The position numbers and the translations under genes were made by a program. Positions 1 to 51,990 of a stretch of 51,990 bases of DNA are shown piece after piece. Below the pieces are notes generated by a model, which was given only the letters and a program-made list of their open reading frames with translations, was not told the DNA's origin and ran no database searches. The stretch covers positions 1 to 51,990 of the forward strand of contig JBFMCP010000023.1 of assembly GCA_040754455.1 (NCBI GenBank), read 5' to 3'. The stretch's first letter is position 1, and the number at the start of each line of letters is the position of its first letter. Source of the DNA: Nitrospirota bacterium (GTDB lineage Bacteria > Nitrospirota > Thermodesulfovibrionia > Thermodesulfovibrionales > Dissulfurispiraceae).

Positions 1-250
1 TATTGATAATATCGTTACCTACGCGCGGCATCGCATCACCAACGCCTTGGGAGAGGCGATCAATGCCAAGATCGAGAAAGTGAAAAGAATGGCTTGTGGT
101 TTTCGTAATCGTTCCCATTATCGAACTACCATTTATTTTCATTGCGGTGGCCTGGACCTATTCCCCAAGCCCCCAGCTAATCCAACGCTATGCTTCAGAG
201 GAGCTTAACCACTATATGTTGGGGCTACCCATTAAAAAGCCGGATGCGGC
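1..250 (+). mobile_element. ISL3-family IS, right end
   Basis: Transposase end followed by cccattaaaaagccggatgcggc (about 228-250), which resembles ISL3 right ends, then AT-rich aataatatta. The exact boundary is inferred. Confidence 0.65.
2..208 (+). CDS. ISL3-family transposase, C-terminal end (runs off the window start)
   Basis: Frame 2, not in the ORF track: [55 protein letters not shown]...; ITNA-x2-E-x-IN-x-KI...GFRN...[10 protein letters not shown] is the typical ISL3 C-terminus; TAA at 206-208. Confidence 0.85.
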
Positions 251-848
251 AATAATATTAATTGCCTGTCTACTTATCAGTGCATGTGCACATCAACCCA
301 TACAAATAGAATCACTTATTAAAAGCCAGAGTCCTGTTATAAATCCACAGCCTTTAAACTTCTTGGTCATGGATGTACGCGAAGACCGTTTCAGAGAGAA
401 GAATATTATTTACTACGACTTTCAATATCCCATCTCAATAATGTCTTTTGGCGACAGGATGTTTGACATGCCTATGAATATAGCGTTTGAGAAAATGCTG
501 TTCACTCGATTCGGGAACATTACATCCGGTTACAAAACTGAAGCAAAACTCAAGGCATTTTTCGTGACTGATAAGCCCAATCCTATAATGGGCGCTCCCG
601 TCATCGGACTCCTTGCAGCCGGAGCCGATCATGAATACCATGGTTTTTTAAAAGTAGATATCAGCATCTTTGACAAGAATAATAAATTCTTATTCCAAAA
701 AAGCTTCGATGTCGATATAAAAGAGCGGAGAAAGGTCGATGAGGAAAGGAACAGTGTTATTCTCGATATGTACTTAAAGGCCTTTAATAAATTTGCAAAA
801 GATCTCGAAGCGGATCTGCAACATATCGACTGGAACCGTCAAAGGTAA
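216..848 (+). CDS. Putative lipoprotein; native N-terminus probably interrupted by the IS
   Basis: Hydrophobic AAIILIACLLISAC with lipobox LISAC. The track start at 96 lies inside the transposase; in-frame ATG at 216. Confidence 0.6.
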   Translation: MLGLPIKKPDAAIILIACLLISACAHQPIQIESLIKSQSPVINPQPLNFLVMDVREDRFREKNIIYYDFQYPISIMSFGDRMFDMPMNIAFEKMLFTRFGNITSGYKTEAKLKAFFVTDKPNPIMGAPVIGLLAAGADHEYHGFLKVDISIFDKNNKFLFQKSFDVDIKERRKVDEERNSVILDMYLKAFNKFAKDLEADLQHIDWNRQR

Positions 849-851
849 CTT

Positions 852-1292
852 ATGGCTCAGAAATGCAAGACATGCTCCATGTCGGTTCCGAAATGGTCAG
901 ATGCATGTCCATATTGCAATAGCAAACAGGGATGGTCGCTCAGGATAAAGCTACTTTTAGCATTCTTTGTTCTTGCAGCTTTACTTGGTGCCATGGCCGG
1001 CTATGCACCCAGTCGAGGCACGTCAGAAAAATTTCGCAAAGAAAAAATTGAAAGAGGTTTTAGTGCATGGGATGGTTCACACAGAGGACTAGAAAAAATA
1101 ATAAAAGAATCAATGAACGATCCAGATTCTTATAAGCATGAAGAGACTGTCTATTGGGATAAAGGAGACTACCTTATTGTAAAAACAACCTTCCGAGGTA
1201 AGAATGCGTTTGGTGGGGTTGTCAAGAATTGGGTAATGGCAAAAGCAGACTTGGACGGTAATATTATTGAGGTCATTTCCCAAGCACCCTAA
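852..1292 (+). CDS. Zn-ribbon plus single-TM hypothetical protein (phage/island type)
   Basis: CKTC...CPYC N-terminus, one TM helix, C-terminal MNDPDSY...FRGKNAFGG motif. Confidence 0.75.
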   Translation: MAQKCKTCSMSVPKWSDACPYCNSKQGWSLRIKLLLAFFVLAALLGAMAGYAPSRGTSEKFRKEKIERGFSAWDGSHRGLEKIIKESMNDPDSYKHEETVYWDKGDYLIVKTTFRGKNAFGGVVKNWVMAKADLDGNIIEVISQAP

Positions 1293-1388
1293 TAAATGTT
1301 TAGTAAGCCTATAATACACCCATAATACTAATGCATATATAGGTAATAAAATCATGCACATAATCATGTCTGTGCAGAAAAAAAATTC

Positions 1389-1417
1389 TTGCCTTTTTCC
1401 CTCTCTCGTAGTAATTT
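1389..1417 (+). promoter_or_regulatory. sigma70-like promoter for the integrase
   Basis: TTGCCT-N17-TAATTT. Confidence 0.4.
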
Positions 1418-1468
1418 TAAGCGGCTATGCAGAACACGCAAAGCCTCAATCCCTGGGGATTCATCCCT

Positions 1469-2641
1469 ATGCCTAAAGGAATCCAGCCCGAAGGGAAATG
1501 CCCCGAATGTAAAGGCCCTTTCAAATGGGATGAAAGGCGTGGATATGTCTGCCCTATCCATTTTCTTCCCCCAAAACGCTTCACCATTTATTTCAACCAC
1601 GAGGGAGAACGTGTTTCCCGAGGTCATACATTAGAGGGCAAGCCACTCACAAATCACTATATGGCTCAGGCACTCTATGAGCTTGCCATGGATCAGAAGA
1701 GTGTCCCTGGTAAGTTTGATATTACTGTCTGGAAATCAAAAAGAGCACTCGAATATCAATTTAATCGACTTATTGCTAAATGGGAACGCGAGAAAATATC
1801 AACGCTAAAAAAAGGCTCCTACAAGAACATTAAAACATACTGCAAGCAATTCGCTGCATTCTACGGTGATCGGGATGTGCGTGAGATCCGCAACACGAAG
1901 GATTACTACCAGACCTTGAAAAACAGTATTTCAGTGATCAATGCCAAAATGGACACACTCAAGAGTTTTTTCAGATGGCTTATTGAGGATGAGCGGATCA
2001 TCCCAGCTCCTGGACCTTCTTTCCCAAAACTTGAAGAGCCGCCTGAGCATGAACCCATAACGGTGTCGAGAGAGATACAGGAGCAAATATTAAACTTCAT
2101 CCCCGAAATCCATCAGCCCCTTTTCCGTTACATGGTCTACCAGGGATGCAGACCGAATGAGGCCCGCGCGCTGAAATGGGACAGTATTGACCTTGAAAAT
2201 ATGATGGTGACATACAAGAGAGGGTTTTCCATTGATGACCTGAACGAACATACAAAGACAAAAGACATAATCCATAATCCTCTGTTCCCCGAAACCGTGG
2301 CCGTTTTGCCGCATCGATCCTTCGACCTAGATTTTGTTTTCAAATTCCGTGGTGCCCCCTACAAATACAACACCGTTGGGGCAATCTTCACGGCTGCTCT
2401 CAAGCGATTCAATAAGATTACTGGCAACAACCTTCAAATCACCATGTATGAATTCATCAAACATTCCTTCGGCACTCAACTTGTCAATAAGGGGCTCCCC
2501 ATCGAGGTCATGCAGCAATGGTGGGGTCATGAGGACAGTAAGATGACAAAGAAATACGCGAAACTAAAGATCGTGGATCATCTCAGAAGAGAGGTAGAAA
2601 AAATCTATCCAATCAAGAAGGTAGTAGAAGGGTCTCAGTAG
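1469..2641 (+). CDS. Tyrosine recombinase/phage integrase (start 1469 or 1427)
   Basis: GCRPNEARALKW box I, TKTK lysine, KHSFGT...WGHEDSKMTKKY box II with Tyr nucleophile; N-terminal CPEC...CPIH. Confidence 0.9.
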   Translation: MPKGIQPEGKCPECKGPFKWDERRGYVCPIHFLPPKRFTIYFNHEGERVSRGHTLEGKPLTNHYMAQALYELAMDQKSVPGKFDITVWKSKRALEYQFNRLIAKWEREKISTLKKGSYKNIKTYCKQFAAFYGDRDVREIRNTKDYYQTLKNSISVINAKMDTLKSFFRWLIEDERIIPAPGPSFPKLEEPPEHEPITVSREIQEQILNFIPEIHQPLFRYMVYQGCRPNEARALKWDSIDLENMMVTYKRGFSIDDLNEHTKTKDIIHNPLFPETVAVLPHRSFDLDFVFKFRGAPYKYNTVGAIFTAALKRFNKITGNNLQITMYEFIKHSFGTQLVNKGLPIEVMQQWWGHEDSKMTKKYAKLKIVDHLRREVEKIYPIKKVVEGSQ

Positions 2642-2700
2642 CCTCTCAGTAACGGTAATTTCTTCGGATTAAAAAGCCAATAAAACAACATGTTGCAACG

Positions 2701-4266
2701 CTAAAGGTCGTTCCCCGAATAGGATTGATTAAAGCTCTTGTTACAAAGGGGGAAGTCGGGCACGATATTCCCCGGTATCGCCTGCTCGAGGCCTAGCCAG
2801 TTGATGCTGGACGGATCCCTGACCATACAGCGGTTCATTTCACCCTTCGGTCCCGACTGAAGCCAATAGATGATCTCGCCGCGCCAGCCTTCTACTGCAG
2901 CAAACCCGGCCCTGTCGGCCAGGGGAACCGAAACAGGCACGGCAATCGGGCCGGCCGGAAGGCTTTTGAGTAGTTCCCTGATCAATCTGATGGACTCTCT
3001 TACCTCTTCCACCCTCACCCAGGCCCGTGCGTGCACATCTCCGGAAATGAGCACCGGCACATTGATCTCCATACGATCATACGGCGGGAACGGAAACTGC
3101 GCACGGCAATCGAGATTCAGGCCGCTCGCCCGCGCCACAATGCCCACTGCACCGAGCTCCCGCGCCTTTTCCGGGAGAAGAATCCCTGTATTCCTCACCC
3201 TGTCCTCAAGAGAAGGGTTATCGTCATACACAGCAACCAGCCGCTCAAACTGCTTTTCGAGATAGCTCATTTCTTTGAGTATCTTCTCTTTGCCCTTTTC
3301 ATCAATATCCGCAGCAACACCGCCCGGAATAACCTTGTCCATGATGAACCGGTGGCCGAAAAGTTCGTGGTTGGTGCGGAGGAGCATTTCCTTCAATCGC
3401 ATCATCTGATACAGCATAAAGGCAAAGGCCACATCATTACAGATAGCACCGATATCGCCCAAATGGTTGGCGATGCGTTCTCGTTCGAGGAAGAGCGCCC
3501 TGAGCCAGAGTGCCCTTTCAGGAGGGGCACATCTTGTCATGGATTCGAGCGCCATACAATACGCAAGGCTATGCGCCACCGTGGTATCCCCCGACACCCT
3601 TCCGGCGAGCCTGAAGCCCTCCTCCCACGCCATGGACTCAAACCGTTTCTCGATGCCCTTATGCACATAGCCGAGCCGCTCCTCGAGATTGAGTATCTGC
3701 TCACCCACTGCCTGGAAGCGGAAATGTCCGGGCTCAATAATACCCGCATGGACCGGGCCGACAGGTATTTCATACACCCCTTCGCCCTCTGCCCGGGACC
3801 AGCGATATTCACCCTTTACTCTCTGCAGGGGACGCGATGCATCAAAGGACTTTCTCAGCGGCCACGCATCAACGGGCCAGTCCTCGAACTTTATCCACGG
3901 CCTCAAGTCCGGATGCCCCACGGGAACAACCCCCATGAGGCTGTGCATCTGCCGCTCGAACCGATAGGCAGGCAGGTATCGCTTCGTAAGCGTCGGGAAT
4001 GTCGGGTCATCCATCGTTGTTATGGTCTTGACAATCAGGTACTCCGAGCCCCAGCGGTAACAGGCAAATATGCCGAACCACGGCGTCTCCTCCGTTGCCC
4101 ACTCTGCGGCAAGAAAGGCATACGCCTTTTTCATCGCCTTTGCGGCCTCGGCGAATCTCTCCTTGGGTACCGTGCAAAATACCACAGACGCCGGGTACTG
4201 GTAGGCTTCCCTGAAATTCACCTCATTGCCAAGGGATGCTGAGAGGGCATCTTTGAGCAGACTCAT
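2701..4266 (-). CDS. ehrL: Ehr complex large subunit (HyfG/HycE-like, NuoC+NuoD fusion, no NiFe Cys ligands)
   Basis: GPVHAGIIEPGHFRF, GYVHKGIEK, RVSGD in place of RxCGxC, C-terminal PDFPLCNKSFNQSYSGNDL. Confidence 0.9.
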   Translation of the reverse strand: MSLLKDALSASLGNEVNFREAYQYPASVVFCTVPKERFAEAAKAMKKAYAFLAAEWATEETPWFGIFACYRWGSEYLIVKTITTMDDPTFPTLTKRYLPAYRFERQMHSLMGVVPVGHPDLRPWIKFEDWPVDAWPLRKSFDASRPLQRVKGEYRWSRAEGEGVYEIPVGPVHAGIIEPGHFRFQAVGEQILNLEERLGYVHKGIEKRFESMAWEEGFRLAGRVSGDTTVAHSLAYCMALESMTRCAPPERALWLRALFLERERIANHLGDIGAICNDVAFAFMLYQMMRLKEMLLRTNHELFGHRFIMDKVIPGGVAADIDEKGKEKILKEMSYLEKQFERLVAVYDDNPSLEDRVRNTGILLPEKARELGAVGIVARASGLNLDCRAQFPFPPYDRMEINVPVLISGDVHARAWVRVEEVRESIRLIRELLKSLPAGPIAVPVSVPLADRAGFAAVEGWRGEIIYWLQSGPKGEMNRCMVRDPSSINWLGLEQAIPGNIVPDFPLCNKSFNQSYSGNDL

Positions 4267-5711
4267 TTCAGTATCTCCACTGCCTTATGGAACCATTGAT
4301 TGAGGAAATCCGGCATGTACAGCCCGATTGCAAGCACCAGAGCCATATGTAACAGCACCGGCATATGAGCCACCTTCATGGGTTTCTGATAGGGAGGAAC
4401 TTCCCCCGAAACCATATGCTGCACTTTCCTGAAGATAGCGGCAAACGCAACCGCAAGGCCCAGAAGGAGAAACGGCGTCATGAGGGGCGCATCCTTGATG
4501 GTTGCGGTAAGAATCAGAAACTCGCTCGTAAAAACGCCGAACGGCGGCATTCCTACGATGGCCATTGCTCCGAGCATCAAGCCCCATCCCACGAGGGGAT
4601 TACCTTTGATAAGCCCCCGTATTTTGTCCATCTCCTGTGTCCAGTGCATCTGTGATGCATGCCCAACCGTGAAAAATATGGAGGATTTTGCCAGACTGTG
4701 GACAAGCATATGGAGCAGCGCGCCATAGGTCGCAATAGGGCCGCCCAGCCCGAAGGCAAAGGTGGCGATGCCCATATGCTCTATGGATGAGTACGAGAAC
4801 ATCCGCTTGATATCCTTCTGCCTGAGCAAGGAGAAGGCTGCCACGAGAATGGACAGTATGCCGAAGCCCATCATGATATCACCGGCGTGGTGGGACTGCG
4901 TTGAGCCGTCTACCAGTGCCTTGCAGCGCACCAGTGCATAAAGGGCGATATTTAGGAGCAGTCCTGAAAGCACTGCGGAAATAGGCGTCGGGCCCTCGCT
5001 GTGGGCGTCGGGGAGCCAGTTATGGAGCGGGACAAGTCCTACCTTTGTGCCATACCCGACCATCAGAAAAACAAAGGCCAATGAAAGGATGGTCGGCTCG
5101 AGCTTGTCGCTCAATTGAATCAGGTTCGTCCAGAGGAGTGCCTCACCGCCCTCACCCAGCACTTTCTCAGCGGCAAAGTACAAAAGAACGGTCCCGAAAA
5201 GCGCCTGCGCTATGCCCACACCGCACAGGATGAAATATTTCCATGCAGCCTCGATCGCCGTCGGCGTGCGGTACAGTGATACCAGCAGGACGGTCGACAA
5301 TGTGGCAAGCTCCATAGCGATCCACAGGACGCCTACATTATTGGTAAGGAGGCAGAGGAGCATGGCAAATATGAACAGCTGGAACATGGCATGGTAAAAG
5401 CGCATTCCCCAGTGGCCGACCCTGCCGTGCTCCCGCTCCCGCCTCATGTATCTTCTGCTGAAGATAGCGGTGGTCATAGAGACAAAGGAGGTAAGCACCG
5501 CCAGATAGACACTGAATGCATCCACAAAGAAGAATTTCCTGCCGGCAAGCATGGGGCCGCCTGAATAGACCTCAAGCGCCAGCAAAGTCCCTGCCACGAA
5601 GGTGGCTGCGGAGCCGGCGATATTGACCTCGGGTGCGAGTCTCCTGTCGCCTACAAAGGCGAGAACAATCGCGGCAACAAGCGGAACTCCGAGAAGGATG
5701 AGCAGCAACAT
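4263..5711 (-). CDS. hyfF: Hydrogenase-4 subunit F-like antiporter-like membrane subunit
   Basis: EAAWKYFILC, GYGTKVGLVPLHNWLPDAHSEGPTPISA, KRMFSYSSIEHMG. Confidence 0.9.
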   Translation of the reverse strand: MLLLILLGVPLVAAIVLAFVGDRRLAPEVNIAGSAATFVAGTLLALEVYSGGPMLAGRKFFFVDAFSVYLAVLTSFVSMTTAIFSRRYMRREREHGRVGHWGMRFYHAMFQLFIFAMLLCLLTNNVGVLWIAMELATLSTVLLVSLYRTPTAIEAAWKYFILCGVGIAQALFGTVLLYFAAEKVLGEGGEALLWTNLIQLSDKLEPTILSLAFVFLMVGYGTKVGLVPLHNWLPDAHSEGPTPISAVLSGLLLNIALYALVRCKALVDGSTQSHHAGDIMMGFGILSILVAAFSLLRQKDIKRMFSYSSIEHMGIATFAFGLGGPIATYGALLHMLVHSLAKSSIFFTVGHASQMHWTQEMDKIRGLIKGNPLVGWGLMLGAMAIVGMPPFGVFTSEFLILTATIKDAPLMTPFLLLGLAVAFAAIFRKVQHMVSGEVPPYQKPMKVAHMPVLLHMALVLAIGLYMPDFLNQWFHKAVEILK

Positions 5712-5712
5712 C

Positions 5713-6402
5713 CTAATCTCCCTCCTTCAGGCGCGCCATCTGGTCCACATCAAGACTATCAAAGGTAGTGTTGATATGGAAAAAGAAGATACCGAAGATA
5801 AAGGCCGCGATCAATATGTCGATTGCCACACCCAGCTCCACCACAAGGGGCATGCCGTAGGTGGCGCTTGTTGCCGCAAAGAAGAGACCGTTTTCCATCG
5901 CCAGGAAGCCGATGATCTGGGTAACGGCATGCCGTCTCGTGATCATCATCAAGAGCCCGATCATTACCGTTGCGAGGGCGATGGCGAGTATCGAGCGGGT
6001 GATGAAGGTAGAGAGCTCGCGCACCGGAGCGGTCAGATGATAGGAGAATATCACGAGGGCAACCCCGATGAGCATGGTGACCGGTACGTTCACCACGGTC
6101 TCGATCTCCTTGCGTATCTTCAGTTTATGGATGAGCACATGCAAAATATAGGGGAGCAGTATCACCTTCAGGCTGAGCGTCAATAATGAAGATATATAGA
6201 GATGATGCCTGTTTGCCATATAGCCGACGATGGCCGTGCTGACCGAAAGGAAAAGACCCTGCCACGCGAAGAGATGAATGAGACCGTATATCCTTCGCTG
6301 TACGAGCATACCGAAGGCGGTCAGGAGGACCATTGCCGCAAGGAAGCTGACGATCTGCGCCATCGCCTGTACATCAACCTGGATATTTATAGTAATAGGC
6401 AT
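5713..6402 (-). CDS. hyfE: Hydrogenase-4 subunit E-like membrane protein
   Basis: QIIGFLAMENG, GMPLVVELG motifs; operon position. Confidence 0.85.
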   Translation of the reverse strand: MPITINIQVDVQAMAQIVSFLAAMVLLTAFGMLVQRRIYGLIHLFAWQGLFLSVSTAIVGYMANRHHLYISSLLTLSLKVILLPYILHVLIHKLKIRKEIETVVNVPVTMLIGVALVIFSYHLTAPVRELSTFITRSILAIALATVMIGLLMMITRRHAVTQIIGFLAMENGLFFAATSATYGMPLVVELGVAIDILIAAFIFGIFFFHINTTFDSLDVDQMARLKEGD

Positions 6403-6403
6403 A

Positions 6404-7354
6404 TCACTCCAGTATGAAATGCGAGAGCATTCCGAGCGTCGCCATCAGGAACGCAGCCCCGAGGAATTCCGTTACGCGGAAGAGACGCATCTTTGCGAGG
6501 CCGGTCTCGATAAGTACCAGGACGACTCCTGCAACCGCGAATTTTAGTACGAGAAACACCAATGCCATCGGTACCGCCGCAATGTCCCCCGTCTCTGCAA
6601 TTCCCCAAGGAACGAACGCAGCGGCACCCAGTGCCATAAAAAGGAAAAGCTTCATCATGCCCGCCCATTCGATGAGCGCGAGGTGCCTCCCCGAATATTC
6701 GAGGACCATCGCCTCATGTATCATCGTAAGCTCGAGGTGTGTCGTCGGATTGTCGACCGGTACCCTGCCGGTCTCCGCAAGCGCAATCATAATAAATGCC
6801 AGAAATGCAAAGGCGAGAGAGGGCCTCAGCACCACATTGATATCGCTCTGGGCGATTACCTGGGCGATCTGTGAGAGCGAGGTGGACTTGCTCGCCAGCG
6901 ACATGGTAAAGACCGCCATGAGCATCGCCGGTTCAGCAAGCGAGGCGATCATCATCTCCCGGCTCGATCCCATGCCGCCGAAGGCAGTGCCGATATCCAT
7001 TCCCGCCAGTGCGGTGAAGAACCGGGCAATAGCAAACAGCGCGACGAGCGCGATGACATCGGCGGTTGCCGAGAGGGGCAGATCGACCGACAGAATCGGT
7101 ATGATACCCCCGGCAAGGAGGGTTGCCCCGAATACAAGATACGGCGTAAAGCGGAATACCCACGAAGCGTTTTCCGCCAGCACGACGTCCTTTGCAAAGA
7201 GCTTTGCAATATCGCTGTAGGGCTGGAGCAGACGCGGCGAACGGCGGTTCTGCGACCAGCACTTCACCATCCTTACCCATCCCATAAAGAGAGGGGCGGC
7301 TCCGAGAAGGAGTACAAGCTGCAGTATCTCTATGATTAACGGTGAAAACCTCAT
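6404..7354 (-). CDS. hyfC: HyfC/HycD (NuoH-like) membrane subunit
   Basis: AFGGMGSSRE, ETGRVPVDNPTTHLELTMIHEAMVLEYSG; start taken at the ATGA overlap with the hyfB stop. Confidence 0.9.
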   Translation of the reverse strand: MRFSPLIIEILQLVLLLGAAPLFMGWVRMVKCWSQNRRSPRLLQPYSDIAKLFAKDVVLAENASWVFRFTPYLVFGATLLAGGIIPILSVDLPLSATADVIALVALFAIARFFTALAGMDIGTAFGGMGSSREMMIASLAEPAMLMAVFTMSLASKSTSLSQIAQVIAQSDINVVLRPSLAFAFLAFIMIALAETGRVPVDNPTTHLELTMIHEAMVLEYSGRHLALIEWAGMMKLFLFMALGAAAFVPWGIAETGDIAAVPMALVFLVLKFAVAGVVLVLIETGLAKMRLFRVTEFLGAAFLMATLGMLSHFILE

Positions 7355-9396
7355 CTCACAAATAGTAAAAGAACGATGATCGTTATGAACGAATAAATAA
7401 GATACGCCTGGATACGGCCCTGCTGGAGTCTTCCTACGTACCGGGATATCCAGAAGCTCGCCTGTGCAACCGGTAGGTAGATCCATCCCCAGAAGCGGTC
7501 ACGCACGCGGAGTGAATAATTGAGTCTCCGCGGAAAAGCGCTGTGGGCGGCCTGGGGGCTCAGTCGCACCTGTTCTTTTATGCTGAAGAGATAGCCGAAG
7601 ATCCTCCGTATCGGCATCGAAAACGAGGTTGCGTTATACTGCATTCTCTCCGTAAGCTTCTCAAACCCGCAGTCCCAGATCGGTCCGCGGCGGATCCTCC
7701 CCGGTTTGATATGGAGCAGAAGATATGCCGCAGCAACAACGACCAGAATGCCCACAAAGACAATAACGCCCGAATACGATGCCCGTTCCGGTGCTATCGG
7801 TGTAAGCCAGAGCCACCCGTAGGTCCCGGCCGATGCGCTTATTGTGGAGCCAACCAGTTGTACAGGAACCGTATCCACCCAGCCAATAAAAACAGTCGGC
7901 AGGACTCCCAGGAGCAGGCACGTAGCTGCAGCCATGATCATCCCCGCCCTCATCGACCAGTCCGCCTCGTGGACGCGAGGCCTGTGATGTCCCCGCCAGT
8001 GCCCCAGAAAGGTGACGCCGAAGGCCTTCACAAAGCATGCGGCAGCCAGGGCACCGGTGAGGGCGAGCAGTGCGGCTCCTGCCGGCATAAGGAGTTTCAG
8101 CAGGGGCGCCGGCAGAGACGGCGAAAGCAGAAACGCCTGAAAGGTGAGCCATTCGGAAACGAATCCGTTGAACGGTGGCAGCGCGGAAATCGAAATACAT
8201 CCGATGAGAAAGAGAGCCGCTGTCCAGGGCATCGTATGGATAAGCCCTCCCATTTCCTCCATATTACGTTCATGAGTCGCGTGGAGCACCGCACCGGCGC
8301 CCATGAAGAGGAGACCCTTGAACATCGCGTGGTTTAACGTATGGTAGACCCCCGCCGTCAGGGCCAGGGCTGCAAAAACGGGCATATGGAATGAGGTGAA
8401 GATCATGCACAGCCCTATGCCGATGAGGATGATCCCGATGTTCTCAACGGAATGATAGGCGAGCAGCCTTTTCAAATCATGCTGCATCAACGCGTAGAGG
8501 ACTCCCATCACTGCGGAAACAAGCCCGAACACCAACACAAGGGCACCCCACCACCAGGGGAATACTTTGATAAGGTCAAACGTTACTCGAATGACGCCGT
8601 AAATGGCGGTCTTAAGCATCACTCCGCTCATGAGCGCGGAGACATTGGACGGCGCTACAGGATGCGCTTCAGGCAGCCATACATGCAGGGGGATGACGCC
8701 GGCCTTTGCCGCAAAGCCGAAGAAAGCGAGGAGGAATGCCGCAGTCGCCCATTCTACCGGGAACTGTGATGCACGCATGGCGTCGAAGGTATAGCCGCTA
8801 AAATCCCTGAACCCTGTACCCAATCCCGCCATCACGCCAAAAGAGAGGAGAATGGCAACGGCACCGATATGCGCAACCACGACATACAGAAATGCGGCCC
8901 TCCTGTTTTCAGGCTTCTCATCCTCATACAACACGAGAAAGTACGAGGCAGCAGCCATCAATTCCCATGAGATGAGGAAGAACAGGGCGTCGTCGGCAAG
9001 CACTACCATGAACATGCCGGCGATGAAAAGGGCGTAGAAGATAATAAGCCGTGTTACCGGCCTCTGTCCCAGAAACCCTTTGACATAGCCGATTGAGTAC
9101 ACCGATACATACAATGCAAGGAGACCTATAGTAGTGAGAAAGAACCCGGAAAGTGAATCGAGCCGCAGATGAAAGGGCAGATCAGGAAGACCGAGGGCAA
9201 GCACCGCCTTGTCGGCCGTACCGTTACCCACCGCCCATATCCCTGCTGCAACTGCACACAACGAGGCGATGGCCGCGAGTGGGAAACTGACCTTGATCAT
9301 GGTTGCCTGATTCCTTCTGAAAAGGGGAGCAATAAGGGCCAGTAACAAAAACAGCAGAACGGAGAGCGATGCAACATCCAGAGGCGCAATCATCAT
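7351..9396 (-). CDS. hyfB: Hydrogenase-4 subunit B-like (NuoL/MrpA-type) membrane subunit
   Basis: KAGVIPLHVWLPEAHPVAPSNVSALMSGVMLK, KRLLAYHSVENIG, PPFNGFVSEW, WDCG. Confidence 0.92.
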   Translation of the reverse strand: MMIAPLDVASLSVLLFLLLALIAPLFRRNQATMIKVSFPLAAIASLCAVAAGIWAVGNGTADKAVLALGLPDLPFHLRLDSLSGFFLTTIGLLALYVSVYSIGYVKGFLGQRPVTRLIIFYALFIAGMFMVVLADDALFFLISWELMAAASYFLVLYEDEKPENRRAAFLYVVVAHIGAVAILLSFGVMAGLGTGFRDFSGYTFDAMRASQFPVEWATAAFLLAFFGFAAKAGVIPLHVWLPEAHPVAPSNVSALMSGVMLKTAIYGVIRVTFDLIKVFPWWWGALVLVFGLVSAVMGVLYALMQHDLKRLLAYHSVENIGIILIGIGLCMIFTSFHMPVFAALALTAGVYHTLNHAMFKGLLFMGAGAVLHATHERNMEEMGGLIHTMPWTAALFLIGCISISALPPFNGFVSEWLTFQAFLLSPSLPAPLLKLLMPAGAALLALTGALAAACFVKAFGVTFLGHWRGHHRPRVHEADWSMRAGMIMAAATCLLLGVLPTVFIGWVDTVPVQLVGSTISASAGTYGWLWLTPIAPERASYSGVIVFVGILVVVAAAYLLLHIKPGRIRRGPIWDCGFEKLTERMQYNATSFSMPIRRIFGYLFSIKEQVRLSPQAAHSAFPRRLNYSLRVRDRFWGWIYLPVAQASFWISRYVGRLQQGRIQAYLIYSFITIIVLLLFVR

Positions 9397-10079
9397 TTCG
9401 CACCCCCGAATATCTCTGCCTCTTTCCGGGAAACCATATCATACAGTTCGTAAGACGAGGCGTGTTTCAGCGCCAGCACTATTTCCTCTTCTTTCAAGAG
9501 GCGCAGCAGCTTCGCCTGAATTCTCAAAAACCGCCGCTCGCTTTTGGGGAAAATAAAGAACAGGGTATCGACTCTCTCATTATCTACTGCCCCGAAAGGG
9601 ATTGGCTTCTCAAGACAGCACAATGCTATGGAAGAGAGGGGAGCAGTAAATTCTTTAAACGGTCGGGGATGGGGAAACGCGATGCCATGCCCGACGGCAG
9701 TAGAGCATATGTGCTCCCGCTTCATAATCGCCTCGAAGAGTCTTTTAGTATCTATCTGCGGGATACGTGTCTTTATCATTTCCAGACACGAAGCAATCGC
9801 CTGCTCTTTCGTCTGTCCGCGTACCTTGTGGTAAACGCCGCCTCTTCTGAGGGGCTCGGCAATGGAGATGGATTCCTCTTTGGCGAGCAAAGGACTGCTT
9901 ATTGCTGTCTCTCGTGAAAATTCCCGCGTATCCTCCATCCACGAGACGATCTCCCTCTTGTCGAAACGCCACTGTCCTCCTACCCTGAAACAGGGAATGG
10001 TTTCATTCTTTATCATTCTATATATCGTTTTCTCGGAAATATTGAGCAGTCCGGCAATATCTTTTACACTCAAATTCAT
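9393..10079 (-). CDS. Excisionase-like (HTH_17) DNA-binding domain fused to PTS EIIA (Ntr/Fru-type) domain
   Basis: LSVKDIAGLLNISEKTIYRM...RVGGQWRF; STAVGHGIAFPHPR phospho-His motif; stop overlaps the hyfB start. Confidence 0.88.
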   Translation of the reverse strand: MNLSVKDIAGLLNISEKTIYRMIKNETIPCFRVGGQWRFDKREIVSWMEDTREFSRETAISSPLLAKEESISIAEPLRRGGVYHKVRGQTKEQAIASCLEMIKTRIPQIDTKRLFEAIMKREHICSTAVGHGIAFPHPRPFKEFTAPLSSIALCCLEKPIPFGAVDNERVDTLFFIFPKSERRFLRIQAKLLRLLKEEEIVLALKHASSYELYDMVSRKEAEIFGGAK

Positions 10080-10080
10080 A

Positions 10081-10120
10081 GCGTGTCCAGTATTGTCCTA
10101 AATTGGGCAACAATGTCGAA
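10081..10120 (-). promoter_or_regulatory. Four direct repeats with 10-bp period, candidate operator
   Basis: gcgTGTCcag tatTGTCcta aatTGGGcaa caaTGTCgaa immediately upstream of the ATG at 10079. Confidence 0.45.
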
Positions 10121-10309
10121 TATTTTCTGCAAAACCATCGTGCTTTGTCAAGTTGAGGTTCCTCAAGCCGTCCGATAAATAAATGATTCTGACCCCATAG
10201 GGCATTTTATAAAGGCGATGTATGAATGCGATCGATAAGCAATAGAACAACGTTTACCCATTATCAGACACAACCGTTAGACGGCATAATAAGGAACCGG
10301 AAATAAGAA

Positions 10310-11197
10310 TTAAGGGACCAGAAGAGTCGGCAACTCAGACATCTCGGCGACCCGGTGGGAGACACTTCCCAGGAAAAGCTCATGCATGCGGTCTTTTCCT
10401 GTTGTTCCCATAATGATCATGCTCGCTTTTACCTCCCGGGAAATGCGGATTATTTCCATAACCGTCTGCCCTGCGGAAAGGTGTACTTCCGTCGTAATGC
10501 CTGCCTGCTCAAGCAGTTCTTGATAACTCTTTAGGCGATCTTCACTTTCCTGTTCGATGCGCAACAACTCATTCCGCTCCAATCCTTTCGTCAATTTGGC
10601 ATCAATGACGTGCGCCACAGCCGCCCTCTTCACCACTCCCTTGAGCGATAACAAGAGATCACGTGCACTTTCCGAAGGCAACGACCAATCGGTAGTAAGG
10701 AGCGGCTTCTCAAATATGCGATCATTCGTGCGGGAGACGATTTCACCGTCCCATTCAAACTGAACCATATATTTATGTACTAACACCGGCACCGGGCTGC
10801 GCCGGAGGATAGCCATGGTATGCGATCCGATAAAAATATTTTCCACTTCCGTCTTCTTCTTTTTTCCTGCGACAATAAGATCGACTTTCTCTCTGGCCGC
10901 GATCGCGAGTATTTTCGGCACCGGTTCTCCGACTTCAATGATAATAGTGCTTGCTATGCCTGCAGATGAAAGGGCATTCTGCCAATCCTCGAAGCGCAGC
11001 CTCGCTTCTTCCCTGAGCCGCTCCTCCTCTTCTTTCAGATAGCCGCCGAAAGGGACAAAAGCGACCGCATCCCTCGGGATAACATAGCAGAGGGTGACTT
11101 CCTTCAGCCCGGCATCTTTCAAAACGAAGAGCGATTCGAGAGAATTAAAGGCAAGTTCTTTGAAGGCCGTCGGGAAAAGTATTTTTTCGATCTTCAT
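10310..11197 (-). CDS. Universal stress protein with tandem Usp domains
   Basis: KILFPT...DLIVAG and MIIMGTTGK...LGSVSHRV...PTLLVP. Confidence 0.9.
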   Translation of the reverse strand: MKIEKILFPTAFKELAFNSLESLFVLKDAGLKEVTLCYVIPRDAVAFVPFGGYLKEEEERLREEARLRFEDWQNALSSAGIASTIIIEVGEPVPKILAIAAREKVDLIVAGKKKKTEVENIFIGSHTMAILRRSPVPVLVHKYMVQFEWDGEIVSRTNDRIFEKPLLTTDWSLPSESARDLLLSLKGVVKRAAVAHVIDAKLTKGLERNELLRIEQESEDRLKSYQELLEQAGITTEVHLSAGQTVMEIIRISREVKASMIIMGTTGKDRMHELFLGSVSHRVAEMSELPTLLVP

Positions 11198-11219
11198 GCA
11201 GTCAGGTTTCTCCAGCCTC

Positions 11220-12587
11220 TTAAAAAAAAATAAAGGTCATCACAAAGAAAATCGGAATCAGAAACGGTACAGAATATTTTATCATATACCCGAAGAAGCT
11301 GGGCATGGGCACTCCTGATTCCTCTGCGATGGAGCGCACCATAAAGTTCGGGGCATTGCCGATGTAGGTCACGGCACCGAAAAAGACCGCCCCTGCGGAG
11401 ATCGCCTCGAGAAAGACCGGATGCTCTTTCAGCAAAGCGACCACTGCCAGGCTTTCGTTAACACCGGGATAGAAACTCCCCGTGGCGGTATTCAAAAAGG
11501 TCAGATACGTGGGTGCGTTATCGAGAAAGCTCGAGAGCATGCCGGTAATCCAGAAATAGTGGAAGGGCTCACGTACCGATCTGACAAGAAATGCAAGCGT
11601 CCCGTGTGGTCCAGCCTGCAGGATTTTCAGGCAGGGGACCATGGTCAGGAAGACACCCGCGAAAAGAATAGCGACCTCTTTGATAGGAAACCAGGTGAAA
11701 TCGTTTCCTTCGCGAACCCTTCGCGGCGTCGTCATGAGGGAGAGCAGTCCCATTACTATCAGGAGCGCATCCCTCACGATGTCCTGAACGTTCCGGTGAA
11801 TCCCCAGAACGGATACCTCGCTCCACTTCACGATACCGCTCATCAGTACCGCCCCCACAATGCCGAGGAGAAACAAGATATTGTGCCCGCCGTCAATGCG
11901 CAGCGGCTCCTTCACCTCCCCAACCATGAGTGCGGCACTGCCTTCTTTCCTGTAAAAGAAGATGTCCATAACAAGATAGATGGCCAATAAAATGGCTGCT
12001 GCAACAGCCATGTGCGGCAGTATCGCAAAGGTCCAGAAAAAGGGAACGCCGCGGAGGAAGCCCAAAAAGAGCGGTGGATCGCCGAGGGGAGTAAGGGAGC
12101 CCCCGATATTGGCAACGAGAAAGATAAAGAATACCACCATGAAGGCCCGGTGCTTGCGGTGTGCATTGGCCCTCAGAAAAGGACGTATGAGAAGCATGGC
12201 GGCGCCAGTGGTTCCCATCCACGAGGCCAGGAGCGTTCCGATTGCCAGCATGCATGTATTGACTAAAGGGGTGCCGCGCACCGTGCCCCTGAGCAGAATA
12301 CCGCCCGATACCGTATAGAGCGCGCCGAGAAGAATAATGAAAGGTATATAATCAGCCAGAAGGATGTGCAGCACCTCATGTAGGGCCGCTCCCTTGAAAA
12401 CTATAAGGAAGGGCAGCACCATGAGCAATACCCAGAAGGCCGAGACCTTTCCGAAATGGTGGTGCCAGAACTTGGGCGCGAGCAGCGGGAAAAGGGCAAT
12501 CGACAGCAGCATGCCCGCAAAGGGGATCGTGCTCCACAGCGGCAGCACCTCGCCCAAATTAATGGTATGTGTATTAATTCCACTCAT
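11220..12587 (-). CDS. IT-superfamily sodium:proton antiporter / putative citrate-transporter-like protein
   Basis: Multi-TM; GTTGAAMLLIRP, ANIGGSLTPLGDPPLFLGFL, SSFLDNAPTY, TYIGNAPNFMV. Confidence 0.85.
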   Translation of the reverse strand: MSGINTHTINLGEVLPLWSTIPFAGMLLSIALFPLLAPKFWHHHFGKVSAFWVLLMVLPFLIVFKGAALHEVLHILLADYIPFIILLGALYTVSGGILLRGTVRGTPLVNTCMLAIGTLLASWMGTTGAAMLLIRPFLRANAHRKHRAFMVVFFIFLVANIGGSLTPLGDPPLFLGFLRGVPFFWTFAILPHMAVAAAILLAIYLVMDIFFYRKEGSAALMVGEVKEPLRIDGGHNILFLLGIVGAVLMSGIVKWSEVSVLGIHRNVQDIVRDALLIVMGLLSLMTTPRRVREGNDFTWFPIKEVAILFAGVFLTMVPCLKILQAGPHGTLAFLVRSVREPFHYFWITGMLSSFLDNAPTYLTFLNTATGSFYPGVNESLAVVALLKEHPVFLEAISAGAVFFGAVTYIGNAPNFMVRSIAEESGVPMPSFFGYMIKYSVPFLIPIFFVMTFIFF

Positions 12588-12634
12588 TGTTGTACCACGC
12601 ACGGCACAGACTCATATACTATACAAAAATCCAA

Positions 12635-12665
12635 TTAAAAAGGCAGTAACGATCTGCCTTTTTAA
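12635..12665 (-). terminator. Intrinsic terminator upstream of the antiporter start
   Basis: ttaaaaaggcag-N7-ctgcctttttaa perfect inverted repeat with T-tract. Confidence 0.7.
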
Positions 12666-12694
12666 CAATGAAAACAGACATTTTCGCAATTTCT

Positions 12695-12740
12695 ACGCAT
12701 CACACCACGGCACAGTGGTCAATCAATGACAACCTATTCG
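12695..12740 (-). ncRNA. Candidate cis-regulatory RNA, possibly Na+-I (DUF1646-motif) riboswitch-like
   Basis: Minus strand aGGTTG-tca-ttgat-tga-ccac-tGTGCC-gtgg: two small stems upstream of a terminator and an antiporter. The match is to a remembered consensus only. Confidence 0.35.
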
Positions 12741-12786
12741 CTATGGTCGGGAATATGTCCTCATAATGCGAAATATCATGCCGGAC

Positions 12787-13230
12787 CTAGCACGAAACGA
12801 CCAGCACCTTGCACGCTGCGTAACCAATGACTCTGGCGGTAACACTTCCCATCAAGAGCCTTTTTAATCCTGTACGCCCGTGGCTGCCCATGATAATCAC
12901 AGTAGCCTGTCGCTTTGCTGCTTCATCAACAATATACTTGTATGGTTCCTCTCCTTGATGAATAATGGTTTCGCACACAATCCCCTCTTGTGTGGCCCTT
13001 GATTTCACGGATTCAAGGTATGCTTTTGCCTCTTTTTCCGCCTTTTCGACAAGCTGAGGGGCAAGGGCCTGATATTCGGGGTTGACCTCGACCACTGATA
13101 GCACATAGAGTGTGCTTGAACAGCCTTTGGCGATTTCAAGAGCCTCCATGGTCGCCGCTTCACTGAACTTTGAACCGTCAGTGGCGAGGAGAATCTTGTT
13201 GAAACCTGGGACGCACCTGTTATCCGCCAT
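12787..13230 (-). CDS. Universal stress protein UspA family
   Basis: KILLATDGS...IIMGSHGRTGLKRLLMGSVTARVI. Confidence 0.92.
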   Translation of the reverse strand: MADNRCVPGFNKILLATDGSKFSEAATMEALEIAKGCSSTLYVLSVVEVNPEYQALAPQLVEKAEKEAKAYLESVKSRATQEGIVCETIIHQGEEPYKYIVDEAAKRQATVIIMGSHGRTGLKRLLMGSVTARVIGYAACKVLVVSC

Positions 13231-13231
13231 A

Positions 13232-13648
13232 TTAATGTCCTCCGGACTTCAGTATTCCTGATGCAGCAAGTACCAGCACCAGCACTTCGAGAATCGCCAG
13301 GATGCCGTAGACACTGTCCTTGTTTTTAAATAATATCGGGATGATCCTCACATAGCAGAAAAGCGTAACGCCGGCAAGAAATGCTATACCGGTGAAGTTG
13401 AGGAAATCTCCTTTGCCGAGCATCCTGAGCCATGCCCAGCCCGGCTGGATGTTGGTCGCCTCAAGATATTTATGTACCGACATCTCCCAGTATTTGGGCA
13501 GATCGTTCACCGGCACATGGGGTGGGAGAATGCCCGACAGATAAACAACAAACGTGACGACGAGCGCCGCAAGGCCGAGCTTCATTCCCAGGTCGAGAAG
13601 TTTTGCATAGGCAAGCTGTTCTTCTGTTGCTTTTAATTTATTTTCCAT
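13232..13648 (-). CDS. DUF1634-like membrane protein (TauE partner)
   Basis: Three TM segments, GDFLNF motif, typical position downstream of TauE. Confidence 0.65.
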   Translation of the reverse strand: MENKLKATEEQLAYAKLLDLGMKLGLAALVVTFVVYLSGILPPHVPVNDLPKYWEMSVHKYLEATNIQPGWAWLRMLGKGDFLNFTGIAFLAGVTLFCYVRIIPILFKNKDSVYGILAILEVLVLVLAASGILKSGGH

Positions 13649-13693
13649 ACCATCTCTCCTTTCATTGGTTTAAACGGTTCAAACCGTCTTTGT

Positions 13694-14662
13694 TTAGTTC
13701 CAGATGCCCAAACCTTTGAGCAGCGCCCTTGACCCGGCAAAGAGGAGCATGGCAATGACAATATAACGAACTGCCGCCGGCTTCGTCTTTGCGAGTATCC
13801 GGACTCCGACTATTGACCCGAGCATAATGCCGATGATCGAGGGGACCACCATCATCGGCAGGACCGCACCGTTGTTCACATAGATCCAGGCAGCCGAAGT
13901 ATCGGTGATAGAGAGCAGAAACTTGCTCGTCGCAACGGATACCTTCAGCGGCGCACCCATCATGAGGTTCAGGACAGGAACATTCGCCCAGCCCGCGCCG
14001 AGGCCGAACATGCCGGCCATAATGCCGATGATGACAAACGTTGCAAGGCCCTGCTTGGTCCTGTGGATCTTCCAGTTGACCGACTGTCCTGTCGAAGCCT
14101 CGTAATAAATACCGTTGATCCTGAGTGCCGTCGAGAGGGCATCAGCCTGCTTTACCTCGGGGTATTCAGACTTCTTTGCCATGAGCATTATAGCTACAAT
14201 GCCGAGAATGGTGGCACCCAATGCGGTCTGAACAACCTTGGTGGGAAGTGCAAGGCCGATCATCGCCCCGACAATCGCGCATGAGGAAGCGATCAGGGCA
14301 ACCGGCAACGCCAGGCGCAGATCCGCCATGCCCTTTTTCAAGAGACCGGGACCGGCTGCGAGGGCGCCGGCGAGGGCGACCAGGAGCCCTGCTCCTCTCA
14401 CAAAATCGAGATGAAAAGGGAAGAATCCCCCGATAATAGGGACGAATAGAACGCCTCCCCCTACTCCGCCGAGTACTGCAACAATACCGAGTAAAAATGT
14501 CACAATAAACAGGATCAGCGGCCAGGCCCACCAGGGCATCGATGACTGCGCTCCAGGGGCAGCAGCTAAGGGCTCGCTTGATGCAAGCACAGAGCCGGCC
14601 ATGAGCAGCACAGATATACAGATTGTTGCTACGAGCACTACTTTTGAATATCGCCTTAGCAT
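13694..14662 (-). CDS. TauE/SafE (TSUP) sulfite-exporter-family membrane protein
   Basis: GGVGGGVLFVP and GMFGLGAGWANVP repeats; SD GAAGGAGG upstream of the ATG at 14662. Confidence 0.88.
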   Translation of the reverse strand: MLRRYSKVVLVATICISVLLMAGSVLASSEPLAAAPGAQSSMPWWAWPLILFIVTFLLGIVAVLGGVGGGVLFVPIIGGFFPFHLDFVRGAGLLVALAGALAAGPGLLKKGMADLRLALPVALIASSCAIVGAMIGLALPTKVVQTALGATILGIVAIMLMAKKSEYPEVKQADALSTALRINGIYYEASTGQSVNWKIHRTKQGLATFVIIGIMAGMFGLGAGWANVPVLNLMMGAPLKVSVATSKFLLSITDTSAAWIYVNNGAVLPMMVVPSIIGIMLGSIVGVRILAKTKPAAVRYIVIAMLLFAGSRALLKGLGIWN

Positions 14663-14693
14663 GGTTTTAATTCTTCCTCCTTCTTTGAATGTA

Positions 14694-15455
14694 TTACCGT
14701 ATTCTTTCAAACTCCGTCTGAAATTTATATTTATCACTCCTCCCCTTAAACCGCGTATAAGCAACCGGCGCCCCGTCGGAACTAAGGAGAAGCCGATGAA
14801 TCACGAGCAGGGGAACGCCTTCAGCAATGTCAAGATGTTGCGCGGCTTCTGCCCCGGCCGGAGAGACTTCCATCGTCTGAATAGCTTTGAAGATTTTTTT
14901 TACTCCCCGCTCCTGAAGCAAGGGGTACAGGGAATTATGCGTAATATCAAGCTTGTCTATTTCAGGCAGCATGTGGTGGGGAATGAACGATTCTTCAAGA
15001 TAAGCCGGTTCTCCACCCACCAGCCTCCTGCACAGGATATAATAAATACCTCTCTCGGTCTGTAAGTAATTCTGCGCCTCCGCGAGTCCTTCCCTCACGC
15101 CCCTGAACAGTACCTCTCTCTCAACCTTCACCTCCTTTCCAAACATGTCTTCGGCAAGCAGTGTTCTCATGGCAAGACCGACCATCGGCATTACCGAGCT
15201 TACAAAAGTCCCCTTGCCCTGAACCTTTGTCAGATAGCCGTCGGAGACGAGGTTGGTTATCGCCTGCCTGACGGTGATTTTGCTTACGTTATATAACTTG
15301 CAGAGCTCTTCTTCGGTGGGTATTTGACAGCCCTTTTCCCACATCCCTGAGGTTATCTCCTCAAGAAATATCCGGGTGAGCTGAATATAGAGCTTTTCCT
15401 GATTAAAGCGGTCGATTGTTTTGTTGTGCAACGGTGGTATTTCATTTTGCATCAT
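14694..15455 (-). CDS. GntR/HutC-family regulator (wHTH plus UTRA)
   Basis: IPTEEELCKLYNVSKITVRQAI...QGKGTFV; UTRA-like C-terminus. Confidence 0.92.
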   Translation of the reverse strand: MMQNEIPPLHNKTIDRFNQEKLYIQLTRIFLEEITSGMWEKGCQIPTEEELCKLYNVSKITVRQAITNLVSDGYLTKVQGKGTFVSSVMPMVGLAMRTLLAEDMFGKEVKVEREVLFRGVREGLAEAQNYLQTERGIYYILCRRLVGGEPAYLEESFIPHHMLPEIDKLDITHNSLYPLLQERGVKKIFKAIQTMEVSPAGAEAAQHLDIAEGVPLLVIHRLLLSSDGAPVAYTRFKGRSDKYKFQTEFERIR

Positions 15456-15458
15456 GTT

Positions 15459-15490
15459 GTCATGATATTATAATGACATGATGATGTCAA
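15459..15490 (-). promoter_or_regulatory. sigma70 promoter of gntR with overlapping palindromic operator
   Basis: TTGACA-N17-TATCAT-N6-ATG; palindromes tgtcat-N9-atgaca and tgacat-N4-atgtca. Confidence 0.65.
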
Positions 15491-15613
15491 GAAAAATCAG
15501 CCATTGCGAGCATTAATAATAATCAGAGTAATATAAAGGTTTTTAAAGGGGACTACCGGAGCTGTATGTTATTTTATTGATTTTTCTTATCATTTAGTAT
15601 ACATTCATGGTGC

Positions 15614-16486
15614 ATGGAAAACAGGCGCTCTGTAGCAACCATTGTTTTTGCAGTGCTATTTTCATTACTGAGTGCCGCTTCTGCTCCTGCTGAAGTGCGG
15701 GAAGGGAGTGTGCAGTATGTAGGCATCGTCCCTTTTTACACCCCGGAAAAAATCTGGCAACTGTATACGCCCTTTGTCGACTATCTCAATAAAACAACCT
15801 CTCTTACCTGGAAGCTAAAGCTTTACAACGACCATAATGCCATTGTAAATGGTCTCTGCAACGGAGAGATTAGCGTAGCTTACCTCGGTCCTGTTCCCTT
15901 TTATAATGCCTATGAAAAGTGCCAGGCAAAGCCGCTTTTGGTATCGCTGGGAAAAGAGAGGAAGCCTTACTACCGGTCGGTGGTCATCACCAACGACCCT
16001 GCCGTCACTTCAATGAAAGACCTTAAGGGCAAACGTATTGCCTTTTACAAGAATTCGACCGCCTCCTATTTTGCCCTCCGGAAGATGCTCGAAGAGGAGG
16101 ACATTGCCCTGGACTCCATACAACCCGTATATGTAAAAAGCCAGGACAGAATCATCGACGCCCTGCTGCGCAATGAGGCAGCGGCAGGTGCGGTAAAGGA
16201 TTCGCTCTATGAGGAATTCAAAAATTTGAATATCAGACGAGTGAAACACTCCCCCCCGCTTCCCCCCTTCACCTTCTGCGCATCCCCCTCGGTCTCCCCG
16301 GAAACAGAGAAGGCATTCAAAGGGGCGCTCCTGCGATTAAAGCCCCTCTCAAAACCCTCCGATAAGCAACGTATGAAAGGCTGGGACCCCGAACTGGAGT
16401 ACGGGTTTGCCCCCACCCCGAAAAAATATCGACATAATGTCTTAAAACTAAAGGCGGCCATCGAAAAATACCGTGATAAGGATTGA
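15614..16486 (+). CDS. PhnD-like (phosphate/phosphite/phosphonate) periplasmic binding protein
   Basis: Signal peptide, AYLGP, YRSVVIT...DLKGKRIAF...STAS. Confidence 0.8.
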   Translation: MENRRSVATIVFAVLFSLLSAASAPAEVREGSVQYVGIVPFYTPEKIWQLYTPFVDYLNKTTSLTWKLKLYNDHNAIVNGLCNGEISVAYLGPVPFYNAYEKCQAKPLLVSLGKERKPYYRSVVITNDPAVTSMKDLKGKRIAFYKNSTASYFALRKMLEEEDIALDSIQPVYVKSQDRIIDALLRNEAAAGAVKDSLYEEFKNLNIRRVKHSPPLPPFTFCASPSVSPETEKAFKGALLRLKPLSKPSDKQRMKGWDPELEYGFAPTPKKYRHNVLKLKAAIEKYRDKD

Positions 16487-19172
16487 TAGAACCAGTGCAG
16501 TATTCAAAATACTTATTCCTATCTTCGCCCTTATCACGCTCATAACGCTCGCGCTCCTCTTGTTCGTCAATACCATCGTTACCAGCATACTCGAGGACTA
16601 CCACCGCTTTGCGGTCTCGATCCACTCGCGGGAAGTGAAAAAGATACTCGATAGAGCGATTACCGAGCTCATCTCTTCAAAGCTCCTTGACGAACCCGTT
16701 GTGGCCGATGCGAAAAAGCATACCGTCATTGAGGAGGTATCTTCCTACTGGAAAGCTAATGACCTTCAGGGAATAATCATCACCACAGAAGGGAAGGCGC
16801 TCCTGACGCTCGCTGATGTTGAAATAGCCGCCCTCATACAGCCCTCTTCGCTCAAAAACGGGGAGTTTCACTTTGATAAAGGGCAGAGGCACATACAGGG
16901 CTATGCCATGGAATTCCCCGTATGGAACTGGAAGATCGTCACGGTGTCTGCCCCCAAAAATTTACTGACCTATAAGAGCGAGGTGAAATTCCTTATTCCT
17001 GTCATAGGAATCGGCTCGATAGTAATGATCATCGCAGTCGCTTTTGTGCTCCATCGCAACTTCAGGCAGCCGGTCAAGAGAATCACCGACGACATACAGA
17101 GCGGGCGTGAGATAAGGACCACAGGGATAACGGAGCTCGATGCGATCGGTGCAGCGACGAACGATGCATTCAGGAGGCTTTTAAAAAAGACCGAGCAATG
17201 CCGGACGTTGCACAGTATCGCCATCTCGCTTCATGAATTCTCATCAACGGACGAGCTCCTCGACCTGATTATCGATAAGGCGAGTCAGCTGATCAGTGCG
17301 GAAGTCGCAGCGATAGCGCTCTTTAATGAAGCGGGCAAGTTCAAAAAAATCATCGCCAGAGGCTCTTCCTTTGGTACCGAACGAAAACTGCCCGAAGGGA
17401 AGGGCGTGCTTGAGTTTACGCGGCTCGCCCTTACGCCGGTCCGTATCAACGACGTCGCCGGACACTATGCCTTCAGCGGCTCCTTTCCTGAAGGGCACCC
17501 CGAGATAAAGAGCCTGCTCTCTCATCCCATTCTCTCCGATGCGGGGAGACCGGTGGGCATTCTCTACTTTGCCAACAAGCCCGAAGGGTTTACCGAAGAG
17601 GATGAAATGCTCCTCAAGGCAATCGCAGCGGATGCCGCCATCGCCCTCAACAAGGCCGAAAGTCTGATGCAGCTGCTGCGGTTCAAGCAGGTGATCGATT
17701 CGGCCTTCGACGTCATTGTCATCACCGATGCCCTCGGCTACATCACCTATGCCAATCCTGCCTTCGAATCGGTAACCGGACATGCGGTGAGCGAGGTAGT
17801 CGGCAAAAGGACCAGCATCCTAAACAGCGGGTTCCATGATGAAGAGTTCTACAAAAAGCTCTGGGAGACGATAAAAGCAGGCAATGTCTGGAGGGGTGAG
17901 TTCATCAACAGGAGAAAGAACGGCGAGGTCTACCATGCCTCGGCGGTCATCTTCCCCATCCAGACCGACGAGGGGATGAACTATGCCTCGATCCAGCGGG
18001 ACATCACCCAGGAAAAAAGGCTCTATGAGCAATTGTTGCGCGCGCAGAAGATGGAAGCCATCGGCACCCTTGCTGGCGGCATCGCCCATGACTTCAACAA
18101 TCTCCTGACCGCCATCCTCGGCTATTCGGAAATCATGCTCTCTTCTTCAAGAGAAGGCGACCCCTTCTATAAGCCGGCATCGGTCATATATAACGCCGCA
18201 GAAAAAGGCGCGGACCTGGCAAAGAAGATCCTCCTGGTGACCCGGAAGGAGAAGCTCGAGACAAAGCCGGTCGATATCAATGCCGTTGTCGAGAACTGCC
18301 TGGAACTGCTCCAGAGGAGCATTCCGAAGAATATCGAGATAATGACCAACCTCTCGAATCCGCTACCCCTGATAAAGGCCGATCCCTCGCAGCTGCAACA
18401 GGTAATCATAAACCTCGCCGTCAACGCGCGGGACGCCATGCCCGAGGGCGGCGTACTCACCCTTGAGACCGCTGTCGTCGGCACCGAAAACGGTGCGGCA
18501 AACACTCTTCCCTCTGAAAAAAATGGTTTTGTAAAGCTGTCGGTTTCAGATACCGGCATCGGCATGGACAAGGATACGCAGCGCAAGATCTTCGATCCCT
18601 TCTTCACTACAAAGGAGACCGGAAAGGGAACAGGGCTCGGGCTCTACATCGTGCATTCGGTCATCAACAACCACGGGGGATATATCAATCTCTACAGCGA
18701 GCCGGGCAAGGGAACGAGGTTCAATATCTACCTGCCGATCACCGGTGCCAGTGAAGATAGGGCAAGCGAGGAGAGCAACGGTATTGAAGATCTCCGCGGC
18801 GACAACACGATCCTCGTTATTGACGACAGCGCCGACATCCGTGACCTCACGCGGGATATGCTGGAACCCCTCGGGTACAAAGTGCTCTCGGCGGAAAGCG
18901 GCAATGACGGCATCACCATCTTCAGACAGATGAGGGACTCGATATCACTGGTCGTCCTCGACATGATCATGCCGAGGATGGGGGGCAGCGAGGTCTTTCA
19001 GGCACTGCGGACCATAGATCCCGGGGTAAAGATAATCCTCTGCTCGGGATACAGCTACAACGGCTTTGCGGGAATCGATACGCTGCTGAAGAACGGCGCC
19101 AAGGCGTTCCTCCAGAAACCCTTTACCCGCCAGGCCATCGCCAGAGCAATCAAGAGCGTCCTCGACGCATAA
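16473..19172 (+). CDS. Hybrid sensor histidine kinase (2 TM, GAF, PAS, HisKA, HATPase, receiver)
   Basis: [12 protein letters not shown]-box, [33 protein letters not shown] receiver. Confidence 0.93.
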
Positions 19173-19272
19173 TATGATGCTCCGATTTACCGGTTATTGG
19201 ACTCCGTTCCAATTGATTATCCTTCCCCCGTTGGTTATGATACTTGTATATATTCAATGAGGAGGTTCATTT

Positions 19273-19479
19273 ATGGCAGAAACTACGATAAAGATCGAAG
19301 GAATGAGTTGCCAGCACTGCGTCATGAGGACCAAAAAAGCGATCGACGCACTTGCAGGAGTGACACAGGCTGATGTGACCGTCGGGAGCGCTACCGTCAA
19401 ATTCGATGAATCAAAGCTGAAGAAAGAGGATATCGAGGCAGCCATCGAGAAGGCAGGATACAAAGTCGTCCGCTCATAG
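19273..19479 (+). CDS. copZ: Heavy-metal (copper) chaperone, CopZ-like
   Basis: GMSCQHC HMA motif, AGY; SD GGAGG; upstream TTGATT-N17-TATGAT. Confidence 0.88.
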   Translation: MAETTIKIEGMSCQHCVMRTKKAIDALAGVTQADVTVGSATVKFDESKLKKEDIEAAIEKAGYKVVRS

Positions 19480-19517
19480 TTTCATACTGTTCATGGTCAA
19501 AAACGATGAACGGTGAA

Positions 19518-21608
19518 CTATGAACGGAGCTCTCCTTTCGTCTTGTCGAGGATATACGCGACCAGTGTCTGGTGCACCGGATCAATCTCTTCATCGGTGA
19601 GTGTTCTGTCAGTCGCCCTGTATCTCACCGTAAAGGCAATGCTCTTTTTCCCTTCAGGGATGTTCTTGCCCTGATACACGTCAAAGAGCCAGATATCTTC
19701 GATCAGCTCGGTAGGGTATGCCTTGAGCCATGTCACAATCTGCGCAGCTTCCAGGCTGGCATCGATAATGATCGCCGTATCACGTTCGATAAAGGGATAA
19801 CGGGGCAGGGGACGGTATTTCAGTTCCTGCATCGTGTAGGGGACAAGACGATCGAGGTCGAGATCGATGACGAAAAGGGAGAGTTTGGGGACTTTTGCCT
19901 CAAGACGCTCGGTCACTAGCGGTGAGAGCGCACCGACAGAACCGATCCGGTCGTTGCCGATCATGATATCCGCTGATTGTCCAGGGTGCAGAAAAGGCTC
20001 GGAAGACCTGGCAAAAGAATACCCCGAAATCTTGAGGTCCTTTAGAATCGCTTCGATGATCCCTTTGACCACGTAGAAATCAGCAGCAGGTTCAGGATAA
20101 AGGGCCTTGGTCTTTTCCTTATAATACACGGCGGCAAGGCGTCGCTTTTCAACCGGCAGCGCATCCGCTTGCTCGGCAATGAATATCTTTGCGATCTCGA
20201 AAAGCCTGAACTCCCGGTTGCCGTGAGCGACATTATGCACCACATTCCTGAGCAACGCCGGGATGAGCGTCGTGCGCATGCATGAATCTTCAGCCCTGAG
20301 CGGGTTCCTCACGAACACGGTCTTCCGCCGCTCATCACCCTCCCCGATCTGGAGCAGATCGAGGTCCTGTGGCGCCATGAAGCTGTAGTTGATCACTTCC
20401 GTATATCCCGACTTCAGAAACGATGCCTTCAGCTCACCCAAAAATTTCTCGTGGTAGACTTTCTTCAGGTCCTCGCGATCAGTGAGCCCGACCAGCGCTT
20501 TCGGCAGTGTCGCGGGGATACGATCATAGCCGTAGGTGCGCACGACCTCTTCAATAATGTCCGCATCCCTCCGGACATCCATTCTGTAGGCCGGCGGCTT
20601 TATGGTGAACACCTCACCTGTCTCTTCCACACTAAAACCCAGGGGACTCAGAAGGCCGATTATTTCACTCTTTTGCAGCCTCAGGCCGAGCACCCGGTTG
20701 ATCTTGTCACTGCTTGTCCTTATTTCCGCCGGCACATACTTTTTCGGGTAAATATCGATCTTGCCGTATATCTCTCCCCGGGCCACTTCCTGCATGAGGA
20801 ACGCCGCCCGGTCGAGGGCTTTCTTGAGCATCTTAATGTCCGCGCCTCTCTCGAAACGGTACGAGGCCTCGGTTTTCAATCCCAGCGTCTTCGAGGCTTT
20901 CCGTACGGATACAGGATCAAAATAGGCGCTCTCGATGAAAATATCCACCGTATCACTGCTCACCTCGGTCTCGGCGCCGCCCATGACGCCGGCAACGGCC
21001 ACCGGACGCTCGGCATCCCATATCAGGAGTGTATCTTCGGGAATATCCCGTTCGACACCATCGAGGGTGGTAAGCCTAGTCGTGGCATGACTACCCAGTG
21101 TGCCGCCCGGAGTGCCGATGCGAATGCGGTGCCCCCGCAGCGTATGGAGATCAAAGGCGTGGAGAGGATGCCCCAGCTCCAGGAGGACATAGTTGGTAAC
21201 GTCGACCACATTGTTGATCGAACGGATGCCGCATTTCTCAAGCCGCTTCTTCAGCCATTCAGGTGATGGCCCCACTTTGAGATGCCGGATAATCCTTCCG
21301 GCATAACGGTGGCAGAGCGCCGGCTCAAGGATATCCACGTTGAAATCCAGCTCTCCGGCCTCTGCAACAACATCGTGCTCCGGAAATTCCACGGGGATTC
21401 CGTAGGCAGCTGAAAGCTCTCGCGCTATACCGATAATGCTGAGACAATCGGGGCGGTTGGGAGTGATGTTGATCTCGAAAACAGTATCACTGTCGACCCG
21501 CTCCAATGCCTCCACCTCAAGACCGAGCATGGTCAGCCGGTGCGCCGCCTCTTCTGCCGAAACGGAGATAGGGACTACCTCTTTAAGCCATTCAAAGGGA
21601 ACACGCAT
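19518..21608 (-). CDS. pheT: Phenylalanine-tRNA ligase beta subunit (lacks the B2 domain)
   Basis: ITPNRPDCLS, INNVVDVTNY, GHPLHAFD, RFERG, DIIEEVVRTYGY, C-terminal anticodon-binding domain. Confidence 0.95.
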   Translation of the reverse strand: MRVPFEWLKEVVPISVSAEEAAHRLTMLGLEVEALERVDSDTVFEINITPNRPDCLSIIGIARELSAAYGIPVEFPEHDVVAEAGELDFNVDILEPALCHRYAGRIIRHLKVGPSPEWLKKRLEKCGIRSINNVVDVTNYVLLELGHPLHAFDLHTLRGHRIRIGTPGGTLGSHATTRLTTLDGVERDIPEDTLLIWDAERPVAVAGVMGGAETEVSSDTVDIFIESAYFDPVSVRKASKTLGLKTEASYRFERGADIKMLKKALDRAAFLMQEVARGEIYGKIDIYPKKYVPAEIRTSSDKINRVLGLRLQKSEIIGLLSPLGFSVEETGEVFTIKPPAYRMDVRRDADIIEEVVRTYGYDRIPATLPKALVGLTDREDLKKVYHEKFLGELKASFLKSGYTEVINYSFMAPQDLDLLQIGEGDERRKTVFVRNPLRAEDSCMRTTLIPALLRNVVHNVAHGNREFRLFEIAKIFIAEQADALPVEKRRLAAVYYKEKTKALYPEPAADFYVVKGIIEAILKDLKISGYSFARSSEPFLHPGQSADIMIGNDRIGSVGALSPLVTERLEAKVPKLSLFVIDLDLDRLVPYTMQELKYRPLPRYPFIERDTAIIIDASLEAAQIVTWLKAYPTELIEDIWLFDVYQGKNIPEGKKSIAFTVRYRATDRTLTDEEIDPVHQTLVAYILDKTKGELRS

Positions 21609-21626
21609 AATCTCTCCGGATAAAGC

Positions 21627-21750
21627 CTAAATTCGAAATTCTAAATCCTAAACAAGTTTAAAGCACTAACCTCAATCCCAAAGGGTAGTTATTCCTCGTT
21701 TTGGATTTTGGTCATTTGAAATTGTTTAGAATTTCGATATTCGGATTTAG
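21627..21750. repeat. Imperfect inverted repeat (about 50-bp arms) built of 7-mer units
   Basis: ctaaattcgaaattctaaatcctaaacaagtttaaa... pairs with ...tttgaaattgtttagaatttcgatattcggatttag. Confidence 0.75.
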
Positions 21751-21767
21751 AGTTTTGCATATTTCTT

Positions 21768-22775
21768 TTAAAATTGCTTCAAGAATCTGATATCGTTCTC
21801 GAAGAACAATCGTATATCGTCCATGGAGTACTTCAGCATGGCGATGCGCTCCACGCCCATGCCGAAGGCAAAGCCGGTGTATTCTTCCGGGTCATATCCC
21901 ACATGCTCGAAGACAGCGGGATGTACCATTCCTGCACCGAGGACCTCGAGCCAGCCCGATCCTTTGCACACTCTGCAGCCCGTGTTGTTGCAGAGAATAC
22001 AGCCGATATCCACCTCAGCCGAGGGCTCGGTAAAAGGGAAGAAGCTCGGCCTGAACCGTACCGGCGTATCAGGGCCGAACATCTGGTGCAGGAATGCCTC
22101 GAGAATGCCTTTCAGATGGCTAAAGGTGATATCTTTATCGACCATAAGCCCCTCCACCTGGTGGAACATGGGCGTATGGGTAATGTCCGCATCGCACCGA
22201 TAGACCTTGCCGGGGGCGATAAACTGTACCGGCGGCTTTCTCTTTTCCATGCCCCTCACCTGTACCGGTGAGGTATGGGTCCTCAAGACAATGTCCTTGC
22301 TGATGAAGAAGGTGTCCTGCATATCCCTGGCAGGATGCTCCTTGGGAAAATTCAGTGCCTCGAAGTTGTAGTAGTCGAGCTCCACCTCGGGCCCCTCCTC
22401 GACAATGAATCCCATTCTGACGAAGATATCGACGATCTCCGCAAGCGTCCTGCTGAGGGGATGCACGCTGCCAAAGGGAGTGAATTTGCCGGGCAGGGTG
22501 ATATCGATCGACTCTTTCATCAATTGCTGTCTGACCGCCTCGCCTTTGAGCGAAGACTCCCTGGCATCGATCTCCTGCTCAATGAGCTGCTTGAGCTCGT
22601 TCACCTTCTTGCCGAAGGCGGGCCGCTCATCGGCAGGGATTGACGAGAGCGATTTCAATTGGTCGGTAATGAGCCCTTTTCTGCCGAGGTACTTTACCCT
22701 GAGCCGGGAGAGATCGTCAGGTGTAACGGCGGATGACAGCTCCTCAAGGAATGTTCGTCTCAGATCGTCGATCAT
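21768..22775 (-). CDS. pheS: Phenylalanine-tRNA ligase alpha subunit
   Basis: HPARDMQDTF, LRTHTSPVQ, FHQVEG, FPFTEPS, GFAFGMGVER. Confidence 0.97.
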   Translation of the reverse strand: MIDDLRRTFLEELSSAVTPDDLSRLRVKYLGRKGLITDQLKSLSSIPADERPAFGKKVNELKQLIEQEIDARESSLKGEAVRQQLMKESIDITLPGKFTPFGSVHPLSRTLAEIVDIFVRMGFIVEEGPEVELDYYNFEALNFPKEHPARDMQDTFFISKDIVLRTHTSPVQVRGMEKRKPPVQFIAPGKVYRCDADITHTPMFHQVEGLMVDKDITFSHLKGILEAFLHQMFGPDTPVRFRPSFFPFTEPSAEVDIGCILCNNTGCRVCKGSGWLEVLGAGMVHPAVFEHVGYDPEEYTGFAFGMGVERIAMLKYSMDDIRLFFENDIRFLKQF

Positions 22776-22788
22776 TGCTTAAACGCTG

Positions 22789-22830
22789 ATGCACGGAACA
22801 GGAGAGAATGTCTCCGCCTGTTCCGTGCAT
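22789..22830. other. Perfect 14-bp stem-loop between rplT and pheS
   Basis: atgcacggaacagg-N14-cctgttccgtgcat, no U-tract. Confidence 0.6.
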
Positions 22831-22852
22831 AAGAGATCATGGTATCGTTGTA

Positions 22853-23206
22853 CTATTTCTTTTTTGCGACTTGGGCTGCGAGCTCGCTGAAGCTCTTGAA
22901 GTCATGGTATGCCAGATCGGCAAGGGCCTTCCTGTTCATGGCAATGTTGGCCTTCTTCAATCCGTCCATGAACTGGCTGTAGGTCATGTCGATAGACCTG
23001 AGCGCTGCATTGATACGTGCGATCCAGAGTGCCCTGAACTCGCGCTTCTTGAGCTTTCTATCCTTGTATGCAGCAATAAGGGCCTTGTCAACGACCTGCG
23101 TTGCGACCTTATACAGCCTGCTCCGCGCGCCGAAGTAGCCCTTCGCACTCTTTACTACCTTTTTATGATATCGTCTGGTCTTAAAGCCACCTTTTGCCCT
23201 CGGCAT
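22853..23206 (-). CDS. rplT: 50S ribosomal protein L20
   Basis: AKGYFG...[20 protein letters not shown]. Confidence 0.97.
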
Positions 23207-23347
23207 GCTCTCCTCCTTATAGGAACGAAAAACTTCTCTTTTAATTTAAGAGCTTACATTTTAGCAACTGAACGGCAGAGGCGTCAAGTGGCGCCTCCAA
23301 AAAAGAGCCCCCATGCATTGCTGAGGACCACTGCTGAACAAACGGAT

Positions 23348-23548
23348 TTAAACCATATAGGGCAGCAGCTTTTTTACATTATCGTGCTGTGCCTTGGGTA
23401 CGAGTGTGCTCTTCCTGAGATTTCTGCCCCTCTTCGAGGGCTTACCGGTCAGGAGATGGCTCTTATATGCCTTGTTCCTCTTTATCTTACCGCTGCCCGT
23501 CACCTTGAATCTCTTGGCAGCGCCCCTGTGGGTCTTCAGCTTTGGCAT
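23348..23548 (-). CDS. rpmI: 50S ribosomal protein L35
   Basis: [30 protein letters not shown]. Confidence 0.97.
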
Positions 23549-23678
23549 ACGATCCTCCTTTCTTCTCTGCTCTGAGGTAAAAAACAGATAGTCAGTAGCA
23601 AGGTCACGCAAAGAGAACTATTATACCTTTTCTCCTCTGACTTTTGCTACTGGCTATCTGGGGACTATCTTTCAGCGG

Positions 23679-24191
23679 TTATTTGCTGCTCGGTGCAATC
23701 ACCATGGTAATATGGTTGCCCTCAAGCTTCGGCTGTTGCTCTATACTGAATTTTCCGTCCAGGCCGGCAAGGAGCTCGGTCATCTTCTGGAACACCTTCA
23801 TTCCGAACTCAGGCCTCACGATCTCGCGTCCTCTGAAGTACATGGTGACCTTTGCCTTGTCTCCCTCGTCGAGGAATCTCCTGATGTTCTTCACCTTGAG
23901 CTGGAGATCGTGGTCGGTGATCTGGGGCCGGACTTTCACTTCCTTGACATCGACCGTCTTCCGGGCCGTGTGCTTCTTGCTCATCTGGTATTTGTACTTA
24001 CCAAAATCCATCACCCTGCATACGGGCGGTGTAGCGCCGGGAGCAACCTCGACAAGATCATATCCCCGCTCCCGCGCGATCCGCAGCGCTTCGTTAATGG
24101 GGACAATCCCGAGTTGCTCGCCCTCATCACCGATAAGCCTCACCTCTCTGGACCTGATGCCTTCATTGACTCTGACAGTTTCTTTACTGAT
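23679..24191 (-). CDS. infC: Translation initiation factor IF-3 (probable AUC start)
   Basis: VNEGI...VRLI, PPVCRVMDFGKYKY, FRGRE; GGAGG lies 7 nt before ATC at 24191. Confidence 0.95.
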   Translation of the reverse strand: MSKETVRVNEGIRSREVRLIGDEGEQLGIVPINEALRIARERGYDLVEVAPGATPPVCRVMDFGKYKYQMSKKHTARKTVDVKEVKVRPQITDHDLQLKVKNIRRFLDEGDKAKVTMYFRGREIVRPEFGMKVFQKMTELLAGLDGKFSIEQQPKLEGNHITMVIAPSSK

Positions 24192-24276
24192 GTTCACACC
24201 TCCAAAATAAAGTTAGAAGCAGGAGTACAATATCCTCTCCTTCCTTCGTACGTATAGATCGACTATTTCTTACTTC

Positions 24277-26169
24277 TTACTTTCTGCTTGTTATTTCATC
24301 TTTTATTATCGCCAGAAATTCATCAATTGTAAACGGTCCGATATTCTCGCCGCTCCGCTTCCGCACCGTTATCTTCTGCTCCGCTGCCTCTTTGTCGCCG
24401 AGAATGATCAGGTAGGGGATCTTCCTGAGCGTCGCCTCTCTGATCTTGTAGCCGATCTTCTCGTTATCGAGGTTCAGCTCAGACCGTATGCCCGCCTGCT
24501 TCATCGAACGGTAGATGTTCTTTGCATAGATATCGTGCTTTTCCGATATCGTCAGAATCGCCACCTGTACCGGCGAGAGCCAGAGCGGGAAAAGACCTGC
24601 ATAGTGCTCGATCAGCACGCCGAAGAAGCGTTCAAGGGATCCCATCAGCGCACGGTGGATCATGATCGGCCGGTGATCCTTGCCGTCGCTGCCCCGGTAG
24701 CTCGTGTCAAACCGTTCAGGGAGATTAAAGTCGACCTGTATGGTGCTGCACTGCCACGATCTGTTCAGGACATCCTTTATCTTTATATCGATCTTGGGCC
24801 CGTAGAAGACACCCTCACCAGGGTCGACCTCGTACTTCAGCCCCTTTTTCTCCAGTGCCTGCTTCAAGGCATTGGTCGCCCGCTCCCAGTTTTCCGGAGT
24901 ACCTACATATTTCTCGGGCCGGGTAGAAAGATAGATGTCATATGAATCAAAGCCGAAGGTCCTCAGAATAATGAGGGTAAAGTCGAGAATATTCAATATT
25001 TCTTCCTCGATCTGGTCCTCTCTGCAGAATATATGGGCATCGTCCTGGGTGAATCCCCGCACTCTCATGAGGCCGTGCAGCGTTCCCGAGCGCTCAAAGC
25101 GATAGACCGTCCCCAGCTCAGCATATCTGATCGGCAGTTCCCGGTAGCTCCTCAGGGAACTCTTGTAAATGCCTATGTGGAAGGGACAGTTCATCGGCTT
25201 GAGCTCATACGCAACATCTTCCACCTCCATCGGCGAGTACATGCTCTCGCGGTAGAAGTCCCAGTGGCCGCTCTGCTGCCAGAGGTGCAGCCGCGCGATA
25301 TGGGGAGTGAAGAGTATTTTGTAATCCGACTTCTCGTGCTCGGCCCTCCAGAAATCCTCTATGGTCCTTCTGATAATCGCACCGTTCGGATGCCACAGGA
25401 TAAGGCCGGGGCCGATGTCATCGCTCACGCTGAAGAGGTCGAGCTCCTTGCCGATCTTCCGGTGATCCCGCTTCTTTACCTCTTCAAGAAAATCGAGATA
25501 TGCCTTCAACTCCTCTTTGGTCTCAAAGGCGGTCCCGTAGATCCTCTGGAGCATCTTCCTCTTTTCGTCGCCGCGCCAGTAGGCGCCGGCAACGCTCAGG
25601 AGCTTGAATGCCTTCACCCGCCCTGTCTTCGTCAGGTGCGGTCCCCTGCAGAGGTCCACAAACCCATCTTCCTCATAGAGCGAAACGGTATCGTCAGTGA
25701 TCTCCTGGAGCAGCTCGACCTTGTACTGCTCTCCCTTGCTCTTGAAGAGCGCTACTGCCTCCTGCTTCGGGAGCGTCCTTCTCACAAAAGGGGTGTTTTT
25801 CTTGATGAGCTCCTTCATTCGCTTCTCGATCTTTTCGAGATCTTCGGCGGTGAACGGAGCATCTCTGTCGAAGTCGTAATAGAAACCGTCTTCCGTAGCA
25901 GGGCCTATGGCGACCTTTGTATCGGGAAACAGTTCCTTTACGGCATGGGCCATGATATGAGAGGTGCTGTGGCGATATATCTCTTTCCCCTGCTTTGAGG
26001 CAAAGGTGATGATCTCTACGGCTGATCGGGGATCAAGGGATTCTATCGATGTAAGGTCTTTCAGTTCGCCGTCGACCTTGAGGGCGAGGGCTTTTGAGGA
26101 CTCAATCTGCTTTTTAAGCTCGGTCGCGTCTACTTCTTTTTCGGCGCCGCCGGGAAAGATAAGTTTTAT
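24277..26169 (-). CDS. thrS: Threonine-tRNA ligase (probable AUA start)
   Basis: RHSTSHIMAHAV, DLCRGPH, KPMNCPFH, RVRGFTQDDAH; the frame stays open 72 codons upstream of the track start, up to GGAGGA-N6-ATA. Confidence 0.95.
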   Translation of the reverse strand: MKLIFPGGAEKEVDATELKKQIESSKALALKVDGELKDLTSIESLDPRSAVEIITFASKQGKEIYRHSTSHIMAHAVKELFPDTKVAIGPATEDGFYYDFDRDAPFTAEDLEKIEKRMKELIKKNTPFVRRTLPKQEAVALFKSKGEQYKVELLQEITDDTVSLYEEDGFVDLCRGPHLTKTGRVKAFKLLSVAGAYWRGDEKRKMLQRIYGTAFETKEELKAYLDFLEEVKKRDHRKIGKELDLFSVSDDIGPGLILWHPNGAIIRRTIEDFWRAEHEKSDYKILFTPHIARLHLWQQSGHWDFYRESMYSPMEVEDVAYELKPMNCPFHIGIYKSSLRSYRELPIRYAELGTVYRFERSGTLHGLMRVRGFTQDDAHIFCREDQIEEEILNILDFTLIILRTFGFDSYDIYLSTRPEKYVGTPENWERATNALKQALEKKGLKYEVDPGEGVFYGPKIDIKIKDVLNRSWQCSTIQVDFNLPERFDTSYRGSDGKDHRPIMIHRALMGSLERFFGVLIEHYAGLFPLWLSPVQVAILTISEKHDIYAKNIYRSMKQAGIRSELNLDNEKIGYKIREATLRKIPYLIILGDKEAAEQKITVRKRSGENIGPFTIDEFLAIIKDEITSRK

Positions 26170-26308
26170 GGCTATTCCTCCAATAAGAAAATTATTTTAT
26201 ATCATAACTGATTTGCAATGCGCTATTCAATGCAATTATAGCGTAAATACAGCACCATGGTCGCCCCGGGGGTTGGGTGAGGCAACAGATATGTTCTACA
26301 CTATACCT

Positions 26309-27121
26309 ATGGGACAGTTCATCGTCTTTACCGACCTTGACGGTACCCTCCTGGACCATACCTACTCCTGCACTGCGGCGTTGCCGGCACTGCGGCTGTT
26401 AAAAGAGAGGAAGACCCCTCTTGTGCTTTGTTCAAGCAAGACAAAGGCAGAGATCGAGCACTACCGGAAAAAGCTCGACAACCGGGATCCCTTTATAGCG
26501 GAGAACGGGGGAGGTATTTTCCTGCCCAAAGGCTATTTCTCTTTCTCAGACATCGAGGGCTACACCTTTGTCGAGGATGGTGAATATCTCATGCTCAGAC
26601 TTGGTACTCCTTATACAGCGCTGAGGAAGGCATTACGGGAATTGCGCTCGCAAGGATTCAGGGTAAGGGGGTTCGGCGATCTGTCGGTCAGCGAGATTGC
26701 ACGGTTGACCGGTCTGAGTAATGATGAGGCAGCAATGGCGCGGGAGAGAGACTTCGACGAGCCCTTCATCTTCGAAGGGGATAACGAGCAGGCACTCACC
26801 GAAGCGATCGCGGCAAAGGGGTTCAACGTGATCAGGGGAGGTGCATTCTTCCATCTCCTCGGCAGCAGCGACAAGGGCACGGCGGTCTCGCTGCTGATCG
26901 ATATGTACAAGAGGCATTACGGCGGATGCACAACAATAGCTCTGGGCGACGGCCCCAATGATCTTCCCATGCTCGAAAGGGTTGACCATCCCGTAATCGT
27001 GCAAAGGACAGACGGCACCTACGATCCACGCATAACCCTTCCAGGGCTCATCAAAGCAGAAGGGATCGGGCCCGAGGGATGGGACAAGGCAGTGATCAGC
27101 TTATTATCGAGGATTCATTAA
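26309..27121 (+). CDS. mpgP: Mannosyl/glucosyl-3-phosphoglycerate phosphatase (HAD IIB)
   Basis: FTDLDGTLLD, CSSKTKAE, AENGG, ALGDGPNDLPML. Confidence 0.85.
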   Translation: MGQFIVFTDLDGTLLDHTYSCTAALPALRLLKERKTPLVLCSSKTKAEIEHYRKKLDNRDPFIAENGGGIFLPKGYFSFSDIEGYTFVEDGEYLMLRLGTPYTALRKALRELRSQGFRVRGFGDLSVSEIARLTGLSNDEAAMARERDFDEPFIFEGDNEQALTEAIAAKGFNVIRGGAFFHLLGSSDKGTAVSLLIDMYKRHYGGCTTIALGDGPNDLPMLERVDHPVIVQRTDGTYDPRITLPGLIKAEGIGPEGWDKAVISLLSRIH

Positions 27122-27837
27122 TGGCTTGCCAACCTGCCGTCACTCATCTCGAGGATGCGGTGGCACTTTCTGGAAAGCGATTCGTTGTGGGTAACGATGA
27201 CGAAGGTGATACCGCGTCTGGTATTAACATTCATGAGGAGCCTGAAGAGCTCTTCGCCGGTGGCGGTATCGAGATTCCCCGTAGGTTCATCGGCAAGCAC
27301 TACCTTTGGCTCAAGGAGCAGCGCGCGCGCCACCGCCACCCGCTGCTGCTCCCCTCCCGACAGCTCTCCCGGCTTATGGCTTCTTCGCGTATACAGACCG
27401 AGTTCGTTGAGCAGACCTTCGGCACGCTCCTGCAATGCCTTCCGGTCCATGGTGCTCTGGCCCTGTCCGTGCGCAATAAGCCCGGGCATCATCACATTTT
27501 CGAGGGCGTTGAACTCGGGCAGGAGATAGTGGAACTGGAAGATAAAGCCCACCATCTTGTTTCTGAATGCAGCGAGCGCCCGGTCGTCAAGGGAAAAAGG
27601 ATCAACAGTACCGTCCGCTTCATCACTCTTCGTTTTATAGATAACCCTGCCCGATGTCGGTGTATCGAGCGTTCCCAGGATATGGAGAAACGTGCTCTTC
27701 CCGGCACCCGACATGCCGACGACCCCGACGATTTCGCCCTCAAGAAAAACGGTATCGATGCCTTTAAGGACCTTCAGCTCACCCGCGGGGGTGAAAAAGG
27801 ATTTTTCGAGTGCTTCTACCCGTATGAGCTCCGGCAT
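27118..27837 (-). CDS. lolD: Lipoprotein-releasing ABC ATPase
   Basis: GMSGAGKST, GFIFQFHYLLPEF, LSGGEQQR, ADEPTGNLD; near lolE. Confidence 0.88.
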   Translation of the reverse strand: MPELIRVEALEKSFFTPAGELKVLKGIDTVFLEGEIVGVVGMSGAGKSTFLHILGTLDTPTSGRVIYKTKSDEADGTVDPFSLDDRALAAFRNKMVGFIFQFHYLLPEFNALENVMMPGLIAHGQGQSTMDRKALQERAEGLLNELGLYTRRSHKPGELSGGEQQRVAVARALLLEPKVVLADEPTGNLDTATGEELFRLLMNVNTRRGITFVIVTHNESLSRKCHRILEMSDGRLASH

Positions 27838-27838
27838 A

Positions 27839-28276
27839 CTACTGATCCCTCTCCGGCCCTTTCAGCTTATGCATCATTTTGCTCCACCATTCACGCGCCG
27901 ACTGCCACCATGATTTCTCTTCCGATTCGTCTCCCTTCGGGGAGTCGCTCTTCACTTCTTTCTTCTGAGAAGAACTCTTAGCGGGATGCTTAGCCGTATC
28001 CCTTTTCCCGGATTTTTTTGCGGCGACTTCTCCCGTCTCTTCCGGCTCATCATCCTTCGTGCCGGTCCACTTCTTTATCTTTTCTGTTGCCGTATCCTTC
28101 GTCTCTTTGATCGCATCCGCCTTCTCGCCGAGTTCCTCGCTGCTCTTCCTTATTGCCCCGCCGGTCTTTTCGCCGAACCATCTGAACTTCTCCCCGCCGC
28201 TCCACAAGGCGATGACAAGAAAAGCGATTACGCCGATGACGGAGATACAGAGTATTCTTTTAATCAATGTGCACAC
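27839..28276 (-). CDS. Hypothetical protein with N-terminal TM anchor and charged K/E-rich tail
   Basis: One TM helix, low-complexity tail; tightly packed between lolE and lolD. Confidence 0.6.
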   Translation of the reverse strand: MCTLIKRILCISVIGVIAFLVIALWSGGEKFRWFGEKTGGAIRKSSEELGEKADAIKETKDTATEKIKKWTGTKDDEPEETGEVAAKKSGKRDTAKHPAKSSSQKKEVKSDSPKGDESEEKSWWQSAREWWSKMMHKLKGPERDQ

Positions 28277-29505
28277 TATTCGTACCTCAGCGGGTCAACA
28301 GGATTGAGCCGTGCCGCATAATATGAAGGATACAGGGTCGAGATAAGGCTGATGGTTACCGCAGAAACCGAGACGACGATGAAATCGATGAATTTCATTT
28401 TCACCGGCAGCTTGCTGAGATAGTACACGTCGGCAGGAAGCTTTATGATCTCATAATTGTTGAGGACAACGCCGAGCGCATAGCCGCCTGCCACGCCGAT
28501 AACCGTCCCGACAAATCCGATGAGCAGCCCTTGGAACACGAAGACCAGCATCACGCTCCGGTTCGTCGCCCCCATGGCCTTTAAGATAGCAATCTCTTTC
28601 TGCTTCTCCATGACATTCATCATCAGGGTGCTGACGATATTGAAAGAGGCGACCAGCACAATCAGAATAAGGATGATGAACATCGCAAACTTCTCGAGCT
28701 TTAATGCGGAAAAGAGGTTCCGGTTCATCTGCATCCAATCCTTAACGTAAAAAGGGAACCCGAGCTTTTGATTGATCGAGGTACGCACTTTCGGCGCCTT
28801 GTAGATATCATCCAGCCGCAGCTCGATCCCCGACACCGCATCGCCGTAGCCGAAAAAGTTCTGGGCAGCCTTCATATCCACCAGCACGAGGCTCGTATCG
28901 TACTCATACATGCCTATTTCGAAGACCGCCGCGACTTTGAACTGCTTCACCTTCGGCAGCATGCCGAGGGGTCCGATCTCGCCGACAGGGGAGATGACAT
29001 TGACGGTATCGCCCACCATCACGCCGATCATGCCGGCCAGCTCACTGCCGATGATGATCCAGGGCATCCCGTCCTTTTCCAGGAGATTATTCACATTTCC
29101 CTGCTTGATGTGCTGCAGAATATCGGTCGTCTTGAATTCATGGACAGGATCGATGCCCCTCAGAAAGACACCGTGCGCCCTCTTGCCCGACGACACCATC
29201 ACCTGTCCCAGTACGAAAGGCGCGGTGGAGACCACATGGGGCTCGTTTTTGATCTTTTCGATAACAGGACGGTACTCATCGATGCCGCCCTTGTAATTGA
29301 GGACGATGGCATGGGCATTCGCGCCCAGAATCTTCTTCTGGAGATCCTCATGAAAACCGCTCATGACCGACAGGACGACGAGGAGCGCCATAACACCGAC
29401 CGCCACGCCGCAAATGGATATAATGGCGTTAAAGGAGATGCCCCTGTTCTTCTTTTTTGATTTGAGATAGCGCAAGGCTATGAAAAGCGGATAGGTGAAG
29501 TTCAT
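28276..29505 (-). CDS. lolE: Lipoprotein-releasing ABC permease LolC/E
   Basis: IALRYL, VLSVMSGF, LFSALKLEK, VASFNIVSTL, EIAILKAMGA, P..LRYE. Confidence 0.92.
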   Translation of the reverse strand: MNFTYPLFIALRYLKSKKKNRGISFNAIISICGVAVGVMALLVVLSVMSGFHEDLQKKILGANAHAIVLNYKGGIDEYRPVIEKIKNEPHVVSTAPFVLGQVMVSSGKRAHGVFLRGIDPVHEFKTTDILQHIKQGNVNNLLEKDGMPWIIIGSELAGMIGVMVGDTVNVISPVGEIGPLGMLPKVKQFKVAAVFEIGMYEYDTSLVLVDMKAAQNFFGYGDAVSGIELRLDDIYKAPKVRTSINQKLGFPFYVKDWMQMNRNLFSALKLEKFAMFIILILIVLVASFNIVSTLMMNVMEKQKEIAILKAMGATNRSVMLVFVFQGLLIGFVGTVIGVAGGYALGVVLNNYEIIKLPADVYYLSKLPVKMKFIDFIVVSVSAVTISLISTLYPSYYAARLNPVDPLRYE

Positions 29506-29573
29506 TCTCTATATTATATGGCCAGGACCGAGGTTACGCAATGTATCTTTTCGCTCAGCCGGAATGCAGCAGG

Positions 29574-31049
29574 TTACGCTTCCGGTTTGAGTTGCGGGAA
29601 GAGCACCACATCCCTGATCGATGAGGAATTGGTCAGGAGCATCACGAGCCGGTCGATCCCGATGCCCTCACCGGCGGCAGGCGGCATACCGTACTCGAGC
29701 GCCCGTACGAAGTCCTCGTCCATCCAGTGCGCCTCTTCATCACCCTTGTTTTTTGCCTCGACTTGCTTCATGAAGCGCTCCTTTTGGTCGATAGGGTCGT
29801 TCAATTCGGAAAAGGCATTGGCGATCTCCCGCGCTGCCATGAAGAGCTCGAATCGCTCGACAAGCGCAGGGCAATCCGCCTTTCTCTTCGCGAGCGGTGA
29901 AAGCTCCACCGGATAATCGATAATAAACGTCGGCTGTATCAGGTCCGGCTCGACAAACTCTTTGAATATCTCATCCAGCACCTTGGCATGGGACGAACCC
30001 GTCGGGATATCGAGCTTTTTCGAACGCGCCCAGGCAACCGCTTTCTCGGGATCGGTGATGGCCTCCTCGGGGACCCCTTTCTCTTTCAGTGCCTCAAGCA
30101 TGGGAATCTTCGGCCAGGGGGGCGTCAGGTCTATGATAGTGTCGTTATAAGGAACTTTCAATGTGCCGATCGCCTTGTTTGCGACGTGGGCAAAGAGCTC
30201 TTCAGTAAAGGACATCAGAAAATGGTAATCCTTATACGCCATATAGAATTCGAGCATGGTGAACTCGGGATTGTGCTTTGTCGAGATACCCTCGTTCCTG
30301 AAATTCTTGTTCAGCTCGAAGACCCGCTCATAGCCGCCCACGAGGAGCCGTTTCAGGTAGAGCTCGGGAGCTATCCTCAAATACAAATCGATATCGAGCG
30401 CATTGTGATGCGTCTTGAAGGGCCGGGCGGCAGCGCCTCCGGGAATCTGGTGCATCATGGGAGTTTCGACCTCGATGAACCCGTGCGACTCGAGGAAGTC
30501 CCTGATTCCTTTGATGATGGCGCTCCGCTTTGCAAAGACGTCCTTCACTTCGGGATTCACGATCAAATCAACATACCGCTGCCGGTACCTGATCTCGATA
30601 TCCTTGAGCCCGTGCCATTTCTCGGGGAGCGGCCGCAGGGATTTGCTCAGGAGCGCAAGCTCCCTTACCTCTATGGTAAGCTCATTGGTCTTTGTCCTGA
30701 AAAGCCTGCCCGAAACGCCGATGATATCGCCGATATCGAGCTTCTTTACTAGTACGTACTTCTCGCCGAGGATATCTTTTTTAAGATATATCTGTATTCT
30801 GCCCGTGGCGTCCTGAAGGTGGGCAAAAGAGGCCTTGCCGAAATCGCGCATCGCCACAATCCTGCCTGCGATCGAGGTCAGGACCTCATGGGCCTCCAAG
30901 TCCTCTTTCGGGACAGGCTCGTATTCCTGTTTCAGTCGTGCGGCATGAGATTCGGGATAAAACCGGCCGTCATAAGGATTGATCCCCAGGCTCTTCAATT
31001 CATCGAGTTTTTTATAGCGCTGCTCTATGAGATCGTTCGTTTCTTCCAT
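29574..31049 (-). CDS. lysS: Lysine-tRNA ligase (class II)
   Basis: [43 protein letters not shown]; start taken at MEETND. Confidence 0.96.
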
Positions 31050-31094
31050 AAGCTTTTGATTATACTTATCGAGCTTTGTACAAGTCAAACACGG

Positions 31095-31197
31095 CAGCCA
31101 TCGGCCACCAGCCGTCGGCAATCAGCAAAGAGGAACAAGCAACAGAACGGAATGTACATTTTTAAGATGAGAGCCGACGGCTGGTGGCCGATGGCTG
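31095..31197. repeat. Perfect 25-bp inverted repeat with 53-bp spacer, 7-mer periodic
   Basis: cagccatcggccaccagccgtcggc (31095-31119) and its exact reverse complement (31173-31197). Confidence 0.9.
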
Positions 31198-31218
31198 AAT
31201 ATAACACATTGAATTATC

Positions 31219-31247
31219 TTGACAGGATCATCGAAATCTTCTAAATT
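31219..31247 (+). promoter_or_regulatory. sigma70 promoter of tpiA (leaderless geometry)
   Basis: TTGACA-N17-TAAATT-N6-ATG, no SD. Confidence 0.6.
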
Positions 31248-31253
31248 ATAAAG

Positions 31254-32003
31254 ATGCGCAGACCATTCTTAGCAGCCAACTGGAAAATGAACAAGACCGT
31301 AGGAGAGACGCGGTCTTTTCTGAACGAGTTCATCCCCCTTGTAAAGGACGTAAAAGATGCTGATATTGTGATCGCACCGCCTTTTACATCACTGCCTGCG
31401 GCTTCGGCGCTCTTGAAAAATACCAATATCGCGTTATCCGCTCAGGATATGTTTTATGAAGACAGAGGCGCCTATACCGGAGAGGTATCGCCGCTCATGC
31501 TCACCGATCTCGGCTGCGCACACGTGATCATCGGCCACTCCGAGCGCCGCCAGTACTTTAAAGAGACCGACGATATCCTGAATAAAAAAGTAAAAGCCGC
31601 GCGCAGGCATAATCTGAAGGTCATCTTCTGCGTCGGCGAATCCCTGGAGGAACGGGAAGCGGGAAAGACCTTCGATATATTGAAAAGAGAGCTGCACGAG
31701 GGACTGAAAGATGTCGCCCCCGAAGGCATTGTCGTAGCGTACGAGCCGATCTGGGCGATCGGCACCGGAAAGACCGCAACCACGGAACAGGCCCAGGAGG
31801 CGCACAAATATATTCGCGAGCAGCTCTCCACGGTCTTCGGCACAGCGGCACAGGAAATGAGGATACTCTACGGCGGGAGCGTAACCCCCGAGAACATCGA
31901 CGCCCTCATGGCGGGCCCTGACGTGGACGGCGCGCTCGTCGGCGGCGCTAGCCTGAAGGCAGACAGCTTTGCTAAAATAGTAACATTCAATCGCACGAAA
32001 TAA
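31254..32003 (+). CDS. tpiA: Triosephosphate isomerase
   Basis: ANWKMNK, GHSERR, AYEPIWAIGTG, YGGSV, LVGGASL. Confidence 0.97.
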   Translation: MRRPFLAANWKMNKTVGETRSFLNEFIPLVKDVKDADIVIAPPFTSLPAASALLKNTNIALSAQDMFYEDRGAYTGEVSPLMLTDLGCAHVIIGHSERRQYFKETDDILNKKVKAARRHNLKVIFCVGESLEEREAGKTFDILKRELHEGLKDVAPEGIVVAYEPIWAIGTGKTATTEQAQEAHKYIREQLSTVFGTAAQEMRILYGGSVTPENIDALMAGPDVDGALVGGASLKADSFAKIVTFNRTK

Positions 32004-32014
32004 CGGAGGTAGTG

Positions 32015-32353
32015 GTGACAATACTGTTAATAATCCTGCATGTCCTGGCAAGCTTCTTTTTAATTGCCATAGTGCTGCTGCAGAGCGGCAAGGGCGCCGA
32101 GATGGGTGCAGCCTTCGGCGGCTCAAGCCAGACGATCTTCGGTAGCAGAGGCGCGGCGACCGTTCTCAACAAGATCACGACCATTTCAGCAGTCGTCTTC
32201 ATGTTGACGTCGCTCACGCTTACCATGGTGACGACAAAGGGAACTTCCGTAATACGGCAGACTGCGCCGGCCGACCAGAAGAAGGCCATTCCGCAACAGG
32301 CGCCGCAGCAAGTACCGCAGCAGCAGTTGCCGCAGCAGCCGCTCAAGAAGTAA
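32015..32353 (+). CDS. secG: Preprotein translocase subunit SecG
   Basis: VLLQSGKGAEMGAAFGG...; follows tpiA; GTG at 32015 (or 32012) after GGAGG. Confidence 0.93.
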   Translation: MTILLIILHVLASFFLIAIVLLQSGKGAEMGAAFGGSSQTIFGSRGAATVLNKITTISAVVFMLTSLTLTMVTTKGTSVIRQTAPADQKKAIPQQAPQQVPQQQLPQQPLKK

Positions 32354-32362
32354 CAATGTACG

Positions 32363-32442
32363 TGTCAGTGGTTAGTGTCAGTGACTGGAGAGCACAGAAT
32401 TAATAGATATTTTTTATTATCAATACTGGCACTGACACTGAC
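32363..32442. repeat. gtcagt/actgac periodic palindromic repeat; a related copy lies at 40832-40856
   Basis: tgtcagtggttagtgtcagtgactg ... ggcactgacactgac. Confidence 0.6.
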
Positions 32443-33994
32443 AATTCTTCTTTCCGGTTGTTCCCGCGAGCCCGAGATCAAGCATCCCAACACTATTACC
32501 GTAGGCTCTCTCGCCGATGCCAAGAGGCTCATCCCCTTTCTTGCCTCTGATGGCGCTTCGGGAGAGATCAGCGGCCATATTTTTAACGGCCTGACGAAGT
32601 ACGACAAGAACATTAATGTCATCGGTGACTTGGCGGAATCCTGGGAGGTAAGTCCTGATGGGTTACGGATCATCTTTCATCTGCGCAAAGGAGTCAAATG
32701 GCACGACGGAGCGGAATTCACCGCAGAAGATGTGCTGTTCACCTATCAGATGGTCACCAATCCCTCTCTACCGACTCCCTACAGCAGCAACTATGGTCCG
32801 GTAGACAACGTGGAAATCGCAGATAAGTACACGGTCAAAGTTACTTATAAAGAACCGTATGCGCCGGCTTTGGAATCATGGGGCATGGGGATCATTCCCA
32901 AGCACGCGCTTCAGGGAAAAGATATCGCATCTCCGGTGGTCAACCGCAACCCTATAGGCACCGGCCCGTACAAACTGAAAGAATGGATTACCGGACAGAA
33001 GATCGTACTCGAGGCCTTTGATGACTATTTTGAAGGACGGCCGAACATTGACCGTTTTGTTTCCCGGATCATTCCCGATACCGCGACTATGTTTCTGGAA
33101 TTGAAATTCGGCGGCATCGACTTCATGGGAATTACACCGCCGCAGTACAAATTGCAGGCTAATACCGATTTCTTCAACAGAAATTTTCAGAAGTTCCGCT
33201 ATCCCTCTTTCGGCTATACCTATCTGGGATATAACCTCTTGCATCCGCTCTTCAAGGATATTCGCGTGCGACAGGCAATCGCCCACTCCATTAACAAGGA
33301 TGAGCTTATTGCTGGTGTTTTATTGGGCTACGGGACGCCGGCTACCGGCCCTTTCCCTCCCGAGTCATGGGCGTACAACCCTGACGTCAAAGGCTATGAA
33401 TACAGCCCCGAAAAAGCAGTGGCTCTCCTCTCGAAACTGGGATGGAAGAAAAACGCATACGGAGTCCTCGAAAAAAAGGGGAGGCCGTTCTCTTTCACGG
33501 TCTTGGTCAACCAGGGCAATGAGGCACGGCTCAAAACCGCACAGATCATCAAAGAGCAGTTGAAGCGGGTCGGCATCGATATGAATATAAAGGTCCTCGA
33601 GTGGCAGGCAATGCTCCATGACTTCATTGACAAGAAACAGTTTGAAGCGGTCATCATGGGGTGGGCGCTATCACGTGACCCCGACCTTTACGACATCTGG
33701 CACTCCTCTAAGACGAGGGAGGGAGAATTCAACTTCATCTCGTACAAGAATGAGGAAGTGGACCGTCTGCTCATCGAAGGCCGCCAGACCTTCGATAAGG
33801 AAAAAAGGAAAAAGATTTACCACCGAGTCCATGCCATACTCGCCGAAGAGCAGCCGTACACCTTCCTCTATGTCCCCGACGCGCTCCCGGTACTCCACAA
33901 GCGGTTCAAAGGTGTAGAGAAAGCGCCGATCGGTATATGGCACGACTTCATCCACTGGTACGTGCCGAAGAACAAGGCGGAGTGGTATCAATAA
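32375..33994 (+). CDS. Peptide/nickel ABC substrate-binding lipoprotein (family 5)
   Basis: Lipobox LSGC, GDLAESW, LRKGVKWHDG, PIGTGPY; start uncertain. Confidence 0.9.
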   Translation: MSVTGEHRINRYFLLSILALTLTILLSGCSREPEIKHPNTITVGSLADAKRLIPFLASDGASGEISGHIFNGLTKYDKNINVIGDLAESWEVSPDGLRIIFHLRKGVKWHDGAEFTAEDVLFTYQMVTNPSLPTPYSSNYGPVDNVEIADKYTVKVTYKEPYAPALESWGMGIIPKHALQGKDIASPVVNRNPIGTGPYKLKEWITGQKIVLEAFDDYFEGRPNIDRFVSRIIPDTATMFLELKFGGIDFMGITPPQYKLQANTDFFNRNFQKFRYPSFGYTYLGYNLLHPLFKDIRVRQAIAHSINKDELIAGVLLGYGTPATGPFPPESWAYNPDVKGYEYSPEKAVALLSKLGWKKNAYGVLEKKGRPFSFTVLVNQGNEARLKTAQIIKEQLKRVGIDMNIKVLEWQAMLHDFIDKKQFEAVIMGWALSRDPDLYDIWHSSKTREGEFNFISYKNEEVDRLLIEGRQTFDKEKRKKIYHRVHAILAEEQPYTFLYVPDALPVLHKRFKGVEKAPIGIWHDFIHWYVPKNKAEWYQ

Positions 33995-34068
33995 TTTCGC
34001 CGCTCTCCTGAATCGCCGGAGATTCCTTCCCCTGCCATTTTCTTCCTGTTTAAGTTAAACTTAGAAAT

Positions 34069-35055
34069 ATGTCCATTATCACGGTAGAGAATTTATCAAA
34101 ACGGTTCGGCGATCTTGCCGCTGTCGATGGGATATCCTTCGAAGTTGAAAAGGGTACCATCTTCGGCTTCCTCGGGCCGAACGGCGCAGGGAAAACGACG
34201 ACCATCAATATCCTGTGTACCCTGCTCTCTCCGACATCAGGTACTGCCCGCATCAACGGCCATGACTGTATGAAAGGGTCTGCGGAAGTCAGAAAGGTGA
34301 TCGGGATCGTCTTTCAAGACAACACACTCGATAAAGAGCTGACCGCTTATGAGAACCTGCTCTTCCATTCCTATCTCTACCAGATTCCGAAGAAAGTGCG
34401 TAAAGTAAGAATAGAAGAGGCGTTGAACTTCGTCGGTCTATTCGAGAGAAGAAACGAACAGGTGAAGAAGTTCTCGGGAGGCATGAAGCGCCGGCTCGAA
34501 GTGGCGCGGTCGATCATCCATCAGCCCAAGGTGCTCTTCCTCGACGAGCCGACCCTCGGGCTCGACCCCCAGAGCAGGACGAACCTCTGGGAGTTCATTG
34601 CCACGTTACCTGAGCAGCAGGATGTCACCGTATTCATGACAACCCATTACATGGAAGAGGCCGAGATATGTAACAAGATCGCCGTCATCGATAAAGGCAA
34701 AATCATCGCGTCGGGGTCGCCCGAGGATCTGAAGAAATCCATAGGCGGCGACGTCATCTATCTAAAAACGCGGAATAACACACAGGCGGTACAGGAAATA
34801 AAGGACAAGCTTCGCATCGATGCCGAGGAGCGGGACGGAGAGGTCTTCCTCTCGGTTGCCAAAGGCGATGCATGCATTCCGACACTCATTACGACGCTTG
34901 CGGATATGGTGATCTCGGTACGCCTCCAGAGACCGACGCTGAACGACGTCTTTTTGAAGCTTACCGGCAAGGCCATACGCCCTGAATCGGTAACCGGCGG
35001 TGATGAACTGAAAGCAGCCATTCGGTCGTATAGAAGAAAGTTCGACAAAGGATAA
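34069..35055 (+). CDS. ABC-2 exporter ATP-binding protein (DrrA-like)
   Basis: GPNGAGKTT, FSGGMKRRLE, LDEPTLGLDPQSR. Confidence 0.9.
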   Translation: MSIITVENLSKRFGDLAAVDGISFEVEKGTIFGFLGPNGAGKTTTINILCTLLSPTSGTARINGHDCMKGSAEVRKVIGIVFQDNTLDKELTAYENLLFHSYLYQIPKKVRKVRIEEALNFVGLFERRNEQVKKFSGGMKRRLEVARSIIHQPKVLFLDEPTLGLDPQSRTNLWEFIATLPEQQDVTVFMTTHYMEEAEICNKIAVIDKGKIIASGSPEDLKKSIGGDVIYLKTRNNTQAVQEIKDKLRIDAEERDGEVFLSVAKGDACIPTLITTLADMVISVRLQRPTLNDVFLKLTGKAIRPESVTGGDELKAAIRSYRRKFDKG

Positions 35056-35064
35056 CGGAGAACC

Positions 35065-35835
35065 ATGCTACGTTCTGATCTTAACGCCATATACGTCGTC
35101 GTTGCACGGGAGTTCATAAAGTTCGTCAGAGAGCGTGGAAGACTGATCTCGACACTGGCCCGGCCCCTCATCTGGCTCTTCCTCGTCGGCGGCGGTATGT
35201 CGCGTATGGTATCGCCCGATATGGGAATGCCTTACATGCAGTTCATCTTTCCCGGCATTATCGGCATGACAATCCTCTTCAGCTCGATCTTCTCTTCCAT
35301 CTCGATCATCTGGGACAAGGAATTCGGGTTCATGAAAGAGATGCTGGTGGCACCGGTGTCGCGGTTCTCCATTGTGGTCGGCAAGGCGCTGAGCGGCACC
35401 GTGGTCTCGACGCTGCAGGCCCTCATCATACTGCTTCTTTTCCCTGTGATCGGGTTCAAGCTTGGCATCGTCCAAATCCTTCTCATTCTCGGCATCTCCA
35501 TCCTCCTCTCCTTCTGTATCTCCTCGCTGGGCATACTGATCGCGTCATTCTATGAGAACTTCGAAAGCTTTAGTGTGATAATGAACTTCATCGTTATGCC
35601 CATGTTCTTCTTATCGGGAGCGATGTACCCGGTGAAACTCCTTCCGCCGCTGCTCGGTCTGTTCACCAGGATCAATCCGCTGACGTACGGGATCGATGCG
35701 CTCAAATATATGGTCTTTCCCGAAAAGAAGCTGCTGACCCACGATTTCCCGCTGGGGCTCGACATCGCGGTCATTGCCGTTGCGTCGGTCGTTTTTGTGG
35801 TCATCGCAGGGAATGTCTTCGAAAAAAGAAAATAG
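35065..35835 (+). CDS. ABC-2 exporter permease (DrrB-like)
   Basis: DKEFGFMKEMLVAP, PMFFLSGAMYP, NPLTY. Confidence 0.9.
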   Translation: MLRSDLNAIYVVVAREFIKFVRERGRLISTLARPLIWLFLVGGGMSRMVSPDMGMPYMQFIFPGIIGMTILFSSIFSSISIIWDKEFGFMKEMLVAPVSRFSIVVGKALSGTVVSTLQALIILLLFPVIGFKLGIVQILLILGISILLSFCISSLGILIASFYENFESFSVIMNFIVMPMFFLSGAMYPVKLLPPLLGLFTRINPLTYGIDALKYMVFPEKKLLTHDFPLGLDIAVIAVASVVFVVIAGNVFEKRK

Positions 35836-35849
35836 AAAGGTCGTCTACA

Positions 35850-36611
35850 ATGACTCCCGTTGATCTCTACAAAAAATTACCTAAAAAGAATTGCGGCGAC
35901 TGCAGGCAAAAGACCTGCATGCCTTTTGCCTTGGCAGTCATAAAAGGGGAGGCCCGGCTGGCAGAGTGCCCGCATCTCTCTCAGGAGGAAGTCACTGCTT
36001 TGCAAAGCTCTTTCACGGCTTCGGACTGGCGCGAGGAGTTGATAGCAAAGCTGAGAGCAGAAATCAGAAATATCAGGCTCTCCGATATCGCCGCCGATCT
36101 CGGCGCCGAGCTCAGAGACGGTACGCTCTTTATCAGATGCCTCGGAAGAGAGTTCAGCATTACGTCCGACGGTGAAATAGCGACCAGAGGCCATATCACG
36201 CCCTGGATAAAAATACTGCTCCTGCACTACATCAGGACCGCCGGAAAAGGCGCCCTGACCGGCAAATGGGTATCCTACAGTGAGCTCAAGAGCGGCATGG
36301 TAAAGGCGACCTCCTTTAAACGGGAATGTGAGGACCCGCTGAAGGAGCTTTTCGAGAAAGATGCCGGTAAAGTAGCTGCTGCCCTTGCAAGGCTCGGAGC
36401 AGAGCGGCGTGAGGATTTTCCCACAAAGCAGGCCTGGCATCTCTTCCTCCTCCCCCGGATATCCGTCGTCATCCTCTACTGGCCCGGTGAGGACGAATTC
36501 AATGCCGAAGTGAAGATACTTTTCGATGCGGTCGCCGACCAGTACCTCGACGCCGAATCTTTGATCTTCCTCCTGGAAGGCCTTGTTAAAAATATCGAAA
36601 TGCAATTTTAA
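35850..36611 (+). CDS. Fe-S-cluster N-terminal domain plus DUF3786-like protein
   Basis: LPKKNCGDCRQKTCMPFA...CPHL; C-terminal W.GEDEF...ILFD. Confidence 0.75.
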   Translation: MTPVDLYKKLPKKNCGDCRQKTCMPFALAVIKGEARLAECPHLSQEEVTALQSSFTASDWREELIAKLRAEIRNIRLSDIAADLGAELRDGTLFIRCLGREFSITSDGEIATRGHITPWIKILLLHYIRTAGKGALTGKWVSYSELKSGMVKATSFKRECEDPLKELFEKDAGKVAAALARLGAERREDFPTKQAWHLFLLPRISVVILYWPGEDEFNAEVKILFDAVADQYLDAESLIFLLEGLVKNIEMQF

Positions 36612-36729
36612 TCCTTGACAAGAAAAAGTAGATATGGTATTAATTGAGATGACGTGAAAATACCACCCAATTTTTGGCGAAATCGTGGTAGCGTTTTTTT
36701 CAACAAACATGTGGAAGGAGGTGACTACG

Positions 36730-36933
36730 TTGAAGAAGATCTTTGCTTTAATACTTTCCTTAATGCTCGTTGTAGCCTTTACCTTCGCAGTCGGCTGCAA
36801 GAAGGCTGAAGAGCCGAAGGCGCCTGAGGCACCGGCTCCGGCTCCGGCACCGGCTCCCGCTCCGGCACCGGCTCCTGAGCAGGCACCTGCTCCGGCCCCT
36901 GCTGAGAAGCCTGCAGAAGCTCCGAAGAAGTAG
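36730..36933 (+). CDS. Small Pro/Ala-rich lipoprotein
   Basis: SD AAGGAGGT plus TTG; signal KKIFALILS...AVGC; (PA)n tract; own promoter (TTGACA at 36615) and terminator. Confidence 0.75.
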   Translation: MKKIFALILSLMLVVAFTFAVGCKKAEEPKAPEAPAPAPAPAPAPAPAPEQAPAPAPAEKPAEAPKK

Positions 36934-36943
36934 TTTCATACAT

Positions 36944-36987
36944 AACACCATGAGGGTCCAAAAAGGTCCCTCATGGTGTTGCTTTTT
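36944..36987 (+). terminator. Intrinsic terminator
   Basis: aacaccatgaggg-N11-ccctcatggtgtt followed by gcttttt. Confidence 0.75.
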
Positions 36988-37040
36988 GCACTAATAACTG
37001 TTATATTTTAAATAGATTATTTTTCCGAGAACTTCCTTTT

Positions 37041-37071
37041 AAAAGAGTGGGCAGTCCCACTCTTTTGTTTT
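37041..37071 (+). promoter_or_regulatory. rimP leader hairpin/attenuator
   Basis: aaaagagtggg-cagt-cccactctttt plus gtttt upstream of rimP, matching the widely conserved rimP leader stem. Confidence 0.75.
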
Positions 37072-37082
37072 AGAGGGGTACG

Positions 37083-37556
37083 GTGAATACTGCGACGGTA
37101 AAACAGAAAGTCCATGAATTGGCAGCTCAGGCCGCTGAGGGTGAGGGATTGGAGCTGGTGGGTATCGATCTCCTCGGCCAGGGCAGGAGAACGCTCCTCC
37201 GCGTCGTTGTCGACAAAGAGGGCGGGGTGACCATTGCTGATTGCGAGCGGATGAGCAGGAGTCTTGAGGCGTTGCTCGATGTGGAGGACCCGATAAAGAG
37301 CCCCTATGTGCTCGAGGTCTCTTCACCGGGGCTCGACCGGCCGCTCACGACACAGAGGGACTTCGAGAGGAACATCGAAAAGCTTGCCCGGGTCGTCACC
37401 ACCGAAAAGATCGACAACCAGACCTTCTTTGTCGGAAGAATCATCGATGTCGGTGAAGGCTGGATACGGCTCAAGATTGAAAAGGGGGCCGGTAAAGACC
37501 TCTTTATCCCCCTGGATAAAATTGCAAAGGCAAGACTGGAAATAGAAATAAAATAG
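37083..37556 (+). CDS. rimP: Ribosome maturation factor RimP
   Basis: DCERMSR...LDVEDPI...YVLEVSSPGLDRPL. Confidence 0.95.
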   Translation: MNTATVKQKVHELAAQAAEGEGLELVGIDLLGQGRRTLLRVVVDKEGGVTIADCERMSRSLEALLDVEDPIKSPYVLEVSSPGLDRPLTTQRDFERNIEKLARVVTTEKIDNQTFFVGRIIDVGEGWIRLKIEKGAGKDLFIPLDKIAKARLEIEIK

Positions 37557-37567
37557 GAGCATCGGCA

Positions 37568-38680
37568 ATGACAAAAGAGTTATGTTTTGTAATAGACCAG
37601 ATCAGCAGAGAGAAGGGAATCTCCCGCGATGCCCTGCTGAAGGTGCTCGAGACAGCGCTCCTTTCCGCAGTCCGCAAGCGCTTCGGCGGCAGGACCAATA
37701 TCAACCTGCAGATCGACCCCAAGACCTGCGCCATACACGCCTACGAGACGAAGCGGATCGTGGAGCAGGTTACGGATAAAGACGAGGAGATCACTCTGAG
37801 CGCTGCCGCTGCAATTGATCCTCAGCTGAAGATCGGCGATACGGTGGACCTCCCTATCCCTCTTCAGGACCTCGGAAGGATTGCCGCACAGACGGCAAAG
37901 CAGGTCATCTTCCAGAGGGTGAGAGAAGCTGAACGCGATATTATCTTTGAGGAGTTCAAGGACAAGGTCGGCCAGATCGTCACCGGAACCGTGCTCCGCA
38001 AGGAAAAGAATATCTACTTTGTGAGTCTCGGCAAAGCCGAAGCAGTGCTTTCTCAGAGGGATACGCTGCCGAACGAGTCGTTGAAGCGCGGTGATATTGT
38101 AAAGGCGTACCTCTCCGATGTGCGGCAGACGGCAAAAGGGCCCGGCATCATCCTTTCACGGACCGACCCCAACTTCGTCATCGGCCTCTTCAAAATGGAG
38201 GTCCCTGAAATCAATGACGGCGTTGTCATTATCAAGGGGATTGCCCGGGAGCCGGGCGAGCGGACAAAGATCGCCGTCTACTCAAAGGACAGCTCCATCG
38301 ATGCGGTCGGCGCCTGCGTCGGCATGAAGGGCACGCGGGTGCAGTCCATTGTCCGGGAACTGCGCGGCGAACGCATCGATATTATTCCCTGGAGCGATGA
38401 TCCAAGGATATTCATCGCCCGTGCGCTCACCCCGGCGACCGTCGACCGCGTAGGTGTGAACGAGGAGGAAAAGACGGCAATGGTCATTGCAGATGACCAG
38501 CAGCTCTCCCTCGCCATCGGCAAACGCGGCCAGAACATAAAGCTCGCAACAAAGCTGACCGGCTGGGAGATCGAAGTACTCAGCGAATCGGAGTATTCAA
38601 AGATAAAGATGGAAGAAACAGACAGATCTCTTGACAAAGCTCTTATGGAAACCAAACAATCAAAGAGTAATGAATCATGA
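37568..38680 (+). CDS. nusA: Transcription elongation factor NusA (short form, no AR domains)
   Basis: GRIAAQTAKQVI, AREPGERTKIAV, GACVGMKGTRV, SLAIGKRGQN. Confidence 0.96.
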   Translation: MTKELCFVIDQISREKGISRDALLKVLETALLSAVRKRFGGRTNINLQIDPKTCAIHAYETKRIVEQVTDKDEEITLSAAAAIDPQLKIGDTVDLPIPLQDLGRIAAQTAKQVIFQRVREAERDIIFEEFKDKVGQIVTGTVLRKEKNIYFVSLGKAEAVLSQRDTLPNESLKRGDIVKAYLSDVRQTAKGPGIILSRTDPNFVIGLFKMEVPEINDGVVIIKGIAREPGERTKIAVYSKDSSIDAVGACVGMKGTRVQSIVRELRGERIDIIPWSDDPRIFIARALTPATVDRVGVNEEEKTAMVIADDQQLSLAIGKRGQNIKLATKLTGWEIEVLSESEYSKIKMEETDRSLDKALMETKQSKSNES

Positions 38681-40760
38681 TCTGTCATCGCCCATACAAT
38701 ACATAAAGGGAGTCGGGCCTCAAAAGGCCCGGCTTCTTGGCCGTCTCGGCATTACTACCCTCAGAGACGCCCTCTTCTACCTTCCCTTCCGTTACGAAGA
38801 CAGAAGCTCAACAAAAAAGATCGTGCACCTCATCTATGACGAGCTGCAGGCCGTCACCGGCAAGGTGGTGAGCGCCGATGTCATCACTCCCAATCCCCGA
38901 AGGCCGCGCATGAAACTCTTTGAAGTCGTCATCACTGACGGCAGCGGCGTGCTCAAGGCAAAGTGGTTCAACCAGACCTATCTGAAAAAGGTCTTCAGGC
39001 CAGGGCAGGAGGTCGTGTTCTACGGCACGGTAAAGCGCAACTACTGGGGCGCCGGGTTCGAACTCATCAATCCCGAATATGAACTCCTGGATGAGGACGA
39101 TAACGACTTCTCTCAAATCCACACCGGCAGAATCGTTCCCATCTACCATGCCACTGAAGGCCTCAGCCAGAAGCAGCTCAGGAATATCATGTATGCAGCT
39201 GTCACTGCTTCAGCGGCATCCCTTTCAGACACGATCCCTCGCGAGATCGTTACTGCCTGTAACCTTCCCGAACTCAGCGAGAGCATTCTGAATGTGCATT
39301 TCCCTTCATCGTCGCTCTCGATCGACGAGCTCAACAGAGGCACAAGCGCCTATCATCAACGTCTGGCCTTTGACGAGCTCTTTACGCTCCAGCTTGGTCT
39401 TGCGGCAATGAAAAAAGGAGAGGTGCAGGCGAAGGGAATCGCCTTTTCTCCTGACGGGAGATATGCAAATAAGCTCCTCCGGAACCTGCCGTTCAAACTT
39501 ACCGGAGCGCAGGAGAGAGTACTCAGCGATATCCTCAGTGACATGCGGTCTCCTGCGCCGATGCACCGGCTCATCCAGGGAGATGTCGGCTCGGGCAAAA
39601 CCATTGTCGCCCTGCTCTCGATGCTCGCTGCCGTCGAGTCAGGCTACCAGGCGGCGCTAATGGCGCCCACGGAAATCCTTGCAGAGCAGCATTACCTCAA
39701 CATCCATAAACTTGTCGAAGACCTTGGGCTCTCGATCCAGCTGCTCACCGCCAGCACCAAGGGGAAACAGAGCGACACCACCCCGGGCGACACCGATATC
39801 ATTGTCGGCACCCATGCCTTGATTCAGGAAGGAGTAACTTTCAGGAAGCTGGGGCTTATTGTGATTGACGAACAGCACCGGTTCGGCGTCATGCAGAGAG
39901 CGGCACTGAGAAAAAAGGGGGCAAATCCCGACACCCTGATCATGACCGCAACGCCCATTCCGCGCACCCTTGCGCTCACCCTCTACGGCGACCTTGACTA
40001 TTCGATCATTGATGAGCTGCCGCCGAACAGGAGCCCGGTCATTACCCGTCACCTGAACGAAAGACAGAAACAAGCCATCTACCAGCTTATCGAGGAGGAG
40101 ACGAAAAAGGGAAGACAGGTGTACGTCGTGTACCCGGTCATCGAGGAGTCGGAAAAGACGAGCCTCAAGGCGGCGATCACCGGGATGGAGGCGCTCCAGC
40201 TCAAATTCCCGCATCTCAAGGTCGGCTTGATCCACGGCAGAATGAAGCCCGCAGCGCGTGAGGAGGTGATGCGCTCGTTCAAAAATGGCGGTATCCATCT
40301 CCTCGTCTCGACCACCGTTATCGAGGTGGGCGTCGATGTCCCCAACGCGACGGCAATGGTCATCATTCATGCTGAACGCTTCGGCCTTGCCCAGCTGCAC
40401 CAACTGAGAGGACGCGTCGGAAGGGGGAGCGGCCAATCATACTGCATCCTGCTCAGTTACGGCGTATCGGAAGACTCAAGGAAACGGCTCGATGTCATGG
40501 TCAGGACAAACGACGGATTCAGGATCGCCGAGGAGGACCTCCTTATCCGCGGCCCGGGTGAATTCTTCGGCACAAAGCAGTCAGGGCTCCCCGATCTCAA
40601 AGTGGCAAACCTCGTCAGGGACGTAAAACTCCTCGAGATCGCCCGCAAAGAGGCCTTCGCTTTAATCGAAGGGGACCCCTCGTTAAAAAAATATCCCCAG
40701 CTCAGGAACTCACTCGAGCATTTTTGGGGAAAGCGGCTTGAACTATTCAAGACAGCGTAA
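38670..40760 (+). CDS. recG: ATP-dependent DNA helicase RecG
   Basis: QGDVGSGKT, DEQHRFG, MTATPIPRTL, QLHQLRGRVGRG, DGFRIAEEDL. Confidence 0.96.
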   Translation: MNHDLSSPIQYIKGVGPQKARLLGRLGITTLRDALFYLPFRYEDRSSTKKIVHLIYDELQAVTGKVVSADVITPNPRRPRMKLFEVVITDGSGVLKAKWFNQTYLKKVFRPGQEVVFYGTVKRNYWGAGFELINPEYELLDEDDNDFSQIHTGRIVPIYHATEGLSQKQLRNIMYAAVTASAASLSDTIPREIVTACNLPELSESILNVHFPSSSLSIDELNRGTSAYHQRLAFDELFTLQLGLAAMKKGEVQAKGIAFSPDGRYANKLLRNLPFKLTGAQERVLSDILSDMRSPAPMHRLIQGDVGSGKTIVALLSMLAAVESGYQAALMAPTEILAEQHYLNIHKLVEDLGLSIQLLTASTKGKQSDTTPGDTDIIVGTHALIQEGVTFRKLGLIVIDEQHRFGVMQRAALRKKGANPDTLIMTATPIPRTLALTLYGDLDYSIIDELPPNRSPVITRHLNERQKQAIYQLIEEETKKGRQVYVVYPVIEESEKTSLKAAITGMEALQLKFPHLKVGLIHGRMKPAAREEVMRSFKNGGIHLLVSTTVIEVGVDVPNATAMVIIHAERFGLAQLHQLRGRVGRGSGQSYCILLSYGVSEDSRKRLDVMVRTNDGFRIAEEDLLIRGPGEFFGTKQSGLPDLKVANLVRDVKLLEIARKEAFALIEGDPSLKKYPQLRNSLEHFWGKRLELFKTA

Positions 40761-40831
40761 TGCAGTAGTAGCGAACGCAGGCAGAGAGGGATGCTGATTG
40801 ATTTTAGTTCCCCAAATACTTACACTAATTA

Positions 40832-40856
40832 CTGTCACCGACACTAATCACTGACA
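40832..40856. repeat. Second copy (inverted) of the gtcagt repeat
   Basis: Reverse complement tgtcagtgattagtgtcggtgacag matches 32363-32387 at 22/25 positions. Confidence 0.6.
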
Positions 40857-40878
40857 TTGATACGATGGGAGAGGCAGG

Positions 40879-41190
40879 ATGCTCAGCAAAGTAAAGAAAG
40901 ACTTTGACGACGGGATCGGCAAGATCAAATGGTTCGCCTCGCTCCTCTCAGAGAGGGTGAGAATAGAGATCACGATCTTCAAGCTCCTCTATAAATCCGA
41001 AGAATTGAAGAAACGCAGAGATGAGCTGCTTAAACAGATCGGCGAGGAAGTATATGCACTGCGGGGCAAGGACAAAAACGTTTATACCAACAAAGAGGTC
41101 GCTGAAGCGATAAGAAATCTCGAAATGCTCGAGCCGGAAATAGATGCTACGATGGAACAGGCATCGGAGATAAGCAAACTGGTGCCATGA
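40879..41190 (+). CDS. Hypothetical coiled-coil protein
   Basis: Purine-rich SD-like upstream sequence, helical charged protein, ATGA overlap with pilD. Confidence 0.7.
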   Translation: MLSKVKKDFDDGIGKIKWFASLLSERVRIEITIFKLLYKSEELKKRRDELLKQIGEEVYALRGKDKNVYTNKEVAEAIRNLEMLEPEIDATMEQASEISKLVP

Positions 41191-41963
41191 TCCCTCTTGC
41201 CGTCTTCGTCTTCGGCCTCATTATCGGCTCCTTCCTGAATGTCTGCATTTACCGGCTTCCCCGCGATATTTCCATCGTTAGACCACCGTCGGCATGCCCG
41301 CGCTGCGCAACGCCGATTAAACCATGGGAGAACATTCCTGTTATAAGTTATATATTCCTGCGGGGGAAATGCAAACAGTGCGGAGAGCCGATCTCCTTCC
41401 GCTATCCCCTGGTAGAGCTGCTCAATGGCACCCTCTATTGGCTTGTTGTCCATCAGTTCGGCCCCGGCTGGCATCTACCGTTTCTCCTGGCCTTTGTCTC
41501 TGCCATGGTGGTCATCACGTTTATTGACCTCGATTTCCAGATCATTCCCCATTCCATAACACTACCAGGCATTGTCATTGGACTCACCGCGTCTTCCTTC
41601 TTCCTTCCTGACCCATTCCGCGCCGTTTCCGTAGTTGGCTTTAAAAATTCTCTTATCGGAGCAGTAGCGGGATACGGGCTCTTTTTCCTCATCGCAGTCA
41701 TAGGCAAAGCACTTACCAAAAGGGATGCAATGGGGGGCGGCGACCTCATGTTAATGGCAATGATCGGCGCATTTATGGGATGGAAGGCGATATTCATGAC
41801 CACGTTTTTAGGAAGTCTTACCGGCTCTGTTATCGGCATCTTCCTTATGTCCTTCAAAGGTAAGGACAGGAAAACAGCGATTCCCTTCGGCCCGTTCCTT
41901 GCCCTCGGCGCGCTGATCACCCTCTTCCTCGGCGGTACAATTCTTCACTGGTATTTAGGCTGA
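41187..41963 (+). CDS. pilD: Prepilin peptidase / N-methyltransferase
   Basis: GSFLNVCIYRLP, CPRC and CKQC, MGGGD, IPFGPFLA. Confidence 0.93.
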   Translation: MIPLAVFVFGLIIGSFLNVCIYRLPRDISIVRPPSACPRCATPIKPWENIPVISYIFLRGKCKQCGEPISFRYPLVELLNGTLYWLVVHQFGPGWHLPFLLAFVSAMVVITFIDLDFQIIPHSITLPGIVIGLTASSFFLPDPFRAVSVVGFKNSLIGAVAGYGLFFLIAVIGKALTKRDAMGGGDLMLMAMIGAFMGWKAIFMTTFLGSLTGSVIGIFLMSFKGKDRKTAIPFGPFLALGALITLFLGGTILHWYLG

Positions 41964-42046
41964 TAAATAAGTTAAAATATCAACTTGTGTTTTAAGCTGA
42001 TCAATTTTTGATCCTCCTCATCTAAAGCAATGTACGTGGTGAATGT

Positions 42047-43855
42047 ATGAAAAGAGATGACATAAGAAATATCGCGATTATTGCCCATGTCGACCACGGC
42101 AAAACAACGCTGGTCGACTGTATGCTGAAGCAGGCGGGCATCTTCCGTTCAAATGAGCGGGTACAGGAAAGGGTAATGGATAACATCGACCTCGAGCGCG
42201 AACGCGGCATTACCATTATGGCAAAAAATACCGCCGTCGAGTACAATGGCATAAAGATCAACATCGTCGATACGCCCGGCCACGCGGACTTCGGTGGCGA
42301 GGTCGAACGGACGCTGAAGATGGTCGACGGTGTGCTGCTCCTTGTCGACGCCTCCGAAGGCCCGCTGCCCCAGACGCGGTTCGTTCTCAAAAAAGCGCTT
42401 GAGCTCAATCTGCCGCCTATCCTTGTGATCAATAAAATCGACAGGGCCGATGCGCGGATCCAGGGGGTGCTCAATGAAGTATACGATCTCTTCATCGATC
42501 TCGACGCCACGGAAGAGCAGCTCGAGTTTCCAATCGTCTACACCAATGCCAAGCTCGGCATTGCCAAGCTCTCACTGGAAGAGGAATCAGAAAACCTCAA
42601 GCCACTCTTTGATCTCATCCTCAAAACGATCCCCGGACCTTCGGGAGACCCCGACGGGCCGCTGCAGCTCCTCGTCACCAATATCGATTACAGCGATTAT
42701 GTAGGGAGGCTCGCGATCTGCAGGATCTACTCGGGAACCGTCAAGGTGGGCGATGCCGTTGCACTGGTGAACGGCAACCAGGAGGTGATAAAGACCAAGG
42801 TCACCTCACTCTACACCTTCCAGGGTCTCGATCGGATCGACGCGAAAGAAGCCTCGGTTGGCGACATCATCGCCCTCGCAGGCATCGAGGGCATCAACAT
42901 CGGCGATACCATCACCGATATCGAAACCCCGAAGCCTCTGCCGAGAATCAAAGTCGATGAGCCGACCATCTCGATGGTCTTCTCGGTCAATACCTCTCCC
43001 TTTGCAGGGAAAGAGGGGAGATACGTGACCTCGCGTAATCTCAGGGAGCGGCTCGAGAAAGAATTGCTCTATAACGTTGCGATAAAAGTCGACTTCAGCA
43101 CCACCGATTCCTTCAAAGTCATGGGCCGCGGCGAACTGCAGCTCGCCATCCTCATCGAGATGATGCGGAGAGAGGGATATGAGCTCTCGGTATCCATGCC
43201 CGAGACTATAACCCGGACCATTAAGGGTATCCTGCATGAGCCTATGGAGGTGCTTGTCATCGATGTACCCGAGGAATTCGTTGGCGTCGTGACCCAGCAG
43301 GTCGGCATGCGCAAAGGGAAGATGCAGAAGATGCAGAACAACGGCCATGGGAGGGTGCGGCTCGAATTCAGAATTCCTTCGAGAGGGCTGATCGGCTTCA
43401 GATCACAGTTCCTCACCGATACCAAAGGTACCGGCCTCTTGAACCACCTCTTCGACGGCTATGAGCCGTGGCATGGCGTTTTGTCGAAACGCCAGACCGG
43501 CGCCCTTGTTGCCGACCGGCCCGGCAAATCGACGACCTATGCGCTCTTCCATCTGCAGCCGCGGGGGACACTCTTCATTAAAGAGAATACGCCGGTGTAC
43601 GAGGGAATGATCATCGGCGAGAACTCCAGGGACAACGATCTGGACGTCAATGTCATCAAGGAGAAGAAGCTTACCAATATGCGCGCTTCCGGCTCCGATG
43701 AGGCATTGCAGCTCATTCCACCGAAAGTGCTGAGCCTCGAAAATGCGATCGAATTCATCAAAGAGGACGAGCTTGTCGAGATCACCCCCCAGTCGGTGAG
43801 ATTGCGGAAGAAAGTGCTCGAGGCGAGCAAGAGACCGAAGCCGCAAAGGGAATAA
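42047..43855 (+). CDS. typA: Translational GTPase TypA/BipA
   Basis: [38 protein letters not shown]. Confidence 0.97.
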
Positions 43856-43909
43856 TACGCGCTCTTTGTCCGGCAGCGCATGACATCTGTCGCTCGGACG
43901 CAACAAGGA

Positions 43910-43948
43910 AATCGGCCCGCTTAGCCGGGATGAAGAAGCGGGCCGATT
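43910..43948. terminator. 13-bp stem-loop between convergent typA and groEL
   Basis: aatcggcccgctt-N13-aagcgggccgatt. Confidence 0.55.
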
Positions 43949-44016
43949 CCATATTTCACCTCCTTTTTCCTGCCTGTTGGAGTTGCGGTCTTCTATTCCG
44001 TGAGGCAGCCAAAGAT

Positions 44017-45651
44017 CTAGTACATATCCATACCGCCGCCGTGCGGCATAGCGGGCATCTTCTTCTCCTCTTCCGGCAGCTCGGTGATCATGACCTCGGT
44101 GGTGAGCATGAGGCCTGCAACGGATGCCGCATTCTGGAGCGCCGACCTCGTGACCTTGGTCGGATCAATGATGCCGGCCTTCAGCATATCGGTGAATTCC
44201 TCTTTGTAGGCATCATAGCCGTAATTCACCTCCTTCGACTCTTTTATCTTCTCGACGATGGTCGCGCTCTCGATGCCCGCATTCTGGATGATCTGCTTGA
44301 TCGGCTCCTCAAGCGCCTTCTTCACAATCGCAACGCCGAGCTGCTGATCATGGTGATCGAGCTTCATCTTATCAATAGCCTTGATACACCTGATGAGAGC
44401 CACACCTCCGCCCGGAACGATGCCCTCTTCGACCGCTGCTCTCGTTGCGTGGAGCGCATCTTCGACTCTCGCCTTCTTCTCTTTCATCTCTGCCTCGGTG
44501 GCTGCGCCGACGTTGATCACGGCAACACCGCCGACCAGCTTTGCGAGCCGCTCCTGGAGCTTCTCCCTGTCGTAATCAGAGGTGGTCTCTTCGATCTGGG
44601 CCTTGATCTGCTTTACCCTGCCCTGTATCTTCGCAGGGTCTCCTGCACCCTCGACAATGGTGGTGTTCTCCTTATCGATGGTGATCTTCCGCGCCCTGCC
44701 GAGGTCCTGGAGCTTTACATTCTCGAGCTTGAGCCCCAGGTCTTCGGAGATAACCGTACCGCCGGTAAGAATGGCGATATCTTCGAGCATAGCCTTTCTC
44801 CGGTCACCGAAACCCGGTGCCTTGACTGCAGCGACCTGAAGGGTACCGCGGAGTTTGTTCACGACGAGGGTAGCAAGTGCTTCCCCTTCAACCTCCTCGG
44901 AGAGGATGAGGAGGGGTTTGCCCATCTTGGCAACCTGCTCGAGAATCGGCAGGAGGTCCTTCATGCTCGATATCTTCTTATCATGAAGGAGAATGAACGC
45001 ATCGTCGAGCACGCACTCCATCCGGTCGGGGTCGGTGATGAAGTAGGGAGAGATATAGCCTCTGTCGAACTGCATACCCTCGACCACATCAAGGGTGGTA
45101 GCCATGCCCTTTGCCTCTTCAACCGTGATAACGCCGTCCTTGCCGACCTTGTCCATCGCATCAGCAATCAATTCGCCGATCGTGGGATCACTGTTGGCGG
45201 AAATGGTGCCGACCTGGGCGATCTCCTTCTTGTCAGCAACCTGCTTGCTCATTGCCTTCAATTCGGCAATGACGCTTTCTACTGCCTTGTCGATGCCTCT
45301 CTTGAGGTCAATGGCATTGGCACCGGCGGTAACGTGCTTCATACCTTCTTTATAAATTGCATAGGCGAGAACAGTTGCCGTGGTGGTGCCGTCACCGGCA
45401 ACATCGGAGGTCTTTGAAGCGACCTCTCTGAGGAGCTGCGCGCCCATGTTCTCGTAGGGGTCTTTGAGCTCGATCTCCTTTGCAACAGTAACGCCGTCCT
45501 TGGTGATATTCGGCGCACCGAATTTCCTGTCAATGATAACGTTTCTGCCGCGGGGGCCGAGGGTTGCCTTGACCGCATCGGTCAGGAGAGTAATACCTTT
45601 CAACATCGATTGCCGTGCCGTTTCATCGAATAAGAGTTGCTTCGCTGCCAT
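44017..45651 (-). CDS. groL: Chaperonin GroEL
   Basis: [37 protein letters not shown] tail. Confidence 0.98.
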
Positions 45652-45671
45652 CTCTTCCGCCTCCTTTTAAA

Positions 45672-45935
45672 TTATTCGACAATGCCAAGGAGGGACTCCT
45701 CCTTGATGATGAGATATTCATACTTCTCGTTCTTTACCTTCGTGCCCGCATATTTGTCGAAGAGCACCGTACTGCCCGGCTTCACTTCCTTGACCTCCGG
45801 GCCTACCGCCTCGACCACTCCCTGCTGCGGCTTCTCTTTCGCGACATCGGGAATGTAGAGGCCGCCTGCTGTTTTCTCGACTCCGTCTTCAGAGAACCTT
45901 ACGACGACCTTGTCCTGCAATGGTCTGATCTTCAT
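45672..45935 (-). CDS. groS: Co-chaperonin GroES
   Basis: MKIRPLQDKV...TAGGLYIPD.AKEKPQ. Confidence 0.96.
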   Translation of the reverse strand: MKIRPLQDKVVVRFSEDGVEKTAGGLYIPDVAKEKPQQGVVEAVGPEVKEVKPGSTVLFDKYAGTKVKNEKYEYLIIKEESLLGIVE

Positions 45936-45991
45936 GTTGCTACCTCCTGTTGTCTATATTCTCAGCCCAAGGCTGATGGAAAGCTTTGACA

Positions 45992-47461
45992 TCATCGGGG
46001 CGACAGCGTCAGATAGATCGTCGACCCGCCTCTCATAATGAGCAAAAGGACATCCTGGTCCGGCTTGATCTTCGAAATGACCGCCTCATAGTCTTTCACG
46101 TTGCTGATCTTCCTCTTATTGATCTCGAGGACAATGTCATGCTTCATCAGTACGCCCTCGGCCGGGCTCCCGTCCTCGATATCCGTGACAACGACGCCGC
46201 TTATCTGCTTCGGGATACCCAGCCCTCTCTTTACTTCAGGGCTGAGATTCTGTACATATACGCCTTTAAGGATGTTGTCATACATCCCGGAAGGCTTTTG
46301 CATTTCGGAAGGCAGTTCGGCAATCGTCGCCTTCAGCGTTTTTGTTTTGCCGTCACGGAGAATGGTGATCGCAACTTCCTTGCCCACCGGCGTATTCGCT
46401 ACCATGTTCCTGAAGGCCGTGGGATCACCGACTGATTTGCCGTTGTATTCAACAATGACATCTCCGCGCTGCAGCCCGGCCTTTTCAGCGGGACTCTCTT
46501 CCGTCACATCTCCTATAAGGGCGCCTCTCTCATCCTTTATTGAGAATTGTCTCGCCAGTTCGGGGGTAAGGGGCTGCACCGACACACCCAGCCAGCCTCT
46601 CACTACCTTGCCTTTTTTGACGATGCTCTCGATGACTACCTTGGCCATGTTGCTCGGTATGGCAAATCCGATCCCCTGGTAGCCGCCGGAGGTGCTGAAT
46701 ATGGCGGTATTGATGCCGACGAGCTCTCCACGCACATTGACCAGCGCCCCACCCGAGTTTCCAGGGTTGATCGGCGCATCGGTCTGGATAAAGTCCTCGT
46801 AGTCCGCTATGCCGACATCGGCCCTGCCTGTTGCGCTCACGATCCCCGAGGTGACGGTCTGGCTCAGCCCGAAGGGATTCCCTATTGCAATGACGGTCTC
46901 GCCGACTCTCAGCTCATCTGAATCCCCCCATCTAAGTACGGGCAGATGGTTTGAGTCGATTTTGATAACCGCGAGGTCGGTCTTCGGGTCCGTGCCGATA
47001 ACCTTCCCCTTGAACTCCCGTTTGTCGGACAGTTTGATCTTGATCTCATCGGCATCCTTTACGACATGGTTGTTGGTAAGGATATAGCCGTCCCTGTCGA
47101 CGATGACGCCGGAGCCGAGACTCGCCTGCTTGAATTCCCGGGGCTTCCTAAAATTGCCGAACGCGTCTCCGAAAAATCCCCTGAAGAACGGGTCGTCGAA
47201 GAAAGGATCGTATACCCTCCGCTCCCGCACGGTCCGGGTTGACGAGATGTTCACCACCGCCGGCTTGACTGCAGCGGCCACTTCCGCCATCGCCTGGTTG
47301 GTCCTCGTGAGGAGGTCAATAGCATCCCTGGATATCTGAACATCTTCTGAATATCCTTTTGACTGGAATCCGAAGTGCGATGAAATCCCGAGCCCGAAGA
47401 CCAGCCCGACGATGATAAAAGTTGCTGCAATAAGCAGCGTCTCCTTCTTTTTCAGTGACAT
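45992..47461 (-). CDS. degP: HtrA/DegP (Do) serine protease with two PDZ domains
   Basis: LTNNHVV, DLAVIK, QTDAPINPGNSGG; SD AGGAGG before ATG 47461. Confidence 0.92.
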   Translation of the reverse strand: MSLKKKETLLIAATFIIVGLVFGLGISSHFGFQSKGYSEDVQISRDAIDLLTRTNQAMAEVAAAVKPAVVNISSTRTVRERRVYDPFFDDPFFRGFFGDAFGNFRKPREFKQASLGSGVIVDRDGYILTNNHVVKDADEIKIKLSDKREFKGKVIGTDPKTDLAVIKIDSNHLPVLRWGDSDELRVGETVIAIGNPFGLSQTVTSGIVSATGRADVGIADYEDFIQTDAPINPGNSGGALVNVRGELVGINTAIFSTSGGYQGIGFAIPSNMAKVVIESIVKKGKVVRGWLGVSVQPLTPELARQFSIKDERGALIGDVTEESPAEKAGLQRGDVIVEYNGKSVGDPTAFRNMVANTPVGKEVAITILRDGKTKTLKATIAELPSEMQKPSGMYDNILKGVYVQNLSPEVKRGLGIPKQISGVVVTDIEDGSPAEGVLMKHDIVLEINKRKISNVKDYEAVISKIKPDQDVLLLIMRGGSTIYLTLSPR

Positions 47462-47521
47462 CAGACACCTCCTGAAAAGATGCATCCTTTATGTAAACAG
47501 CATGCGATCGTTCGGTTATAC

Positions 47522-47785
47522 TCAAATTGATGCGTAGGTTTCATCGGCCACTTCAAAATTACTGCTGCAAAAGCTGCTTTCCGTAATTTCCGGATATACA
47601 CATAACCATCCGGACCTGCCGTGCTCCATCCTGAGCAGTGCATCACCTTCTCTTTTCTTTCCATTACTCAAAATGCCCTCGATATGCCCATTCCGCTCGA
47701 AGATGAACAGGATATCCCCGCTGCGCAGGTTTTTCCAGAGCTGTCCGGGAGCCGGGAGTATGGCGCTTGTCCTGTACTCCATCAT
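47522..47785 (-). CDS. Hypothetical small protein
   Basis: SD GAGGT; ATGA overlap with the upstream gene. Confidence 0.5.
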   Translation of the reverse strand: MMEYRTSAILPAPGQLWKNLRSGDILFIFERNGHIEGILSNGKKREGDALLRMEHGRSGWLCVYPEITESSFCSSNFEVADETYASI

Positions 47786-48360
47786 GAACGCACCTCTTCC
47801 TGTTGCGAGGGCATTGTATTCTGCCCTCCTTTTTTCCTGAATGGTTTGTAGACGCTGAACAACTCCTTATCGAGTCGCAGGCATCCCAATCTCAATAAAA
47901 GCCCGAGTACGAGGAGAAAGAGTGCGGTTACGCCGAGGATAACGGGCTCTGTGTGAAGCACTCCTTTCAGGATGAGTTCCCTGAGGACCGATACGATCGC
48001 GATTTCGACCATGGTATCGATCGCTACATGGTGAAACTCCAGGTAGATGATGAGGAGCCTCACTGTTTCTATGAGTATGAAGATGAACATGATCTCGGAT
48101 ATCACATAGGAAATATCCGTATCCTTGTATATGGACATCCCGAGGAGATAAATTGTCTTCACGATGAGCACGAAGGCAACGACGACTAGTCCCATCAGGA
48201 TAACATCCATGATCACTTCCATATATCTCCTGAAGGCGTTATGTATCCAGAAATAGAACTCGACCTCTTTACGGTCGGCTTTTCTGTCAACTGTCCCTGC
48301 AAAGAGCTTCATGTCTGATTCCTCCACATCACTGCACAAAATGCCCTTTGTCCGAGTCAT
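47782..48360 (-). CDS. PsiE-family membrane protein
   Basis: Four TM segments; FILIE..R, EIAIVSVLRELI motif; start uncertain. Confidence 0.75.
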   Translation of the reverse strand: MTRTKGILCSDVEESDMKLFAGTVDRKADRKEVEFYFWIHNAFRRYMEVIMDVILMGLVVVAFVLIVKTIYLLGMSIYKDTDISYVISEIMFIFILIETVRLLIIYLEFHHVAIDTMVEIAIVSVLRELILKGVLHTEPVILGVTALFLLVLGLLLRLGCLRLDKELFSVYKPFRKKGGQNTMPSQQEEVRS

Positions 48361-48521
48361 GTCTCTCTCTAAAGATGTCCTTTGTAAGGAGGAATGCCGT
48401 GTCAGAAAAGCCTTGCCAACGCCGTGGGTATGGTCCCGCTTCGAGGAGTTTGCGGCAATTTCATCTGATCGGTTTATTTCTCAAGGAACACACGTATGGC
48501 GAGTTCCTTCCCTCTGTAGCC

Positions 48522-48550
48522 ATTCTATATATAATCCGTCGCTGCGTAAA
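48522..48550 (-). promoter_or_regulatory. sigma70-like promoter upstream of the psiE-like gene
   Basis: TTTACG-N17-TAGAAT. Confidence 0.45.
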
Positions 48551-48676
48551 GGCTCTCCGGCAACGGCTCCTTCATGCAACAATCGAACCTACGTTCTTAA
48601 AGATGTGCTTGAATGCACAGCGGGAGCCGACAAAGGTCTGCATGCCCGCAGCCTCTCTCGGCTCCGTGCAGTTCAG

Positions 48677-49174
48677 CTATTCGGCCTTGATGGCTATCTT
48701 CTTCGTCTCCTTGATGGCCTTTGCCGTTTTCGGAAGAGTTACCGTAAGCACGCCCTTCTTGAATGTCGCCTCTGCCCTGTCCGTCTCTACTTCGAGAGGG
48801 AGCGGGATAGTCCGACTGAAAGATCCGTACGAGCGCTCCATACGGTAATAGTCTTTGCCCTTGTCCTCTTTCTCTTCCTTCTTTTCTCCCTTGATCGTAA
48901 GGGAGTCCTTATTGAGCGTCACCTCGATATCCTTCTCATCCATCCCGGGAAGCTCTGCAGATACTTTTATCTCCTTGTCCGTTTCCGATACATCGACCCT
49001 GGGGGTAAATTCGCCCATACGGCTTCCGAAAGGAGCAATGTCAAAGCTGCGGAAGAAGTTGTCGAAAAGATCGTTCATCTCCCGCTGCAGCATGGTAAAC
49101 GGATCATCACCGTTGCGCTTTACCCGTACCTCCCTTTTCCCAAAAGTTCTCGGCACAAGATCTCTGAATGCCAT
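48677..49174 (-). CDS. Small heat-shock protein Hsp20
   Basis: PRVDVSET, AELPGM, ERSYGSFSR, A.FKKGVL. Confidence 0.94.
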   Translation of the reverse strand: MAFRDLVPRTFGKREVRVKRNGDDPFTMLQREMNDLFDNFFRSFDIAPFGSRMGEFTPRVDVSETDKEIKVSAELPGMDEKDIEVTLNKDSLTIKGEKKEEKEDKGKDYYRMERSYGSFSRTIPLPLEVETDRAEATFKKGVLTVTLPKTAKAIKETKKIAIKAE

Positions 49175-49282
49175 GGTGACCTCCTTTCTCCAGGTTGCTG
49201 GGTTTTATTTGACTGCAAGCCATACGCTCTCGTCTCACATCCATTCTCTCTGCACTACCGGCCTCGAAGATGAAGAAGACTT

Positions 49283-49690
49283 TTATCTTTCAGCCTTTAC
49301 CTTGATCTTCTTTGCCCTCGCAGCCTCTGCCTTCGGCAGGATCAGTTTCAGCACGCCGTTCTTCACAATCGCCTCAATCCGGTCCCGGTCGATCTCATCT
49401 GAGAGGGTGAAGGTGCGCTGGTAATCACCGATACCGTACTCGGAAGCATCGAGCCTGAGTCCCCGTGGGAGCTCGATATCAGCTTTTCCGTAGATCGACA
49501 GTACATTCTTCTCGAGCGTAATGTCCACCGACTGCTCATCGACACCAGGCATGTCGGCGAAAATGACAATGTCGTCCTTCCGCTCGATGATGTCGACTGC
49601 TGGGGTATAGACTCTCCGAGGACGCGTCCTCTCAACGCCCTCAGGCATTGTGGATTCTTTTTTCTGCAGTTCAAGTGTCATCTCTGCCAT
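49283..49690 (-). CDS. Small heat-shock protein Hsp20
   Basis: PAVDIIE, ADMPGV, KNGVLKLILPK. Confidence 0.92.
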   Translation of the reverse strand: MAEMTLELQKKESTMPEGVERTRPRRVYTPAVDIIERKDDIVIFADMPGVDEQSVDITLEKNVLSIYGKADIELPRGLRLDASEYGIGDYQRTFTLSDEIDRDRIEAIVKNGVLKLILPKAEAARAKKIKVKAER

Positions 49691-49705
49691 GTCGCCCACC
49701 TCCTC

Positions 49706-50128
49706 CTAATTCGATGTTACGGTGATCCTGCGCGGCTTATCGCTTTCCGCACGGGGCAGGTCAATGGTGAGTACGCCTTTCTTGAACCGTGCGGCGACCT
49801 TGTCCGCTTCGACGGCAAAAGGCAGCTCTATGGTCCTGCTGAACCGGCCGCTCCACCGTTCCCGGCGATGGTAGGACGCCTCCTCTTTGCTCTCCTCCGG
49901 CTGCCGCACACCGCGCAGGGTGAGGGAACGGTCAACGACCGAAATATCGATATCATCGGGATCAATACCCGGCACCTCGGTCGTCACCACTGCATTGTCC
50001 GGCCCTACCCATACGTTTACGGCTGGGAAATCGGTTGCCGTCATGCCGTTTATGCCCAACAGGGCGCGCCGCATACGTTCGAATTCACGCCATGGATCCA
50101 GGAATCTCTCAAAATCCGACCACAGCAT
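49706..50128 (-). CDS. Small heat-shock protein Hsp20
   Basis: PAVNVW, EVPGI, RRER..G.FSR, KKGVL; SD before ATG 50128. Confidence 0.92.
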   Translation of the reverse strand: MLWSDFERFLDPWREFERMRRALLGINGMTATDFPAVNVWVGPDNAVVTTEVPGIDPDDIDISVVDRSLTLRGVRQPEESKEEASYHRRERWSGRFSRTIELPFAVEADKVAARFKKGVLTIDLPRAESDKPRRITVTSN

Positions 50129-50191
50129 AGTCCTTTCCTCCTTGGATAGAGAGTTAAAGAGCACAACGGCTCTAAATTTCACTGCAAGAAA

Positions 50192-50207
50192 AGCAAAGGA
50201 AATGCCA
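50192..50207 (-). promoter_or_regulatory. sigma54 (-24/-12) promoter of the hsp20 cluster
   Basis: TGGCATTTCCTTTGCT (GG-N10-GC); IHF-like AATCAAagggTTC at 50227-50239. Confidence 0.7.
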
Positions 50208-50272
50208 GAACTGTCCAAATCAAAAAAATCAAAGGGTTCCATTTGTGGCATGAACTTTGGAACCAAAGAAGG

Positions 50273-50343
50273 TAGGACATTTTGCCCTACTCATATTGTA
50301 TTTAGCTATAGGACATAATGTCCCAATAGGACAAAATTACCTA
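50273..50343. promoter_or_regulatory. Three 17-bp palindromic sites, candidate enhancer (bEBP) sites
   Basis: taggacattttgcccta, taggacataatgtccca, taggacaaaattaccta; consensus TAGGACA-N3-TGTCCTA. Confidence 0.65.
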
Positions 50344-50545
50344 TTTTCTGGCTTTTTGGTAAGTTTCACTTCGGCTGGATTATATGCAGATGGCGAGCAA
50401 TCAGACGATTTGCACTTCATTCATCACACTTCAGCAAACTGCTGCTGTGTTACCATACGAGTGGGTATCAGTCGGAATCAAAGAGATGACCGGCGATTGC
50501 AGTTGTGCACTGAATCGATTCGTTTAATGCTCCGCAGCGTCGGCA

Positions 50546-51724
50546 CTAGTTTTCGGGGATTGTAAAATAAAACGTCGATCCCTTGCCTGGCTCCGACTCG
50601 ATCCAGATACGCCCTCCGTGGAGCTCGACGATCTTTTTGCATGTGGCGAGCCCGATACCAAAGCCGGTGTATTCAGCTCCGGCATGCGCCCGGTGAAAAA
50701 TTTCGAATATGCGGTCGAGATGTTCCGCTGGAACACCGATACTGTTGTCGCTCACCGAGAATATCCATTCGTTATCAGTCTTCTTTGCGGCAACATGGAT
50801 GCGGGGAGGCTCAGCGCCACGGTACTTGATGGCGTTGCCGATGAGGTTTTGAAACAGCTGCACGAACAGCGCACTATCTCCGATCACCTCGGGCAGCTCT
50901 GCAGAACATATTGAAGCATCGTTCTTCTCTATCTCAACCTTCAGGTTGGCAAGACTCTGCTTGAGTGCGGCCTCTGTGTTTATCGGACCGAATCGTTTCC
51001 TCGTGCCTACACGAGAATATTCCAGCAGGCTTCTGATGAGGTGTTGGGCGGCGGCCAATCGTTCCATTGCTTCTTTAAGCAGGTCCTCATCTTCCGGCTC
51101 AAGCCTGTCGCGCAGATGCCTCTCCAGCAGCTTAAGCGAAGCCTGCGCCGAGAGCAGGGGAGACTGCAGGTCGTGGGACACGACTGCGGCAAAGTGCTCG
51201 AGTTCACGATTGCTCCGCCTCAAATCCTCGGCAAGTCTCCTCAGCTCCGCCTCAGTCCGTTTGCGCTCTGTGATATCGCGCTCCGTAGTCGCTATGGCAA
51301 CAATGTTGCCCCTCTCGTCCACAAGCTTGGTGACGGTGAGCCATACATCGAGGATGCGCCCGTCTTTTGCCTTCCTTTTCGTCTCTATGGATTCCACCGG
51401 TGCGCCGGTCTTGATCTGCTCGATAATACGCATCTCTTCCTGCTTTCTTTCTTCGGGGATGAGCTCAAAGATGCTCATGGAGAGGGCTTCAGCCTCGGCA
51501 TATCCGTACATTCTCACCGCCCCCCTGTTCCAGGCGGTAATCCTGCCGCTGAGGTCATGGACGGTGATGGCATCATTGGAGTCGGCGACCACGGTGGCAA
51601 GACGGCGCAATCCTGCTTCGTACTCCCTATGCCTTGCCTCCAGGTGCTCCAGGGATGCTACCCTGCGTCGCAGCTCCTCTAACTCCTCTAAAAGCTGTTC
51701 CTTTGTCTTTACCCGTTCCATCAT
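50546..51724 (-). CDS. Cytoplasmic PAS sensor histidine kinase
   Basis: PAS (WNRGAVRMYGY...DITERK), SHDLQSPL H-box, NLIGNAIKY, GIGLA. Confidence 0.92.
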   Translation of the reverse strand: MMERVKTKEQLLEELEELRRRVASLEHLEARHREYEAGLRRLATVVADSNDAITVHDLSGRITAWNRGAVRMYGYAEAEALSMSIFELIPEERKQEEMRIIEQIKTGAPVESIETKRKAKDGRILDVWLTVTKLVDERGNIVAIATTERDITERKRTEAELRRLAEDLRRSNRELEHFAAVVSHDLQSPLLSAQASLKLLERHLRDRLEPEDEDLLKEAMERLAAAQHLIRSLLEYSRVGTRKRFGPINTEAALKQSLANLKVEIEKNDASICSAELPEVIGDSALFVQLFQNLIGNAIKYRGAEPPRIHVAAKKTDNEWIFSVSDNSIGVPAEHLDRIFEIFHRAHAGAEYTGFGIGLATCKKIVELHGGRIWIESEPGKGSTFYFTIPEN

Positions 51725-51990
51725 ATTTTTTTCAGTAGTGCTGGAATTGGGAAGCCATGAGCGCGTCCCTCAAAAAATATATCATGTTTACCGCCGAAAA
51801 AACAGTATGGAGAAGTACTACCTTGCACTATTGAGGATGTAGAGAAAATGTGCAGGAGGCAGGTGTCACGCCAAAATGATAATGTCCTATATGACCAAAA
51901 TAGAAATGTCCTATAGGAGGGATGTCATACTGCAAAGTAATGGGGGGAAACAGTATGGCAGGAGAGGACATTATCATGGTAAGGCACAAG

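Follow-up and report, generated by a model that had tools for sequence, protein, structure and literature searches.

Translation of thrS, the essential gene for threonyl-tRNA synthetase (ThrRS), almost certainly begins at an AUA codon (26169-26167) in the window, by which we mean the whole 51,990-nucleotide stretch of Nitrospirota DNA that was analysed. Comparison with related genomes is best read as indicating that an AUH start (AUU, AUC or AUA) at this gene has been selected across a large subclade of the Thermodesulfovibrionia, as opposed to being a mutation of one genome. Read on the minus strand, the thrS frame runs from an in-frame TAA (26199-26197) through NNFLIGGIA to ATA 26169-26167, where the product would open with IKLIFPGG (NNFLIGGIA-IKLIFPGGAEKEVDATELKK...). 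None of the 82 codons that separate TAA 26199 from ATG 25953 in this frame is ATG, GTG or TTG, and the longest thrS ORF with one of these three starts in the ORF listing is 24277..25953 (558 aa). Initiation at that ATG would cost the protein 72 residues. The minus-strand reading, the ORF listing and a start-codon script all bear out the original prediction that thrS lacks a canonical start, and the translation confirms that its first ATG falls within the RHSTSHIMAHA motif. The coordinates likewise agree with the predicted placement of GGAGGA (26181-26176) 6 nt ahead of ATA 26169: the spacer is ATAGCC (26175-26170), and the distance from the last G of GGAGG to the start is 7 nt. Further in-frame AUH codons at this site (ATT 26184 and ATA 26175) overlap or abut the Shine-Dalgarno sequence (SD). 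The features discussed here are collected in Table 1.

Table 1. Coordinates of thrS, its leader and the neighbouring infC in the window
Feature	Position	Strand	Basis or remark
thrS CDS	24277..26169	minus	630 codons and a TAA stop when begun at ATA 26169
Proposed thrS start codon ATA (AUA)	26167..26169	minus	counterpart of residue 1 in the ThrRS of relatives
thrS Shine-Dalgarno GGAGGA	26176..26181	minus	sequence; GGAGG-type motif recurs in relatives
First in-frame canonical thrS start, ATG	25951..25953	minus	within conserved RHSTSHIMAHA motif
ATT, thrS codon 22	26104..26106	minus	start in the contig's public protein record P0001; no SD ahead
A/U-rich leader stretch AAAATAATTTTCTTATT	26182..26198	minus	between -10-like motif and SD; AAATTTTT-like run in many relatives
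Conserved -10-like motif GTTATGATATAA	26197..26208	minus	holds the in-frame TAA; promoter-like matches and recurrence
infC (IF3)	23679..24191	minus	Pfam IF3_N and IF3_C; read from ATC 24191-24189
infC Shine-Dalgarno GGAGGTG	24197..24203	minus	sequence; conserved in relatives
Promoter-like TTTACA-17-GATAAT	24305..24333	minus	in thrS 3' end, upstream of infC; 10/12 consensus match only

The thrS product has the features of a bacterial class II ThrRS, with Pfam matches to tRNA_SAD (E 2.5e-14), the class II core (tRNA-synt_2b, E 1.1e-45) and the HGTP anticodon-binding domain (HGTP_anticodon, E 6.5e-22). No TGS match came up in Pfam at E <= 0.001. The stretch of residues 1-60 can be aligned to the N-terminal part of other bacterial ThrRS, a region that several relatives lack, and the N-terminus may be called 'TGS-like' by its position and its alignment to relatives only. 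Over residues 1-630 the protein is 64-81% identical to the ThrRS of relatives, and the same-genus orthologue (G001) is 79% identical over residues 1-629. The genome, a draft assembly with a completeness score of 100%, contains one ThrRS gene and, besides it, one weak class II paralogue match at E 1e-5. We take thrS to be a single-copy, intact gene.

Since the window derives from a draft assembly of 92 contigs, we considered whether the ATA might be a misread ATG, or the gene a decaying pseudogene. The probability of either is negligible. Checked for an ATG/ATA error at 26167, contigs from 4 runs belonging to 4 studies (groundwater, two hot-spring studies and soil) span 26167-26169 without difference there, their differences being confined to 26029 and 26287; as one of the runs shares its study with a possible source sample, three are clearly independent. 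Moreover, relatives carry AUH at the same codon, and both the intact ORF with its high identity to the same-genus protein and its standing as the sole ThrRS gene of a complete genome argue against decay. A start at some other non-canonical codon, namely ATT 26106-26104, ATT 26184 or ATA 26175, has in its favour that the contig's public product (P0001, 609 aa) begins MESSK, which corresponds to ATT codon 22. We regard it as very improbable, though slightly less so than an error. Codon 22 is without an SD ahead of it, and a start there would drop the conserved IKLI(L/F)PDG N-terminus that relatives keep, while the two upstream candidates overlap and abut the SD, respectively. In addition, the NCBI records P0002 and P0005 of relatives start at the codon aligned with 26169. 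Public starts for the thrS family disagree among themselves, ranging from internal ATG/ATT truncations through a TTG inside the SD (JGI, ENA) to the correct AUH (P0002, P0005), which implies that ThrRS N-terminal domains are mis-annotated in many records. The predicted initiation at AUA 26169 survives these comparisons, with ATA in independent assemblies and ATT, ATC or ATA, not ATG, in relatives.

We next turned to related genomes. The first sample consisted of 30 order-level loci from 8 families, comprising the window's genome (G000) and 29 relatives. The aligned, SD-backed codon was ATT in 17, ATC in 6, ATA in 5, ATG in 1 and ambiguous in 1, and the same-genus genome G001 was among those with ATT, ATC or ATA. 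In several loci (L002, L007 and L018) the AUH is preceded by an in-frame stop at a distance of just 4-5 codons, so that no other thrS start is possible there. A wider survey covered 125 genomes and applied one rule (best SD match, aligned spacing of 4-11 nt, AUH versus canonical candidates), after which doubtful loci were read by eye; because the surveyed genomes are kin, the codon counts are not independent events and no P value is given.

Within the same order (73 genomes, 13 families), the rule assigned AUH to 63/73 loci (ATT 38, ATC 13, ATA 12), a figure that rose to 68/73 after reading, with 3 canonical and 2 undecided (L017, L113). The loci added on reading were L006, L016, L124, L180 and L185, four of which have a degenerate GGGGG(T/C)-type SD; at the fifth, L016, the SD is GGAGGT and a read-through stop had misled the script. 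Canonical starts in the order were found in L028 (ATG directly before ATA), L194 (ATG) and L197 (TTG). Other families of the class (28 genomes) displayed AUH in 19/28 (f15 3/3, f31 12/12, f34 1/1, f35 3/3), canonical starts in 7 (f14 4/4, f30, f32 and f33) and 2 undecided loci (f29). A convincing AUH start was found in none of the 24 genomes (8 families) from other Nitrospirota classes. Two loci flagged by the rule, L142 and L208, were rejected on reading, as both have an ATG where their canonical relatives L136 and L209 start. A script pass over 80 named loci returned, for those from other phyla, ATG, GTG or TTG candidates for thrS throughout. The AUA start of the original prediction is therefore retained, whereas its picture of a single-genome oddity is not, since the trait spans the order and several sister families.

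The manner in which the codon varies is informative. A GGAGG-type SD recurs 4-9 nt before the AUH of relatives (counted from the last G of GGAGG), and the third base of the codon varies among T, C and A; none of the surveyed genomes has G in that place at the aligned codon, and the three with canonical starts use a neighbouring or different codon. On a maximum likelihood tree of 30 full-length ThrRS, the five start labels require 10 changes compared to a shuffled mean of 12.0, indicating that T, C and A interchange often and almost freely. ATG was seen once on this tree, as an added upstream codon. Although ATA to ATG is a single transition, G is absent, which is the pattern expected of purifying selection against AUG. 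A further pointer to selection is that lineages which have lost the ~57-residue ThrRS N-terminal domain, with matches beginning near residue 58 and ORFs of 578-594 aa, still start at ATT, 6-7 nt after GGAGGT.

Upstream of thrS are two promoter-like matches, TTGAAT-18-TATGAT (26230 to 26201) and TTGCAA-16-AATAAT (26218 to 26191). In relatives, a motif of the form (G/A)GTTATGATATA / GTTATTATA / TTAATATA recurs about 30-38 nt ahead of the thrS start, and many of them, within the family and the order, share the arrangement of -10-like motif, then AAATTTTT-like run, then SD. The position of the -10-like motif predicts a thrS leader of ~25 nt, with transcription expected to begin near 26190-26196; the promoter position and leader length are putative, as is co-transcription with infC, and the A/U-rich leader run may act as an enhancer. 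No Rfam family was found in 26170-26320 (cmscan at E <= 1, run over 22500-27000), the leader and operon together yielding just two sub-threshold matches, both elsewhere, and the thrS leader with its first codons folded no better than shuffled sequences (z 0.55). Thus, neither an E. coli-type operator nor a Bacillus-type T-box is seen at thrS. The E. coli thrS leader contains tRNA-Thr-like hairpins to which ThrRS itself binds, and thrS of Bacillus has T-box leaders. Control of thrS in the window's genome would resemble both in acting at or before initiation; in contrast to both, no such element is seen here and the predicted leader is only ~25 nt. In sister family f31 and other Nitrospirota, thrS comes after a tRNA-Val gene. 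A hairpin (GGCATCAT..ATGATGCC-TTTT) before the outgroup thrS was considered as a mimic of the ThrRS operator and set aside as a probable tRNA-Val terminator.

The gene downstream of thrS, at a distance of 85 nt, is infC, which encodes initiation factor IF3. A spacer of 7 nt separates its GGAGG (24203-24199) from ATC 24191-24189. An in-frame GTG (24197) sits within the infC SD and is not kept in frame in relatives. Among 39 loci of relatives, IF3 was found in 37 and could be aligned to residue 1 in 29, L029 being repeat-shifted; the 28 unambiguous loci have ATA (24) or ATC (4) at residue 1, after GGAGGTG. In the remaining loci ATA stands a few bases past the SD, as judged by eye, and ATG was not seen at the infC start position in any of the relatives' loci examined. 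Both the SD spacing and the ATA/ATC of relatives support the earlier claim that infC starts at AUC.

To place thrS among the genes of its genome, we screened the whole assembly by six-frame contrast for AUH or CTG codons that have an SD and precede the first canonical codon by 13 codons or more. A version without this contrast was swamped by antisense frames, and the contrast version needs manual reading. Genes with a canonical codon closer to the start than this escape the screen, so that its yield is a lower bound. Few credible cases emerged among 3737 ORFs judged coding. These were rsfS (ATA start; Pfam RsfS domain from residue 9; no canonical codon before the one at residue 59), a long hflX (ATC), an NYN/YacP (yacP-like) gene (ATT, with the Pfam domain from residue 4) and trpB (ATT), together with two weaker cases, an ATC-led 300-aa ORF without a Pfam match and a CTG-led cyclopropane-synthase gene. 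Across the 30 order-level loci, the aligned hflX codon was ATA in 18, ATC in 10, ATT in 1 and shifted by a codon (ATC) in one, no canonical codon being nearby in 26/30. The aligned rsfS codon was more variable (ATA 19, ATC 2, ATT 1, TTA 4, CTA 1, GTA 1, GTC 1, ATG 1), and AUH starts were found in 22/30 loci for yacP-like and 18/30 for trpB. The hflX AUH start is also present in 5/5 genomes of other Nitrospirota classes and absent in family f14; its presence in other classes means that it predates the trait at thrS. The genome's initiator tRNA is of the usual type, having a CAU anticodon, three G-C pairs and a mismatch at 1:72, and the idea of a special initiator tRNA was dropped, one of the three CAU tRNAs having standard initiator features. 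Taken together, these comparisons place thrS in a small set of putative AUH-start genes whose strictest members, infC, hflX and thrS, act in translation. The set includes non-translation genes, and is hence not exclusive to translation.

How might such a start operate? By analogy with infC, fMet-tRNA would pair imperfectly with AUH and IF3 would destabilise the resulting 30S initiation complexes. ThrRS synthesis per mRNA would then be low and would drop further at high free IF3, while the strong SD and the A/U-rich leader would hold recruitment high enough for an essential enzyme. With an AUC or AUA start on infC 85 nt downstream, thrS and infC would respond to IF3 in the same direction. In E. 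coli, IF3 autoregulation acts on the AUU/AUC start of infC (PMC5499595), and it is from E. coli infC biology that co-regulation of thrS and infC by IF3 is extrapolated here. Initiation at the thrS AUA would presumably be weak in the host. AUA, AUC and AUU supported 1-2% of AUG expression in E. coli reporters (bioRxiv 10.1101/063800), and ~10% of AUG in S. aureus when preceded by extended SDs (bioRxiv 10.1101/2025.06.19.660503); in vitro, an AUA mRNA was as active as an AUG mRNA in an optimised context (PMC5499595), so that context decides how weak such a start is. One list of lineages with an extended SD includes the Thermodesulfovibrionia, with the motif AAAGGAGGU (PMC10783764). On balance, we think it probable that the selected AUH start limits ThrRS synthesis and is likely to be IF3-sensitive in the way of infC, IF3 dependence of thrS being suggested by that analogy.

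A wider reading is that the Thermodesulfovibrionia, and in part all Nitrospirota, possess an IF3-sensed 'AUH regulon' made up of infC, thrS, hflX, rsfS and perhaps the yacP/Rae1-like nuclease. We hold this as a possibility, albeit a doubtful one. If true, free IF3 would set several subunit-availability factors and one aminoacyl-tRNA synthetase in one stroke. Of the candidates, hflX is a ribosome-splitting GTPase, rsfS a ribosome silencing factor and the Rae1-like product a nuclease.

The main rival to IF3-sensitive limitation is a plain throttle, in which a strong promoter and SD are paired with an AUH that fixes ThrRS at a low constitutive level, without any physiologically relevant regulatory role for IF3. 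We judge it unlikely, and there are observations on its side. AUH is also found on metabolic trpB and, in part, on yacP-like, neither of which has an obvious IF3 link, raising the prospect that these codons may just set expression levels; limiting expression is one accepted purpose of rare start codons (PMC5499595); and three genomes of the order (L028, L194 and L197) manage with ATG or TTG, indicating that AUH at thrS is not obligatory. The first and the last of these also count against the reading that we prefer. Against the throttle, infC retains this codon class too, and IF3 feedback on infC is established in E. coli (PMC5499595); AUH should be IF3-sensitive wherever IF3 works as it does elsewhere. 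Moreover, the strictest AUH genes (infC, thrS, hflX and partly rsfS) are all translation-related.

We likewise questioned whether start selection in this clade is simply relaxed, through a divergent IF3, 16S rRNA or initiator tRNA, such that AUH would function near-normally and carry little regulatory or limiting meaning. The occurrence of AUH on thrS, infC, hflX, rsfS, yacP-like and trpB in one genome fits such a view, as does the finding that rsfS of some relatives has even TTA, CTA or GTA at the SD-backed position. Nevertheless, relaxed selection appears improbable, well below the throttle, given that credible cases amount to just a handful among the 3737 coding ORFs and the initiator tRNA is standard. 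Furthermore, all cases lie behind strong SDs, suggesting compensation for weakness, and the avoidance of AUG at thrS, one mutation away, is sensible only if AUH and AUG differ. Limitation by a selected, probably IF3-sensitive AUH start therefore remains our preferred reading.

This reading applies to thrS the mechanism of E. coli infC, with which it shares an SD-preceded AUH codon in a gene of the translation machinery, a conserved codon class with a variable third base and the thrS-infC gene neighbourhood (PMC5499595). It differs in that the gene here is thrS, that IF3 dependence is postulated by analogy and that AUH is present on both members of the thrS-infC pair in this clade. In E. coli pcnB, given as the second confirmed case for that species in bioRxiv 10.1101/063800, an AUU start similarly keeps a protein, poly(A) polymerase, scarce; in contrast, the AUH of thrS is held across an order and beyond. 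Conserved non-canonical starts with extended SDs are also described (bioRxiv 10.1101/2025.06.19.660503) for ccpN of S. aureus and B. subtilis (AUA) and for cvfC1 (AUU), citZ (AUA) and infC (AUA) of S. aureus. Those are other genes in another phylum and were identified by ribosome profiling, whereas the thrS start is identified by comparison only. The main text of that preprint contains no instance of 'thrS'. Our full-text literature searches, whose coverage stops short of subscription journals, returned no description of a non-canonical thrS start, and nothing relevant on start codons in Thermodesulfovibrio or on AUU together with hflX, rsfS or infC. The thrS AUH start is thus implicit in some public records and otherwise undescribed as far as searched.

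Taken together, the comparative evidence indicates that the non-canonical start of thrS, an essential synthetase gene, is real and conserved, and is of the kind known from infC, pcnB and ccpN; the link to IF3 is plausible but putative. Conserved bacterial AUH starts documented outside infC are few, being pcnB, ccpN and cvfC1 (bioRxiv 10.1101/063800; 10.1101/2025.06.19.660503). Here, an essential aminoacyl-tRNA synthetase keeps AUH in roughly 87/101 sampled genomes of one class, next to AUH-start infC and in company with AUH-start hflX and rsfS, and thrS would be a natural test case for whether IF3 fidelity is put to regulatory use at genes other than that of IF3 itself.

The start assigned to ThrRS of this contig in its public protein record (P0001) is an ATT codon that lacks a Shine-Dalgarno (SD) sequence. 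Public thrS records of the relatives disagree among themselves, placing the start at the aligned AUU, AUC or AUA (AUH) codon, at a TTG within the SD or at internal ATGs. Many relatives possess a ThrRS of 578-600 aa that is without the N-terminal ~57 residues, corresponding to the TGS-like part. These short forms were seen at loci L015, L016, L018, L023, L025 and L026, as well as in family f31 of the same class but outside the order (L166-L177), and they retain the AUH start.

Immediately 5' of the thrS start, or overlapping it, outgroup Nitrospirota (L135, L142, L157, L158, L160, L203 and L204) share an inverted repeat, GGCATCAT..ATGATGCC in type, with TTTT after it; in-frame copies of the repeat translate as MMPFL/MPFLIS. 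Since a tRNA-Val gene precedes thrS in many of these lineages, the repeat may be the terminator of that gene.

Coordinates of the features discussed here are summarized in the table. A promoter-like site precedes infC and is located within the 3'-terminal part of the thrS gene, an arrangement reminiscent of E. coli, in which infC has internal promoters. Downstream of infC, at 22893-22943 (-), we observed a weak match to the Rfam L20-Deltaproteobacteria leader, which at 21.7 bits (E 0.44) was below the gathering score of 42.8. On the other side of thrS, 139 nt separate its start from that of a divergent ORF, so that promoters for both directions must fit between the two genes.

Features in the window and in its own genome (G000; C, contigs of G000; L, excerpted loci)
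Feature	Location	Strand	Description
ATT codon 22 of thrS	window 26104-26106	-	start in P0001, 609 aa, MESSK...
Promoter-like site TTTACA-17-GATAAT	window 24305-24333	-	10/12 matches
Divergent ORF, MGQFIVFTDLDGTLL...	window, ATG 26309 onward	+	HAD-phosphatase-like by eye
NYN/YacP-like gene	G000 C12:43794-44333	+	ATT start behind GGAGG-type SD
trpB	G000 C20:20001-21197	-	ATT start behind GGAGG-type SD
rsfS	G000 C1:191459-191833 = L211:160-534	-	ATA start; Pfam domain from residue 9
hflX, long form, 549 aa	G000 C44:12731-14380 = L212:232-1881	+	ATC start behind AAGGAGG

Elsewhere in the genome, the NYN/YacP-like gene and trpB also have AUH starts, as do 22/30 and 18/30 order-level relatives, respectively; the others use ATG, GTG or TTG. 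For rsfS, the earliest canonical codon (ATG, GTG or TTG) of the window's genome occurs only at residue 59. Among relatives (L217-L246, L291-L300), ATA predominates at the SD-backed aligned codon. Seven loci, 4 within the order and 3 in sister families, instead have TTA at this position, behind a strong SD, while CTA, GTA or CTG is found in further relatives.

We compared hflX, encoding the ribosome-splitting GTPase, across relatives' loci L247-L290. ATA, ATC or ATT occupies the aligned start codon at 29 of the 30 order-level loci, and is offset by one codon at the remaining one. The aligned codon is likewise AUH in all 4 sister-family genomes and in each of the 5 genomes from other Nitrospirota classes; family f14, of the same class but outside the order, starts hflX with ATG. 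The non-canonical start of hflX looks to be phylum-wide in extent.
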